The translations under genes were made by a program, and so were the position numbers. This document shows, piece after piece, positions 1-44,573 of a stretch of DNA of 44,573 nt (the stretch's first letter is position 1; each line of letters opens with the position of its first letter). The DNA is taken from assembly GCA_965649265.1 (NCBI GenBank), contig CBFGKC010000007.1, positions 135,594 through 180,166 of the forward strand, given 5' to 3'. A model generated the notes under the pieces. The model saw nothing but the letters and a program-made list of their open reading frames with translations. It was not told the origin of the DNA and did not search any database. This stretch comes from a candidate division WOR-3 bacterium. Its GTDB lineage: Bacteria; Hydrothermota; Tepidihabitantia; B3-TA06.

Positions 1-108
1 CTTGAGACCGCCGGAGGCGCATTGGCAGAACCCCTCGGATTCTGCTGTTTCATTATTACTAATCACTTGAGACCGCCTAAAGACGCTTGTGCAGAATTGA
101 ATTCTGCC
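1..108 (+). repeat. Tandem REP/BIME-like palindromic units (CGCCGGAGGCGCATTGGCAGAA family)
   Basis: CTTGAGACCGCC occurs at 1 and 67, each followed by a GCAGAA...TTCTGC hairpin. Bases 9-30 are the exact reverse complement of 29353-29374 and are related to 26928-26947. Confidence 0.75.
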
Positions 109-122
109 AAGCGAACTGAAAA

Positions 123-238
123 GGGTGTGTTACGGGTGTTATTTCCTTTGAACTCAAGCTGCTGATGAAAATAACCTATGGGATGAAGGCTCATCCCAAG
201 GGTCAGACCCTGCCCCGAAGGGGTACGGGTGTTACGGG
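123..238. repeat. Dispersed repeat with GGGTCAGACCC palindrome (copy 1)
   Basis: TCATCCCAAGGGTCAGACCCTGCCCC (191-216) is identical to 16790-16815. The flanks also share GGGTGTGTTA, CAAGCTGC and CCTATG. Confidence 0.8.
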
Positions 239-257
239 GAGGAGGGTCTGAGGAGGG
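229..257. repeat. GTGTTACGGG + CTGAGGAGGG short repeats abutting a stop codon
   Basis: GTGTTACGGG at 229-238 (also 127-136) and CTGAGGAGGG at 248-257, directly next to the stop at 258-260. Confidence 0.8.
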
Positions 258-1691
258 TTATTTCATCAAGACTATCTTTACCGCACCCTGAGAACCCGAG
301 CTTGCACGGGCAAAGTAAACGCCTTCCGGTGAGGCCTTTGCGAGCCACGATCCTGCGCCGTTTTGAATAGTTACCGTCTCGACGAGCGCGCCCCGGGAGT
401 CGTAGATGCGGACTTCGGATATGGCAACACCCGGAAGCGAGAAGAGCACCTTGCCTGACGAATGGACAACGGCAGTCATGAAGTTGGGTTGAGGGTATTG
501 CGAACCCTCTTCAATGACGCCGGAGCCGCCGGGTGCGAGATAGTAGACGTTACGCGCGGATCCGGAGCCTGCTATGTATGCGACGTGCAGGTGATTGAGC
601 CGGTCTACGAAAACTTCATTTCGATACAGGTAGAGGTCGCTCAATGTATCGAGCGCTTCCTTGTGCCATGTAGAGCCTTCCTTCCAGGCGTGAGTGAGTA
701 CCCAGTTTCCCGATGAGCCATCGGAGACGTACACGATGTGCGGCCGGTTGAGTGTGTCGTAGGCAAGCGCCGGGCCTGAGGCAAGGCCGCCGGCGTCCGC
801 CGTTTTCAAAAGCATCGTGTCGACTATTTCCGGGCTGCCCCACGAGGAGCCTGAGTGGGTCACATAGTAAAGCGCGTAAGGACCGCCTGAGCCGCCGTTG
901 TCCTGGTGCGCAAAAACGGCGCCCGTGGTGCCGTTACGACTTAAGGCCATGTGGACACCGGATTCGCGCGGGTCGGAGCCCGTGGAATCTATGGGTGAAC
1001 CGTAAGACCAGTCGCCGTCCCAGCCGAGCGGCCGCACGAGGCGCTTGTAGCCCGTGCCCGAGGAATAGATGTAGAGAATGGTTGCCCTGGTTCCGTTCCA
1101 GACGAAGTCGAGAGCCCTGTCGCCGAGATTTATACGCTCCTTGACGCCCGTGGAGTCCCACGCCCAGCCCGTCGGCGTAGCGCCTGCTGAGCCAACAAAC
1201 ACCCAGTTCGAGTCGTCGTTATAGTGCGAGTAGATGATGAAAGGGATGGTTCCACCGAACCTCAAGGTCGGCCAGGAGGGGTAGGTTCCGAGAATTGCCT
1301 CCACGTTCCACACGGCGCCCGATTTCTGGGCGTAGCACATGCTGTCGCCGCCGACGTTGTGCCAGTAGCACATTGCCGGGTTGTCGTCCTGGTCGAGTGC
1401 GAGCGAGACATCGGGCGGCCCGGCAGGGTCGTGCGAAATGGCCCTTGAGCTGTCCACGACCTGTTTCTGCCACGAGCCGGACTTTAGTGCATAAGTGATT
1501 CGCCATGTGTAAGGCGAAGCCGCCCCGTCTACGGCGCAGAAGGCTATATGGGGACGACCCGTGGTGTCCGAGGATATGGATAACCAGCGCGGCAGGACGT
1601 CTGATGCCACGACCTCGGCCTTGTTTGCAGAAACAACGGTCGCCAGAAGCACGAGCGACAAGATTGATGCGGGAAAATATGGTCTCCTCAT
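258..1691 (-). CDS. Secreted beta-propeller-like protein with T9SS-type C-terminal sorting domain
   Basis: N-terminal signal peptide, repeated 'ALDxxxxPHI' blades, C-terminal 'IYDSRGALV...GVYF...KIVLMK'. RBS GGAGA. Confidence 0.85.
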   Translation of the reverse strand: MRRPYFPASILSLVLLATVVSANKAEVVASDVLPRWLSISSDTTGRPHIAFCAVDGAASPYTWRITYALKSGSWQKQVVDSSRAISHDPAGPPDVSLALDQDDNPAMCYWHNVGGDSMCYAQKSGAVWNVEAILGTYPSWPTLRFGGTIPFIIYSHYNDDSNWVFVGSAGATPTGWAWDSTGVKERINLGDRALDFVWNGTRATILYIYSSGTGYKRLVRPLGWDGDWSYGSPIDSTGSDPRESGVHMALSRNGTTGAVFAHQDNGGSGGPYALYYVTHSGSSWGSPEIVDTMLLKTADAGGLASGPALAYDTLNRPHIVYVSDGSSGNWVLTHAWKEGSTWHKEALDTLSDLYLYRNEVFVDRLNHLHVAYIAGSGSARNVYYLAPGGSGVIEEGSQYPQPNFMTAVVHSSGKVLFSLPGVAISEVRIYDSRGALVETVTIQNGAGSWLAKASPEGVYFARASSGSQGAVKIVLMK

Positions 1692-1732
1692 ATTAATCTC
1701 CTTGGTTTTCCTGTTGGTCGGTTTTTAATTGA

Positions 1733-1760
1733 AGGATAGGCCGCAAGCGCGGCTTGTCAA
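1733..1760 (-). promoter_or_regulatory. sigma70-like promoter TTGACA-16-TATCCT
   Basis: Hexamers counted directly, upstream of 258..1691. Confidence 0.6.
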
Positions 1761-1767
1761 GTTTTTT

Positions 1768-2316
1768 TCAACCGAGCGCGATGTTGCGGCCCAGGACCTC
1801 CATGCGCACGAACTGCTTGCCCTCGAGCGAAAGCCGCTGGACTATGCGGAAGCCTATCTTCTCGAACGAGCCTATCGCCCGTGCGTTGACCTGTTTTGTA
1901 AAGAGATAGACGAGTTCGAGACCGAAACGGCGGACCGCATCTTCGAGAAAAAGCCTTCCCGCTTCGGTGCCGTAACCCTTCTGCCAGTAGTCGGGGTCGA
2001 ATATGCAGATGCCGAACTCCGCGCGCCTGTTCGACCGGTCTATATCCATAAGACTCGCCTCGCCGACCAGTTTGCCCGCAAACGAATGAATCCACAGCCG
2101 CCATTCCTTTTGGGATTCCTCCTGAGCGCTAAAGGAGAGCCGCACCTCCTCGTATGTGGGATTTGCCGGCCACACGTCGGCCCATTCCAGAACGTCGGCG
2201 CGAAGCCTTTTTGCGTAAAACTCCCGCAGAAGCGACGGGCTGCGCTGCTTGAGCACAACCAGCTTTCCCGTGATGGGCTTGAAGTCTGCACCGGGCTTCA
2301 CAGACGAATTCTCCAT
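1768..2316 (-). CDS. GNAT N-acetyltransferase, RimJ/RimL family
   Basis: 'RAEFGICIFDPDYWQKGYGTEA' acetyl-CoA-binding motif and 'NARAIGSFEKIGF'. The start could be the GTG six codons downstream. Confidence 0.85.
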   Translation of the reverse strand: MENSSVKPGADFKPITGKLVVLKQRSPSLLREFYAKRLRADVLEWADVWPANPTYEEVRLSFSAQEESQKEWRLWIHSFAGKLVGEASLMDIDRSNRRAEFGICIFDPDYWQKGYGTEAGRLFLEDAVRRFGLELVYLFTKQVNARAIGSFEKIGFRIVQRLSLEGKQFVRMEVLGRNIALG

Positions 2317-2391
2317 AGATTGAGGCGTTCGTCAACACCCCTTCTTTAATTGGGCTGAAAGGGGCACAAACCAAAACGGATGAAAAATGAG

Positions 2392-2419
2392 TTGACATTC
2401 CTTTATTAGTATTTACAAT
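2392..2419 (+). promoter_or_regulatory. sigma70-like promoter TTGACA-16-TACAAT
   Basis: Near-consensus hexamers upstream of 2471. Confidence 0.75.
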
Positions 2420-2470
2420 AACACAAACGATTAGAGTGGGATTACTCTAAAAAAACGCAGGGAGGCATCA

Positions 2471-3892
2471 ATGACAAAAAAACAAATCATTATTACAGTG
2501 TGCATTGCGTTTTCAGCTGCTACAGGTTTGAATGCGCAGTCGTGGGATTCGGATTTAAGATTGACTAACGACACGGCTGGATCCTTTATTGGCAACGTCT
2601 ATGACAATAACAGGTGCATTGCCGTAGAGGGTGATACCGCCCACGCGGTATGGTTTGAAGAGCACGAGGGAAAGTCAGAAGTCTACTATAAGCGTTCGAC
2701 AGATGCCGGTGTGACATGGGAAGAAGAAAAAAGACTCGCAAGCAACGGCATAATATCAGACAATCCATCTATCGGCGTTTCTGGCGCAATAGTCCACGTG
2801 ATCTGGCATGACTTTCGTGATGGCGACGAAGATGTATACTATACACGCTCAAACGACGGAGGATCAACGTGGCAAGATGAAGTCAGACTCACCATTAGCG
2901 GTGCATGCCTTGACCCTTCGCTTGCGGTCTCAGGCTCATCAGTCCATGTGGTCTGGCGTACCATTTCCGGAGTGCACTATCTACGTTCCATTGACGCAGG
3001 GACAACATGGGGAACGGATACTAAACTTACCGATTCATCATATAGTGCTTGCTTTCCTTCTATTGCCGCTTCCGACTCTGCCGTTCATGTGGTCTGGCAA
3101 GATGAAGGCAACAGCGAGAGATGGAATGTCTTTTACACGAACTCGTCAGACGGTGGAAAAAACTGGAGCGCAGTCACACAACTCACCGACATTGATAAAC
3201 ACACATATTTTCCTTCGGTGGCGACTTCCGGTTCTGCAGTACATGTTTCGTGGCAGGACGAACGTAACGACAACCTTGAGATTTACTACAAGCGATCCTC
3301 CGACGGCGGAATAACATGGAGCCCTGATACCAGATTGACAACTGCACCGTCCGGTAAGTATCATCCGTCGGTAGCCGCCTCAGATTCCATAGTAAATGTA
3401 GTATGGGAAGACAATCGTGATTCAAGCTTGGAAGAGATATACAACAAATTCTCCACTGACGGCGGCACAAGCTGGAGTCCGGACACAAGACTGACCGATT
3501 CCCAAGGGTTCTCCAAGTTTCCTTTGGTGGCGGCTTCCGGAGCGAATGTTCACTTGATTTGGTCCGATGACCGTGACGGAAACTATGAAATCTACTATAA
3601 GCACGGTGTGATCGGAAGCGCAGTCACAGAACCTGCAAACAAATACTTGAATGAAGCCTGCCTTACAGCGGAAAATACATGCATATCCTACACCATTACT
3701 CAAACAAGCAATGTAGTATTGTCCATTTATGACATCACAGGCCGCGCAGTAAAAAGCTTCAACTTCGGCAAGGTAGAAGTCGGAAGCCATACCGTGAAGC
3801 TAGACAAGGCACTCTTACTCAGAGGCGTGTACTTTGTCCGTCTTGACGCTGGATCCTTCATCAAGACTGGAAAACTGGTATATCTCGAATAG
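2471..3892 (+). CDS. Secreted BNR/Asp-box (sialidase-like) repeat protein with T9SS-type C-terminal domain
   Basis: Signal peptide, six SxDxGxTW-like Asp boxes, C-terminal 'IYDITGRAVK...GVYFVRL'. RBS GGAGG. Confidence 0.9.
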   Translation: MTKKQIIITVCIAFSAATGLNAQSWDSDLRLTNDTAGSFIGNVYDNNRCIAVEGDTAHAVWFEEHEGKSEVYYKRSTDAGVTWEEEKRLASNGIISDNPSIGVSGAIVHVIWHDFRDGDEDVYYTRSNDGGSTWQDEVRLTISGACLDPSLAVSGSSVHVVWRTISGVHYLRSIDAGTTWGTDTKLTDSSYSACFPSIAASDSAVHVVWQDEGNSERWNVFYTNSSDGGKNWSAVTQLTDIDKHTYFPSVATSGSAVHVSWQDERNDNLEIYYKRSSDGGITWSPDTRLTTAPSGKYHPSVAASDSIVNVVWEDNRDSSLEEIYNKFSTDGGTSWSPDTRLTDSQGFSKFPLVAASGANVHLIWSDDRDGNYEIYYKHGVIGSAVTEPANKYLNEACLTAENTCISYTITQTSNVVLSIYDITGRAVKSFNFGKVEVGSHTVKLDKALLLRGVYFVRLDAGSFIKTGKLVYLE

Positions 3893-4145
3893 GACATACT
3901 GCAGTATCCATACACCGGGACTTACGGCATCTCTTCCCACGAAGCGAACATCTCAACTTCAAAAGGAAGGCGTTGCCGCGCTTCTTCAAACCTGACCGCA
4001 AACCGTTAATCTGGACTTCGGTTGGGTTCCCGAAAATCACCCTATTTTAGCCAAAAACACCCAAAAAACGTCCCACAATGGTTTTTACTCCTAACTCACG
4101 AATATACTCGCTTTACCTGCAACTTACCCCTGTTTTTCGCCGATT

Positions 4146-4206
4146 TTTTGTCCCACTTTTGTCCCACTTAGTTATCCACATTTTTGACGCGCTCGGTTAA
4201 ACCTGA
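4146..4206 (+). repeat. Inverted-repeat element (left copy) with DnaA box and 11-bp iterons
   Basis: TTTTGTCCCAC x2 (4146-4167) and TTATCCACA (4172-4180). 4157-4206 matches the reverse complement of 14604-14653 at 46/50. Confidence 0.85.
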
Positions 4207-4321
4207 CTGGCTGCCGCAGGGCGGCAGCTTGGAAGTTTGCCTGAATAATATATTCATTTGGTGGTCAAACTTCCCCTTTTCACACACCCAAAGGAGTGCC
4301 TCCGGCAATCCTTTGGGTTAC

Positions 4322-4349
4322 TTGACACGCGGTTTTTACGTTCTATACT
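4322..4349 (+). promoter_or_regulatory. sigma70-like promoter TTGACA-16-TATACT
   Basis: Upstream of the RBS AAGGAGG and the ATG at 4371. Confidence 0.75.
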
Positions 4350-4370
4350 ATACTGCCTAAGGAGGGCAAC

Positions 4371-4646
4371 ATGTTAGTAGAATACTGTCAGAGCTGCGGC
4401 AGGCTATTACGCAGAAAGCCCGATCGCGGAACGGAAAGAGACGGTACTCCGAGTTCTAGCTATTGCCGTAAGTGCTACTTAAATGGGTCGTTTACAGAAC
4501 CCAGCTTGACAAGATGGCAGATGATCGAAAGGCTCCTCCCCGAAAGGATGGAGTACGCCCATCTTTCATATATAGAAGCACTTATCGAAGCAAACCGGCT
4601 TCTCTCGGGTCTTGACCGCTGGCGAACAAGGCAGTTCTGGAATTGA
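4371..4646 (+). CDS. Zinc-ribbon protein (Zn_ribbon_2-like)
   Basis: CQSCG...GTExDG...YCxxCY..G.FT...L.RW pattern. RBS AAGGAGG. Confidence 0.85.
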   Translation: MLVEYCQSCGRLLRRKPDRGTERDGTPSSSYCRKCYLNGSFTEPSLTRWQMIERLLPERMEYAHLSYIEALIEANRLLSGLDRWRTRQFWN

Positions 4647-4701
4647 GCCCTGGCTCTGACTAATAGCTTGTAGCTTTGTATCTTACCTACCTGGAGGACG
4701 T

Positions 4702-4977
4702 ATGCAAGACCAACAAGCAACATGCCAGAGTTGTGCCATGCCGATGTCCGAGGATAAGCACTTCGGCACCGAGGCTGATGGATCCCTGAGCAGGGAATAC
4801 TGCACCTATTGCTACCAGAATGGGGCATTTACGAATCCGAACGCAACCCTTGACGGCATGGTTGACTTCCTTTCGGCAAGCTGGGGCGAATGGACCCAGA
4901 GACCCGATCTTTCGGCTGAAGAGGCCAAACCCGAGGTATTCTCGATACTTACGAATCTCAAACGCTGGAAAAAGTAG
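4702..4977 (+). CDS. Zinc-ribbon protein (Zn_ribbon_2-like), paralog of the preceding gene
   Basis: CQSCAMPM...GTEADGS...YCTYCYQNGAFT...LKRW. RBS GGAGG. Confidence 0.9.
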   Translation: MQDQQATCQSCAMPMSEDKHFGTEADGSLSREYCTYCYQNGAFTNPNATLDGMVDFLSASWGEWTQRPDLSAEEAKPEVFSILTNLKRWKK

Positions 4978-4985
4978 GAGACGAC

Positions 4986-5339
4986 ATGGCGGGCAATATA
5001 GTTCACATAGAGATACCGGCACCTGATTTTGAAAAGGCGAAAGAATTCTATTCAAAACTCTTCGGCTGGAAGGTCGAATTCGTTCCCGGAATGGACTACG
5101 CCATGTGGTCTGCAGGCGAGAATGCCGTTGCGGGCGGGTTTGAGAAAGTTTCTAAGCCCACGACTGACGGCCCCTTACTTCACATAGAGGTCGATGATAT
5201 AGACTCAAAACTCAAGGAAATTGAGGCCGCAGGTGGAAAAACTCTCACCTCGAAAACTAAGATTTCCGACGAGTTTGGGTTCTTTGCCGTTTTCGTTGAT
5301 GTGTTCGGGAACAGATTAGGGCTCTGGTCAAAAAAGTAG
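4986..5339 (+). CDS. VOC (glyoxalase/bleomycin-resistance) family protein
   Basis: 'IVHIEIPAPDFEKAKEFYSKLFGW', 'VDDID...IEAAGG', 'FVDVFGNRLGLW'. Confidence 0.9.
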   Translation: MAGNIVHIEIPAPDFEKAKEFYSKLFGWKVEFVPGMDYAMWSAGENAVAGGFEKVSKPTTDGPLLHIEVDDIDSKLKEIEAAGGKTLTSKTKISDEFGFFAVFVDVFGNRLGLWSKK

Positions 5340-5360
5340 AGGTTTCGGAGATACTACGGT

Positions 5361-5389
5361 GGCGCCCGCAAGGGCGCCTTTTTTATTTT
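5361..5389 (+). terminator. Intrinsic terminator
   Basis: GGCGCCC-GCAA-GGGCGCC followed by a T tract. Confidence 0.9.
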
Positions 5390-5396
5390 CAGCGAC

Positions 5397-5424
5397 TTGA
5401 CGTAAAGGGATGTAAGAGTACAAT
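5397..5424 (+). promoter_or_regulatory. sigma70-like promoter TTGACG-16-TACAAT, probably leaderless
   Basis: The ATG at 5430 lies 5 nt after the -10, leaving no room for an SD. Confidence 0.7.
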
Positions 5425-5429
5425 AGTCC

Positions 5430-6014
5430 ATGCCTTCAGAAAGAACGGTTGTGTGCCCCAAGTGCGGCTCGGACGATTTGATCGAATGGGGATCCGACAT
5501 GCGCATGTGCCGACGCTGCCACGAAACTTTCGTCGCGGGACAATGTGGAAAAGTCACACAGGAGATAGATTCAAACCAGGCCTCTGCGAGAGCCCAGGCG
5601 CTTCTTAAGGAACTCGAATCCAGGCGCCTGGTCGGCGGCGCAACAGAAGCCGAAAGAAAAAATGTCCTTCCAAAACCGGTTGAGGGAGCAAGAAAAAATG
5701 AACCGCGAACGGTTACGATTGAAACGCAAGGTTCCGGGGAACAAGAAAGCTCCGAAGACGTATTGAAGGAATTCGAGGAACTGTTCAAGGAATCGTCTAG
5801 TTCTCCACAGCCCTCATCCTATTCTGACGAACGCCGCGAAGAGCCGCAACGAATTTATAGAAGCCGGGAACAGGAAAGCCAGGAAAGAGTTGCAGTCGCA
5901 CAGGCACAAATATCTAAGCCCAAGAAAAACAAGACGGCAGGCTGTATTGTTGCAGGAGCGGTCATAGCCTTCTGGATTCTCATGATGATCATCTGCAGTG
6001 TTCTAGGGAAATAA
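5430..6014 (+). CDS. Hypothetical protein: N-terminal Zn ribbon, low-complexity linker, C-terminal TM helix
   Basis: CPKC...CRRC, E/S/Q-rich middle, hydrophobic C-terminus. Confidence 0.75.
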   Translation: MPSERTVVCPKCGSDDLIEWGSDMRMCRRCHETFVAGQCGKVTQEIDSNQASARAQALLKELESRRLVGGATEAERKNVLPKPVEGARKNEPRTVTIETQGSGEQESSEDVLKEFEELFKESSSSPQPSSYSDERREEPQRIYRSREQESQERVAVAQAQISKPKKNKTAGCIVAGAVIAFWILMMIICSVLGK

Positions 6015-6055
6015 CTCCAGTTTCAACAATCCCCAGAAATATGACAATTGAAAGC

Positions 6056-6084
6056 TTGACATTCACCATTTAAACGGATAAGAT
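6056..6084 (+). promoter_or_regulatory. sigma70-like promoter TTGACA-17-TAAGAT
   Basis: The ATG at 6090 lies 5 nt after the -10. Confidence 0.65.
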
Positions 6085-6089
6085 TAGGC

Positions 6090-6812
6090 ATGATTTTCAA
6101 TCGCTTCGTGCAGAAATACTTCGCCGCGAAGCGTTTCCTTTTTTCAATAATCCTATTTTTGCTGGCAGCTTCAGCGGCGAACGCTCAGGGTTATTATGTT
6201 ACCAGACCCGATCCCCGGGTTCTCGGTCACGGCTCCTACAACGTGTCACTTCATCTTGTGCCGAACGGCGGCTTGTTATTGGGACTCAAGGTTGGATTCT
6301 TTGAGTGCCTCCAGATCGGTTTGACATATGGCGGTGATAACATAATCGGTGCAGGACCCATTTATCTTTACAATTTTCCAGGAGTGCAAGCAAAGGTTGC
6401 AGTACTCAAGGAACCGGAACTTCCTTTGTCGCTGGCCGTGGGATTCGACTCCCAGAATTCCGTATGGTCCGAGCAGGTGAACCAGCCCGGCGCATATCTT
6501 GTTTTTGGAAAACAGATCCCGGTGGGCTGGCTGACGTTCGACCTGGCAATGGGCGCAGGGTACGATTTTCTGACGCAGTGGGGCTGGAGAGGCTGGCATC
6601 TCTATGCGGTGCCCTCGATCATTCTGGGAGACGCATTTAACATAACACCCGAGCTGGTCGTTTACCCTGAATACGGCATCAACCTCGGCATGGCCGCAGG
6701 CTGGCAGATAACGAAAGGCACCGGCATCGAATTTTGTCTTTCTGATATGTTCGCGGATGTGGATCCTAACTGGACGCGCAGCGTGCGTTTTCAACTTACA
6801 CAGGAGTTTTAA
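6090..6812 (+). CDS. Putative outer-membrane beta-barrel protein (YjbH-like)
   Basis: Signal peptide ending ANA-Q, alternating beta-strands, terminal Phe. Confidence 0.65.
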   Translation: MIFNRFVQKYFAAKRFLFSIILFLLAASAANAQGYYVTRPDPRVLGHGSYNVSLHLVPNGGLLLGLKVGFFECLQIGLTYGGDNIIGAGPIYLYNFPGVQAKVAVLKEPELPLSLAVGFDSQNSVWSEQVNQPGAYLVFGKQIPVGWLTFDLAMGAGYDFLTQWGWRGWHLYAVPSIILGDAFNITPELVVYPEYGINLGMAAGWQITKGTGIEFCLSDMFADVDPNWTRSVRFQLTQEF

Positions 6813-8167
6813 TGGCCGATATCATTGCGAGTTTGAAGGATAGGAATGTGGAGTTCGTCGACCTCAAACTTTCGGACCTCGAGGGAAGGCTGCGCCACAT
6901 AAACTTCCCTTTATCGAGGCTGGAAACCGCTTTGGAGCAGGGCGTCGGTTTCGACGGCTCGTCGCTGGGCGGCTTCAGGGACGTGGCGGAATCGGATTTA
7001 ATAGTGAAACCTGACACGTCGAAGATATGGATTGACCCTTTCTACGAGTACCCGACGGTGAGCTTTTTCGGTGATATCTACGAACCGAAGGGAGATGCAC
7101 CCTTCGATGCCTGCCCGCGCAACATCCTGCGCAGGGCGGTAGAACTTGTAAAAAAGGAGAAGGTGGCGGACAGGATTCTCGTTCTCCCCGAGTTCGAGTT
7201 TTATATTTTCGACGAGGCTTCCTATCACGTGAACACCCTTTCGAGCGGATTTTCGATAGAGTCAAGCGAGGAGGAGGAGGGGTGCGGGTTGAAGAACGCC
7301 TATCATGTTGCACCGCCCTTCGACGTTTTTGCGGATTTGCGCAGCGAGATGGTTCATCTCATCCAGGAAGCCGGGGTGGACGTCAAATATCACCATCACG
7401 AGGTCGGACGGTTCGCGCAGGTCGAGATCGAGACCGCGTTTCTCGATGCCGCAGAGGCGGGCGATATTGTTCAAACGATAAAGTATATCATCCGCAACGC
7501 AGCGGCGGCAGAGGATCTTAAGGTAACTTTCATGCCCAAACCCCTGGCCAACGAGGCAGGAAGCGGTATGCACTATCACGTTCAGCTCTGGAAGGGTCAA
7601 AAGAACGTATTCGCAGACGCGAAGGACGAGAACGCGTTGTCCGAGCAGGCGCGTCTGTTCATGGGCGGCATAATACGGCATTCAAGGGCCCTGTGCGCGT
7701 TCACGAACCCTACGACCAATTCCTACATGAGACTTCAGGGCGGGATGGAGGCTCCATCGAGGGTATTCCATTCAAGGGCAAACCGCAAGGCCGCGTTAAG
7801 GGTCCCCGGGTATCTGCGCGGAGGAGCCGATTTGAGGTTCGAGTACCGCGTTCCTGACGCAGCCGGGAATCCTTATCTTACGCTCGCGGGAATTCTTCTC
7901 GCCGGAATAGACGGAATAAAGCAGGGTTTTGATCCTGGCGATTTGATAGTGAATCAGCCGAATGATGACGATGACAGGTTTCCCAGTCTGCCCCGCGATT
8001 TCGATGAGGCACTCCAATCACTCAGGGACGACTCAGAATTCCTTCTTGCGGGCGGGGTTTTCCAGAAAGAAGTAATCACTAAATGGCTCAAAACAAAGGA
8101 GAAAGAGATAGCGGAAATCAAGTCCTATCCTACTCCCGCTGAGTTCGTTAAATACTTCGCTTTATAA
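6812..8167 (+). CDS. glnA: Glutamine synthetase type I
   Basis: FDGSS, PEFEFY, HHHEVG, TFMPKP..GSGMH, EAP, NR.A.LRVP, EYR.PD...NPYL. Confidence 0.95.
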   Translation: MADIIASLKDRNVEFVDLKLSDLEGRLRHINFPLSRLETALEQGVGFDGSSLGGFRDVAESDLIVKPDTSKIWIDPFYEYPTVSFFGDIYEPKGDAPFDACPRNILRRAVELVKKEKVADRILVLPEFEFYIFDEASYHVNTLSSGFSIESSEEEEGCGLKNAYHVAPPFDVFADLRSEMVHLIQEAGVDVKYHHHEVGRFAQVEIETAFLDAAEAGDIVQTIKYIIRNAAAAEDLKVTFMPKPLANEAGSGMHYHVQLWKGQKNVFADAKDENALSEQARLFMGGIIRHSRALCAFTNPTTNSYMRLQGGMEAPSRVFHSRANRKAALRVPGYLRGGADLRFEYRVPDAAGNPYLTLAGILLAGIDGIKQGFDPGDLIVNQPNDDDDRFPSLPRDFDEALQSLRDDSEFLLAGGVFQKEVITKWLKTKEKEIAEIKSYPTPAEFVKYFAL

Positions 8168-8192
8168 AAGAATCTAAACATAAGGAGGATTC

Positions 8193-9200
8193 ATGGCGGT
8201 GAGAGTGGCCGTAAACGGCTTCGGAAGAATCGGAAGACTTTTCTACCGGAGCGCATACAAGGAGAAAGGACTTGAGGTAGTTGCGGTAAACGATATCACG
8301 GATGCCGCAACACTCGCGCATCTTTTAAAGTACGACTCCATCCACCGCGGGGTCTTGGACGTAAAGGTCGCCGATGACGGTTTCTTTGTCGAAGGTCACA
8401 AGGTCAAGGTTTTGAGTATCAAGGACCCTGGAGCACTACCGTGGAAGGACCTTGGAATAGATGTAGTGGTGGAATCCACCGGCCTTTTCAGAACATACGA
8501 GAAGGCCGAACCTCACTTGAAGGCCGGCGCAAAAAAGGTGATAATCTCGGCCCCGGGAAGCGGCAAGCCCGAGATTCCGACACTGGTGATGGGTGTCAAT
8601 CACAAGGATTACAACCTGAAGAAAGACCACATTGTATCGAACGCAAGCTGCACAACCAACTGCCTTGCTCCGCTCGTCAAGGTTCTCGAGGAAAGCTTCG
8701 GCGTCGAGCGTGGCTACATGACCACCATTCACGCCTACACTGCGGACCAGAAGCTCATGGACGCCCCACACAAAGATCTCAGGCGCGCTCGCTCGGCGGC
8801 GCTCTCGATGATCCCGACCTCAACCGGCGCGACCAAGGCGATAACGAAGGTAATGCCGCATCTTGCCGGAAAGCTCTCGGGAATCTCCATAAGAGTACCG
8901 ACGCCTGATGTTTCAATGGTTGATTTTACCGCGATTGTAAGGAAAGCGACAACAATTGAGGACGTCAACGCCGCATTCAGGAAGGTAGCGTCCGCCGAAC
9001 TGAAGGGCATACTCGAATATTCCGAAGAGCCTCTTGTCTCGGTTGATTTGACGACAAACCCTGCTTCTTCCATATTTGACTCGCTTCTGACCGAGGTGGT
9101 TGACGGAACGCTCGTGAAGGTATTTGCATGGTACGACAACGAGTGGGGATACTCGAATCGCATAAAGGACCTCATCCTCTACATGGGCGAGACACTATGA
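8193..9200 (+). CDS. gap: Glyceraldehyde-3-phosphate dehydrogenase type I
   Basis: NGFGRIGR, SNASCTTNCL, WYDNEWGYS. RBS AAGGAGG. Confidence 0.98.
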   Translation: MAVRVAVNGFGRIGRLFYRSAYKEKGLEVVAVNDITDAATLAHLLKYDSIHRGVLDVKVADDGFFVEGHKVKVLSIKDPGALPWKDLGIDVVVESTGLFRTYEKAEPHLKAGAKKVIISAPGSGKPEIPTLVMGVNHKDYNLKKDHIVSNASCTTNCLAPLVKVLEESFGVERGYMTTIHAYTADQKLMDAPHKDLRRARSAALSMIPTSTGATKAITKVMPHLAGKLSGISIRVPTPDVSMVDFTAIVRKATTIEDVNAAFRKVASAELKGILEYSEEPLVSVDLTTNPASSIFDSLLTEVVDGTLVKVFAWYDNEWGYSNRIKDLILYMGETL

Positions 9201-10384
9201 AGCTGCGCAGTGTAGCCGAACTGCCCATAAAGGAAGGCTCCAAGGTCCTTATCAGGGTGGACTACAACATCCCTGTCAACGAAAAGGGATTGATCACAGA
9301 TGATGCGAGAATCAAGGGAACCATTGATACCTTGCAATATATTCTTGGGAAAGGCGGAATACCCATAATACTCTCCCACTGGGGAAGGCCTGAAGTGGGT
9401 CCCAGACCGGACATGAGCCTTGCACGCGTTGTTCCGGAGCTGCAGAACCTTCTCGGGAAACACGTGAATTTCCTCATCGAACCTTTGGGTGACTCGACCA
9501 GGGCGAGTATCGCCGCGGCGAAACCTGGAGACATCTTTCTTTTAGAGAATCTGCGCTTCCACGCCGGCGAACGCAGGATTGACCCAGGCTTCGCGAAGGA
9601 GATCGCCGCTTACGGGAATTTTTACGTAAACGACGCCTTTCCGGTTTCGCACAGGGCTCAGACGAGTGTTTCGGTTCTGCCTACATTCTTTAAAGACCCT
9701 GCGGCCGGCTTCAGTCTGTTGAGAGAAGTAGATTACTTCTCCAGGGTCGTCTACTCCCCTGAAAGGCCCTACATCCTCGTAATAGGTGGAAAGAAGGTAG
9801 AGGATAAGGTCGGTGCGCTCCGTTTTCTGCTCGATAAGGCGGATGAGGTTCTCATAGGCGGCGGCTCGTGCTACACCGTTCTCGCGGCTAGAGGTTATCC
9901 TATAGGACGCTCAGTACTAGATAAAGACATGGTCGATGAAATAGACGACATAGCGGATTCTTTAAAGGTCAAAACGCCCGTGGATCATGTCGCTGCACCG
10001 TCATACTCCGAACCAGAAAAGGCGATGGTAGTCTCCACGGAGGCGTTTCCGGACGACATGGCGGGTCTCGATATAGGCCCTGAAACGTGCAAGATGTTCG
10101 TGAAGTCGATAGCCGCAGCCAAGACCATCCTCTGGTTCGGCCCACTTGGCGCTTATGAGGAAAAGGCCTTTTCGAAAGGATCGCGCGAGATTGCAGAGGC
10201 CATGGCCGAGGCGACAAAGCGTGGTGCAGTGACCGTAACAGGCGGCGGCGATTCACTCGCAATGCTCAAGTCGTTCGGGCTCGAGGATTCCCTCAGCCAC
10301 GCCTCGATTGGGGGCGGAGCCTGCCTTCACTTCCTCGAAGGTAAAGAGCTTCCGGGCATCACGCCTCTGATCAAGGAACGTTAG
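9197..10384 (+). CDS. pgk: Phosphoglycerate kinase
   Basis: RVDYNIP, SHWGRP, LLENLRF, NDAF..SHR, LDIGP, GGGDS. Start moved to ATG 9197, an ATGA overlap with the gap stop. Confidence 0.95.
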   Translation: MKLRSVAELPIKEGSKVLIRVDYNIPVNEKGLITDDARIKGTIDTLQYILGKGGIPIILSHWGRPEVGPRPDMSLARVVPELQNLLGKHVNFLIEPLGDSTRASIAAAKPGDIFLLENLRFHAGERRIDPGFAKEIAAYGNFYVNDAFPVSHRAQTSVSVLPTFFKDPAAGFSLLREVDYFSRVVYSPERPYILVIGGKKVEDKVGALRFLLDKADEVLIGGGSCYTVLAARGYPIGRSVLDKDMVDEIDDIADSLKVKTPVDHVAAPSYSEPEKAMVVSTEAFPDDMAGLDIGPETCKMFVKSIAAAKTILWFGPLGAYEEKAFSKGSREIAEAMAEATKRGAVTVTGGGDSLAMLKSFGLEDSLSHASIGGGACLHFLEGKELPGITPLIKER

Positions 10385-10403
10385 GAATTTTCCGACTATT
10401 TTG

Positions 10404-10434
10404 AGGGGACGAACCAAGAGTCGTCCCCTTTTTT
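10404..10434 (+). terminator. Intrinsic terminator after pgk
   Basis: AGGGGACGA...TCGTCCCCT followed by a T tract. Confidence 0.85.
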
Positions 10435-10469
10435 ATTGCATTGTTCCCGGATAACGGATATAATTGAGC

Positions 10470-11879
10470 ATGGCTGGACCGCGTTTCCTTTTTGCCCTGT
10501 GGACCGGAAAGCTTCTTCAAAAATTGTCGCGGCTAGCCGGACGGGGAGGGGGGACGGCAATGCCCGGGCTTGTCGCGACAAAACTCGATCCGGAATTTCT
10601 AACGACGATTGCTTCAGGTCTGGCTGAGGGCTCGGTAGCGGTAACGGGGACCAACGGTAAAACGACGACCACGAGGATGATTTCAGATATACTAAGGACA
10701 GCAGACCACAACCCGATCACGAACAGACAGGGCTCTAACCTAGTACGCGGTATCGCCTCAGCAGCCCTTGCAAGGGCGTCGCTTTCAGGAAAACTTTCAC
10801 AGGATATAGGCCTTTGGGAAGCGGATGAAGCCGCCTTCTCCCCCATCTCGGACGCCGTCAAGCCAAAGCTCATTGTAGTCAACAACCTGTTCAGGGACCA
10901 GCTCGATCGCTACGGCGAGGTGGAAAGGCTGCGCACAAGCATCAAAGACGCCATCGCTAAGCTTCCACAGCCCCCCGACGGAAGAGGAACGATACTCGTG
11001 TTGAATGCCGACGATCCGATGGTGGCGTCACTGGGGCATGATTTTCAAGGAAAGGTGCTTTACTTCGGACTCGGCGACGAAAGCTGGCGGCTCAAGGGAA
11101 AGGTTCACGCGATAGACGTGAGAACATGCCGGCTGTGCGGAGGAGAGCTGAAATACCGCATCAACTTTCTCGGTCACATGGGCGACTGGACATGCGCTAA
11201 GTGCGGATTTTCAAGACCTGAGCTGGATATAAGGGCCGAGAATGTCATACACAAGGGTATGACGGCGATGGAAGCGAAGGTTTCCACACCTGCAGGCGCG
11301 TTCCATATGACACTCAACCTCTCGGGGATATACAACGTTTACAACGTTCTTGCGGCGACCGCCGCCGCTGTTGCGCTGGGCATAGATATCTCGACCGTTC
11401 AGAAGAGTATCGCGGGATTCAGACCCGCTTTCGGCAGATTCGAGAATCTGGTCGTCGATAAGAGAAACGCTTTTCTCATGCTCATAAAGAATCCGACTGG
11501 GGCCAACGCCGTGCTTGAGACTCTTCTTGCGGCAAACAAGGAACCTTTCGAAATCCTGATTGCGATCAACGATTTGACAGCCGACGGCAGGGACGTTTCG
11601 TGGCTGTGGGATGCGGACTTCGAGCTTCTTTCAGGACACGTCGAACATGCATGGACATCGGGCATCCGCGCGGCTGACATGGCCTTGAGGTTGAAATACG
11701 CCGGGTTGGACCGGAAAATAATAACCGCCGGTGATGATATCGAGAAAACCCTCTTCGACGCCCTGAAGCAGGTTCCCGAACAAGGCACGCTTTACGTGCT
11801 TCCGACCTACACGGCCATGCTCGCAGTACAGGCCGCGATGGCCAAAAGGGGGTACAAAATGGAGTACTGGAAGGAATGA
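10470..11879 (+). CDS. murT: Lipid II isoglutaminyl synthase subunit MurT (Mur ligase + DUF1727)
   Basis: GGTAMPG, TGTNGKTTT, NLFRDQLDRYGE, CxxC...CxxC, IKNPTG, DGRDVSWLWD. ATG 10470 lies 5 nt after TATAAT (10459-10464). Confidence 0.92.
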   Translation: MAGPRFLFALWTGKLLQKLSRLAGRGGGTAMPGLVATKLDPEFLTTIASGLAEGSVAVTGTNGKTTTTRMISDILRTADHNPITNRQGSNLVRGIASAALARASLSGKLSQDIGLWEADEAAFSPISDAVKPKLIVVNNLFRDQLDRYGEVERLRTSIKDAIAKLPQPPDGRGTILVLNADDPMVASLGHDFQGKVLYFGLGDESWRLKGKVHAIDVRTCRLCGGELKYRINFLGHMGDWTCAKCGFSRPELDIRAENVIHKGMTAMEAKVSTPAGAFHMTLNLSGIYNVYNVLAATAAAVALGIDISTVQKSIAGFRPAFGRFENLVVDKRNAFLMLIKNPTGANAVLETLLAANKEPFEILIAINDLTADGRDVSWLWDADFELLSGHVEHAWTSGIRAADMALRLKYAGLDRKIITAGDDIEKTLFDALKQVPEQGTLYVLPTYTAMLAVQAAMAKRGYKMEYWKE

Positions 11880-12634
11880 TGAAGCTCCACCTTGCATATC
11901 TATATTCGGACCTTATGAACATCTACGGCGACCGCGGCAACGTCATCACACTCTCGGAAAGGTGCCGTTGGAGAGGAATAGAACTCGAAGTGAGCGAATT
12001 GACAATAGGCCAAAGGCTTGACCCGTTAGCTTATGACCTGTATTTCTTCGGAGGCGGCCAGGACAGGGAACAGATTGCCGTTGCGGACGATTTGAGGGTG
12101 ACCAAGGGCGAGGCGCTGAAGAAAGCGGTTGATGAAGGCGCGGCACTTTTATCTATATGCGGCGGCTATCAGCTGCTCTGCCGCTACTACCAGCCGTTCG
12201 ATTCGGAAAAACTCGAAGGGATCGGTCTGTTTGATGCATGGACGGACGCATCGAAATTGAGGATGATCGGCAACCTTGCGATTACTGTTTCACCGGACAT
12301 AGCCCGAGATTTGGCCGACGCACCGAGTACGGTTGTTGGTTTCGAAAACCACAGCGGCAAGACCTATCTTGGACAAGGTGCAAAACCCTTCGGCAAGGTG
12401 GACGTAGGTTTTGGAAACAACAGCCATGACGATACCGAAGGTGCCTGCTACAAACACGCGATAGGCTGCTATCTTCACGGTTCACTTCTGCCCAAGAACC
12501 CTCACATTGCCGATCTCCTGATCCGCTGGGCGCTCGAACGCCGTCACGACAAGGTTGGCCTGGCGCCTCTGGATGACACCCTCGAGTGGAACGCACACGC
12601 ATCCGCGCTCAAACGCGCGCGCGAAACGCACTGA
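11876..12634 (+). CDS. gatD: CobQ-like glutamine amidotransferase GatD
   Basis: NIYGDRGN, GGGQD, CGGYQ, FENH, YLHGSLLPKNP. Translationally coupled to murT. Confidence 0.92.
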   Translation: MMKLHLAYLYSDLMNIYGDRGNVITLSERCRWRGIELEVSELTIGQRLDPLAYDLYFFGGGQDREQIAVADDLRVTKGEALKKAVDEGAALLSICGGYQLLCRYYQPFDSEKLEGIGLFDAWTDASKLRMIGNLAITVSPDIARDLADAPSTVVGFENHSGKTYLGQGAKPFGKVDVGFGNNSHDDTEGACYKHAIGCYLHGSLLPKNPHIADLLIRWALERRHDKVGLAPLDDTLEWNAHASALKRARETH

Positions 12635-12850
12635 TTAGCACCCTCCCACTCACCTGGAAAGAAATCAAAATCTCTCTATGCGTTTATTTTTGACACAGTA
12701 AATTCATATGCAAAGATTAAATAACCTTTGAAAGACACAAAACAGTCTATTAGCGAAGCCGAGGTAACTCTGAAAGGGCATCCTTGACCATTCGAAACAT
12801 TCATATATACATTTTCAAAAACCACGCCATCTTGCTGTTAGCCCAAGTGC

Positions 12851-12932
12851 CTGGAGTTCTGAGGAGTTCTGAGGAGCTCTGAGGAAGGCTCTGAGAAGGA
12901 TTCTGAGGAGGGCTGAGGAGGGCTGAGGAGGG
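12851..12932. repeat. Degenerate tandem array of ~10-bp CTGAGGAG(GG/TT) units
   Basis: About 8 units ending directly at the murJ stop (12933-12935). Confidence 0.9.
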
Positions 12933-14501
12933 CTATTTACGTTTGAGGATACGTGAAAGCTCGTTTATCTTTAGAAGTTTCGCGATGAGGAAGTAGAGTA
13001 AAAGGAAAAGAACTACGGCACCCGATAGCAATGCCAGCGTTGGCCAGAAACCCTTGATTAGAGGTAAGAGCAAGAACCTATAGCAAAGCCAGAGAGGTGC
13101 GACACTGAGTACAGCAGCAAGCGCCACCCTCAAGCCGTAGAGAACGTGGTCCGCGGACTGCCACGCAGGGAACTTGCGCTTGAGGAGGATCATGAGAAGT
13201 ATCATGGAGACGAACGACGCGATGGCGGTATCCATCGCGAGCGCACGGAACTTCAGGATTCCCATAAGCGAGACGTTCATGACGACGTTCAGGGCCGCCG
13301 AACCGAGGTTCACGAACATGGGTGTGCGGGCGTCCTTGAACGCGTAAAATGCGCCTGCAAGGGTTCTTACAGAAGCGGCAGCCCAGATGCCGGAGACGTA
13401 AAGCATGAGGGCGTGGGAAGTGTTGACTGTATCCTTGGTCGTGAACGCGCCGTGTTCGTAAATCACACGAATTATAGGCTCCGCGAACGCGACGAAGAAA
13501 AGAAGCGTCGGGATGAGAAGGACGGATACAGTCCGCAGCGACCGCTGCAGGGAATGATTGAGGCCTTCCATATCACCCGTGGAAAGCTGTCGGGCAAACA
13601 AGGGCAGGCTAACGGTACCGATTGCCGCGCCGAAAAGCCCCATCGGCAGATGCATGATTCGGTAAGCGTAGGAGAGCCAGGATACCGACCCCTGTTCGAG
13701 AAACGCGGCAAGAAAAGTATCAACAGCAACGTTGATTTCCACAATTGCCAGACCGATAACCACCGGCCCCCAGAGTTTCAACACCCGCCAGAGGTCGGGC
13801 GAACGCCAGTTAACGTATGGTCGGTAGCGGTAACCCTTGGGCCACACCGCAATATAAGTTACTATAAACTGAATGAATACGCCGGCAATACCTCCCACGG
13901 CCATGCCGATAACTGGATCTAAACCTTGACTCACCCAGTAGTTATATGTCAGATATGCGCTGCCGATAGAGATGATGTTGAAGAAAGCCGAGCTTACGGC
14001 AGGAAGAAAAAAACTGTGATGGGCGTTCAGGACACCGGTCGACCACGCGGAAAGCGATATAAAAAGCAGAAACGGAAAGAGTATGCGGTTGAGAAGCGTT
14101 GTAAGTTCCATTTTGCCGGGCACTTTTTGAAACCCGTGACCGATCACGGAAACGATCTGCGGTGAAAAGATGACGCCCACTGCGACAAGCACTCCGACAG
14201 CGATGAAAAGTGTGTTAAAAAGATTGTTGGCGAAGCGCCATATCTCGCGTTTATCCGTGTGTTGCATCTTGTCTACGAACACGGGAACAAATGATGCGGA
14301 AAGGGCGTTTTCGGCGAAGAAATCGCGCAGAAGGTTTGGAATCCGGAAAGCCACCTCAAAAGCGTCCTTGGCGAAGCCGGCGCCGAACAGCTGGGCCATC
14401 ACCATTTCGCGTAAGAGCCCGGTAATGCGCGAGATACCGGTCGCTATGCTGAAACCGGCTACCCCTTTGCGGAAGCTTGGCTGCTCAGTGCTTTTACCCA
14501 A
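12933..14501 (-). CDS. murJ: Lipid II flippase MurJ (MviN)
   Basis: SRITGLLRE, AFRIPNLLR..FAE.AL...FVP, many TM helices. TTG start. Confidence 0.95.
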   Translation of the reverse strand: MGKSTEQPSFRKGVAGFSIATGISRITGLLREMVMAQLFGAGFAKDAFEVAFRIPNLLRDFFAENALSASFVPVFVDKMQHTDKREIWRFANNLFNTLFIAVGVLVAVGVIFSPQIVSVIGHGFQKVPGKMELTTLLNRILFPFLLFISLSAWSTGVLNAHHSFFLPAVSSAFFNIISIGSAYLTYNYWVSQGLDPVIGMAVGGIAGVFIQFIVTYIAVWPKGYRYRPYVNWRSPDLWRVLKLWGPVVIGLAIVEINVAVDTFLAAFLEQGSVSWLSYAYRIMHLPMGLFGAAIGTVSLPLFARQLSTGDMEGLNHSLQRSLRTVSVLLIPTLLFFVAFAEPIIRVIYEHGAFTTKDTVNTSHALMLYVSGIWAAASVRTLAGAFYAFKDARTPMFVNLGSAALNVVMNVSLMGILKFRALAMDTAIASFVSMILLMILLKRKFPAWQSADHVLYGLRVALAAVLSVAPLWLCYRFLLLPLIKGFWPTLALLSGAVVLFLLLYFLIAKLLKINELSRILKRK

Positions 14502-14507
14502 TAAATT

Positions 14508-14535
14508 ATTATACTGCCTTATCTTAAGAGGTCAA
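14508..14535 (-). promoter_or_regulatory. sigma70-like promoter TTGACC-16-TATAAT, probably leaderless murJ
   Basis: The TTG start at 14501 lies 6 nt after the -10. Confidence 0.7.
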
Positions 14536-14560
14536 GACCCCGCTCGCCCATATTAGTGAG

Positions 14561-14675
14561 AAAAGTGGGACAAAAGATGGACAAAATATGGGGTAAAAGG
14601 AAATCAGGTTTAACGAACCGCGTCAAAAATGTGGATAACTAAGTAGGACAAAAGTTGGTCAAAAGTGGGACAAAC
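14561..14675 (-). repeat. Inverted-repeat element (right copy) with DnaA box and 11-bp iterons
   Basis: TGTGGATAA at 14630-14638. GTGGGACAAAA-like units at 14565, 14576, 14643, 14654 and 14665. Confidence 0.85.
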
Positions 14676-14844
14676 CGGCCTTTTTGAGGGTTTTTGGGGA
14701 TCAAGACGGGATAATTTTACATGTCAAAATAACTGTATTTCAGGACGAGATTTCGATTATCGCAGGGAAGTCTGCCTGCCGAAAAATTAAGAAAGAGTCA
14801 AACTTCCGTTTCAGACCAGGGTCAATCCTCAGGATGACATGTGT

Positions 14845-14924
14845 GTGTTACGGGGTGTTACGGGGTGTTACGGGGTGTTGCGGGGTGTTGCTGGGTGTTG
14901 CGGGGTGTTACGGGGTGTTACGGG
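14845..14924. repeat. Tandem array of 8 x GTGTTRCGGG (10-bp period)
   Basis: Five exact GTGTTACGGG copies and three variants, counted directly. Confidence 0.95.
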
Positions 14925-15023
14925 CGATGACTTTCAGGGAAAGTCGCGAGAAGTTTTCCTTCGAGACAAAAAGGTAAGGGAAAACTTCAGAAAGTGGTCA
15001 GTCGGGGCAGGATACCCACACTT

Positions 15024-15360
15024 CTAACTCCTCTTCCATTGGGAGAGGAGATCCCCACCCTCGCCCTTTGGGAGAGGGTTGAGGTAAGGGAACCGCATAC
15101 CTCCCCCTTGGCGGAGATGAGGGCTATACTTCAGGGAAGCGTCGGGTGAGGTGCCCCTAAGGGGGGTAGGGGTTATTTTCCTTGCGTCATTGCGAGCAAG
15201 CCAAAGGCTTTCGTGGCTCCGAAGGATGAACGCAGGGAGTAATCTCATAATACCGCAACAAAACCACTGGGATTGAAGCCACATGATTGGAGATGGGGGG
15301 AGAAATCGTGTGTCTTTGCGAGGAGTAACGAAGTTAGGACGAAGCTCCGAAGGGCGACCT
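15024..15360. repeat. Cluster of REP-like palindromes (CCCTC..GGGAGAGG and GTCWTTGCGAG..AATCTC types)
   Basis: Hairpins at about 15029-15050 and 15058-15078; GTCATTGCGAG at 15186 and GTCTTTGCGAG at 15312. Confidence 0.6.
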
Positions 15361-15427
15361 CCAGTCACCTCACCATCTATTCACGAAGTGAATGCTCCTT
15401 GATTGCATTTTTTTAGATTGCTTCGGT

Positions 15428-15490
15428 CGCCGGAAGCGGCTTGCGGAACTCAGTTCCGCCCAAGCCCCTCTGGGGCTAGCTCGCAAAGAC
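15428..15490 (+). repeat. 63-bp direct repeat, copy 1
   Basis: 61/63 identical to 16562-16624. Confidence 0.92.
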
Positions 15491-15521
15491 ACTCGCAACG
15501 ACATGTAGGGGCTTCAGAAAC

Positions 15522-15548
15522 GTAGGGGCTGACCTTTAGATCAGCCCG
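15522..15548 (+). repeat. GTAG-type REP palindrome
   Basis: GTAGGGGCTGACCTTTAGATCAGCCCG; inverted partner at 16029-16055. Confidence 0.85.
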
Positions 15549-15560
15549 AATGCTCGGACC

Positions 15561-16001
15561 TTATAACCAATTCCACCAGTTTCTAATCTTTGATGCTATT
15601 TGGTTAGAAGGGGTATTTTCTGAATTTGGTAAGAAATGAAGTCGTCTTTCATCTAAAAAACCCGAATTAACCAACTCCTGTTCTTTTAGAACTACAACCC
15701 CTGCAATAACCCATTTAGCCTCAATTATTTTTTTGATGTATTCTATACCCTTAGGATATTTGTAACCTCCGTCAATTCTTAAAGGAACTAGAATGTTTTC
15801 GTGGTTTTTATTATCTCGTAGGAAAACTTCTGGGGTAATCATTTTTTCTTGCAGCGCGGAAAGATGAATATAGATTTTCAAAACACCCATATCACTTGTC
15901 GTCACGTCCCATTCACCAAACTTGTAAACTCCGGTCAATGCTCTTATGGTTGATGTTTTCCTAACCTTCCTATGGCCCATAATAATAAACACTCGCGGCA
16001 T
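15561..16001 (-). CDS. AT-rich hypothetical protein with degenerate P-loop-like N-terminus
   Basis: RBS GGAGG; 'VFIIMGHRKVRKTSTIRAL'. Confidence 0.75.
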   Translation of the reverse strand: MPRVFIIMGHRKVRKTSTIRALTGVYKFGEWDVTTSDMGVLKIYIHLSALQEKMITPEVFLRDNKNHENILVPLRIDGGYKYPKGIEYIKKIIEAKWVIAGVVVLKEQELVNSGFLDERRLHFLPNSENTPSNQIASKIRNWWNWL

Positions 16002-16028
16002 TTAACCTCCTGTGTGGTTTTGTATTTC

Positions 16029-16055
16029 CGGGCCGACCTGAAGGTCGGCCCCTAC
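16029..16055 (-). repeat. GTAG-type REP palindrome (inverted partner)
   Basis: Reverse complement is GTAGGGGCCGACCTTCAGGTCGGCCCG, with a perfect 10-bp stem. Confidence 0.85.
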
Positions 16056-16071
16056 GGATTTCTCTGTGGAT

Positions 16072-16413
16072 TTATTTTTTTGCAAGTTTTTCAGCCTTTT
16101 CCTCAGCTTTCACCAATTGTTTCAATGTTAGATCACATTCTTGAATAAACTGGTCAATCTCTTCTTCTGGCTCTTCGTTGAGTTTTTCATTTTGTATGTG
16201 CATATACTTTTCGTATTGGAAGTGAAGTCTACATATAGAGTTCAAAGTACCCACATCAATAATCTTCTCACTATAAAGAATTTGAGCTGCTTTACTCGGA
16301 TTATGCCCCATTGTTTCGTAGTCGTGGTTCTGGTCGTAATTCTTAACGAATAGTTCGTAAACCTTCCTTCTTATGGGCTTCCAAGCATCTTTGACTCTTT
16401 CGTAGACAGTCAT
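16072..16413 (-). CDS. AT-rich hypothetical helical protein
   Basis: RBS AAGGAG; upstream TTGACA-17-TAATCT (16469-16497, minus strand). Confidence 0.7.
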   Translation of the reverse strand: MTVYERVKDAWKPIRRKVYELFVKNYDQNHDYETMGHNPSKAAQILYSEKIIDVGTLNSICRLHFQYEKYMHIQNEKLNEEPEEEIDQFIQECDLTLKQLVKAEEKAEKLAKK

Positions 16414-16561
16414 TAATTTCTCCTTTGTCCTTGCAGGCTATTTTGGTTCTCCTGTTAAATTGTAAAAAAGATTAATCCTAAAATTTAATTTTGTCAAGCA
16501 CCATAGGAGATTGCTCCGCACACGTCACCCCCCGGAGTTCCCTTCGTTCGGTGCTTCGTAC

Positions 16562-16624
16562 CGCCGGAAGCGGCTTGCGGAACTCAGTTCCGCCCATGTC
16601 CCTCTGGGGCTAGCTCGCAAAGAC
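16562..16624 (+). repeat. 63-bp direct repeat, copy 2
   Basis: 61/63 identical to 15428-15490. Confidence 0.92.
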
Positions 16625-16690
16625 GGGTGAGGAGGGTTTCACCGCCCCCTCCCCCCCATTAATAAGGGGGGGGCGTACACCTGCGGTCAG

Positions 16691-16828
16691 AGGGTGTGTT
16701 ATTTTCTTACTGCACAAGCTGCATATGGGAACGCCCTATGAGACATAGCCATATCTGAAGGGGCGGACCCTGACCTATGTGATGGAAAATCATCCCAAGG
16801 GTCAGACCCTGCCCCAAAGGGGGACGGG
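16691..16828. repeat. Dispersed repeat with GGGTCAGACCC palindrome (copy 2)
   Basis: 16790-16815 is identical to 191-216. Confidence 0.8.
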
Positions 16829-16868
16829 CGGGGTCCCCAAAGAATCTATTCCATAGATTCTTTGGGGT

Positions 16869-16900
16869 AAAAAAGAGCCGCCCCTTTACAGAGGCGGCTC
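16869..16900 (-). terminator. Intrinsic terminator of the TonB-C gene
   Basis: GAGCCGCC...GGCGGCTC stem with a T6 tail on the minus strand. A further perfect hairpin lies at 16835-16867. Confidence 0.8.
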
Positions 16901-16933
16901 GACCACAAAACCAGGGAGGGAGAAGAAAGAAAT

Positions 16934-17572
16934 TTATTTCAGCCTGAAGCTGAAGGGGATGACCGCGTAGGTCTTAACAGCGTTGCCCTCTTTCATTGCA
17001 GGCTTGAACGTCCACTGCCCGGCCGCGTTTAACGCGGCTGAATCGAGCGCGGCGAACCCTGAGCTTTGTGCGATTGAAGTTTTCACGACCTTGCCGTCTT
17101 TACCCAGAAGCACCCTGACCATCGCCTGCCCCTCGAGACCGGCCTCCTTCGCATCTGGGGGATATTCTGGCTTGACCTGGTCGAGTGGTTCCGGCTTCAC
17201 CTCGAGTTCCTCGTAAGGGATTATTGTAATGAACTCGAAGGGCATGCCCAGCGTCGTGCGGACTTTCCTGCCGCCGGAGACGGGCGGGGTAAAGCTGTAA
17301 CCCAAGCCTGCCTCGAGGGCGGCGTTGTCGAGATCGGTGTGACCCGAGCTCGCGGCGAGCTTCGTTTCGGTTACCTTGCCGTCGGTATCTATCTTGAGTT
17401 CGACGACGGCGACGCCTTCACGTTCGCGCTTGCGTGCGTCCTCGGGGTAGACGGGATTTTTGGAAGTTATGACTTTCAAGGGCGAATCGAGCTTGTCAGG
17501 TGCCACTGTTTTCACGCACCCTGTAAGACCTGAAAGGACTACTGCCGAAACAAAAAGGATTCTTAGCTTCAT
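16934..17572 (-). CDS. Lipoprotein with two tandem TonB C-terminal domains
   Basis: Lipobox LTGC; two 'P.YP.DA....EG...V......DGKV.....A.SSG...LD.AAL' units. Confidence 0.85.
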   Translation of the reverse strand: MKLRILFVSAVVLSGLTGCVKTVAPDKLDSPLKVITSKNPVYPEDARKREREGVAVVELKIDTDGKVTETKLAASSGHTDLDNAALEAGLGYSFTPPVSGGRKVRTTLGMPFEFITIIPYEELEVKPEPLDQVKPEYPPDAKEAGLEGQAMVRVLLGKDGKVVKTSIAQSSGFAALDSAALNAAGQWTFKPAMKEGNAVKTYAVIPFSFRLK

Positions 17573-17766
17573 GGCGCTTCCTTGTCTTTGTATTGTTTAC
17601 GGATGCCCGGCGGTATCCGACCCAAAGTCCCTCCTCCAACCCTCCTCCTGCCCCCCTCCTGAATATGACCACTAATATTCTTAACTGACCTAATAAATTA
17701 TAGCCCCTGCCCTGAATCTGTCAAGCAGCCGCTTGTGGCTTTACGCCTGTCAGACCCCGCCGGCTT

Positions 17767-18213
17767 TTACTGCGTCGGCTGACTCGCGGCGGGAGGGTTC
17801 GTGCGTCTTTCAATCTGCTCCGGCGTAGAAACCATAATACCCGGGTGGGCGTAGCCCCAACGAGCGGCTTCACAATTGCTTGCCGCCCAATCGCGGTGAC
17901 CCTTGTCGGGGATAAAATCGCAAAGCCTGACAAGCATACCGGCTATATTCTCACACATCTGCCAGTCGCGATGCTCCTGCCATTTGACTTCCTTGTTGGC
18001 GGCATAAAGCATACGGCATCCTTCAAGAAAACGGTCCCGGTAAAACGTCGTCTGAAAAACAACCTTGCCTGAAGCGACGGCCTGTTCGACCCATTTCACG
18101 AATACCGCGCTGCTGCCCTCACCACAATATTTGCTTTCCTGAACCTGGGCCGTCACCAAAACAGGCACCGCCAAGCTTATGAGAAGTGCTGCATTAGGGA
18201 TTATCTTTCTCAC
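17767..18213 (-). CDS. Secreted Cys-containing hypothetical protein
   Basis: GTG 18213 after AAGGAGG; signal peptide 'MRKIIPNAALLISLAVPVLVTA'. Confidence 0.7.
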   Translation of the reverse strand: MRKIIPNAALLISLAVPVLVTAQVQESKYCGEGSSAVFVKWVEQAVASGKVVFQTTFYRDRFLEGCRMLYAANKEVKWQEHRDWQMCENIAGMLVRLCDFIPDKGHRDWAASNCEAARWGYAHPGIMVSTPEQIERRTNPPAASQPTQ

Positions 18214-18244
18214 CTTGTTCCTCCTTTGTTGTATTAAGTGTTTC

Positions 18245-18306
18245 ATGATAGTCTTTAAGAGGATTTTGTCAAGGCCGTTTGACACCCCCGGGCAGGTCGG
18301 TATAAT
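18245..18306. promoter_or_regulatory. Back-to-back divergent promoters: TTGACA-16-TATCAT (-) and TTGACA-16-TATAAT (+)
   Basis: Minus strand 18245-18272; plus strand 18279-18306. Confidence 0.8.
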
Positions 18307-18340
18307 TTCTTGAAAGATTTAACCCCTCGAAGGAGGATTG

Positions 18341-18925
18341 ATGGACGAAAAGTATTCGAACCCCGCGCCCCTCGGGCTCATGGGATTCGGAATGACCACG
18401 GTTCTTTTGAACATCCACAACGCAGGTTTCTTCCCGATAAACGTAGTGATACTCGCGATGGGTATTTTTTACGGCGGCATAGCCCAGATAATCGCCGGCA
18501 TCATGGAATTCCGCAAGGCCAACACCTTCGGCACCACCGCTTTCACCTCGTACGGGCTCTTCTGGCTCACGCTCGTGTTCATTTTGATTGCCCCGCTCCT
18601 GGGCTTCGGCGAGGCGTGGGCGGCACACTCGGCGTTCATGGGCTGGTATCTTTTCTTCTGGGGATTCTTCACCTTCTGCATGATGTTTGCTACCCTCAAG
18701 AAGAACGTGGCACTGTTCTTCGTATTCCTGAGTTTGACGATACTCTTCTGGCTACTGGCAATCGGCCACTGGGTTCCGGGCGACACCGGCAAGCTTTTCA
18801 TAAGGATAGCGGGCTGGGAGGGCATCGTCTGCGGTCTTTCGGCCATATACCTTGCGATGGCCGAGGTCATAAACGAAAACCTGGGCAGGACGGTGCTGCC
18901 CATCTGTCCGTTCGTCAAGAAATAG
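18341..18925 (+). CDS. satP: Acetate/succinate uptake channel, GPR1/FUN34/YaaH family
   Basis: Signature NPAPLGLMGFGMTT, YGG.AQ..AG, SYG.FW. RBS AAGGAGG. Confidence 0.93.
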   Translation: MDEKYSNPAPLGLMGFGMTTVLLNIHNAGFFPINVVILAMGIFYGGIAQIIAGIMEFRKANTFGTTAFTSYGLFWLTLVFILIAPLLGFGEAWAAHSAFMGWYLFFWGFFTFCMMFATLKKNVALFFVFLSLTILFWLLAIGHWVPGDTGKLFIRIAGWEGIVCGLSAIYLAMAEVINENLGRTVLPICPFVKK

Positions 18926-18935
18926 GACATTTTTG

Positions 18936-18973
18936 AACAGAAGATGCAAACTGCATGGTTTGCATCTTCTGTT
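18936..18973. terminator. 16-bp perfect inverted repeat after satP (probable terminator)
   Basis: AACAGAAGATGCAAAC...GTTTGCATCTTCTGTT. Confidence 0.65.
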
Positions 18974-19132
18974 GCCTCCTCCCTCCCCTGTGGCTTATGA
19001 AGTGCCGGAAAGGCACTTTTCAGATCGATGCTGGTCAACGATTCTGTTGGATCTGCGATGAAAGCAAAATGGTGTCTGCTATGGATGGATGTTCCGTGAC
19101 CCGGTGTGTTTCGAGAGATTGTTCCGAGAGTG

Positions 19133-19202
19133 TGTTGTGTTACGGGTGTTGTGTTACGGGTGTTGTGTTACGGGTGGTGTGTTACGGGTGGTGTGTTACG
19201 GG
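19133..19202. repeat. Tandem array of 5 x GTGTTACGGG with 14-bp period
   Basis: Cores at 19137, 19151, 19165, 19179 and 19193. Confidence 0.95.
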
Positions 19203-19281
19203 GGGGGCCGACAAAATTGTTCCGCAATTTTGTTGGAGTATATTGTTTGACTGCCGCTAGCTTCATTATATAATGCCCTTC

Positions 19282-20067
19282 ATGCAGGAGAATAAAGAGG
19301 ACACAGCTCGAAGCCATACGTTCAAGTCGATTCTCGTCGAATACAGGGCCGTCATCTTCAACGCGATTTTCCTGATCTACATTCTTTTATTACAGAAACC
19401 GCTGCTCGGAATAATAAAGGCCTCGGATTTCAAAAAACCTTATCCCCTCCTGGGAGCGATCCTCGTTGCGGTCGTGATAGCGGAGTTCATCGGACTTCAT
19501 CTAAAGATTCCCATGATATTGAGCAGGGCCAGGGTATCGAAGAGTGGTGAAATCAGGGGCGGGTGCATCATGTTCCTCATCTGGATCTTTCGCATGGTCA
19601 TCAACATGTTCATATTGATCCTGGGGATCGGGGCACTCGGCTTCGGACCTGATGCGGGTAAAGGACAAACGCTCTTCATAATTCTGATGTTCGTGTCGGT
19701 GATCAAGGATCTCTATGCGATGTTCTACGCTTTCGGGATAGCAAAACGGGGCGGCACCGATATCGGCGAATTCGTGGGCGACTTGCTGATCCTTCTCTGG
19801 GGAATGGTATCTTACACCGCGACATGGGTGTACATGTCAAGCGGGATGGACTTCTTCGACGTAAGAGGTATCGGAGCAATAGCGCTTGAGTTGTTTGCCG
19901 CCCTCCTGATCTTTTTCATCTTTTTCCTTCCCATACAGTCCGTGTACATGTTCGAGGAGGCGGCGCTTCCCAAAAACCGCAGGCGGTCGTTATTCTTCTG
20001 GCTCGGCTTCGCGGCGAACGTGGCAGGTGCAATGCTCATGCTTCTCTATTCCAGCAACAAGTGGTAG
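19282..20067 (+). CDS. Polytopic membrane protein of unknown function
   Basis: About 7 hydrophobic segments. The promoter TTGACT-16-TATAAT (19247-19274) overlaps ATG 19273, so ATG 19282 is preferred. Confidence 0.75.
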   Translation: MQENKEDTARSHTFKSILVEYRAVIFNAIFLIYILLLQKPLLGIIKASDFKKPYPLLGAILVAVVIAEFIGLHLKIPMILSRARVSKSGEIRGGCIMFLIWIFRMVINMFILILGIGALGFGPDAGKGQTLFIILMFVSVIKDLYAMFYAFGIAKRGGTDIGEFVGDLLILLWGMVSYTATWVYMSSGMDFFDVRGIGAIALELFAALLIFFIFFLPIQSVYMFEEAALPKNRRRSLFFWLGFAANVAGAMLMLLYSSNKW

Positions 20068-20180
20068 CAAAGTCGGTAAAAAAGGGGTTGTCCGAGAACG
20101 GAATTTTCAAGGTTTTTTAGTTCCAGAAATTGACCAGGCTGCGTGAATTTTGCCTTTTCTTGAACAATCGGGTGTCCACC

Positions 20181-20208
20181 TTGACAAACAATTGCGTTGG
20201 TGTATATT
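20181..20208 (+). promoter_or_regulatory. sigma70-like promoter TTGACA-16-TATATT
   Basis: Upstream of the giant activator gene. Confidence 0.7.
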
Positions 20209-20389
20209 GATTTTAATCAATAACTTCTGAAGGAGTGATGAATGGAAATGCTATCAAGGAGTCTTTTTGTATAAAGTAATTGATATGGGGAATTTTTATT
20301 CGTCAGGAATTGTGCAGTCGAACGGTTGAGACAATGACTTTTTTTGCACCTCGTTTTGATCGGGGAAAAAACGCCGACATTGAGCGACC

Positions 20390-23300
20390 ATGAATACTGA
20401 CTTTCTGCCGGCCGGATTCACCGAGACGGCTTTCCTTGGTGAGGGTTCAATGAACAAGGTTCTGGCCGTCAGGCGCGAAACGGACGGGAGTGATTTCGCA
20501 TTGAAGATATCGAAGGGAACTGATCCTGCGCGGCGGCTCGAGCGGGAGTTTGCGATACTCGAACGTGTCGAAGTAGACGGTGTAGTAAAGGTTTATGAAT
20601 TCGGCGAACACGACGGTTCAATTTTCTTCATCATGGAACTCGTTCGCGGAGTTCCATTTACTGAATTCATGTCAAGGCGGCGGGCAAACCCCGATTTCGT
20701 GGACGTTTTCTTTGCGGTTTTCCAGCGAGCGGCCTCTATTCTTTCAAAACTTCACAAACAGGGCATCGTCCACGTGGACCTTAAACCGGCGAATCTGCTC
20801 GTAAAGGATGACGGCAAGCCGGTACTCCTTGATTTCGGTTTCGCTGAGGATTTCATGTTAAGCCCAACCTCCGAGCCGTCGGGCACGACTCTTGATTACG
20901 CAGCTCCTGAGCTGTTCACCGGCGGCTACGCTTCGCCTGCCGCCGATATTTATTCCCTCGGGGCCATTGGATATGAAACGTTGAGGCAAAGCAGTCTGTG
21001 GGGCGAGAAATCGCCCCGGGAGCTGATCAGGGCAAAACTAAAGACCCCCCCGGGTCTGGGAACGCTGGAGTTCGACTTGCCGCCAGGCCTGGAGGATATG
21101 CTGATTCGAATGCTTTCGCCGGAGCCCTCGCTGCGCCCTTCCGCCGAAGAAATCATACTCGAAATAGACTGGCTTCTTAATGGGGTGGAATCTTACGCCT
21201 CCGGTGATTTCGAAATTCCTTTGCCCAGATTGATTTTCGGCGGCCGCGACGAAGAGATTGCCGAGTTGGAACGTCTTCTCTTCAAAGAAAATCGCGTCGT
21301 GCATTTGTCGGGCGAATCGGGCACAGGCAAGACAAGAATCTTAAGGGAGCTTCGTTTTCGCTCGCTCTTAAACGACCGCAGCGCACTTCTTCTTGAAGGA
21401 AGGGGCGCCCATCTTTCACTCGTCGATCACATATCTGCATCTCTGGGCATCAAGCACGAGGAGAATCAGGACAAGTGGCAGCGATTTGAGCGGGTATACC
21501 GGGGTATATGCGAGTTCGGCTTTAAAGCGATCCTTTTGGACTCGCCATTGGCGTTATCGTCTGACGAAAAGGAGTTCCTTGGTTATCTTGCCCGCGGGTT
21601 TGACTCTAAAATCGGCATGCTCCTCTCCCAGACCCCGACGGATGTGTATCCCGGTGCGGCAAGGGTTGAACTCGGGAAGCTGGACAAGAAAAAGGTCGAA
21701 GCGCTAATAAAGAGAACGTTCGAAGGACTGAAGGATTACGAGAAGCTTGCAGAAGACCTGGTTTCGACTGCCGGGGGGACCCCGCGCAGGATGAACGAGC
21801 TGCTGGAAATACTTCACGAAGAGGGATGGCTGGCGTGGCGCAGGGGGTGGCTGTACGAACCAGGGAAAGAAGATAAAACGCTCGCAGAAAGGCTTGAAGC
21901 CTGGCTGTATGAAACGCTCTCGCGTCTTGACGAAAACGCAAAACTGGTTCTGAATCTCTTGTCTACGGTCGATTCCGGTCTTTCAGCGGATGTTCTCACA
22001 AAAATCATGGGCGATTCCGCGGCACTGGAACTGAAGGAACTAATGACAAAAGGTCTCATCCGATCGTTTCTTTACCTCGGTATACCACACTATGAATTCG
22101 GAAACGATATCATCAAGCCATATCTTCTGACCCATCTCAGCGAAGAAGAAAAAAAGAAGCTTGCCCTCGTTATGGCCGAAGCACTTGAGGAATTTGCGAT
22201 TCAGATATGGGGTGAAGACCTGGAAGAATGGAGTATTACTTATGTAATACAAACGGGTCTTCTTTTTACTAACGGTGGAGGCGACCGAAGGGCAATTCGC
22301 TATATGATTTCTGCAGGAAAGAAGCTGGTTTTACTGGGAGATCCCGAAAAGGCTTATGAAATCCTGATGCTGGCGCTGAATCTTAAACTAACAACAGAGG
22401 AAAAACTTAAGATATACTACCAATTAGGAGACATTGCCACCAATAATCACAACCCCATACAGGCAGAGGGATTCTTTCTTAAAGCCCTCTCCTTTTCGGA
22501 GAACACACCTGAGGAGAAGACAAAAGCCTTGTTACGTATATCTTTTGCATACTTGTGCGTGGTCGATATCGAAAGAATGGCCGTATTTCTTAAGGAAAGC
22601 GAAATGCATTCCTCTCAAATATCGTCTACACTCAAGGGAAGGCAACTACACTATAACGGCTGGCTGCTTCTCCTGAGGGGGCAGACAGAAGAAGCAAAAC
22701 CTTTGTTTGTTGAAGCTGAAAAGCTCTTAGTCTCCCCTGCCGAAAAACGCAGTGCTTTTTTTGGACTTGCTTCAATATCCATCCGACTAGGAAGGATGTC
22801 GGAAGCGCTGATTTATATGAAGAAAGCTATAGAGAAAAGCAGGGAAGAGGGAAAGATCAGCTCTGTGTGCGTTTACACAGCCGGACTTTCTACCATATTC
22901 TATGGAACAGGTTCTTTCGACGAGGTCGAAAAATGTATAGAAGAATCCCTTCTGATGGTCGAGGGGATAAAATCGCCCCGAGAGACTTCAGAAGTGCTTT
23001 TGTATAAAGTTGTTTTTCTTCATTATTCGGGACAGTACCGGGAGGGTCTGAACCTTATCAGAAAAGCAATGAGAATCTCGGAAAAGATCGGCGATAAACA
23101 CAGGCTGACTACCCTTCGATGGAGGGAGGCTCAGTTCCTTGAGTCTCTTGGCGACTGGAAGGCGTCAGAGAAAGCTTACTCAATGCTCTGGAAGGATTTG
23201 CACAAAACGAAAAATCCTCCCGTCAATTATTTCTTGAAGGACTGGTCAATACTCTGCAGGGAAAAAGGTAAATTCCTTGCCTCCGAGAGGCTGCTTGAAA

Positions 23301-25465
23301 AAGCGGAGCAGTTGGACGAATCCAGAAGTGTGGATCTGGAAATCCAACTGGAAAGAGGCAGAGCCGCGCTCGCTTCAGGTAATCTGAAAAAGGCAAGGGC
23401 TGCTTATAATAAGTTGGTTTTCATGTTCAAGACCCACGAACATGTTCTTTTCGAAAATTACGCGAGCTTATTGGAAGGTGAAATCCTTTTCTCTGAAGGC
23501 AACTTTGAATCGGCGCTGGAGAGACTTGAAACGCTCACTTCCCGCATAAAAACGATAAAGATCCTGGGGGATTTGCAGTATAACACATTCATCGCTCTGG
23601 GCAAAACGCTTGTTGCGCTAAAGAAGTTCGACGAAGGATTATTTTGGTTGCGCGAGAGTTTGAATTTATCGATAATCCAAGAAGCACCGTTCAAGAAAGG
23701 AATTGCGCTTTTCGAAATAGCCAAAGCTGTCCAGAAAGATAAGGGATTCACGGAAAATGTCTTTACTCTTCTTGAAGAAGCGGAGACAATCTTCACTAGA
23801 CTGCAATTAAATCATCTATTGAGAGAAATAAAGGAGATGCTTACTGTGCATAACAACCAGACCAGGCAGGAAAAAGAAAAGGATGATCAGTATCTTGCTG
23901 GTTTGACACAAGTTAGTCAGTTAATCAAAGATCTGAAAAGCAAGCATCTTGAAATGAAAGATTTCCGATCTGGTCTTCCAGTCAGATACCTTGACGGATT
24001 GAAGAAACTTAGTGAACTCATCAACTACAGGCTCGGTCAGGAAAACTTCATGGGCGATCTGCTGGAGATAGTTCTTGAGCTTACGAGCGCAACGCGCGGG
24101 GTTGTATTCATTACAGGTGGAGGCAAACTGCATCCCGTTGCTTCGAAATTGATTGATGAGGCAACTTCGCAGGAGGCTCAACGCATATCGGAAACCGTCT
24201 CAAACGAGCTTGAAAGAGAAAGGGTTCCTATTTACTCGCCCGACGCAACCAGGGACGCGCGCTTCGATCGTGCGCAAAGCATACTTCTAAACGAGATACG
24301 CTCGCTTCTCTGCATTCCTCTGCGAACAAAGGAAAGTCTGGTCGGAACCATCTACGTTGACAGCCCCGAACCCGGACTTTTTGACGAAAATAATACGCTG
24401 TACTTTGAGGCGGTGGGCAACATACTTGCGGCTACCATCGAGCGGTCTTTGGAATTCAAGAGACTCGGTGAGGATCTCGCTCTTCTGCGCGCCAGGCATG
24501 TCTTTAATAAATCCGGGATCGTCATAGGAAGCTCGCCGGCGGCACTGAGAATCAGCGAAAGAATAGAAAGAATCGCACTTTCAAACACCAATATCCTTCT
24601 TGAAGGAGAAACCGGTTCCGGAAAGGGGGTGTTCGCCCGGCTTATTCACGACCTGAGCGAAAGAAAGGGTCGTGAATTCTGTTCAATCAACTGCGGCGTG
24701 CTCCCAGAGAGTATTATGGAATCGGAGCTTTTCGGTTCCAAAAAAGGCGCCTTTACCGGGGCCACCCAGGACAGAACCGGACTCCTTGAAGCGGCAGACC
24801 GCTCTACCGTCTTTTTCGACGAAATTACGAACACTTCTCCGGCAATGCAAGCCAAACTGCTCGAAGTTATTGAAGAACGAGTCATACGCCGCGTGGGCGA
24901 TTCCAAGAACAAAAAGGTGGATTTGAGGTTTATCTTTGCAACAAACCGTGATCTTGAAAGTGAAGTGCATGCCGGTCGCTTCAGGGAGGATCTTTTTTTC
25001 CGGATATCCACAATGACCATCCGAATCCCCCCGTTGAGGGAACGCAAAGAGGACATTCCTGAATACGTGGATTTCTTCCTTAAGAAATTCTCCTCGGAGT
25101 TCAACAAGGAGATAAAAACTATTGACGACGATTCTCTGGGGCTCCTGACAGGGTATTCATGGCCCGGCAATGTACGCGAACTCAGGAACGTAATCGAGCG
25201 CTCGGTGCTCCTGGCGGCAGGCGACCGCATATCGACGGATGATCTTAAGCAGCATCTCCCCGCCTCCCCCAGAGAAAACAGATGGATTTCTGCGAACACC
25301 ACAACAGCGGCGGTGGATTTGGATATGGAGAAGGCAACCCGCAGACTCGAAAAGAGCTTAATCGAGGAAGCCCTGGCTCGTTACAAGACCATCGAGAAAG
25401 CCGCTGCCGCGCTCGGCATTAGCACACGTTCACTATGGCGAAAAAAGAAGGAACTTAAGGGATGA
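20390..25465 (+). CDS. Ser/Thr kinase - P-loop NTPase - TPR - GAF - sigma54 AAA+ activator - Fis HTH fusion
   Basis: Kinase LGEGS/ALK/HVDLKPAN/DFG/APE; Walker A GESGTGKT; TPR-like helices; GAF 'SLLCIPLR...GTIYVD'; GETGSGK, ESELFG, GAFTGA, WPGNVREL; HTH 'KAAAALGISTRSLWRK'. Confidence 0.93.
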   Translation: MNTDFLPAGFTETAFLGEGSMNKVLAVRRETDGSDFALKISKGTDPARRLEREFAILERVEVDGVVKVYEFGEHDGSIFFIMELVRGVPFTEFMSRRRANPDFVDVFFAVFQRAASILSKLHKQGIVHVDLKPANLLVKDDGKPVLLDFGFAEDFMLSPTSEPSGTTLDYAAPELFTGGYASPAADIYSLGAIGYETLRQSSLWGEKSPRELIRAKLKTPPGLGTLEFDLPPGLEDMLIRMLSPEPSLRPSAEEIILEIDWLLNGVESYASGDFEIPLPRLIFGGRDEEIAELERLLFKENRVVHLSGESGTGKTRILRELRFRSLLNDRSALLLEGRGAHLSLVDHISASLGIKHEENQDKWQRFERVYRGICEFGFKAILLDSPLALSSDEKEFLGYLARGFDSKIGMLLSQTPTDVYPGAARVELGKLDKKKVEALIKRTFEGLKDYEKLAEDLVSTAGGTPRRMNELLEILHEEGWLAWRRGWLYEPGKEDKTLAERLEAWLYETLSRLDENAKLVLNLLSTVDSGLSADVLTKIMGDSAALELKELMTKGLIRSFLYLGIPHYEFGNDIIKPYLLTHLSEEEKKKLALVMAEALEEFAIQIWGEDLEEWSITYVIQTGLLFTNGGGDRRAIRYMISAGKKLVLLGDPEKAYEILMLALNLKLTTEEKLKIYYQLGDIATNNHNPIQAEGFFLKALSFSENTPEEKTKALLRISFAYLCVVDIERMAVFLKESEMHSSQISSTLKGRQLHYNGWLLLLRGQTEEAKPLFVEAEKLLVSPAEKRSAFFGLASISIRLGRMSEALIYMKKAIEKSREEGKISSVCVYTAGLSTIFYGTGSFDEVEKCIEESLLMVEGIKSPRETSEVLLYKVVFLHYSGQYREGLNLIRKAMRISEKIGDKHRLTTLRWREAQFLESLGDWKASEKAYSMLWKDLHKTKNPPVNYFLKDWSILCREKGKFLASERLLEKAEQLDESRSVDLEIQLERGRAALASGNLKKARAAYNKLVFMFKTHEHVLFENYASLLEGEILFSEGNFESALERLETLTSRIKTIKILGDLQYNTFIALGKTLVALKKFDEGLFWLRESLNLSIIQEAPFKKGIALFEIAKAVQKDKGFTENVFTLLEEAETIFTRLQLNHLLREIKEMLTVHNNQTRQEKEKDDQYLAGLTQVSQLIKDLKSKHLEMKDFRSGLPVRYLDGLKKLSELINYRLGQENFMGDLLEIVLELTSATRGVVFITGGGKLHPVASKLIDEATSQEAQRISETVSNELERERVPIYSPDATRDARFDRAQSILLNEIRSLLCIPLRTKESLVGTIYVDSPEPGLFDENNTLYFEAVGNILAATIERSLEFKRLGEDLALLRARHVFNKSGIVIGSSPAALRISERIERIALSNTNILLEGETGSGKGVFARLIHDLSERKGREFCSINCGVLPESIMESELFGSKKGAFTGATQDRTGLLEAADRSTVFFDEITNTSPAMQAKLLEVIEERVIRRVGDSKNKKVDLRFIFATNRDLESEVHAGRFREDLFFRISTMTIRIPPLRERKEDIPEYVDFFLKKFSSEFNKEIKTIDDDSLGLLTGYSWPGNVRELRNVIERSVLLAAGDRISTDDLKQHLPASPRENRWISANTTTAAVDLDMEKATRRLEKSLIEEALARYKTIEKAAAALGISTRSLWRKKKELKG

Positions 25466-25658
25466 CACAAATTTGAGACAATTCCTCTCAACATAAAAAT
25501 ATAACTTTATGTGATTTATATTAAATCTGCCACAATTATCATATAAATTATGCCAAGATGTCACATTTTTCCATTTATTGAAATCATAACGAATTCCTCG
25601 TAGAACTTTAAATTACATACAGACGTAGTTTGAGACAAAGAGTTGCTTCACTGACAAT

Positions 25659-25674
25659 TGGCATCAATATTGCT
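25659..25674 (+). promoter_or_regulatory. sigma54 promoter TGGCATC-N4-TTGCT
   Basis: GG 25660-61 and GC 25672-73 give exact -24/-12 spacing; downstream of the sigma54 activator. Confidence 0.8.
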
Positions 25675-25777
25675 CCTAAAAAAGTGTGTTTTTTGCTGAT
25701 GAGTAGGTTGCAAGGATAGTGGTGTTTCACGAGTAAAGAGGGTCAAAAAAAAATTAATCTCTGAAAAGGAGAAAACC

Positions 25778-26314
25778 ATGTTCAAAAAACTCGCACTCAC
25801 ATTCATGGCCCTGGCCATTATCGGCCTTGTCTCAGGCGGCTCAATGCTTCTAGCAGAAGATAATCCCATCTATGAACTGTGGGAGGGCTCATCAGGCTAC
25901 ATAATCGTGCCTCTGAATTATCTGGAGACCGTCTTTGATACCTACACCGTTACCGACTGGCACATAGGAAACCTCATGCCTCATGTTCAACCTCCAAACC
26001 CAACAGGTGTATCTTCAGGCTATTATTCTATCTACGAAAGCGCAACCTATTTCTATACCGACGGTGATCTTTCAGGTTCATTCGCAGGCATTATCCATAC
26101 CGAGAATTCACCAAACGCCTACTGGTACTACGGAGAAGGCACCTGGACATCCAACCTCGGCTACTACGGCACTTGGACAGGCGCCTTCGACGGCGGCAGC
26201 GTGGGAGATGATTGCACCATCACCTTGAAACGCTACTCTCCTGGATACGGCACATTAATCACTTGCGGCCAGATTACCGGTGAATGTAAATCTGTAGACA
26301 GCAGAGAGCCCTGA
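25778..26314 (+). CDS. Secreted hypothetical protein, Gly/Tyr/Thr/Trp-rich beta-structured
   Basis: Signal peptide; 'GEGTW...GTWTG' motifs; two C-terminal Cys plus one more. RBS AAGGAG. Confidence 0.85.
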   Translation: MFKKLALTFMALAIIGLVSGGSMLLAEDNPIYELWEGSSGYIIVPLNYLETVFDTYTVTDWHIGNLMPHVQPPNPTGVSSGYYSIYESATYFYTDGDLSGSFAGIIHTENSPNAYWYYGEGTWTSNLGYYGTWTGAFDGGSVGDDCTITLKRYSPGYGTLITCGQITGECKSVDSREP

Positions 26315-26337
26315 GCTTGAGTGAATTCACTATTTCA

Positions 26338-26369
26338 AAGGGCGGGCAATGCCCGCCCTTGTTTTGTTT
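26338..26369 (+). terminator. Intrinsic terminator
   Basis: AAGGGCGGGCA-TGCCCGCCCTT followed by a T-rich tail. Confidence 0.85.
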
Positions 26370-26542
26370 CACCTTGGAATATAACCCGAGCTTACATCTC
26401 CAGCCCATCGCGACTGCCAATATTGTCACACGCACCTGCCAAAATTGGCAGTTGCGACAGTTGTTGAGATGGTTTCCCGTTTTTGTTTAAATATAACTAC
26501 CTAGAATATTGCGACTTATGGATTTAATCGCCACCTCTGACC

Positions 26543-26558
26543 TGGCACGAGAATTGCT
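26543..26558 (+). promoter_or_regulatory. sigma54 promoter TGGCACG-N4-TTGCT (perfect consensus)
   Basis: GG 26544-45 and GC 26556-57. Upstream palindromes TGCCAATATTGTCA (26415) and TGCCAAAATTGGCA (26437). Confidence 0.85.
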
Positions 26559-26569
26559 CCTTATTAAGT

Positions 26570-26829
26570 CGAGCGGTTGAAGAGAAGAGCAAATCCGGCA
26601 GTGCCGGAGATTTAAAGTTGGGTTGGGAGTCCGTAAGAAGAGGAGGAAGGATGGGAAGATGAGGAGGACGAGGAAGGCCGGGGTAAGTGAGGTTTGGGAG
26701 GTGTGTGGGAGGTAAAAGAAAATGGGAAGGAGGGTAAGGAAGTGTACTTTCGTTACAATCACAGGGAGGAGCTTTGAGGGAGGTACCATGAGAGGACAGA
26801 TCAAAAGCAGTAAGCTTCTTCCCATTTAA
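26570..26829 (+). other. GGA-rich putative sigma54 transcript (sRNA or two small ORFs, 26659-26715 and 26722-26829)
   Basis: 18 GGA trinucleotides in 26606-26796; no long plus-strand ORF. Confidence 0.45.
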
Positions 26830-26856
26830 AAATTAAGATACTCATTAGAGATGGGG

Positions 26857-26953
26857 CTGAGGGCGAGCGCCGGAGGCGCTGGGCGCAAGCTCCACTTCCG
26901 CCATTCCACTTTTACATATCAAAGGAGGAGCGCCGGAGGCGCATTGGTCGAAC
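26857..26953 (+). repeat. ~100-bp imperfect inverted repeat, left of umuDC
   Basis: GGGCGAGCGCCGGAGGCGC (26861-79) and ATCAAAGGAGGAGCG..CGCATTGG (26918-47) are mirrored at 29292-29388. Confidence 0.8.
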
Positions 26954-27018
26954 CAGCGCCCAAGGCGTTTGCGTTCGACGAACGATCCTTTTTTGAAGAT
27001 GCGGCTCCTTGACAAATT

Positions 27019-27103
27019 CTGAGGAGGGCTGGTGTGTTACGGGTGGTGTGTTACGGACGGTGTGTTACGGGAGGAGGGCGGAGGAGGGCTGAGGAGGGCT
27101 GAG
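27019..27103. repeat. Mixed array of CTGAGGAGGG and GTGTTACGG units
   Basis: GTGTTACGG at 27034, 27048 and 27062 (14-bp period), flanked by four GAGGAGGG units. Confidence 0.9.
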
Positions 27104-27430
27104 CGGGAAGGAGCAGTCACTTCCCGCTCTTTATTAGGAGGAGTAGGCTCTTACCCCAAGCAGGGGGAGGAACACGGCTAAAGGCTGCGTACCCACCGCA
27201 CAATATCGGCAACTTTCATCTCGCTCCGGATTTACCGCCCGGCCGTTAAGGACGATCCGGCACCGATAGTGGCCGTTCGTCGTTGACCCCGCCCGTTCTC
27301 CGCATTTACTGCCGCCGCTCATAAACGCTTAACGGCACGGGTCCGGGATTCCATGTTTTCTGTCGACGGGCACGATGCCGGGCTGACCATGTATTTTTAA
27401 CGCTCATGCCCCCTATCGCATACCCCCGAC

Positions 27431-28690
27431 CTACCTGGCCCTGGGCAGTTCGTCCCACCGGGTGGTGTAGGCAGGCGAGAGGTAGTTCTGGTTCATGTAC
27501 CATCTTTCCGCGCTCTCGGTGCCCACTCGCACCGTCTGCGGCCCGTATTTCCTGTTGATGAAGTCCATCACCCTCATCTTTCGTTTCGAGCGTCCTCCGT
27601 ACCCTGCATCGGCAAAAAGACCAAGCTGCTGGCGGTTTTCCGGCATAAGGTCGAGGAGCATGACGCCGGCTTTCATGTAGCGGTAGCCTTCTTTGAAGAT
27701 TTGCTTCAGCGCGGCGGTGCCGACAGTGATCAGTGTGGACGTATCGGCCGTATACTCGCTCAGCTTGACCGTTATGGAGTTGCCGTAGTAGGGCTCGTCG
27801 GCGTGAGGGCTCGAGTTCAGGAAAACCATGATGCAGCGAGCAAGACTTGCCTGATCACGCAGCTTCTCACCTGCGCGGGCTATATAGCCCGAAACGAGTC
27901 CCCGCATCTGGTTGTAGTCGGTGACCCTTTCGCGGAAGCTGCGGGAAACCATTATCTGCTTGCGGCAAGGCAGGTCCTCTAGTTCTATAGCGCTTTCGCC
28001 GCAGAGTTCGCGCGCGGTGCGTTCGAGCACTACGTTGAACTTCGAGCGAACCCAGCGCGGGTCCTGCGCTGCCAGGTCAGAGGCCGTTCTTATACCGCAG
28101 GCCTTCAACTTTTCGGCCCAGCGCCTGCCTACGCCCCAGATGTCAGCGACATCCGTTTTACCGAGCGCGTCTCGTATCTTTTCGGTGGAGTCGAATACGT
28201 GTCCCCCCCCTCCCCCGCTCTCCGAGCGCTTCTTTGCAACCCTGGCCGCGAGCTTGGCGAGCGTCTTGGTTGCGCCTACTCCTATGGAGACGGGCAGGCC
28301 CGTCCACTTGAGGACCGTCTCGCGCGCCTTGCGCGCGTGGGACTCGAGGGACGATCTGGGAAAACCTTCAAGCCCGAGGAATGCCTCGTCTATGGAGTAT
28401 ATCTCGAGATCGGGCGTGAACTGCAAGAGTATCCGCATGACGCGGGCGGACATGTCGGCGTAAAGGGGATAATTCGAGGAAAAGACCTTCACCCTGTGCT
28501 CGACAATGAAATCCCGCCATTCGAACTCCGGAACCGCCATCGGGATGCCGAGCGCCTTTGCCTCCTCGGAGCGGGCGATGATGATGCCGTCGTTGTTGGA
28601 GAGCACGACTATCGGGACCTTTGCAAGCGACGGCCGGAACACCCTTTCGCATGAGGCGTAGAAATTGTTGCAGTCTACAAGCGCGAACAT
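27431..28690 (-). CDS. umuC: Y-family DNA polymerase V catalytic subunit
   Basis: [42 protein letters not shown]-terminal '[13 protein letters not shown]' (DUF4113). Start set at ATG 28690. Confidence 0.95.
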
Positions 28691-28706
28691 GTCACACCGC
28701 GTGTGT

Positions 28707-29201
28707 TCACACAGCGTGGATGACGCTCGTGACAACGCCCCATATTTGAAGCTCCGAGGTCACGGGGATGTCGGGGTAGTCGGGGTTCTCGGCGGCAAGC
28801 CTTAGCCCGCCCCGGCCAAGGACGAGCCGCTTGACGGTCAGCTCGCCCTCGAGTATGGCGATCACGACCTTTCCGTGGGCGGGTTCGAGCGAGCGGTCGA
28901 CCACGAGTATGTCGCCCGGGTAAATGCCCGCGCCCGTCATCGAGTAGCCTGACGCGCGGACAAAGAACGTGGCATCCCTGTGTTTGACGAGCAATTGATT
29001 CAGGTCGAGGTATTCTTCGATGAAATCGTCGGCTGGCGACGGAAAACCGGCGGAAACCCTGCCCCCGAACAGCGGGAGACCCGCTTTAGTGAACTCCCGC
29101 ATATCAGCGCCTGCCGGGGACGCGCTTACACCATCCCCGGCAAGGCCCCCATAAACGACCCCTTGTTCCACCAACCGCCGGATCTTTTCTAATCTGGACA
29201 T
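28707..29201 (-). CDS. umuD: UmuD (S24 autopeptidase)
   Basis: Cleavage site SAGFPSPA, catalytic G.SM and TVKRL. ATG 29201 after AGGAG. Confidence 0.93.
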
Positions 29202-29211
29202 GGCATTCTCC

Positions 29212-29254
29212 TGTTTGTATACATCAGTATACGCAAACAGATGTTTCCTGTCAA
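29212..29254 (-). promoter_or_regulatory. umuDC promoter TTGACA-17-TATACT with overlapping palindromic operator candidate
   Basis: AAAC-N4-GTTT in the spacer (29235-29246); imperfect palindrome TGTTTGTATAC...GTATACGCAAACA over the -10/+1. Confidence 0.7.
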
Positions 29255-29285
29255 GCCCCCGCCCACATCCCGCCGGTGGAATTCC

Positions 29286-29388
29286 ATTCCGCCAATGCGT
29301 CCTGCCGCTCCTCCTTTGATCGACAATAATGGAATCGCAGAAGACCATAGGCTTCTGCCAATGCGCCTCCGGCGCTCGCCCCCCTCAG
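29286..29388 (-). repeat. ~100-bp imperfect inverted repeat, right of umuDC
   Basis: Mirror of 26857-26953; same family as 1-108. Confidence 0.8.
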
Positions 29389-29390
29389 AT

Positions 29391-29630
29391 ATGATGATAA
29401 CGACTCAGATCGGTTCGGAGGTTACCCTTCACTACTCCAACTGCGCAGAAGGTTTGCGGGCGCAGGTCTACGACGCAGGGGGGAGGAGGGTGGACGAGAT
29501 ACAATCACCCCAAACTCAGGGTGTAATCTATCTAATGGGGAGGGGCGCGGGTGTTACGGGCCTGGGGCCTATTTTATTGTCGCGGAGGCTTCAAAGGCTA
29601 GGGGCGTCAAAAGTAATCCTGGTGAGATAA
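29391..29630 (+). pseudogene. Orphan, frameshifted T9SS C-terminal-domain remnant
   Basis: 'GSEVTLHYSN...VYDAGGRRVDEI...KVILVR*' in one frame and 'GPGAYFIV' in a shifted frame. No signal peptide or cargo domain. Confidence 0.7.
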
Positions 29631-29727
29631 AACTAAGGTACATTCGCTCCGCGAATAGATTGTTTCGGTCGCTTGAAGCGACCCTCGCAACGACTTAAGG
29701 TGTCTTCACGTAGCAGCGATCTGTGGT

Positions 29728-29758
29728 CCCCATAAAAACACTTCGTGTTTTTATGGGG
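29728..29758. terminator. Perfect hairpin overlapping the stop of the cyclase-like gene
   Basis: CCCCATAAAAACAC-TTC-GTGTTTTTATGGGG. Confidence 0.55.
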
Positions 29759-32700
29759 TGTTAAGTATTTCCTTGTTGAAAGGCCTTGAAAGATAAGCGT
29801 GTCGCAGGTCGTTGTCGGCGATGTTCTCGGCGGTCTCGGTGAGCATCTTCTTCGCCCGGCTGAGGTATTCGCGGTACCCGCCGTCGCCGAGCTTCTCCAT
29901 GGCCTGTCCAATGCGAAAATATATCTCCCTGAGCGCGGAGAGGCTGTCAGTCTCCCTGACCTTCTCCTCGGCCTTGCGGAACTCTGAAAGCGCCTCAGCG
30001 GGCATATTCTTTTTGAAAAGCAGTTCGCCGCGAGCGATATCGATGGAGATGAGGTAGTCGGTAAGCGAATTCTTGAGCGCGTATTCCTCGACCTCGGCAA
30101 GCAGCGCCGACGCCTCATCATGGCGGCCGAGTTCGATGAGGAAGTCGGCCTTGACGAGTCTTGCGCCCATCTCCTTTATCTTGCTCTGCACCTCGCCGAA
30201 TATCCTGATGGCGGTATCGATCGATTCGAACGCCCTGTCGGGGTCGTCCTCCTCCCAGTAAAGCCTCGCGTAGCTCTCGTTGGCCCAGCCATGGCCGAGC
30301 TTGTTGTTGATGAGCTTGTTGAGCTTCTGGTAGCGGTCGAAGTACATTCGCGCCATATCGTATTTACCAAGTCCAAGGTACTCGGCGCCCAGGTTGAAGC
30401 TCGATATGGCCTCGCTCAGCGCGCTTCCGGTCCTAGTTGCAATCTCGAGCGACTTTTCGAGATACTCGATGCAGCGAATGAAGTCGCCCTTCTCGTGAAA
30501 GTAGTTGACGCAGTTGTTGTAAACTGTGCCGAGGCCGGAAAGATCATCTTCCTCGGTAAATATCTTCTCGGACTTCTTATAGTACTGGTAGGACTCCTCC
30601 ATCTGCCCGGTCCGGGTCTTGACGGCGGCGATGATGTTGTAGGTGCTCGCGGTGGAAAGGTTGCGTTCGCTCGCGTTTTTAAGGAGCGAAGCTTCGGCGA
30701 GCGCCCTGTCTGTGTATTCGAGAGCGAGAGAAAAGTCTCCCATGAGATAATTGATCCAGGCGATGTGATGGTAGACGGTCTGCATCTCCTGATGGTACTT
30801 CTCTTTCTCCGCGTCCGCAAGCACGAGTTCATCCAGTTCGTCGAGTTTCGCCTTGCTTTTGTGCAGGTGTTCGAGCGCCTGCGGATACATGCTCTGTTTC
30901 TGATACGTGTCGCCCGTTTTTCTGATTATCCTTGCCTGTATAAGAGCATCGGAGGTAATATCGAGAATCCTCGTGTAGTTCTCAATGGAATCGGCGTTCT
31001 TACCCAGGGTTTTATATATGTCGCCCATCGATTCGTAGGCGGCAATGAGCGCATTCCGGTCCTTGCTGAAATCCTGGTCCGCAATCCTGATTATGCCCCT
31101 GTAATAGCCGAGCGCATCCTCGTTTGCGTAGGCGGCCTTGGCCTTTTTCCCCGCCCTGAGTAGCCAGGATACCGCCGAATCGTAGTCATCGCTCGCCGCG
31201 TACTGCTGCGCAATCAGACCGACGAAGTCCTCTATCCTGTCCTTGTAGAGTTCCTCCATTGCAGCCGCAACAATCCGGTGAAGCTTCCTTCTCTTGCTTT
31301 CGATGAGGGTGGAATACGTAACCTGCTGAATGAGAGGATGCTTGAACATGTACTCACTGTCCTTTGCCGGACGCGCCGCCGTCAGCAGCTCGAGTATGAA
31401 TTCAAACTCCTCTAGCGTCGCGAGATACTCCTTAAGGCGCTCTCTGTCATCGTGAATCTCGGCAAGAATGCTTCTGTAGAACGTCCTGCCGATCACGGAA
31501 GCCATCTGCAAAACTACCTTCAGATTTTCCTCGAGCCTGTCGAGCCTTGAGGCTATGACGAGTTGTATGGTGTCGGGTATTTCTATTTCCTCGACCTTGC
31601 GCCCCAGATTCCACATCCCGTCTTCGAAAACGAGAGTTCCTGAGTCTATGAGCGATTTGATTATCTCCTCGAGAAAGAAAGGGTTGCCCGCAGCCTTTGC
31701 AAGCACCTTTCTCTTGAAGCTCTCGGGAAAACCGGGTATCTCCAGAAGGTTGTACGTAAGCTCAAGACTAGAGTAATTATCCAGAGGATTGAGCTTTACT
31801 TCGGTGAAAGCGGTTCCCCAAACCTTCCTGAACTCTTCCTTTACCGCGTAGGATTGTTGCCCCTTCATCTCCCTGGTCAGGCAAAAGAGCATTATGCCCG
31901 GCAAGTCAGGCGAATCCTCGGACCCGAACATGAACTTTACGAAGGCAAGGGAGGCGGAGTCTATCCAGTGATAGTCTTCTATTGCGAGAAGCAACGGCGT
32001 TTTCGTCGAAATTGCCTCAAGCAGCGCCCTGATGCCGCCCAGAGCCTTGATCTGAAGGTCCATTGGGGAAAGATGCCTGACCTTTTCGAGAAGCTCTCCT
32101 TCAAGCTCGAGCGAGAAGAGGTGGGCGATATATGGGACAACGTCGTCCCATGAATCAGGGAGAAGTTTTTTTGCGGTATCCGTGATTTTTTTCTTGATTA
32201 GTTCTTGAGTGTCCTTGTCGGTTATCGAGAAGACCTGCTCAAGGATCTGCAAAAGCGGCCAGTACGAAAGGTGCTCACCGTGATATACACACTGTCCCTC
32301 AAGTATCATGGTATCGAATGCCTCGTCGTCAATGAAATCCCTTGTCTCCTGCCAGATTCTCGATTTCCCTATTCCTGCTTCGCCTGTCACAAAAACCACT
32401 CCCGACTTACCCGCACTCAAATCCCTAACTTTTTCCTTTATCGAATCAAGCTCGGTACCCCTGCCCACAAGAGGCGAGTAAAGCCCTTTGATACCCCTCT
32501 TGGCTTCAGGCCTTTCTCTTATCTTTACGGGTTCGTATGCCTTTACCGGACTGTCAATCCCTTTGATGGAAACCTCCTCCTCCCCCTCGTATTCAACGAG
32601 ATATTTCGTGGCCCTGTATACCTGCTCGGAAACCAGAACCTTGCCTCTTTGAGCAAAATCCTTAAGACCGGAACTCAAATCCATAACATCACCCCTGATA

Positions 32701-33083
32701 TCAAATTCTTTCTTTTCGGGCGTTCCTGTCTCGCTTACCACGGCCAGACCGGAATGTATGCCTGCCCGCATCGCAGGGGCTGGAATCGACCCGGTACCCG
32801 TTTCTTTCCGGAAATGGGGCAAGGCGAGAAGCTCAAGCGCCGTTCGGACCGCTCTCTCAGGCGCGTCCTCGTAAGTCAATGGAAACCCGAAAAGGCAAAT
32901 AAGAGAACCGTCTTTTTGTTCGTGAATTATACCCCCATTCTTAATGACCACGGAGTCGATCCGTTGAAAGTATGTTTCGGCTATATCCGTACGTTCTTTC
33001 TGGCTTGATTCAATGCAATAGGGAAATTCGGCAAAGAGAACGGTTATGAACTTCTGCTCTGCTTTTTTGCCCTGTAAATCCAT
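29751..33083 (-). CDS. Class III cyclase-like domain (degenerate) - AAA/STAND NTPase - TPR protein
   Basis: 'ITVLFAE', 'FGFP..YEDAPERAV..AL', 'MRAGIHSG'; 'LVGRGTEL', GEAGIGKS, IEDYHWID, GNPFFLEE, FKHPL; C-terminal TPRs. Promoter TTGACA-16-TATCAT at 33162-33189. Confidence 0.9.
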   Translation of the reverse strand: MDLQGKKAEQKFITVLFAEFPYCIESSQKERTDIAETYFQRIDSVVIKNGGIIHEQKDGSLICLFGFPLTYEDAPERAVRTALELLALPHFRKETGTGSIPAPAMRAGIHSGLAVVSETGTPEKKEFDIRGDVMDLSSGLKDFAQRGKVLVSEQVYRATKYLVEYEGEEEVSIKGIDSPVKAYEPVKIRERPEAKRGIKGLYSPLVGRGTELDSIKEKVRDLSAGKSGVVFVTGEAGIGKSRIWQETRDFIDDEAFDTMILEGQCVYHGEHLSYWPLLQILEQVFSITDKDTQELIKKKITDTAKKLLPDSWDDVVPYIAHLFSLELEGELLEKVRHLSPMDLQIKALGGIRALLEAISTKTPLLLAIEDYHWIDSASLAFVKFMFGSEDSPDLPGIMLFCLTREMKGQQSYAVKEEFRKVWGTAFTEVKLNPLDNYSSLELTYNLLEIPGFPESFKRKVLAKAAGNPFFLEEIIKSLIDSGTLVFEDGMWNLGRKVEEIEIPDTIQLVIASRLDRLEENLKVVLQMASVIGRTFYRSILAEIHDDRERLKEYLATLEEFEFILELLTAARPAKDSEYMFKHPLIQQVTYSTLIESKRRKLHRIVAAAMEELYKDRIEDFVGLIAQQYAASDDYDSAVSWLLRAGKKAKAAYANEDALGYYRGIIRIADQDFSKDRNALIAAYESMGDIYKTLGKNADSIENYTRILDITSDALIQARIIRKTGDTYQKQSMYPQALEHLHKSKAKLDELDELVLADAEKEKYHQEMQTVYHHIAWINYLMGDFSLALEYTDRALAEASLLKNASERNLSTASTYNIIAAVKTRTGQMEESYQYYKKSEKIFTEEDDLSGLGTVYNNCVNYFHEKGDFIRCIEYLEKSLEIATRTGSALSEAISSFNLGAEYLGLGKYDMARMYFDRYQKLNKLINNKLGHGWANESYARLYWEEDDPDRAFESIDTAIRIFGEVQSKIKEMGARLVKADFLIELGRHDEASALLAEVEEYALKNSLTDYLISIDIARGELLFKKNMPAEALSEFRKAEEKVRETDSLSALREIYFRIGQAMEKLGDGGYREYLSRAKKMLTETAENIADNDLRHAYLSRPFNKEILNTP

Positions 33084-33202
33084 TATAAAAATGGCCTCCT
33101 GTTGCGGTCATTTGTTTAATTCTCGACTATCCTCAGCTTCACTTCTAACCTTTTGAATTAAATGATAGCAAACATGAACTGTTTGTCAAGCCGTCACAGG
33201 TA

Positions 33203-35125
33203 TTATCTGAGTATAACGAACTTTCTTGAAATCGACTCCCCGGGAACCTCGAGTACCACGAAGTAGACTCCCCCGGCAAGATCGCCGAGATTAAGGACCC
33301 CCTCCCCCATCACGTCGAATACCCTCTCGCGCCTGCCGGATGCGTCGTATACGCCGAGGGATGCCCGGTCGCAGATACCGAGAGAGTAACGCACCGTGCT
33401 GCCGGATATCTCCAGGACGGTGCCGCCGGAAAGCTGCTGTTCCCCCTCCTCCTTCACCGACGTGGAGCCGTAGTCGATGCTCACCTCGTAAAGCATGGGC
33501 GAGTGGTCGGGGTTCCCGGAGACAAACGATACTTTATACTGCATGTACCGGGTTTGCTGGACGACCGCCGTGTTTAGCGACGAAGGCTTTGTGATCTCCG
33601 GGCAATCTTCCCAGGCCGGCCAGTTGGCCGGGTCGTTTGACGTGCGAATCCTGAAACCAACGCGAGTCTTGTATAAACGCGAGGTGTCGACGTTCCAGTC
33701 TATCTTGTTCCAGAAGGAGGGTTCTCCGGCATCAAATATGGATGACGTAAGCTCGCCATTGCTCTCAAAACGCTCAAACAGGTCCCACCAGTCGGTGCTT
33801 CGCCCTGGATTGTGGGTCGAGGTAACGAGATCCAGAAGGCCGTTGCCGTCTATATCGCCCACCTGAAGATCGCAGGACTGCGGGTAATTCGCGAACCTGT
33901 GATAGTCGAAGTGTTCATTGCCGTTGTTTTCGAACCAGCCGAGCCAGCCGGCTTTACCGTTGGTGTCCGAGTATGTGGGACCGAAATATGACTGGATGAT
34001 ATCTACATCAGCGTCGTAGTCTATGTCGATTGCGACCACACCCTCTGGATTCCTGGATTCGGGCGTGTATAGCCTGTGCATGATGAAGCCGTCGGGCAGA
34101 TCGTTCTCCCACCATTGGGGATAAGTTACCGAATCGTCTACATTGGTCACGACTATGTCTTTTTTACCGTCTTTGTTGACGTCGGCTATCCAGTCATAGA
34201 GGTTTTTCCTCGTCGTATCCAGAGGATGAGGCACGAAACCGGAATCAGGACCTATCTGTGTAATCTGGTTTTCCATCCAGTAAGTTCCCCAATAACCTGT
34301 CGCAGGTATCACCTGGCGATTGTAAAAAAAGCCGCTGACCAGGAAATCTATATCGCCGTCATTGTCAAGATCACCGGTATGAATCCTTCTTGCCGCATTC
34401 CCTTCGAAAGCCTGTTTGTGAGGGATAAAGTGTTCGTTGGTTCCGTCATTTTCGAACCACAACTCCGGTCCGGCCGGAGTCTGCTCCCTGTGATGCTTGG
34501 TGGCGACCACATCAATGTCGCCGTCTGAATCGAAATCCGCGGCCGCCACCTGGTGAACCCCTTTAAAGTAGCCTACCTGAGAGTATTGTGTAAAGTCGCC
34601 GCTGCCGTTGTTAAGATATAGATAGATCCAGCCGCTGCCGTAATCACCGATCACGGCATCCGCAAATCCGTCATTGTTGAAGTCCGCCAGATCGTAACCC
34701 AGATATGCCGAACCTGCGGGGTAAACCTGTCGACTGTAGTAAAATTTCCCCTCGCCGTTATTAGGAAACCACGAAATACCGTCCACGCTTGAAAGCACCA
34801 CATCATAATTCGCTCTTGAGATATCGGATGAGTCTTTGTTTTTCGGGCCGCCCAGGTCGGCTATCTCTATCTTTTTATCAAGCTGAGAGTTATTTTCCCA
34901 TATGTGATGTTTTTCGGGCGAGCTGGAAAGTACTATACTCAGTGAAAGCCTTTTTGGCTGGTAGAAATAGTTTATTCCACTTGACTCATAGAATGCTGAA
35001 CCAAAGTCTTCCACCGGTCCGAGGGTCCCCGGCCCGGCCTGCCAATCGTTCTGAGTTACACTCTTGCCCTCAAGAAAAAAACATAAGATCACCGATAGTA
35101 TCAAAACAACACTCGAGTGTTTCAT
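33203..35125 (-). CDS. Secreted FG-GAP/VCBS repeat protein with T9SS-type C-terminal domain
   Basis: Signal peptide; repeated DxDxDGxxD motifs; 'YDASGRR...GVYFV...KFVILR'. Promoter TTGACG-16-TATAAT at 35201-35228. Confidence 0.9.
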   Translation of the reverse strand: MKHSSVVLILSVILCFFLEGKSVTQNDWQAGPGTLGPVEDFGSAFYESSGINYFYQPKRLSLSIVLSSSPEKHHIWENNSQLDKKIEIADLGGPKNKDSSDISRANYDVVLSSVDGISWFPNNGEGKFYYSRQVYPAGSAYLGYDLADFNNDGFADAVIGDYGSGWIYLYLNNGSGDFTQYSQVGYFKGVHQVAAADFDSDGDIDVVATKHHREQTPAGPELWFENDGTNEHFIPHKQAFEGNAARRIHTGDLDNDGDIDFLVSGFFYNRQVIPATGYWGTYWMENQITQIGPDSGFVPHPLDTTRKNLYDWIADVNKDGKKDIVVTNVDDSVTYPQWWENDLPDGFIMHRLYTPESRNPEGVVAIDIDYDADVDIIQSYFGPTYSDTNGKAGWLGWFENNGNEHFDYHRFANYPQSCDLQVGDIDGNGLLDLVTSTHNPGRSTDWWDLFERFESNGELTSSIFDAGEPSFWNKIDWNVDTSRLYKTRVGFRIRTSNDPANWPAWEDCPEITKPSSLNTAVVQQTRYMQYKVSFVSGNPDHSPMLYEVSIDYGSTSVKEEGEQQLSGGTVLEISGSTVRYSLGICDRASLGVYDASGRRERVFDVMGEGVLNLGDLAGGVYFVVLEVPGESISRKFVILR

Positions 35126-35376
35126 TGCTCCCTCCAGTTATAAAGCAAAACCCGCTAAGTGCAATTTCACATGTGGACCTTCCGGCCCACCTTCAATTTG
35201 ATTATAAATACCTCGGTTTCGTCGTCAAGCTTATGCTAATACATACAAATGATGTTTAACGATACTAGACATATGTTTATATTTGTTTTATTCAGAAAGC
35301 AAAACATTTATGATTTTATAATATCTTAAGATAGCATCCGACTTTTCTCGGCCGTCTCTTATGGGTACTGACGGTA

Positions 35377-35404
35377 TTGACTATATCCCCGGTAGTATTA
35401 TAAT
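35377..35404 (+). promoter_or_regulatory. sigma70-like promoter TTGACT-16-TATAAT
   Basis: Upstream of the RBS AAGGAG and TTG 35441. Confidence 0.75.
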
Positions 35405-35440
35405 TTCTTAGTGGAGGATAGTATCTACTGAAGGAGTGAT

Positions 35441-38400
35441 TTGTCGGTAAGATTGAACAGGAATACTTCTGAGGAGCATTTAGGAGATAAAGATTCTATA
35501 TACCAGAGTCTCTATGATAACATACCGGTAGGGATATTTCGAACCGACCAGGAAGGGAAAATACTGTCAGCAAATCCTTCGCTTGTAAAAATGCTCGGGT
35601 TTTCCTCGGAAAAAGAGCTATCCGCGATTCGGGCGTTCGATATTTACCTTATCCCCGATGATGGACGCAAGATACGTGAAAGGCTCAACGTGGAGGGTTT
35701 GGTCTCCAACTTCGAAACACAGCTCAAGCGCAAGGACGATTCGATTCTCTGGGTATCCATTAATGTCCGTGCCGTAGTAAGCGAAAAAAAAGGAATCTTG
35801 TTTTACGAAGGGGTAATTGAAGACATTACCGCACGCAAAAAGACGGAAACGGCGCTAAGGGAAAGCGAGGAGCAGTACCGTTCGATGATTGATTCGATGG
35901 GTGAGGCGATACACGTTGTCGACACGGATTTGAGAATCCTTTTGATCAATCCTTCTTTCAGGAAGTGGATGAAAACCCTCGGGTTTGAAAGAAATGTTGT
36001 CGGAAAAACGATCTTTGAGGTTTTCACCTTCCTTTCCGACAAGGTCAGGAACGAATACAAACAGGTTTTCATGACGGGACAGACCTTGGTGTCCGAGGAT
36101 ACGAACGTGGTTAAGGGCGAAAAAATCATCACAGAAACGAGAAAGATACCTATACTTGAAGAAGGGAAGGTCAAGCGCGTCATTACGGTCATTGAAGAAA
36201 TCACGGAGCGCAAAAAAGCGCTTGAGGCTTTGCGGGAGTCAAACGAGAAGTATCAGAGTCTTGTGGAACGTGCAAACGAAGGGATAGCCATTGTCCAGAA
36301 CGACGAGATAGAATACGCCAATCCGAGACTGGTCGAAATGCTCGAATACGATTGCGCGAAACTCCTTTTGCACAGCAAGGTCTCCAGGCATATTCACCCC
36401 GATGTGAGGAAAACGGTAATGGAGCGATATCGTCAGCGTTTGCTTGGTGCGGAGGTCATTCCCTTGTACGAATCGGCATTGCTGACCAGGGGGGGGAGGA
36501 GAATAGAGGTGGAATTGAGTTCTGAACTTATAACGTATCAGGGAAGCCCGGCTGTCATGGTGCTCATCCATGATATCACCGAGCGCAAGAAAGCGGAGGA
36601 AGATCTTCAACGATCCAAGGAAAGGTACAGGGCAGTATCCGAGCTTACCTCAGATTATGCATATTCTCTCGCGGTTACTGCGGACGGTAAGATCACCCTG
36701 GAATGGATAACGGAAGCCTTCAACCGCCTTACCGAATTTTCCAAGGGACCGGTCAATATTCCCGATGATTTAAAGGATGTAATTCACCCTGACGACTTCG
36801 GAATTCTTGTTGAAAGCCTGAATGCGTTAGTCAGAGGCGAATCCGACGTAAGCGAATACCGCGTTATAGACAACAATGGAAATGTACATTACCTTCTCGA
36901 TTCGGCAAAACCGGTGTTCGACGAAAACGGCGTACTCGTGAGGATTTACGGTGCGGCCCAGGACATAACCGAACGTAAATTAGCAGAACAGGCTCTCAAG
37001 CTCCGCGCCGGTTTCGAAAACCTCATAGCCAACCTGTCTACCAGCTTCGTCAATCTCCCCATTGACAAAATGGATGACGGCATAAACAAGGCCTTGAAGG
37101 AAATTGGTGAATTTGCCGGTGTGGATAGAAGTTACGTATTCAGACTGCACGATAATTCGACCATGATGAGCAACACTCACGAATGGTGCACCCGTGACGT
37201 CAAACCACAAATGAAGAATCTCAAGAACCTGCCCCTTCATGCCTTCCCCTGGTTTTCCTCAAAACTCCTAATCGGTGAAACCATTTATTGTCCAAGAGTC
37301 TCTCAGCTTCCGGACGAAGCTCTTGCCGAAAAAAAAGAATGGAAAAAAGAGGAAATCAAATCGCTTGTCAACGTACCCATGCTCCTTGAAGGCAGGGTCG
37401 TCGGTTTCATAGGTTTTGATTCGGTTAAAACGGAGAAGGAGTGGCCCAAGGAAATACTCGATCTTCTGAGGATAGTCGGAGAAAGCTTCGCGAGCGCATT
37501 CGAACGAAAAAGGGCGGAGGAGGAGATAAGAGACAGGGAAATCAGGTACCGCGCGCTTTTTGAAAATGCCGGAGACGCCATAATGCTTTTAAAAGACCGG
37601 AAAGTCATAGACTGCAACTCCAAAACCCTCGATCTCTTCGGCTGTACCCGTGATCAGATTGTTAATCTTGGTCCGTACATGTTCTCTCCGAAATACCAGC
37701 CTGACGGCAGCCTTTCAAACGAATCGGAAGAACTCAAGATCGAATCCGCATTGAAAGGAAAGCAGCAGCGATTTTACTGGCGGCACATCAGGATGGACGG
37801 TTCACACTTCGACGCTGAGGTCACACTTAACCGTGTCGACATCGGAGAGGGTACAATACTTCAGAAAATCATACGCGACATAACCGAACAAAAACAGTCG
37901 GAAAGGGCACTGAAGGAATCCGAAGAGCTTTACCGCGGCCTCATTGAAACTTCTCCTGATGCAATCACTCTCACCGACTTGTCCGGAAATTTTATCATGC
38001 TCAACCACCAGGCGGCCAAGCTTTACGGAGTAAATGACGAGAATGAACTTCTCGGCAGGAATGCATTTGATTTCTTCGATCCGGAGGAAATTGATAACGC
38101 CAGGCTGGAAGTACTCTCCATTCTGCAGAAAGGGGCGGTTAAAAACATAGAGCATCTTCTGCATCGCAGCGACGGAAGCACTTACCCTGCCGAGATGAGT
38201 TCTTCCCTTGTTTTTGACGGTCAGGGAAACCCGAAGGGCCTTATCAGCGTAATAAGGGATACGAGCGAACGCAAAAAAGTCGAACAAGCCCTGATTGCAA
38301 GCGAAGCCTTGAACAGGGCCGTAATTGAGAGATCACCGCTGGGCATTTCCATTTGTGATTGCGAGGGCCATCTCATCAGCCATAACAAGGCCTGGCAGAA

Positions 38401-40891
38401 AATCTGGGGCATGCGAAACGAGGACTTGAGATATACCCCCGGGAAGCAGGAGGCCGAAATTGCATTCGATTCAAGAGATTCCTACCTTGGAGAATGGAAA
38501 CAAAAGGTCGCCCGCATTTTCGAAACCGGAGGCACGCTCTACATTCCTGAAATCAAGGCAAAAGGGGGAAAACTCTGGGTATCGGAGTATTTTTACGCTC
38601 TCAAGGATGCAAAAGGAAAAGTCGAAAGGGTAGTCATACTGACCGAGGACATAACCGGCCGCAAGCAGATTGAAGAGGCCTTGCAGGAATCCGAGGAAAA
38701 GTACCGACGTCTGGTCGATAAATCGCTTGTCGGCATATACGTCACTCAGGATCATTTAATCAGATACTGCAATCAGAAATTTGCCGAAATATTCGGTTAC
38801 CCGAACACCGAAGAGATTTTGAATAAGAACATCCGAGATATTGTTACGCCGGAAAGCTGGAAAATCATTGAGAAGCAGATAGATTTAAGGATTACCGGCA
38901 AAAAGGAGAGCGCGAGATACGAATTTCAGGGAATCAAGAAAGACGGAACCATTTTTGACGTGGAGGTACTAGGAAGTCGAATCATTCTACAAGGCAGGCC
39001 GGCTATTCAGGGCACAATGATTGACATTACCGAACGAAAATGCGCTGAAGCCGCACTTCGGGAATCCGAGGAACGTTATCGCAATCTCACCGAGGAGGCC
39101 CTCGTCGGTGTTTACATTTACAGCAACCTCTTAAGGAAGTACCTTTTCGTTAATCCTGAGATGTCCAAGATAACAGGGTATACCCAGGACGAACTTTTGA
39201 GAATCGATCCTAACGAGCTTTCGGTTGAAGAGGACTCTTACATACTCAAGGAACGTGAGGAAGCGGTAAAAAAGGGAACGTCTGTCAATCCCGAGTATTC
39301 TATACGCATCAGGCGCAAGGACGGAACCCTTGCAGTTCTTTCTGTCAGAACTCACAGAATTAAATATGGGGGGGAGGACGTCGCTCTCGGGAATTGCATA
39401 GACATAACGGAGCTTGTCAAACAACGACATGAGATTGAGCGAGCAAAGCAGGAGTGGGAGCTGACGTTCGAGTCCATTGACGATCAGGTTCTAATCCTTG
39501 ATTTGGAACGCAGAATTCTGCGAGCCAATCGTGCGGCCGTGAAGTTCACCGAAATTCCCTTGCAGCAATTGATAGGGAAAACGTGTTCAGAGGTTTTCAT
39601 TGTGGGCAGGGTATGCCGTACCCAAAATTGCCCCCACAACAGATGCGTTAAAAACAAAGCTACTGTTCGCTACGAATACAGGGACACCAAAACAAGCAGA
39701 GCTTTTTCGGTATCCACTTCCCCGATTTTTGACTCTTCAGGCAACGTTGCCGCCGTGGTCGAAGTGGCGCGAGACATAACTGAAATCAGGGACATGGAAG
39801 ACGCCCTTGCTTCGTCGGAAGCCAAATTCCGCGACATGGCGGATAGTGTCAGAGACATAATCTTCGCGGTTTCGTATGACGGAACAGTCTCCTACATCAG
39901 TCCCGCAGCGAGAGAGATTCTCGGACAAGAACCGGAGGTTTTCACAGGTAGAAGCATCCTCGGTTTCACCTCGAATATTCTGGATCAGAACACCAGACGA
40001 CTTATAAGCAAGATAATCGAGAATCCCGGGCAAGGAGAGCGTATACCGTCTTTTGAAATAGAAGCCCAGGATATCAAAGGCCGTAAACATACCCTGGAGA
40101 TCGTAGCTCGAAGGCTCAAAAACCAGATTGTGGGAGTGGCACGAGACATATCTGATCGCAAGCGGATGGAAAATCAGCTGCTCAGAGCCTCCAAACTGGC
40201 TTCAATAGGCGTTCTGGCCGCAGGCATTGCGCATCAGGTTAACAACCCACTTGCGATAATGCTTTCGGCATCCACAGTCCTGCGCGATTTGTACGATCGT
40301 TCCCCGAACCTTACCGAGGAATCGAGAGCCAAAGCGGTAAAGTATTTCGGTATGCTCGAAAACCAGGTAGAAAGAACCCGCAAGGTAGTTTCGGGACTAC
40401 TGGCTTTTGCCCAGGACAAGAAACTTCATATAGTCAAGACGCAAATCAATCCGCTGGTCAAGGAGTCCTTGCAGCTTCTTATTCAGAATTTCGGAGACGG
40501 CAAGATCTCGTTGAAACTCTTGCTCAGCGACGATTTGCCGCCGGTTTTCGTCGATCAGGCCGCGCTTCAGCAGGTAATTGTCAATCTTGCTCAGAATGCA
40601 ATCGAAGCAATGGAAGGGAGAGGAACCTTAACGGTTTCGACTCAAAACGGGGAGGGGAAAAATATTCAAATCATCTTCAAAGATACCGGACCGGGGGTGA
40701 CCGAAACATCACGAGAAGAGATATTCGAACCTCTCTTCACGACCAAAGCGAGTTCAAAAGGAACAGGTCTCGGGCTGCCATTGAGCGTAATGCTGCTTGA
40801 GCGATTCGGCGGGAAAATCTTTCTCGATAAAACATCAGGGAAGGGCGCGATTTTTGTGGTTGAAATACCTTACCATTTTGATGGAGAATAA
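35441..40891 (+). CDS. Cytoplasmic multi-PAS/GAF histidine kinase
   Basis: About 11 PAS units ending in DIT-like motifs, one GAF, H-box AHQVNNPL, N-box NLAQNA, DTGPG, FTTK, GTGLGL. Confidence 0.95.
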   Translation: MSVRLNRNTSEEHLGDKDSIYQSLYDNIPVGIFRTDQEGKILSANPSLVKMLGFSSEKELSAIRAFDIYLIPDDGRKIRERLNVEGLVSNFETQLKRKDDSILWVSINVRAVVSEKKGILFYEGVIEDITARKKTETALRESEEQYRSMIDSMGEAIHVVDTDLRILLINPSFRKWMKTLGFERNVVGKTIFEVFTFLSDKVRNEYKQVFMTGQTLVSEDTNVVKGEKIITETRKIPILEEGKVKRVITVIEEITERKKALEALRESNEKYQSLVERANEGIAIVQNDEIEYANPRLVEMLEYDCAKLLLHSKVSRHIHPDVRKTVMERYRQRLLGAEVIPLYESALLTRGGRRIEVELSSELITYQGSPAVMVLIHDITERKKAEEDLQRSKERYRAVSELTSDYAYSLAVTADGKITLEWITEAFNRLTEFSKGPVNIPDDLKDVIHPDDFGILVESLNALVRGESDVSEYRVIDNNGNVHYLLDSAKPVFDENGVLVRIYGAAQDITERKLAEQALKLRAGFENLIANLSTSFVNLPIDKMDDGINKALKEIGEFAGVDRSYVFRLHDNSTMMSNTHEWCTRDVKPQMKNLKNLPLHAFPWFSSKLLIGETIYCPRVSQLPDEALAEKKEWKKEEIKSLVNVPMLLEGRVVGFIGFDSVKTEKEWPKEILDLLRIVGESFASAFERKRAEEEIRDREIRYRALFENAGDAIMLLKDRKVIDCNSKTLDLFGCTRDQIVNLGPYMFSPKYQPDGSLSNESEELKIESALKGKQQRFYWRHIRMDGSHFDAEVTLNRVDIGEGTILQKIIRDITEQKQSERALKESEELYRGLIETSPDAITLTDLSGNFIMLNHQAAKLYGVNDENELLGRNAFDFFDPEEIDNARLEVLSILQKGAVKNIEHLLHRSDGSTYPAEMSSSLVFDGQGNPKGLISVIRDTSERKKVEQALIASEALNRAVIERSPLGISICDCEGHLISHNKAWQKIWGMRNEDLRYTPGKQEAEIAFDSRDSYLGEWKQKVARIFETGGTLYIPEIKAKGGKLWVSEYFYALKDAKGKVERVVILTEDITGRKQIEEALQESEEKYRRLVDKSLVGIYVTQDHLIRYCNQKFAEIFGYPNTEEILNKNIRDIVTPESWKIIEKQIDLRITGKKESARYEFQGIKKDGTIFDVEVLGSRIILQGRPAIQGTMIDITERKCAEAALRESEERYRNLTEEALVGVYIYSNLLRKYLFVNPEMSKITGYTQDELLRIDPNELSVEEDSYILKEREEAVKKGTSVNPEYSIRIRRKDGTLAVLSVRTHRIKYGGEDVALGNCIDITELVKQRHEIERAKQEWELTFESIDDQVLILDLERRILRANRAAVKFTEIPLQQLIGKTCSEVFIVGRVCRTQNCPHNRCVKNKATVRYEYRDTKTSRAFSVSTSPIFDSSGNVAAVVEVARDITEIRDMEDALASSEAKFRDMADSVRDIIFAVSYDGTVSYISPAAREILGQEPEVFTGRSILGFTSNILDQNTRRLISKIIENPGQGERIPSFEIEAQDIKGRKHTLEIVARRLKNQIVGVARDISDRKRMENQLLRASKLASIGVLAAGIAHQVNNPLAIMLSASTVLRDLYDRSPNLTEESRAKAVKYFGMLENQVERTRKVVSGLLAFAQDKKLHIVKTQINPLVKESLQLLIQNFGDGKISLKLLLSDDLPPVFVDQAALQQVIVNLAQNAIEAMEGRGTLTVSTQNGEGKNIQIIFKDTGPGVTETSREEIFEPLFTTKASSKGTGLGLPLSVMLLERFGGKIFLDKTSGKGAIFVVEIPYHFDGE

Positions 40892-42327
40892 TGCATTCAA
40901 TGCTGCCTAAGGAGTTGATACGCGTCCTGCTTGTGGACGACGAGGAGTTTTTTCTTGAAACGACCCTGGAGGCTCTTTCGACAAGAGGATGCGAGGTCGT
41001 TACCGCCCAGAGAAGCCAGACGGCCCTGGAAATAATCGAAACTCAGATGTTCGAAGTAGTGGTCCTTGACATCAAAATGCCCGGCATGGACGGTCTGGAA
41101 TTGCTGCGCATGCTCAAGAACGAAAGACCGACTCTCGAGGTCATAATGCTCACTGGTCACGCTTCCGTGCCTTTAGCGGTCGAGGCGATGAAGCTTGGAG
41201 CATTCGACTTTCTTCTGAAGCCTTGCAGCATTGAAGATATGATGCGGTCAATAAACAAGGCTGCAAGAATCGGCCGCCTGGAGCGCAGAACGCTCGCTCT
41301 GGAAAAGGAACTTGAACGCACAAAAGGGCTCGGCCCGATTGTGGGTTCTGGAAAAGAAACCAAGCGGATACTTAAGTTTATCGAGAAGGCGTCAGCATCC
41401 GATCTGCCGGTTCTCATAACAGGCGAAAGCGGCACAGGCAAGGAACTTGTAGCCAGAGCTATACATAATATGAGCACTCGTTCGGCAAGACCGCTCGTAG
41501 TGGTGGACGGCGCCACTCTGCGCGAGGAGCTTCTGGCATCAGAACTATTCGGACACGAGAAAGGGGCTTTCACAGGTGCACTCCGGAAAAAAGCCGGCCT
41601 TTTTGAAGTCGCCGACAGGGGGAGCATATTCCTCGATGAGATAGGGGAAATCTCTATGCCTAACCAGGCCGCCCTGCTGAGAGTCATTGAAACGGGCAGG
41701 TTCAGACCGGTCGGGTCGGTACACGAGGTTAGCACAGACGTGCGGATCATTGCGGCCACCAATAAGAATCTGGACGAGTCCATATCGAAAAAAACATTCA
41801 GGGAAGACCTCTACTACAGATTGAAAGGGCATGATATAACCATTCCCCCTTTAAGAGAAAGAAGAGAGGACATACCCTTGCTTATCAAACATTTCATCGA
41901 AAAGAACTCCGAGAAATACGGCGCCGTTTTCGGCGTTTCCGAAGAAGCGCTTCAATACCTCTCATCTTACGACTGGCCGGGCAACGTAAGAGAACTCATG
42001 CACATAATGGAACAAGGCGCCATTGAAGCCAGGGATGACGGAAACCTCATCAAAACGCACCATCTTCCTCCAAACATCACCGCAAGTAAAAAGCTGGAAC
42101 CACCTGCGTCAAACAAGGAAGTTTCGAGTTCCGCACCCGCTGACGGCGATGGCATAAATGAAAAAATAAAGGATAAGCCGGAGCTCTCGGAGTTCAACAG
42201 GCGCTGCGAAGCCTACTACATATCCAGACTTCTCGAAGAACTCGGTGGAAACAAAACCCGCGCAGCAAAAATCCTTGGGATAAGCCGCTCGATGCTCTAT
42301 GACAAGCTGCGCCGCCAGCGCCCGTAA
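40891..42327 (+). CDS. NtrC-family sigma54-dependent response regulator
   Basis: REC (VDDE, LDIKMP, KP), GESGTGKE, GAFTGA, WPGNVREL, Fis HTH. Confidence 0.96.
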   Translation: MHSMLPKELIRVLLVDDEEFFLETTLEALSTRGCEVVTAQRSQTALEIIETQMFEVVVLDIKMPGMDGLELLRMLKNERPTLEVIMLTGHASVPLAVEAMKLGAFDFLLKPCSIEDMMRSINKAARIGRLERRTLALEKELERTKGLGPIVGSGKETKRILKFIEKASASDLPVLITGESGTGKELVARAIHNMSTRSARPLVVVDGATLREELLASELFGHEKGAFTGALRKKAGLFEVADRGSIFLDEIGEISMPNQAALLRVIETGRFRPVGSVHEVSTDVRIIAATNKNLDESISKKTFREDLYYRLKGHDITIPPLRERREDIPLLIKHFIEKNSEKYGAVFGVSEEALQYLSSYDWPGNVRELMHIMEQGAIEARDDGNLIKTHHLPPNITASKKLEPPASNKEVSSSAPADGDGINEKIKDKPELSEFNRRCEAYYISRLLEELGGNKTRAAKILGISRSMLYDKLRRQRP

Positions 42328-42376
42328 CACCCCGTAACACCCGTAACACCCGTAACACTCAGTAAGACTCAGTAAC
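42321..42376. repeat. Array of CCCGTAACAC (reverse complement of GTGTTACGGG) containing the stop codon
   Basis: Four copies (9-10-bp period) plus two TCAGTAA variants. TAA 42325-27 lies inside copy 1. Confidence 0.92.
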
Positions 42377-42614
42377 GTATCGATTAACCCACTCCCGGCT
42401 TTTCGCTGGAATCTCAGTACATAGGAATGCACGCAGCCGCTTGCGGAAACGAGTGCAAAAAAAAAGAGAAAACCACACAAAGGTGTCCGTAAAGAAGGAC
42501 GGTGTTCTTTTCAGAAAGCATAAATCGTCTTAATAAGAATACAGTTACTTTTTCTTACGGAGTCCTTAACCAATAATATCTAGTAAAATTTGAACTTAAC
42601 GATTATTGTCATAG

Positions 42615-42630
42615 TGGCACAAAGATTGCT
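42615..42630 (+). promoter_or_regulatory. sigma54 promoter TGGCAC-N5-TTGCT
   Basis: GG 42616-17 and GC 42628-29; candidate UAS GTCCGTAAAGAAGGAC at 42484-42500. Confidence 0.85.
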
Positions 42631-43015
42631 TATCTTATTAATGAGATGAAACTGAGGAAGCTACCAATCAAACGAACCGGAAGTCTAGAGGTAAGAAAGG
42701 TGTATATAAAAAGGAAAGAGATTACGCCCTCCTCCCATACTTATCCTTATCTTGCGGCTGCCGTACACAAAACGGCAGCCGCAACAACATCTGTGGTAGA
42801 TCCCTTTCGTTTATACAAACAGTACATTTATACTAGATTTATCAGATCTATCACGCAAACCCGCACGTCAAAAAAGCGGGAAGAACCTCAAGATAAATTA
42901 CTCTCATACCAAAACGGACTCTCGAAAACAGTTATCCCCGGACATTTCTTTCACCCCAATTTGAGCGCAAGAACCCTCAAACTCTTCATTATTACCAGGT
43001 CTTTGATGGACAGAG

Positions 43016-44128
43016 GTGCTTTTGAAGATTAAAACACGTATTCTTCTTGTAGACGACGAACCGGAGTTCATTGAAACAATAGGAACGATACTGCGTTCGA
43101 GGGAATTTGAGGTTGAAACGGCCTCTTCGGGCCCTATAGCGCTAGAACTTTTCGCCAGAGGCGACTTCGACCTCGTCATTACCGACATCAACATGAGGGG
43201 AATGGACGGTATCGAACTCATCCGAAGGCTGCGTCAGGCAAAGCCTGAACAGCGGGTCATTGTTGTGACGGGTTTTCCCTCTCATGAATCCCAGGAGGAG
43301 GCCTTTAAGCTCGGGTCGCTCAATTACATTGTAAAGCCCTTCTCCACGGAAAGGTTCCTTGAACTCGTACGAAAGTCCATCAACGAAGAAAAGGGAAACG
43401 GCCTTGTGGGTCCGGTTCAGTTAACGACCGAAGACCTCGTTCAGATGTATGCCCTTGACGGGAAGAGCGTAATTCTCGAGATACGCAAGGGAAAGAACAC
43501 CGGTCACATCTACTTCGACAGAGGTAAGGTTATTCACGCCGAAACTGATCAAAACACCGGGGAAGAGGCCTTTTACGAGATACAATCGTGGAAAGATGGT
43601 GTGTTCAAGGCGGAGCAGTTTACGAAGGAAATTTCAAGAACGATAAAGAAGGGCGTTGATGCCTTGCTCATCGAAGGGGCGAGGATCATGGACGAAAAAA
43701 CCAGAAGCGGAGCGGAAAAAATTAACGAAACAACTCAAAAGAAGGAGGATTCAATGCCTTCACCAGTACAGCAAATCCTAGACGAAGCGGCCAGGCAGGT
43801 TGACGGTCTCGTTGCAGCCGGCGTCGTCGGGATGGACGGTATACACATAGCGCAATTCAGCCGCGGCGATGTTCCAAGAGAAGCGCAGGAGGCATACGGA
43901 GTAAAGTTTGCCCTGGTCATGTCACTTGTGCGCAAAACCTTGACCGAAGTCGGCGGCGGAGAACTCGAAGAGAATCTTGTAGAGCATTCAGGCGGCTGGT
44001 TCCTTACCCGGTTCGTCGGTAAAGGCAGCTACTATCTTGGCATGGCGGTAGCAAAAGACGCCGTGCTCGGAAACGTAAGAATGGTTGCCAAACAAACCGC
44101 AGAGAAGCTCTCTCGCGTAATTGGCTAG
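43016..44128 (+). CDS. REC - DUF4388/PATAN - Roadblock/LC7-like fusion
   Basis: REC (VDDE, TDINM, KPF); 'DLVQM...GHIYFDRGKVIHAE...GEEAFYEI..W..G.F'; 'VDGLVAAGVVGMDG...LG..R'. Confidence 0.85.
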   Translation: MLLKIKTRILLVDDEPEFIETIGTILRSREFEVETASSGPIALELFARGDFDLVITDINMRGMDGIELIRRLRQAKPEQRVIVVTGFPSHESQEEAFKLGSLNYIVKPFSTERFLELVRKSINEEKGNGLVGPVQLTTEDLVQMYALDGKSVILEIRKGKNTGHIYFDRGKVIHAETDQNTGEEAFYEIQSWKDGVFKAEQFTKEISRTIKKGVDALLIEGARIMDEKTRSGAEKINETTQKKEDSMPSPVQQILDEAARQVDGLVAAGVVGMDGIHIAQFSRGDVPREAQEAYGVKFALVMSLVRKTLTEVGGGELEENLVEHSGGWFLTRFVGKGSYYLGMAVAKDAVLGNVRMVAKQTAEKLSRVIG

Positions 44129-44153
44129 AAATTAATCAAGAAAGGAGATTGCA

Positions 44154-44573
44154 ATGGCTACCGAGGAACAGAAGAAGGAAAACCTGATCCGGATGCTTGA
44201 AATGATCATACAGGGGCTCACGAAAGGCCTCTACGATCTTTTTGGCGAGTCATCATACGCCGTCATGCATTCGGTCGGTGACGAACTGTTGAACGTCATG
44301 CAAAAAGAGATGGGGCTTGAACTCGGCGGTGAGAACGGCGTAGCAGTCGCCCAGGAGATCATCCGCCTGTTCGTCGACGAGTTCGGGATAGCCGAAAAGA
44401 TAGATCTGGACCATCAGGGCAACGTAATAAACCTGGTCGTTCACGGTCACAGGGGCTACAACACGTTCAAGCGTCTTAAGGATCTCGGGATTAACGAACC
44501 TTTTGTCGAACCTATCATGAACGTCGGCGCCGCCGCTCTCAAGAAGCGCAGAGGCGGAGCAAACATCAGCAAA
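44154..44573 (+). CDS. Partial ORF (runs off the window), V4R/HNOB-like small-ligand-binding fold suspected
   Basis: RBS AAAGGAG, ATG 44154; MATEEQKKENLIRMLEMIIQGLTKGLYDLFGESSY...MQKEMGLEL...IRLFVDEFG; open to the end of the window. Confidence 0.7.
   Translation, partial: MATEEQKKENLIRMLEMIIQGLTKGLYDLFGESSYAVMHSVGDELLNVMQKEMGLELGGENGVAVAQEIIRLFVDEFGIAEKIDLDHQGNVINLVVHGHRGYNTFKRLKDLGINEPFVEPIMNVGAAALKKRRGGANISK

Follow-up and report, generated by a model that had tools for sequence, protein, structure and literature searches.

Behind the gene for a giant sigma-54 activator, the window analysed here (the whole 44,573-nt stretch of DNA, whose numbering is used throughout) carries a sigma-54 promoter followed by a GGA-rich stretch at 26570-26829 that belongs to no evident gene, raising the question of what this promoter would transcribe. 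From the promoter, the sites upstream of it, the absence of ORFs, the base composition and the relations to a paralogous and an orthologous locus, all read from the DNA, we infer a transcript, its likely ends and a mechanism. We put it at roughly even chances that the region gives rise to a non-coding RNA whose transcription requires sigma-54 and an enhancer-binding protein and which contains an unstructured, Shine-Dalgarno (SD)-like purine tract. An earlier note had proposed an unannotated sponge sRNA of the CsrB type or a micropeptide output. The sRNA half of that proposal fits an orphan, sigma-54-driven, ORF-less unit with a terminator-bounded, GGA-rich counterpart in the relative G002, whereas membership in the CsrB/RsmZ family does not hold.

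The activator gene (20390-25465, + strand) encodes a 1691-aa protein with Pfam matches to Pkinase, AAA_16, TPR, GAF, Sigma54_activat and HTH_8, one of three paralogs of about 1,700 aa in the genome, and this kinase-fused protein, whose AAA+/HTH part covers residues ~1370-1691, presumably drives both promoters downstream of it. The first, P1 (TGGCATCAATATTGC, 25659-25673, + strand), is of the sigma-54 type with one mismatch, is preceded by the activator-site-like motif TGCCAAGATGTCACA (25551-25565, + strand) and drives a gene for a predicted secreted protein of 178 aa (25778-26314, + strand), a member of a family of 31 small secreted paralogs that matches no Pfam family. That gene is closed by an intrinsic terminator with a 10-bp stem and a T-rich tail (26338-26360, + strand). 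On its 3' side the orphan unit is bounded by a convergent gene pair on the - strand (27431-29348), identified by ORF and Pfam match as a umuC-like Y-family polymerase (27431-28735) and a umuD/lexA-like S24 peptidase (28707-29348).

The second promoter, P2 (TGGCACGAGAATTGC), matched the sigma-54 -24/-12 element TGGCAC-N5-TTGC with zero mismatches at 26543-26557 on the + strand, confirming the perfect promoter of the earlier note, and the usual promoter spacing predicts a transcription start near 26569. The sigma-54 of E. coli has the same recognition consensus. Its 17-nt core was 100% identical, by DNA comparison, to the promoter core of the G002 RNA (G002:C25:11074-11090). About 90-130 nt 5' of the -24 element we found two activator-site-like sequence motifs with no strand assigned, TGCCAATATTGTCACA (26415-26430) and the 16-bp perfect palindrome CTGCCAAAATTGGCAG (26436-26451), the latter about 100 nt upstream and placed analogously to the palindromes 115 and 109 nt upstream of the two G002 promoters. 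The motif TGCCAA-N2-3-TG[TA]CACA, of which the site 5' of P1 is a copy, is confined to three sites in the genome (2.74 Mb), every one of them 5' of sigma-54 promoters behind two paralogous giant activators. The genome encodes RpoN and nine activators with full-length Sigma54_activat matches; most of its 25 strict sigma-54 promoter matches lie 30-280 nt 5' of genes, and the genes behind most of them encode products with signal-peptide-like N-termini. On these grounds P2 looks functional, and its activator-type sites look common to it and P1.

The predicted transcript would open with a conserved 5' module (26570-26613, + strand) comprising a 17-nt block, CGAGCGGTTGAAGAGAA (26570-26586), and a hairpin. 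The paralogous locus C4:137149 holds an identical copy of the block, the only other one that the genome has in such a context. The hairpin already described in the earlier note was present, its 6-bp stem of G+C pairs enclosing a 3-nt loop at 26594-26608 (+ strand); if a 2-nt bulge is allowed, the hairpin can be lengthened to 26591-26613. The reported 18 GGA motifs in about 190 nt were reproduced by an overlapping count between 26606 and 26796. Most of these motifs, along with seven GGAGG, fall in a purine-rich, C-poor tract at 26630-26800 (+ strand). The tract contains an 18-nt unit repeated 2.2 times at 26637-26676, detected by TRF, and an 18-nt direct repeat at 26697-26714 and 26768-26785 (both + strand). 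The DNA of 26570-26850 is otherwise unique, giving no repeat matches by BLAST against the genome. One resemblance, of GGAGGAAGGATGGGAAGA to the rpsG start region of the relative L008, was treated as coincidence, there being no second copy in the genome, where a motif search also failed to find rpsG.

The tract's anomaly is mostly compositional. Across 26570-26829 we counted 101 G, 82 A, 48 T and 29 C; C thus makes up 11%, and purines reach 75% per 200 nt (genome sd 5.3%). Eighteen GGA per 200 nt is the genome maximum (genome mean 3.7, sd 2.1), reached by a single other window, which encodes an acidic repeat. Against a dinucleotide-preserving expectation the enrichment in GGA was mild (18 versus 13.6 ± 2.3, reached by 43 of 1,000 shuffles), and stronger for GGAGG against the same local shuffles (7 versus 2.4 ± 1.5, reached by 12 of 1,000). 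The tract is predicted to be largely unpaired, with a mean unpaired probability of 0.67 over 26630-26720, and on its own it folds no better than shuffled sequence (z = -0.57), while a full-length RNA of about 425 nt gives z = -2.9. A long-range stem with 13-nt arms of 92% complementarity (26720-26732 and 26815-26827, + strand) would close off the tract's 3' domain. In the MFE and ensemble folds one of the 18 GGA motifs lies in a small hairpin loop and five in one open 33-nt loop, the remainder being paired or in internal loops. The earlier note had already cautioned that GGA stem-loops are not obvious in this C-poor sequence. Runs of G3 are also frequent in the tract, the intervening loops being longer by eye than those of canonical G-quadruplex motifs.

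We found no strong intrinsic terminator directly after the tract; the first candidate is weak and lies beyond a pair of REP-like hairpins of a dispersed repeat (26855-26945, no strand assigned; core AGCGCCGGAGGCGCT, more than 40 matches in the genome), which probably either were inserted into the transcript's 3' part or are borne on it. As the first plausible 3' end, this candidate, a terminator-like hairpin of six pairs (three of them G-C) followed by TTTTTT at 26966-26994 (+ strand), would set the RNA length at about 425 nt. The short tandem repeats TGGTGTGTTACGGG (three copies) and GGAGGAGGGC (3.4 copies) at 27030-27103 (no strand assigned) are likewise dispersed and not part of the RNA proper. 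A second terminator-like hairpin can be read by eye at about 27101-27130.

The main rival to a non-coding RNA, which we hold to be unlikely and yet the most probable of the alternatives, is an orphaned 5' leader: the promoter and leader of a secreted-protein gene would have been duplicated and the coding part lost by rearrangement or repeat insertion, leaving a tract without a function of its own that may still be transcribed. This reading draws on the paralogous locus C4, where a homologous promoter and the same first ~60 transcribed nucleotides, the first 17 of them identical, begin a 235-nt G-rich ordinary mRNA leader that runs into a gene for a 155-aa secreted protein. Leaders of 238-284 nt also occur at other sigma-54 promoters of the genome. 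The REP-like and short tandem repeats that begin at 26855 and occupy 26855-27103 suggest a disturbed region; downstream synteny is not kept, with umuC on another contig in both G002 and G005 (the umuC flanks in these two genomes held no element related to the orphan unit); and the whole locus is missing from the same-genus genome G001.

Several observations weigh against a leader. No remnant of the secreted-protein family was found after the tract, neither by tblastn with the three neighbouring secreted proteins (nothing in 26600-27430) nor with a profile of the 31 family members run against six frames of 26560-27430 (all bit scores negative). The orphan tract is also far richer in GGA than the C4 leader, the first 250 nt holding 18 and 8, respectively. 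Promoter, upstream sites and 5' block are perfectly retained even though the activators of the two loci are only 42% identical, and because these elements were kept while the activators diverged, a neutral relic would be unexpected. The earlier note had raised the prospect that homologous loci would reveal the decayed 5' end of a longer gene, and the answer is divided: at C4 the same promoter and 5' end do serve a real gene as its leader, but no gene remnant follows the orphan tract.

The orthologous locus in G002, a genome of another genus, also argues against a leader. Behind an activator 51% identical to the one studied here, the identical promoter core is followed by about 200 nt without an ORF of at least 60 aa, containing a GGA tract and ending in a 9-bp G+C hairpin and UUUU; 3' of this GGA-rich unit lie another upstream site and another promoter, which serves protein genes, so that the unit reads as a self-contained RNA with its own terminator. 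A 36-column local alignment of the two purine tracts scored 32, where composition-preserving shuffles gave 20.1 ± 2.7 and none of 300 reached this score, and the similarity, for which the earlier note had asked whether it lies in codons or in motifs, proved to be motif-level and not codon-level. These 36 nt of similarity fall in low-complexity sequence and come from a single orthologous locus.

Wider searches returned few further copies. A DNA search of 41 genomes with 26480-26900 matched only through the REP-like 3' part, and short tract matches in five relatives were dismissed as coding K/E/D-rich low-complexity sequence or ribosome-binding sites. The pattern of promoter plus 5' block matched only the two copies of this genome among 11 family genomes, and gave 0 matches in metagenome contigs and 0 in genome contigs. 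An activator-based search of metagenome contigs yielded five loci, all with generic activator C-termini of 45-47% identity and uninformative, and G005:C258 was rejected as a second ortholog, belonging to the other activator subfamily, the one with a pair of small proteins behind it. No Rfam family reached its gathering threshold over the window, and nothing relevant was found at E ≤ 0.1 on the C2, C4, G002 and G010 loci.

That the transcript instead serves as mRNA for a small basic peptide, or for two of them, appears quite unlikely. Both SD-preceded ORFs of the earlier note are present on the + strand, an 18-aa ORF (MRRTRKAGVSEVWEVCGR) at 26659-26715, inside a 30-aa TTG ORF starting at 26623, and a 35-aa ORF (MGRRVRK...) at 26722-26829, each with an SD-like sequence 4-10 nt before its ATG. 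However, with seven GGAGG in the tract every ATG is "SD-preceded", and the similar R/K/G-rich starts that had suggested a micropeptide pair are a product of AGG, AAG and GGA triplets. Neither ORF has a counterpart at C4 or in G002, whose RNA holds only a 7-codon ORF by visual reading; neither matched Pfam or, at the DNA level, any of 40 relatives; and signal peptides, typical of this sigma-54 regulon, are missing from both. We also found no ORF of at least 50 aa with an SD within 900 nt of P2 and no real gene ahead of the convergent umuC, and on the sequence evidence we judge both small ORFs to be non-genes.

It is still less probable that the tract is no feature at all, consisting of decayed dispersed GAGGAGGGC-type repeats beside a chance promoter match. 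GGAGG-rich 9-mer arrays are abundant in the genome, most other windows with at least six GGAGG per 200 nt contain units of such arrays, one GAGGAAGGC unit lies inside the tract, and arithmetic from the information content of the pattern gives about five strict promoter matches expected by chance genome-wide. Against this, BLAST returned no repeat matches for the tract, TRF detected the 18-nt unit and no 9-mer arrays, and the promoter's core is kept in both paralog and ortholog, its upstream sites being shared.

We give very little credence to an antisense regulator, a sigma-54 transcript reading into the convergent umuC/umuD operon and interfering with it; the unit does face umuC, with about 860 nt between its predicted start and the umuC stop codon, but both terminator-like hairpins intervene and the G002 counterpart RNA is not beside umuC.

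CsrB/RsmZ RNAs display many GGA motifs in the loops of short hairpins, and the known CsrB/RsmX/Y/Z family is transcribed from sigma-70 promoters in a GacA/UvrY-dependent manner. The orphan unit shares with them dense GGA motifs in a non-coding transcript, five of the 18 standing in an A-N-GGA context, but a sponge that titrates CsrA is effectively refuted: the best CsrA (PF02599) score in this genome, which is 96% complete, was 12.4 bits where the cut-off is 27, and the protein was found in 0 of 11 family genomes (this one and 10 relatives) at E ≤ 0.001, with E. coli, B. subtilis and T. maritima controls scoring above the cut-off, the promoter is of the sigma-54 type, the GGA motifs lie mostly outside small hairpin loops, and no Rfam family matched in the region even at E up to 10, the 11 weak matches in 26300-27450 at E ≤ 10 all falling on the upstream terminator or repeats. 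Because the organism lacks CsrA, the orphan RNA cannot be of the CsrB type.

Of the systems compared, the orphan unit resembles CrcZ and NrsZ, in layout only. CrcZ and CrcY of Pseudomonas, which are CbrB- and sigma-54-dependent protein-sponge RNAs, likewise lie directly 3' of their own sigma-54 activator gene and carry several copies of a short single-stranded purine motif, with a decoy role that we propose here for the orphan RNA as well. The combination of sigma-54 promoter, activator-type sites and adjoining activator gene is present, and the correspondence stops at this layout. The CrcZ motif is A-rich (AAnAAnAA) and bound by Hfq/Crc, whereas that of the orphan tract is GGAGG/GGA, with AANAANAA occurring 0 times in 26570-26829; no Hfq gene was found in the genome (PF17209, best 13.7 bits versus a cut-off of 27); there is no Rfam match to CrcZ; and the activator is a 1691-aa kinase-fused protein and not a two-component response regulator. 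NrsZ of Pseudomonas aeruginosa is an NtrC- and sigma-54-dependent modular sRNA whose TGGCAC-N5-TTGCW-type promoter lies between the activator gene and a tail-to-tail neighbour, and whose repeated modules are stem-loops exposing ACAGGCAG that base-pair with rhlA (PMC4253122). The orphan element is similar in lying between tail-to-tail genes behind its own activator and in having internal 18-nt repeats, and differs in that its repeats are unstructured and purine-rich, not predicted stem-loops, with no sequence or Rfam relation to NrsZ.

For the non-coding RNA that we favour, we propose the following mechanism. The adjacent kinase-fused activator would bind the upstream sites at 26415-26451 and open the -24/-12 promoter at 26543-26557, and the RNA would begin near 26569 with the conserved 17-nt block and hairpin before running into a C-poor, largely single-stranded tract of about 170 nt with 18 GGA and seven GGAGG, several of them before an AUG, arranged in internally repeated modules. 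Its 3' end may be set either by the weak terminator (26966-26994) or, ahead of it, by processing at the REP-like hairpins. Through such an RNA the sensor, which also drives the gene for the secreted 178-aa protein, would have a second output, at the post-transcriptional level. The mode of action that we rate most likely is that the unpaired SD-like purine repeats serve as a decoy; candidate partners are pyrimidine-rich RNA segments, the three tandem RRM proteins encoded at G000:C3:12629-14252 and the anti-SD end of the 30S subunit, CACCUCCUUUC, but not CsrA. The 16S 3' end of this genome reads GGATCACCTCCTTTCT. Extended complementarity of the orphan unit to other genomic sites was not found, and a genome search with the complement of the 17-nt 5' block (up to 3 mismatches) gave scattered intragenic matches, none convincing.

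A search of 272 phylum genomes for a promoter followed by RGGAGGARG, with a gap limit too tight to catch the orphan element itself, matched 20 genomes, mostly at ordinary ribosome-binding sites, and exposed a distinct sigma-54-driven, GGA-rich, terminator-bounded small RNA, which we call famA. It occurs once per genome in eight of the 11 family genomes, namely this one (G000:C2 ~160930-161136, - strand) and seven relatives. Like the orphan unit, and in the same bacterial family, famA has a sigma-54 promoter, a G/A-rich body with GGAGGAAGG-type motifs and, close to the 3' end, an SD-like sequence with ACCAUG behind it; in contrast to it, famA has a strictly conserved terminator arm (ACCATGGGGCGCTTGG), which the orphan element lacks, and is not adjacent to an activator gene. 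The orphan tract was rejected as a famA member: a covariance model built from eight members scored 10.1 bits (E = 0.12) at 26712-26832, similar to unrelated places in the window, and 4.5 bits at 26601-26669, compared to 96.2 bits for the genome's true famA copy.

More speculatively, and with a low probability in our estimate, the orphan unit could belong to a lineage-wide class of sigma-54-driven "translation-initiation-site mimic" RNAs, unstructured molecules with several GGAGG (and AUG) modules that would titrate either a single-strand RNA-binding protein with a preference for GGAGG, for example the three tandem RRM proteins, or the anti-SD end of the 30S subunit. If such a class exists, a kinase-fused sensor could retune translation of its own secreted-protein regulon, and the conserved famA, with its SD-like run, ACCAUG and terminator, would be the core member in a phylum without CsrA and Hfq.

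Post-transcriptional regulation is essentially unexplored in this uncultured lineage. Should the units described here be real RNAs, they would be concrete candidates for the first regulatory RNAs of the group, and the arrangement known from CrcZ and NrsZ, with a sigma-54 sRNA placed behind the gene for its activator, would reach a distant phylum and gain a new, kinase-fused activator type of about 1,700 aa. A purine-motif decoy mechanism would then also have to exist. If the unit is merely an orphaned leader, it is ordinary. The genome lacks CsrA and Hfq, yet it has GGA/GGAGG-rich, ORF-less units under sigma-54 promoters at a minimum of three sites: besides the orphan unit and famA, a third ORF-less sigma-54 unit lies at C2:202430, and one of the genome's GGA/GGAGG-rich units is kept across four genera.

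The GGA-rich, C-poor tract at about 26570-26850 lies within a 1.1-kb intergenic gap of a 2.74-Mb genome (27 contigs, 51% GC), with a plus-strand gene pair on one side and a convergent minus-strand pair on the other. The plus-strand pair comprises a giant activator of 1691 aa (20390-25465; Pkinase, AAA_16, TPR, GAF, Sigma54_activat and HTH_8 in Pfam) and a 178-aa secreted-protein gene (25778-26314) with its own one-mismatch sigma-54 promoter, P1, at 25659; the minus-strand pair is umuC/umuD-like (27431-29348). The perfect sigma-54 promoter claimed in the earlier note is borne out by TGGCACGAGAATTGC at 26543-26557 (P2), which has zero mismatches. The genome encodes RpoN and nine activators with a full-length Sigma54_activat match, three of them kinase-fused and about 1700 aa long. 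We found 25 matches to a strict sigma-54 promoter pattern genome-wide, most of them located 30-280 nt ahead of genes encoding proteins whose N-termini look like signal peptides. Sigma-54 has been described as a controller of the bacterial exterior (PMC3162934). Three copies of the motif TGCCAA-N2-3-TG[TA]CACA exist genome-wide: one precedes P1 (25551-25565), one precedes P2 (26415-26430) and the third precedes the promoter behind a paralogous activator on contig C4; because the motif was defined from the P1 and P2 copies, only the C4 occurrence counts as independent. At 26436-26451 the sequence CTGCCAAAATTGGCAG forms a perfect palindrome. Judged by sequence, P2 is probably real and activator-controlled. 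Among 132 class genomes, giant activators were found only in this bacterial family (10 genomes match at E <= 1e-100).

Counts in the tract agree with the earlier description, with 18 GGA between 26606 and 26796, only 29 C per 260 nt, and a 5' hairpin at 26594-26608 that can be extended to 26591-26613. This density of 18 GGA in 200 nt is unsurpassed in the genome (mean 3.7, sd 2.1) and is otherwise reached only in a coding acidic repeat, and purine content rises to 75% per 200 nt (genome sd 5.3%). This anomaly is largely compositional. Compared to local dinucleotide shuffles, GGA is mildly enriched (18 versus 13.6 +/- 2.3, reached by 43 of 1000), and GGAGG, the Shine-Dalgarno core, more strongly so (7 versus 2.4 +/- 1.5, reached by 12 of 1000); the 3' end of 16S rRNA in this genome is GGATCACCTCCTTTCT. 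The tract contains an 18-nt unit repeated 2.2 times (26637-26676) and an 18-nt direct repeat (26697-26714 and 26768-26785). In isolation, 26569-26840 has a predicted fold whose stability does not exceed that of shuffles (z = -0.57); 26630-26720 is predicted to be mostly unpaired (mean unpaired probability 0.67), pairing of 26720-26732 with 26815-26827 gives a 13-nt long-range stem, and one of the 18 GGA sits in the loop of a small hairpin. A 428-nt RNA that includes a REP-like part and a weak terminator (26966-26994) is more stable than its shuffles (z = -2.9), an effect of pairing between the purine tract and the pyrimidine-rich flanks of the repeats.

A single clear ortholog of the giant activator was found, 51% identical over its full length, on contig C25 of G002, a relative from another genus. 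Downstream of it are, in order, a palindrome TGTTTCA-N4-TGAAACA; a promoter 115 nt past this palindrome, with a 17-nt core identical to that of P2; about 200 nt without an ORF of at least 60 aa, holding the tract GAGAAGGAGGAAGGAGGGATGAGGGAGGTGGAAGGAA; a hairpin with a 9-bp G+C stem, then UUUU; a second palindrome and second promoter; and two secreted-protein genes (about 485 aa). This order of promoter, ORF-less tract, terminator-type hairpin and second promoter indicates that the G002 counterpart is, as predicted from sequence, a self-contained RNA gene. An alignment of the two purine tracts spans 36 columns and scores 32; composition-preserving shuffles average 20.1 +/- 2.7, and none of 300 scores as high. 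The likeness is one of motifs, with no ORF in common. The locus is absent from the same-genus genome G001, a candidate ortholog on G005:C258 was rejected as a member of another activator subfamily, and scans of metagenomes and genome collections returned nothing useful in the way of further orthologs. The most likely reading of the window element, held at about even confidence, is a non-coding RNA that depends on the activator and on sigma-54, and whose Shine-Dalgarno-like purine repeats, being unstructured, would serve as a decoy or as a surface for pairing; we infer transcription, RNA ends and mechanism at this element.

The main rival, possible but rather unlikely, is that the element is a leader whose gene was lost. 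Its strongest argument comes from C4, where the activator is 42% identical to that of the window and the 17 nt downstream of the promoter, CGAGCGGTTGAAGAGAA, match 26570-26586 exactly, with a related hairpin region after them; there, a 235-nt G-rich leader precedes secreted-protein genes of 155 aa and 153 aa (170 aa from an upstream GTG) and a terminator. However, tblastn of three secreted proteins against 26600-27430 gave no match, and a profile of 31 secreted-protein paralogs scored only negative bits in all six frames of 26560-27430.

Beyond the proposed non-coding RNA behind P2, two other members of the strict set of 25 promoters lead into no gene, C2:161136 and C2:202430. The first heads a G/A-rich candidate small RNA (C2 ~160930-161136, minus strand) with 11 GGA per 250 nt and a terminator at its end. 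With its relatives (famA; loci L043/L076, L075, L070, L074, L069, L071, L073 and L072), it combines a sigma-54 promoter with a G/A-rich body of 45-150 nt that begins (A)TAGAGGGAG and with a terminator. In this terminator the 5' arm together with its flank, ACCATGGGGCGCTTGG, is invariant, whereas the 3' arm changes by way of wobble pairing. Of the 11 family genomes, 8 carry ACCATGGGGCGCTTGG, one copy each and always 70-170 nt behind a sigma-54 promoter, and famA has no match in Rfam. The window tract scored 10.1 bits (E 0.12) with the famA covariance model, no better than unrelated sites, and is therefore not a member; the likeness is one of style only (sigma-54 promoter, GGAGGAAGG-type motifs and, near the 3' part, a Shine-Dalgarno-like run and ACCAUG). 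The second unit (C2:~202300-202430, minus strand, about 130 nt), likewise ORF-less, comes after a tandem of three 133-aa secreted-protein paralogs with their terminator, ends with a G+C hairpin whose loop is AACAGGAG, and is followed by convergent genes.

The two small ORFs of the earlier note exist, but micropeptide production is improbable, as neither these nor a 53-aa plus-strand ORF and a 112-aa minus-strand ORF have a Pfam match or a counterpart at related loci. Repeat debris is very unlikely, given that a BLAST comparison of the gap with the genome showed 26570-26850 to be unique, dispersed repeats beginning only at 26855. We give still less credence to an antisense transcript of the convergent umuDC pair. 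A CsrA sponge of the CsrB/RsmZ type, as the earlier note had proposed, is least credible of all: no CsrA was found in this or any of the 11 family genomes (positive controls scored), all but one of the 18 GGA are predicted to lie outside small hairpin loops, and Rfam gave no such match. CrcZ and NrsZ resemble the element in layout, with crcZ found downstream of cbrB in every Pseudomonas genome analysed (PMC5113210), and nrsZ modular, behind ntrC and between tail-to-tail genes, under a TGGCAC-N5-TTGCW promoter (PMC4253122). CrcZ membership fails on motif (AANAANAA occurs 0 times in the tract) and on partner (no Hfq was found in the genome). Among the papers retrieved on 'Stahlbacteria', none concerns small RNAs, judged by title or abstract opening. 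Three tandem RRM_1-domain genes (C3:12629-14252, 115-128 aa) encode candidate single-strand RNA binders in this genome, which yielded neither CsrA nor Hfq.

The REP-like repeat at 26855-26945 (core hairpin AGCGCCGGAGGCGCT plus a pyrimidine-rich flank) has more than 40 genome matches, including four tandem copies about 62-63 bp apart at C3:162546-162774, and also occurs in G001. Short tandem 9- and 10-mers of TGGTGTGTTACGGG and GAGGAGGGC type, at about 27020-27103, are scattered genome-wide (C3:191975-192174, C7:114520-114719, C11:1188-1387, C13:2355-2554, C20:15941-16140), both between genes and, as E/G-rich inserts, in frame within long ORFs.

The 31 predicted secreted-protein paralogs (about 130-180 aa, G/T/W/Y-rich, no Pfam family) include about 25 in one tandem array on C13 (~74.6-87.4 kb), with others at C4:137386-138505, C2:35.2-35.9 kb and 25778-26314 in the window; sigma-54 promoters precede at least the window and C4 members. 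The three ~1700-aa activators (20390-25465 in the window, C4:131825-136900 and, on the minus strand, C1:267173-272335) fuse a Ser/Thr kinase, STAND-like AAA_16, TPR and GAF to sigma-54 AAA+ and HTH_8, and sigma-54 promoters for secreted proteins lie downstream of each. A second activator gene in the window (40891-42327, 478 aa, Sigma54_activat) repeats the layout of an activator followed by its promoter, with the perfect sigma-54 element TGGCACAAAGATTGC (42615-42629) lying about 290 nt past its stop and preceding a 110-128-aa ORF.
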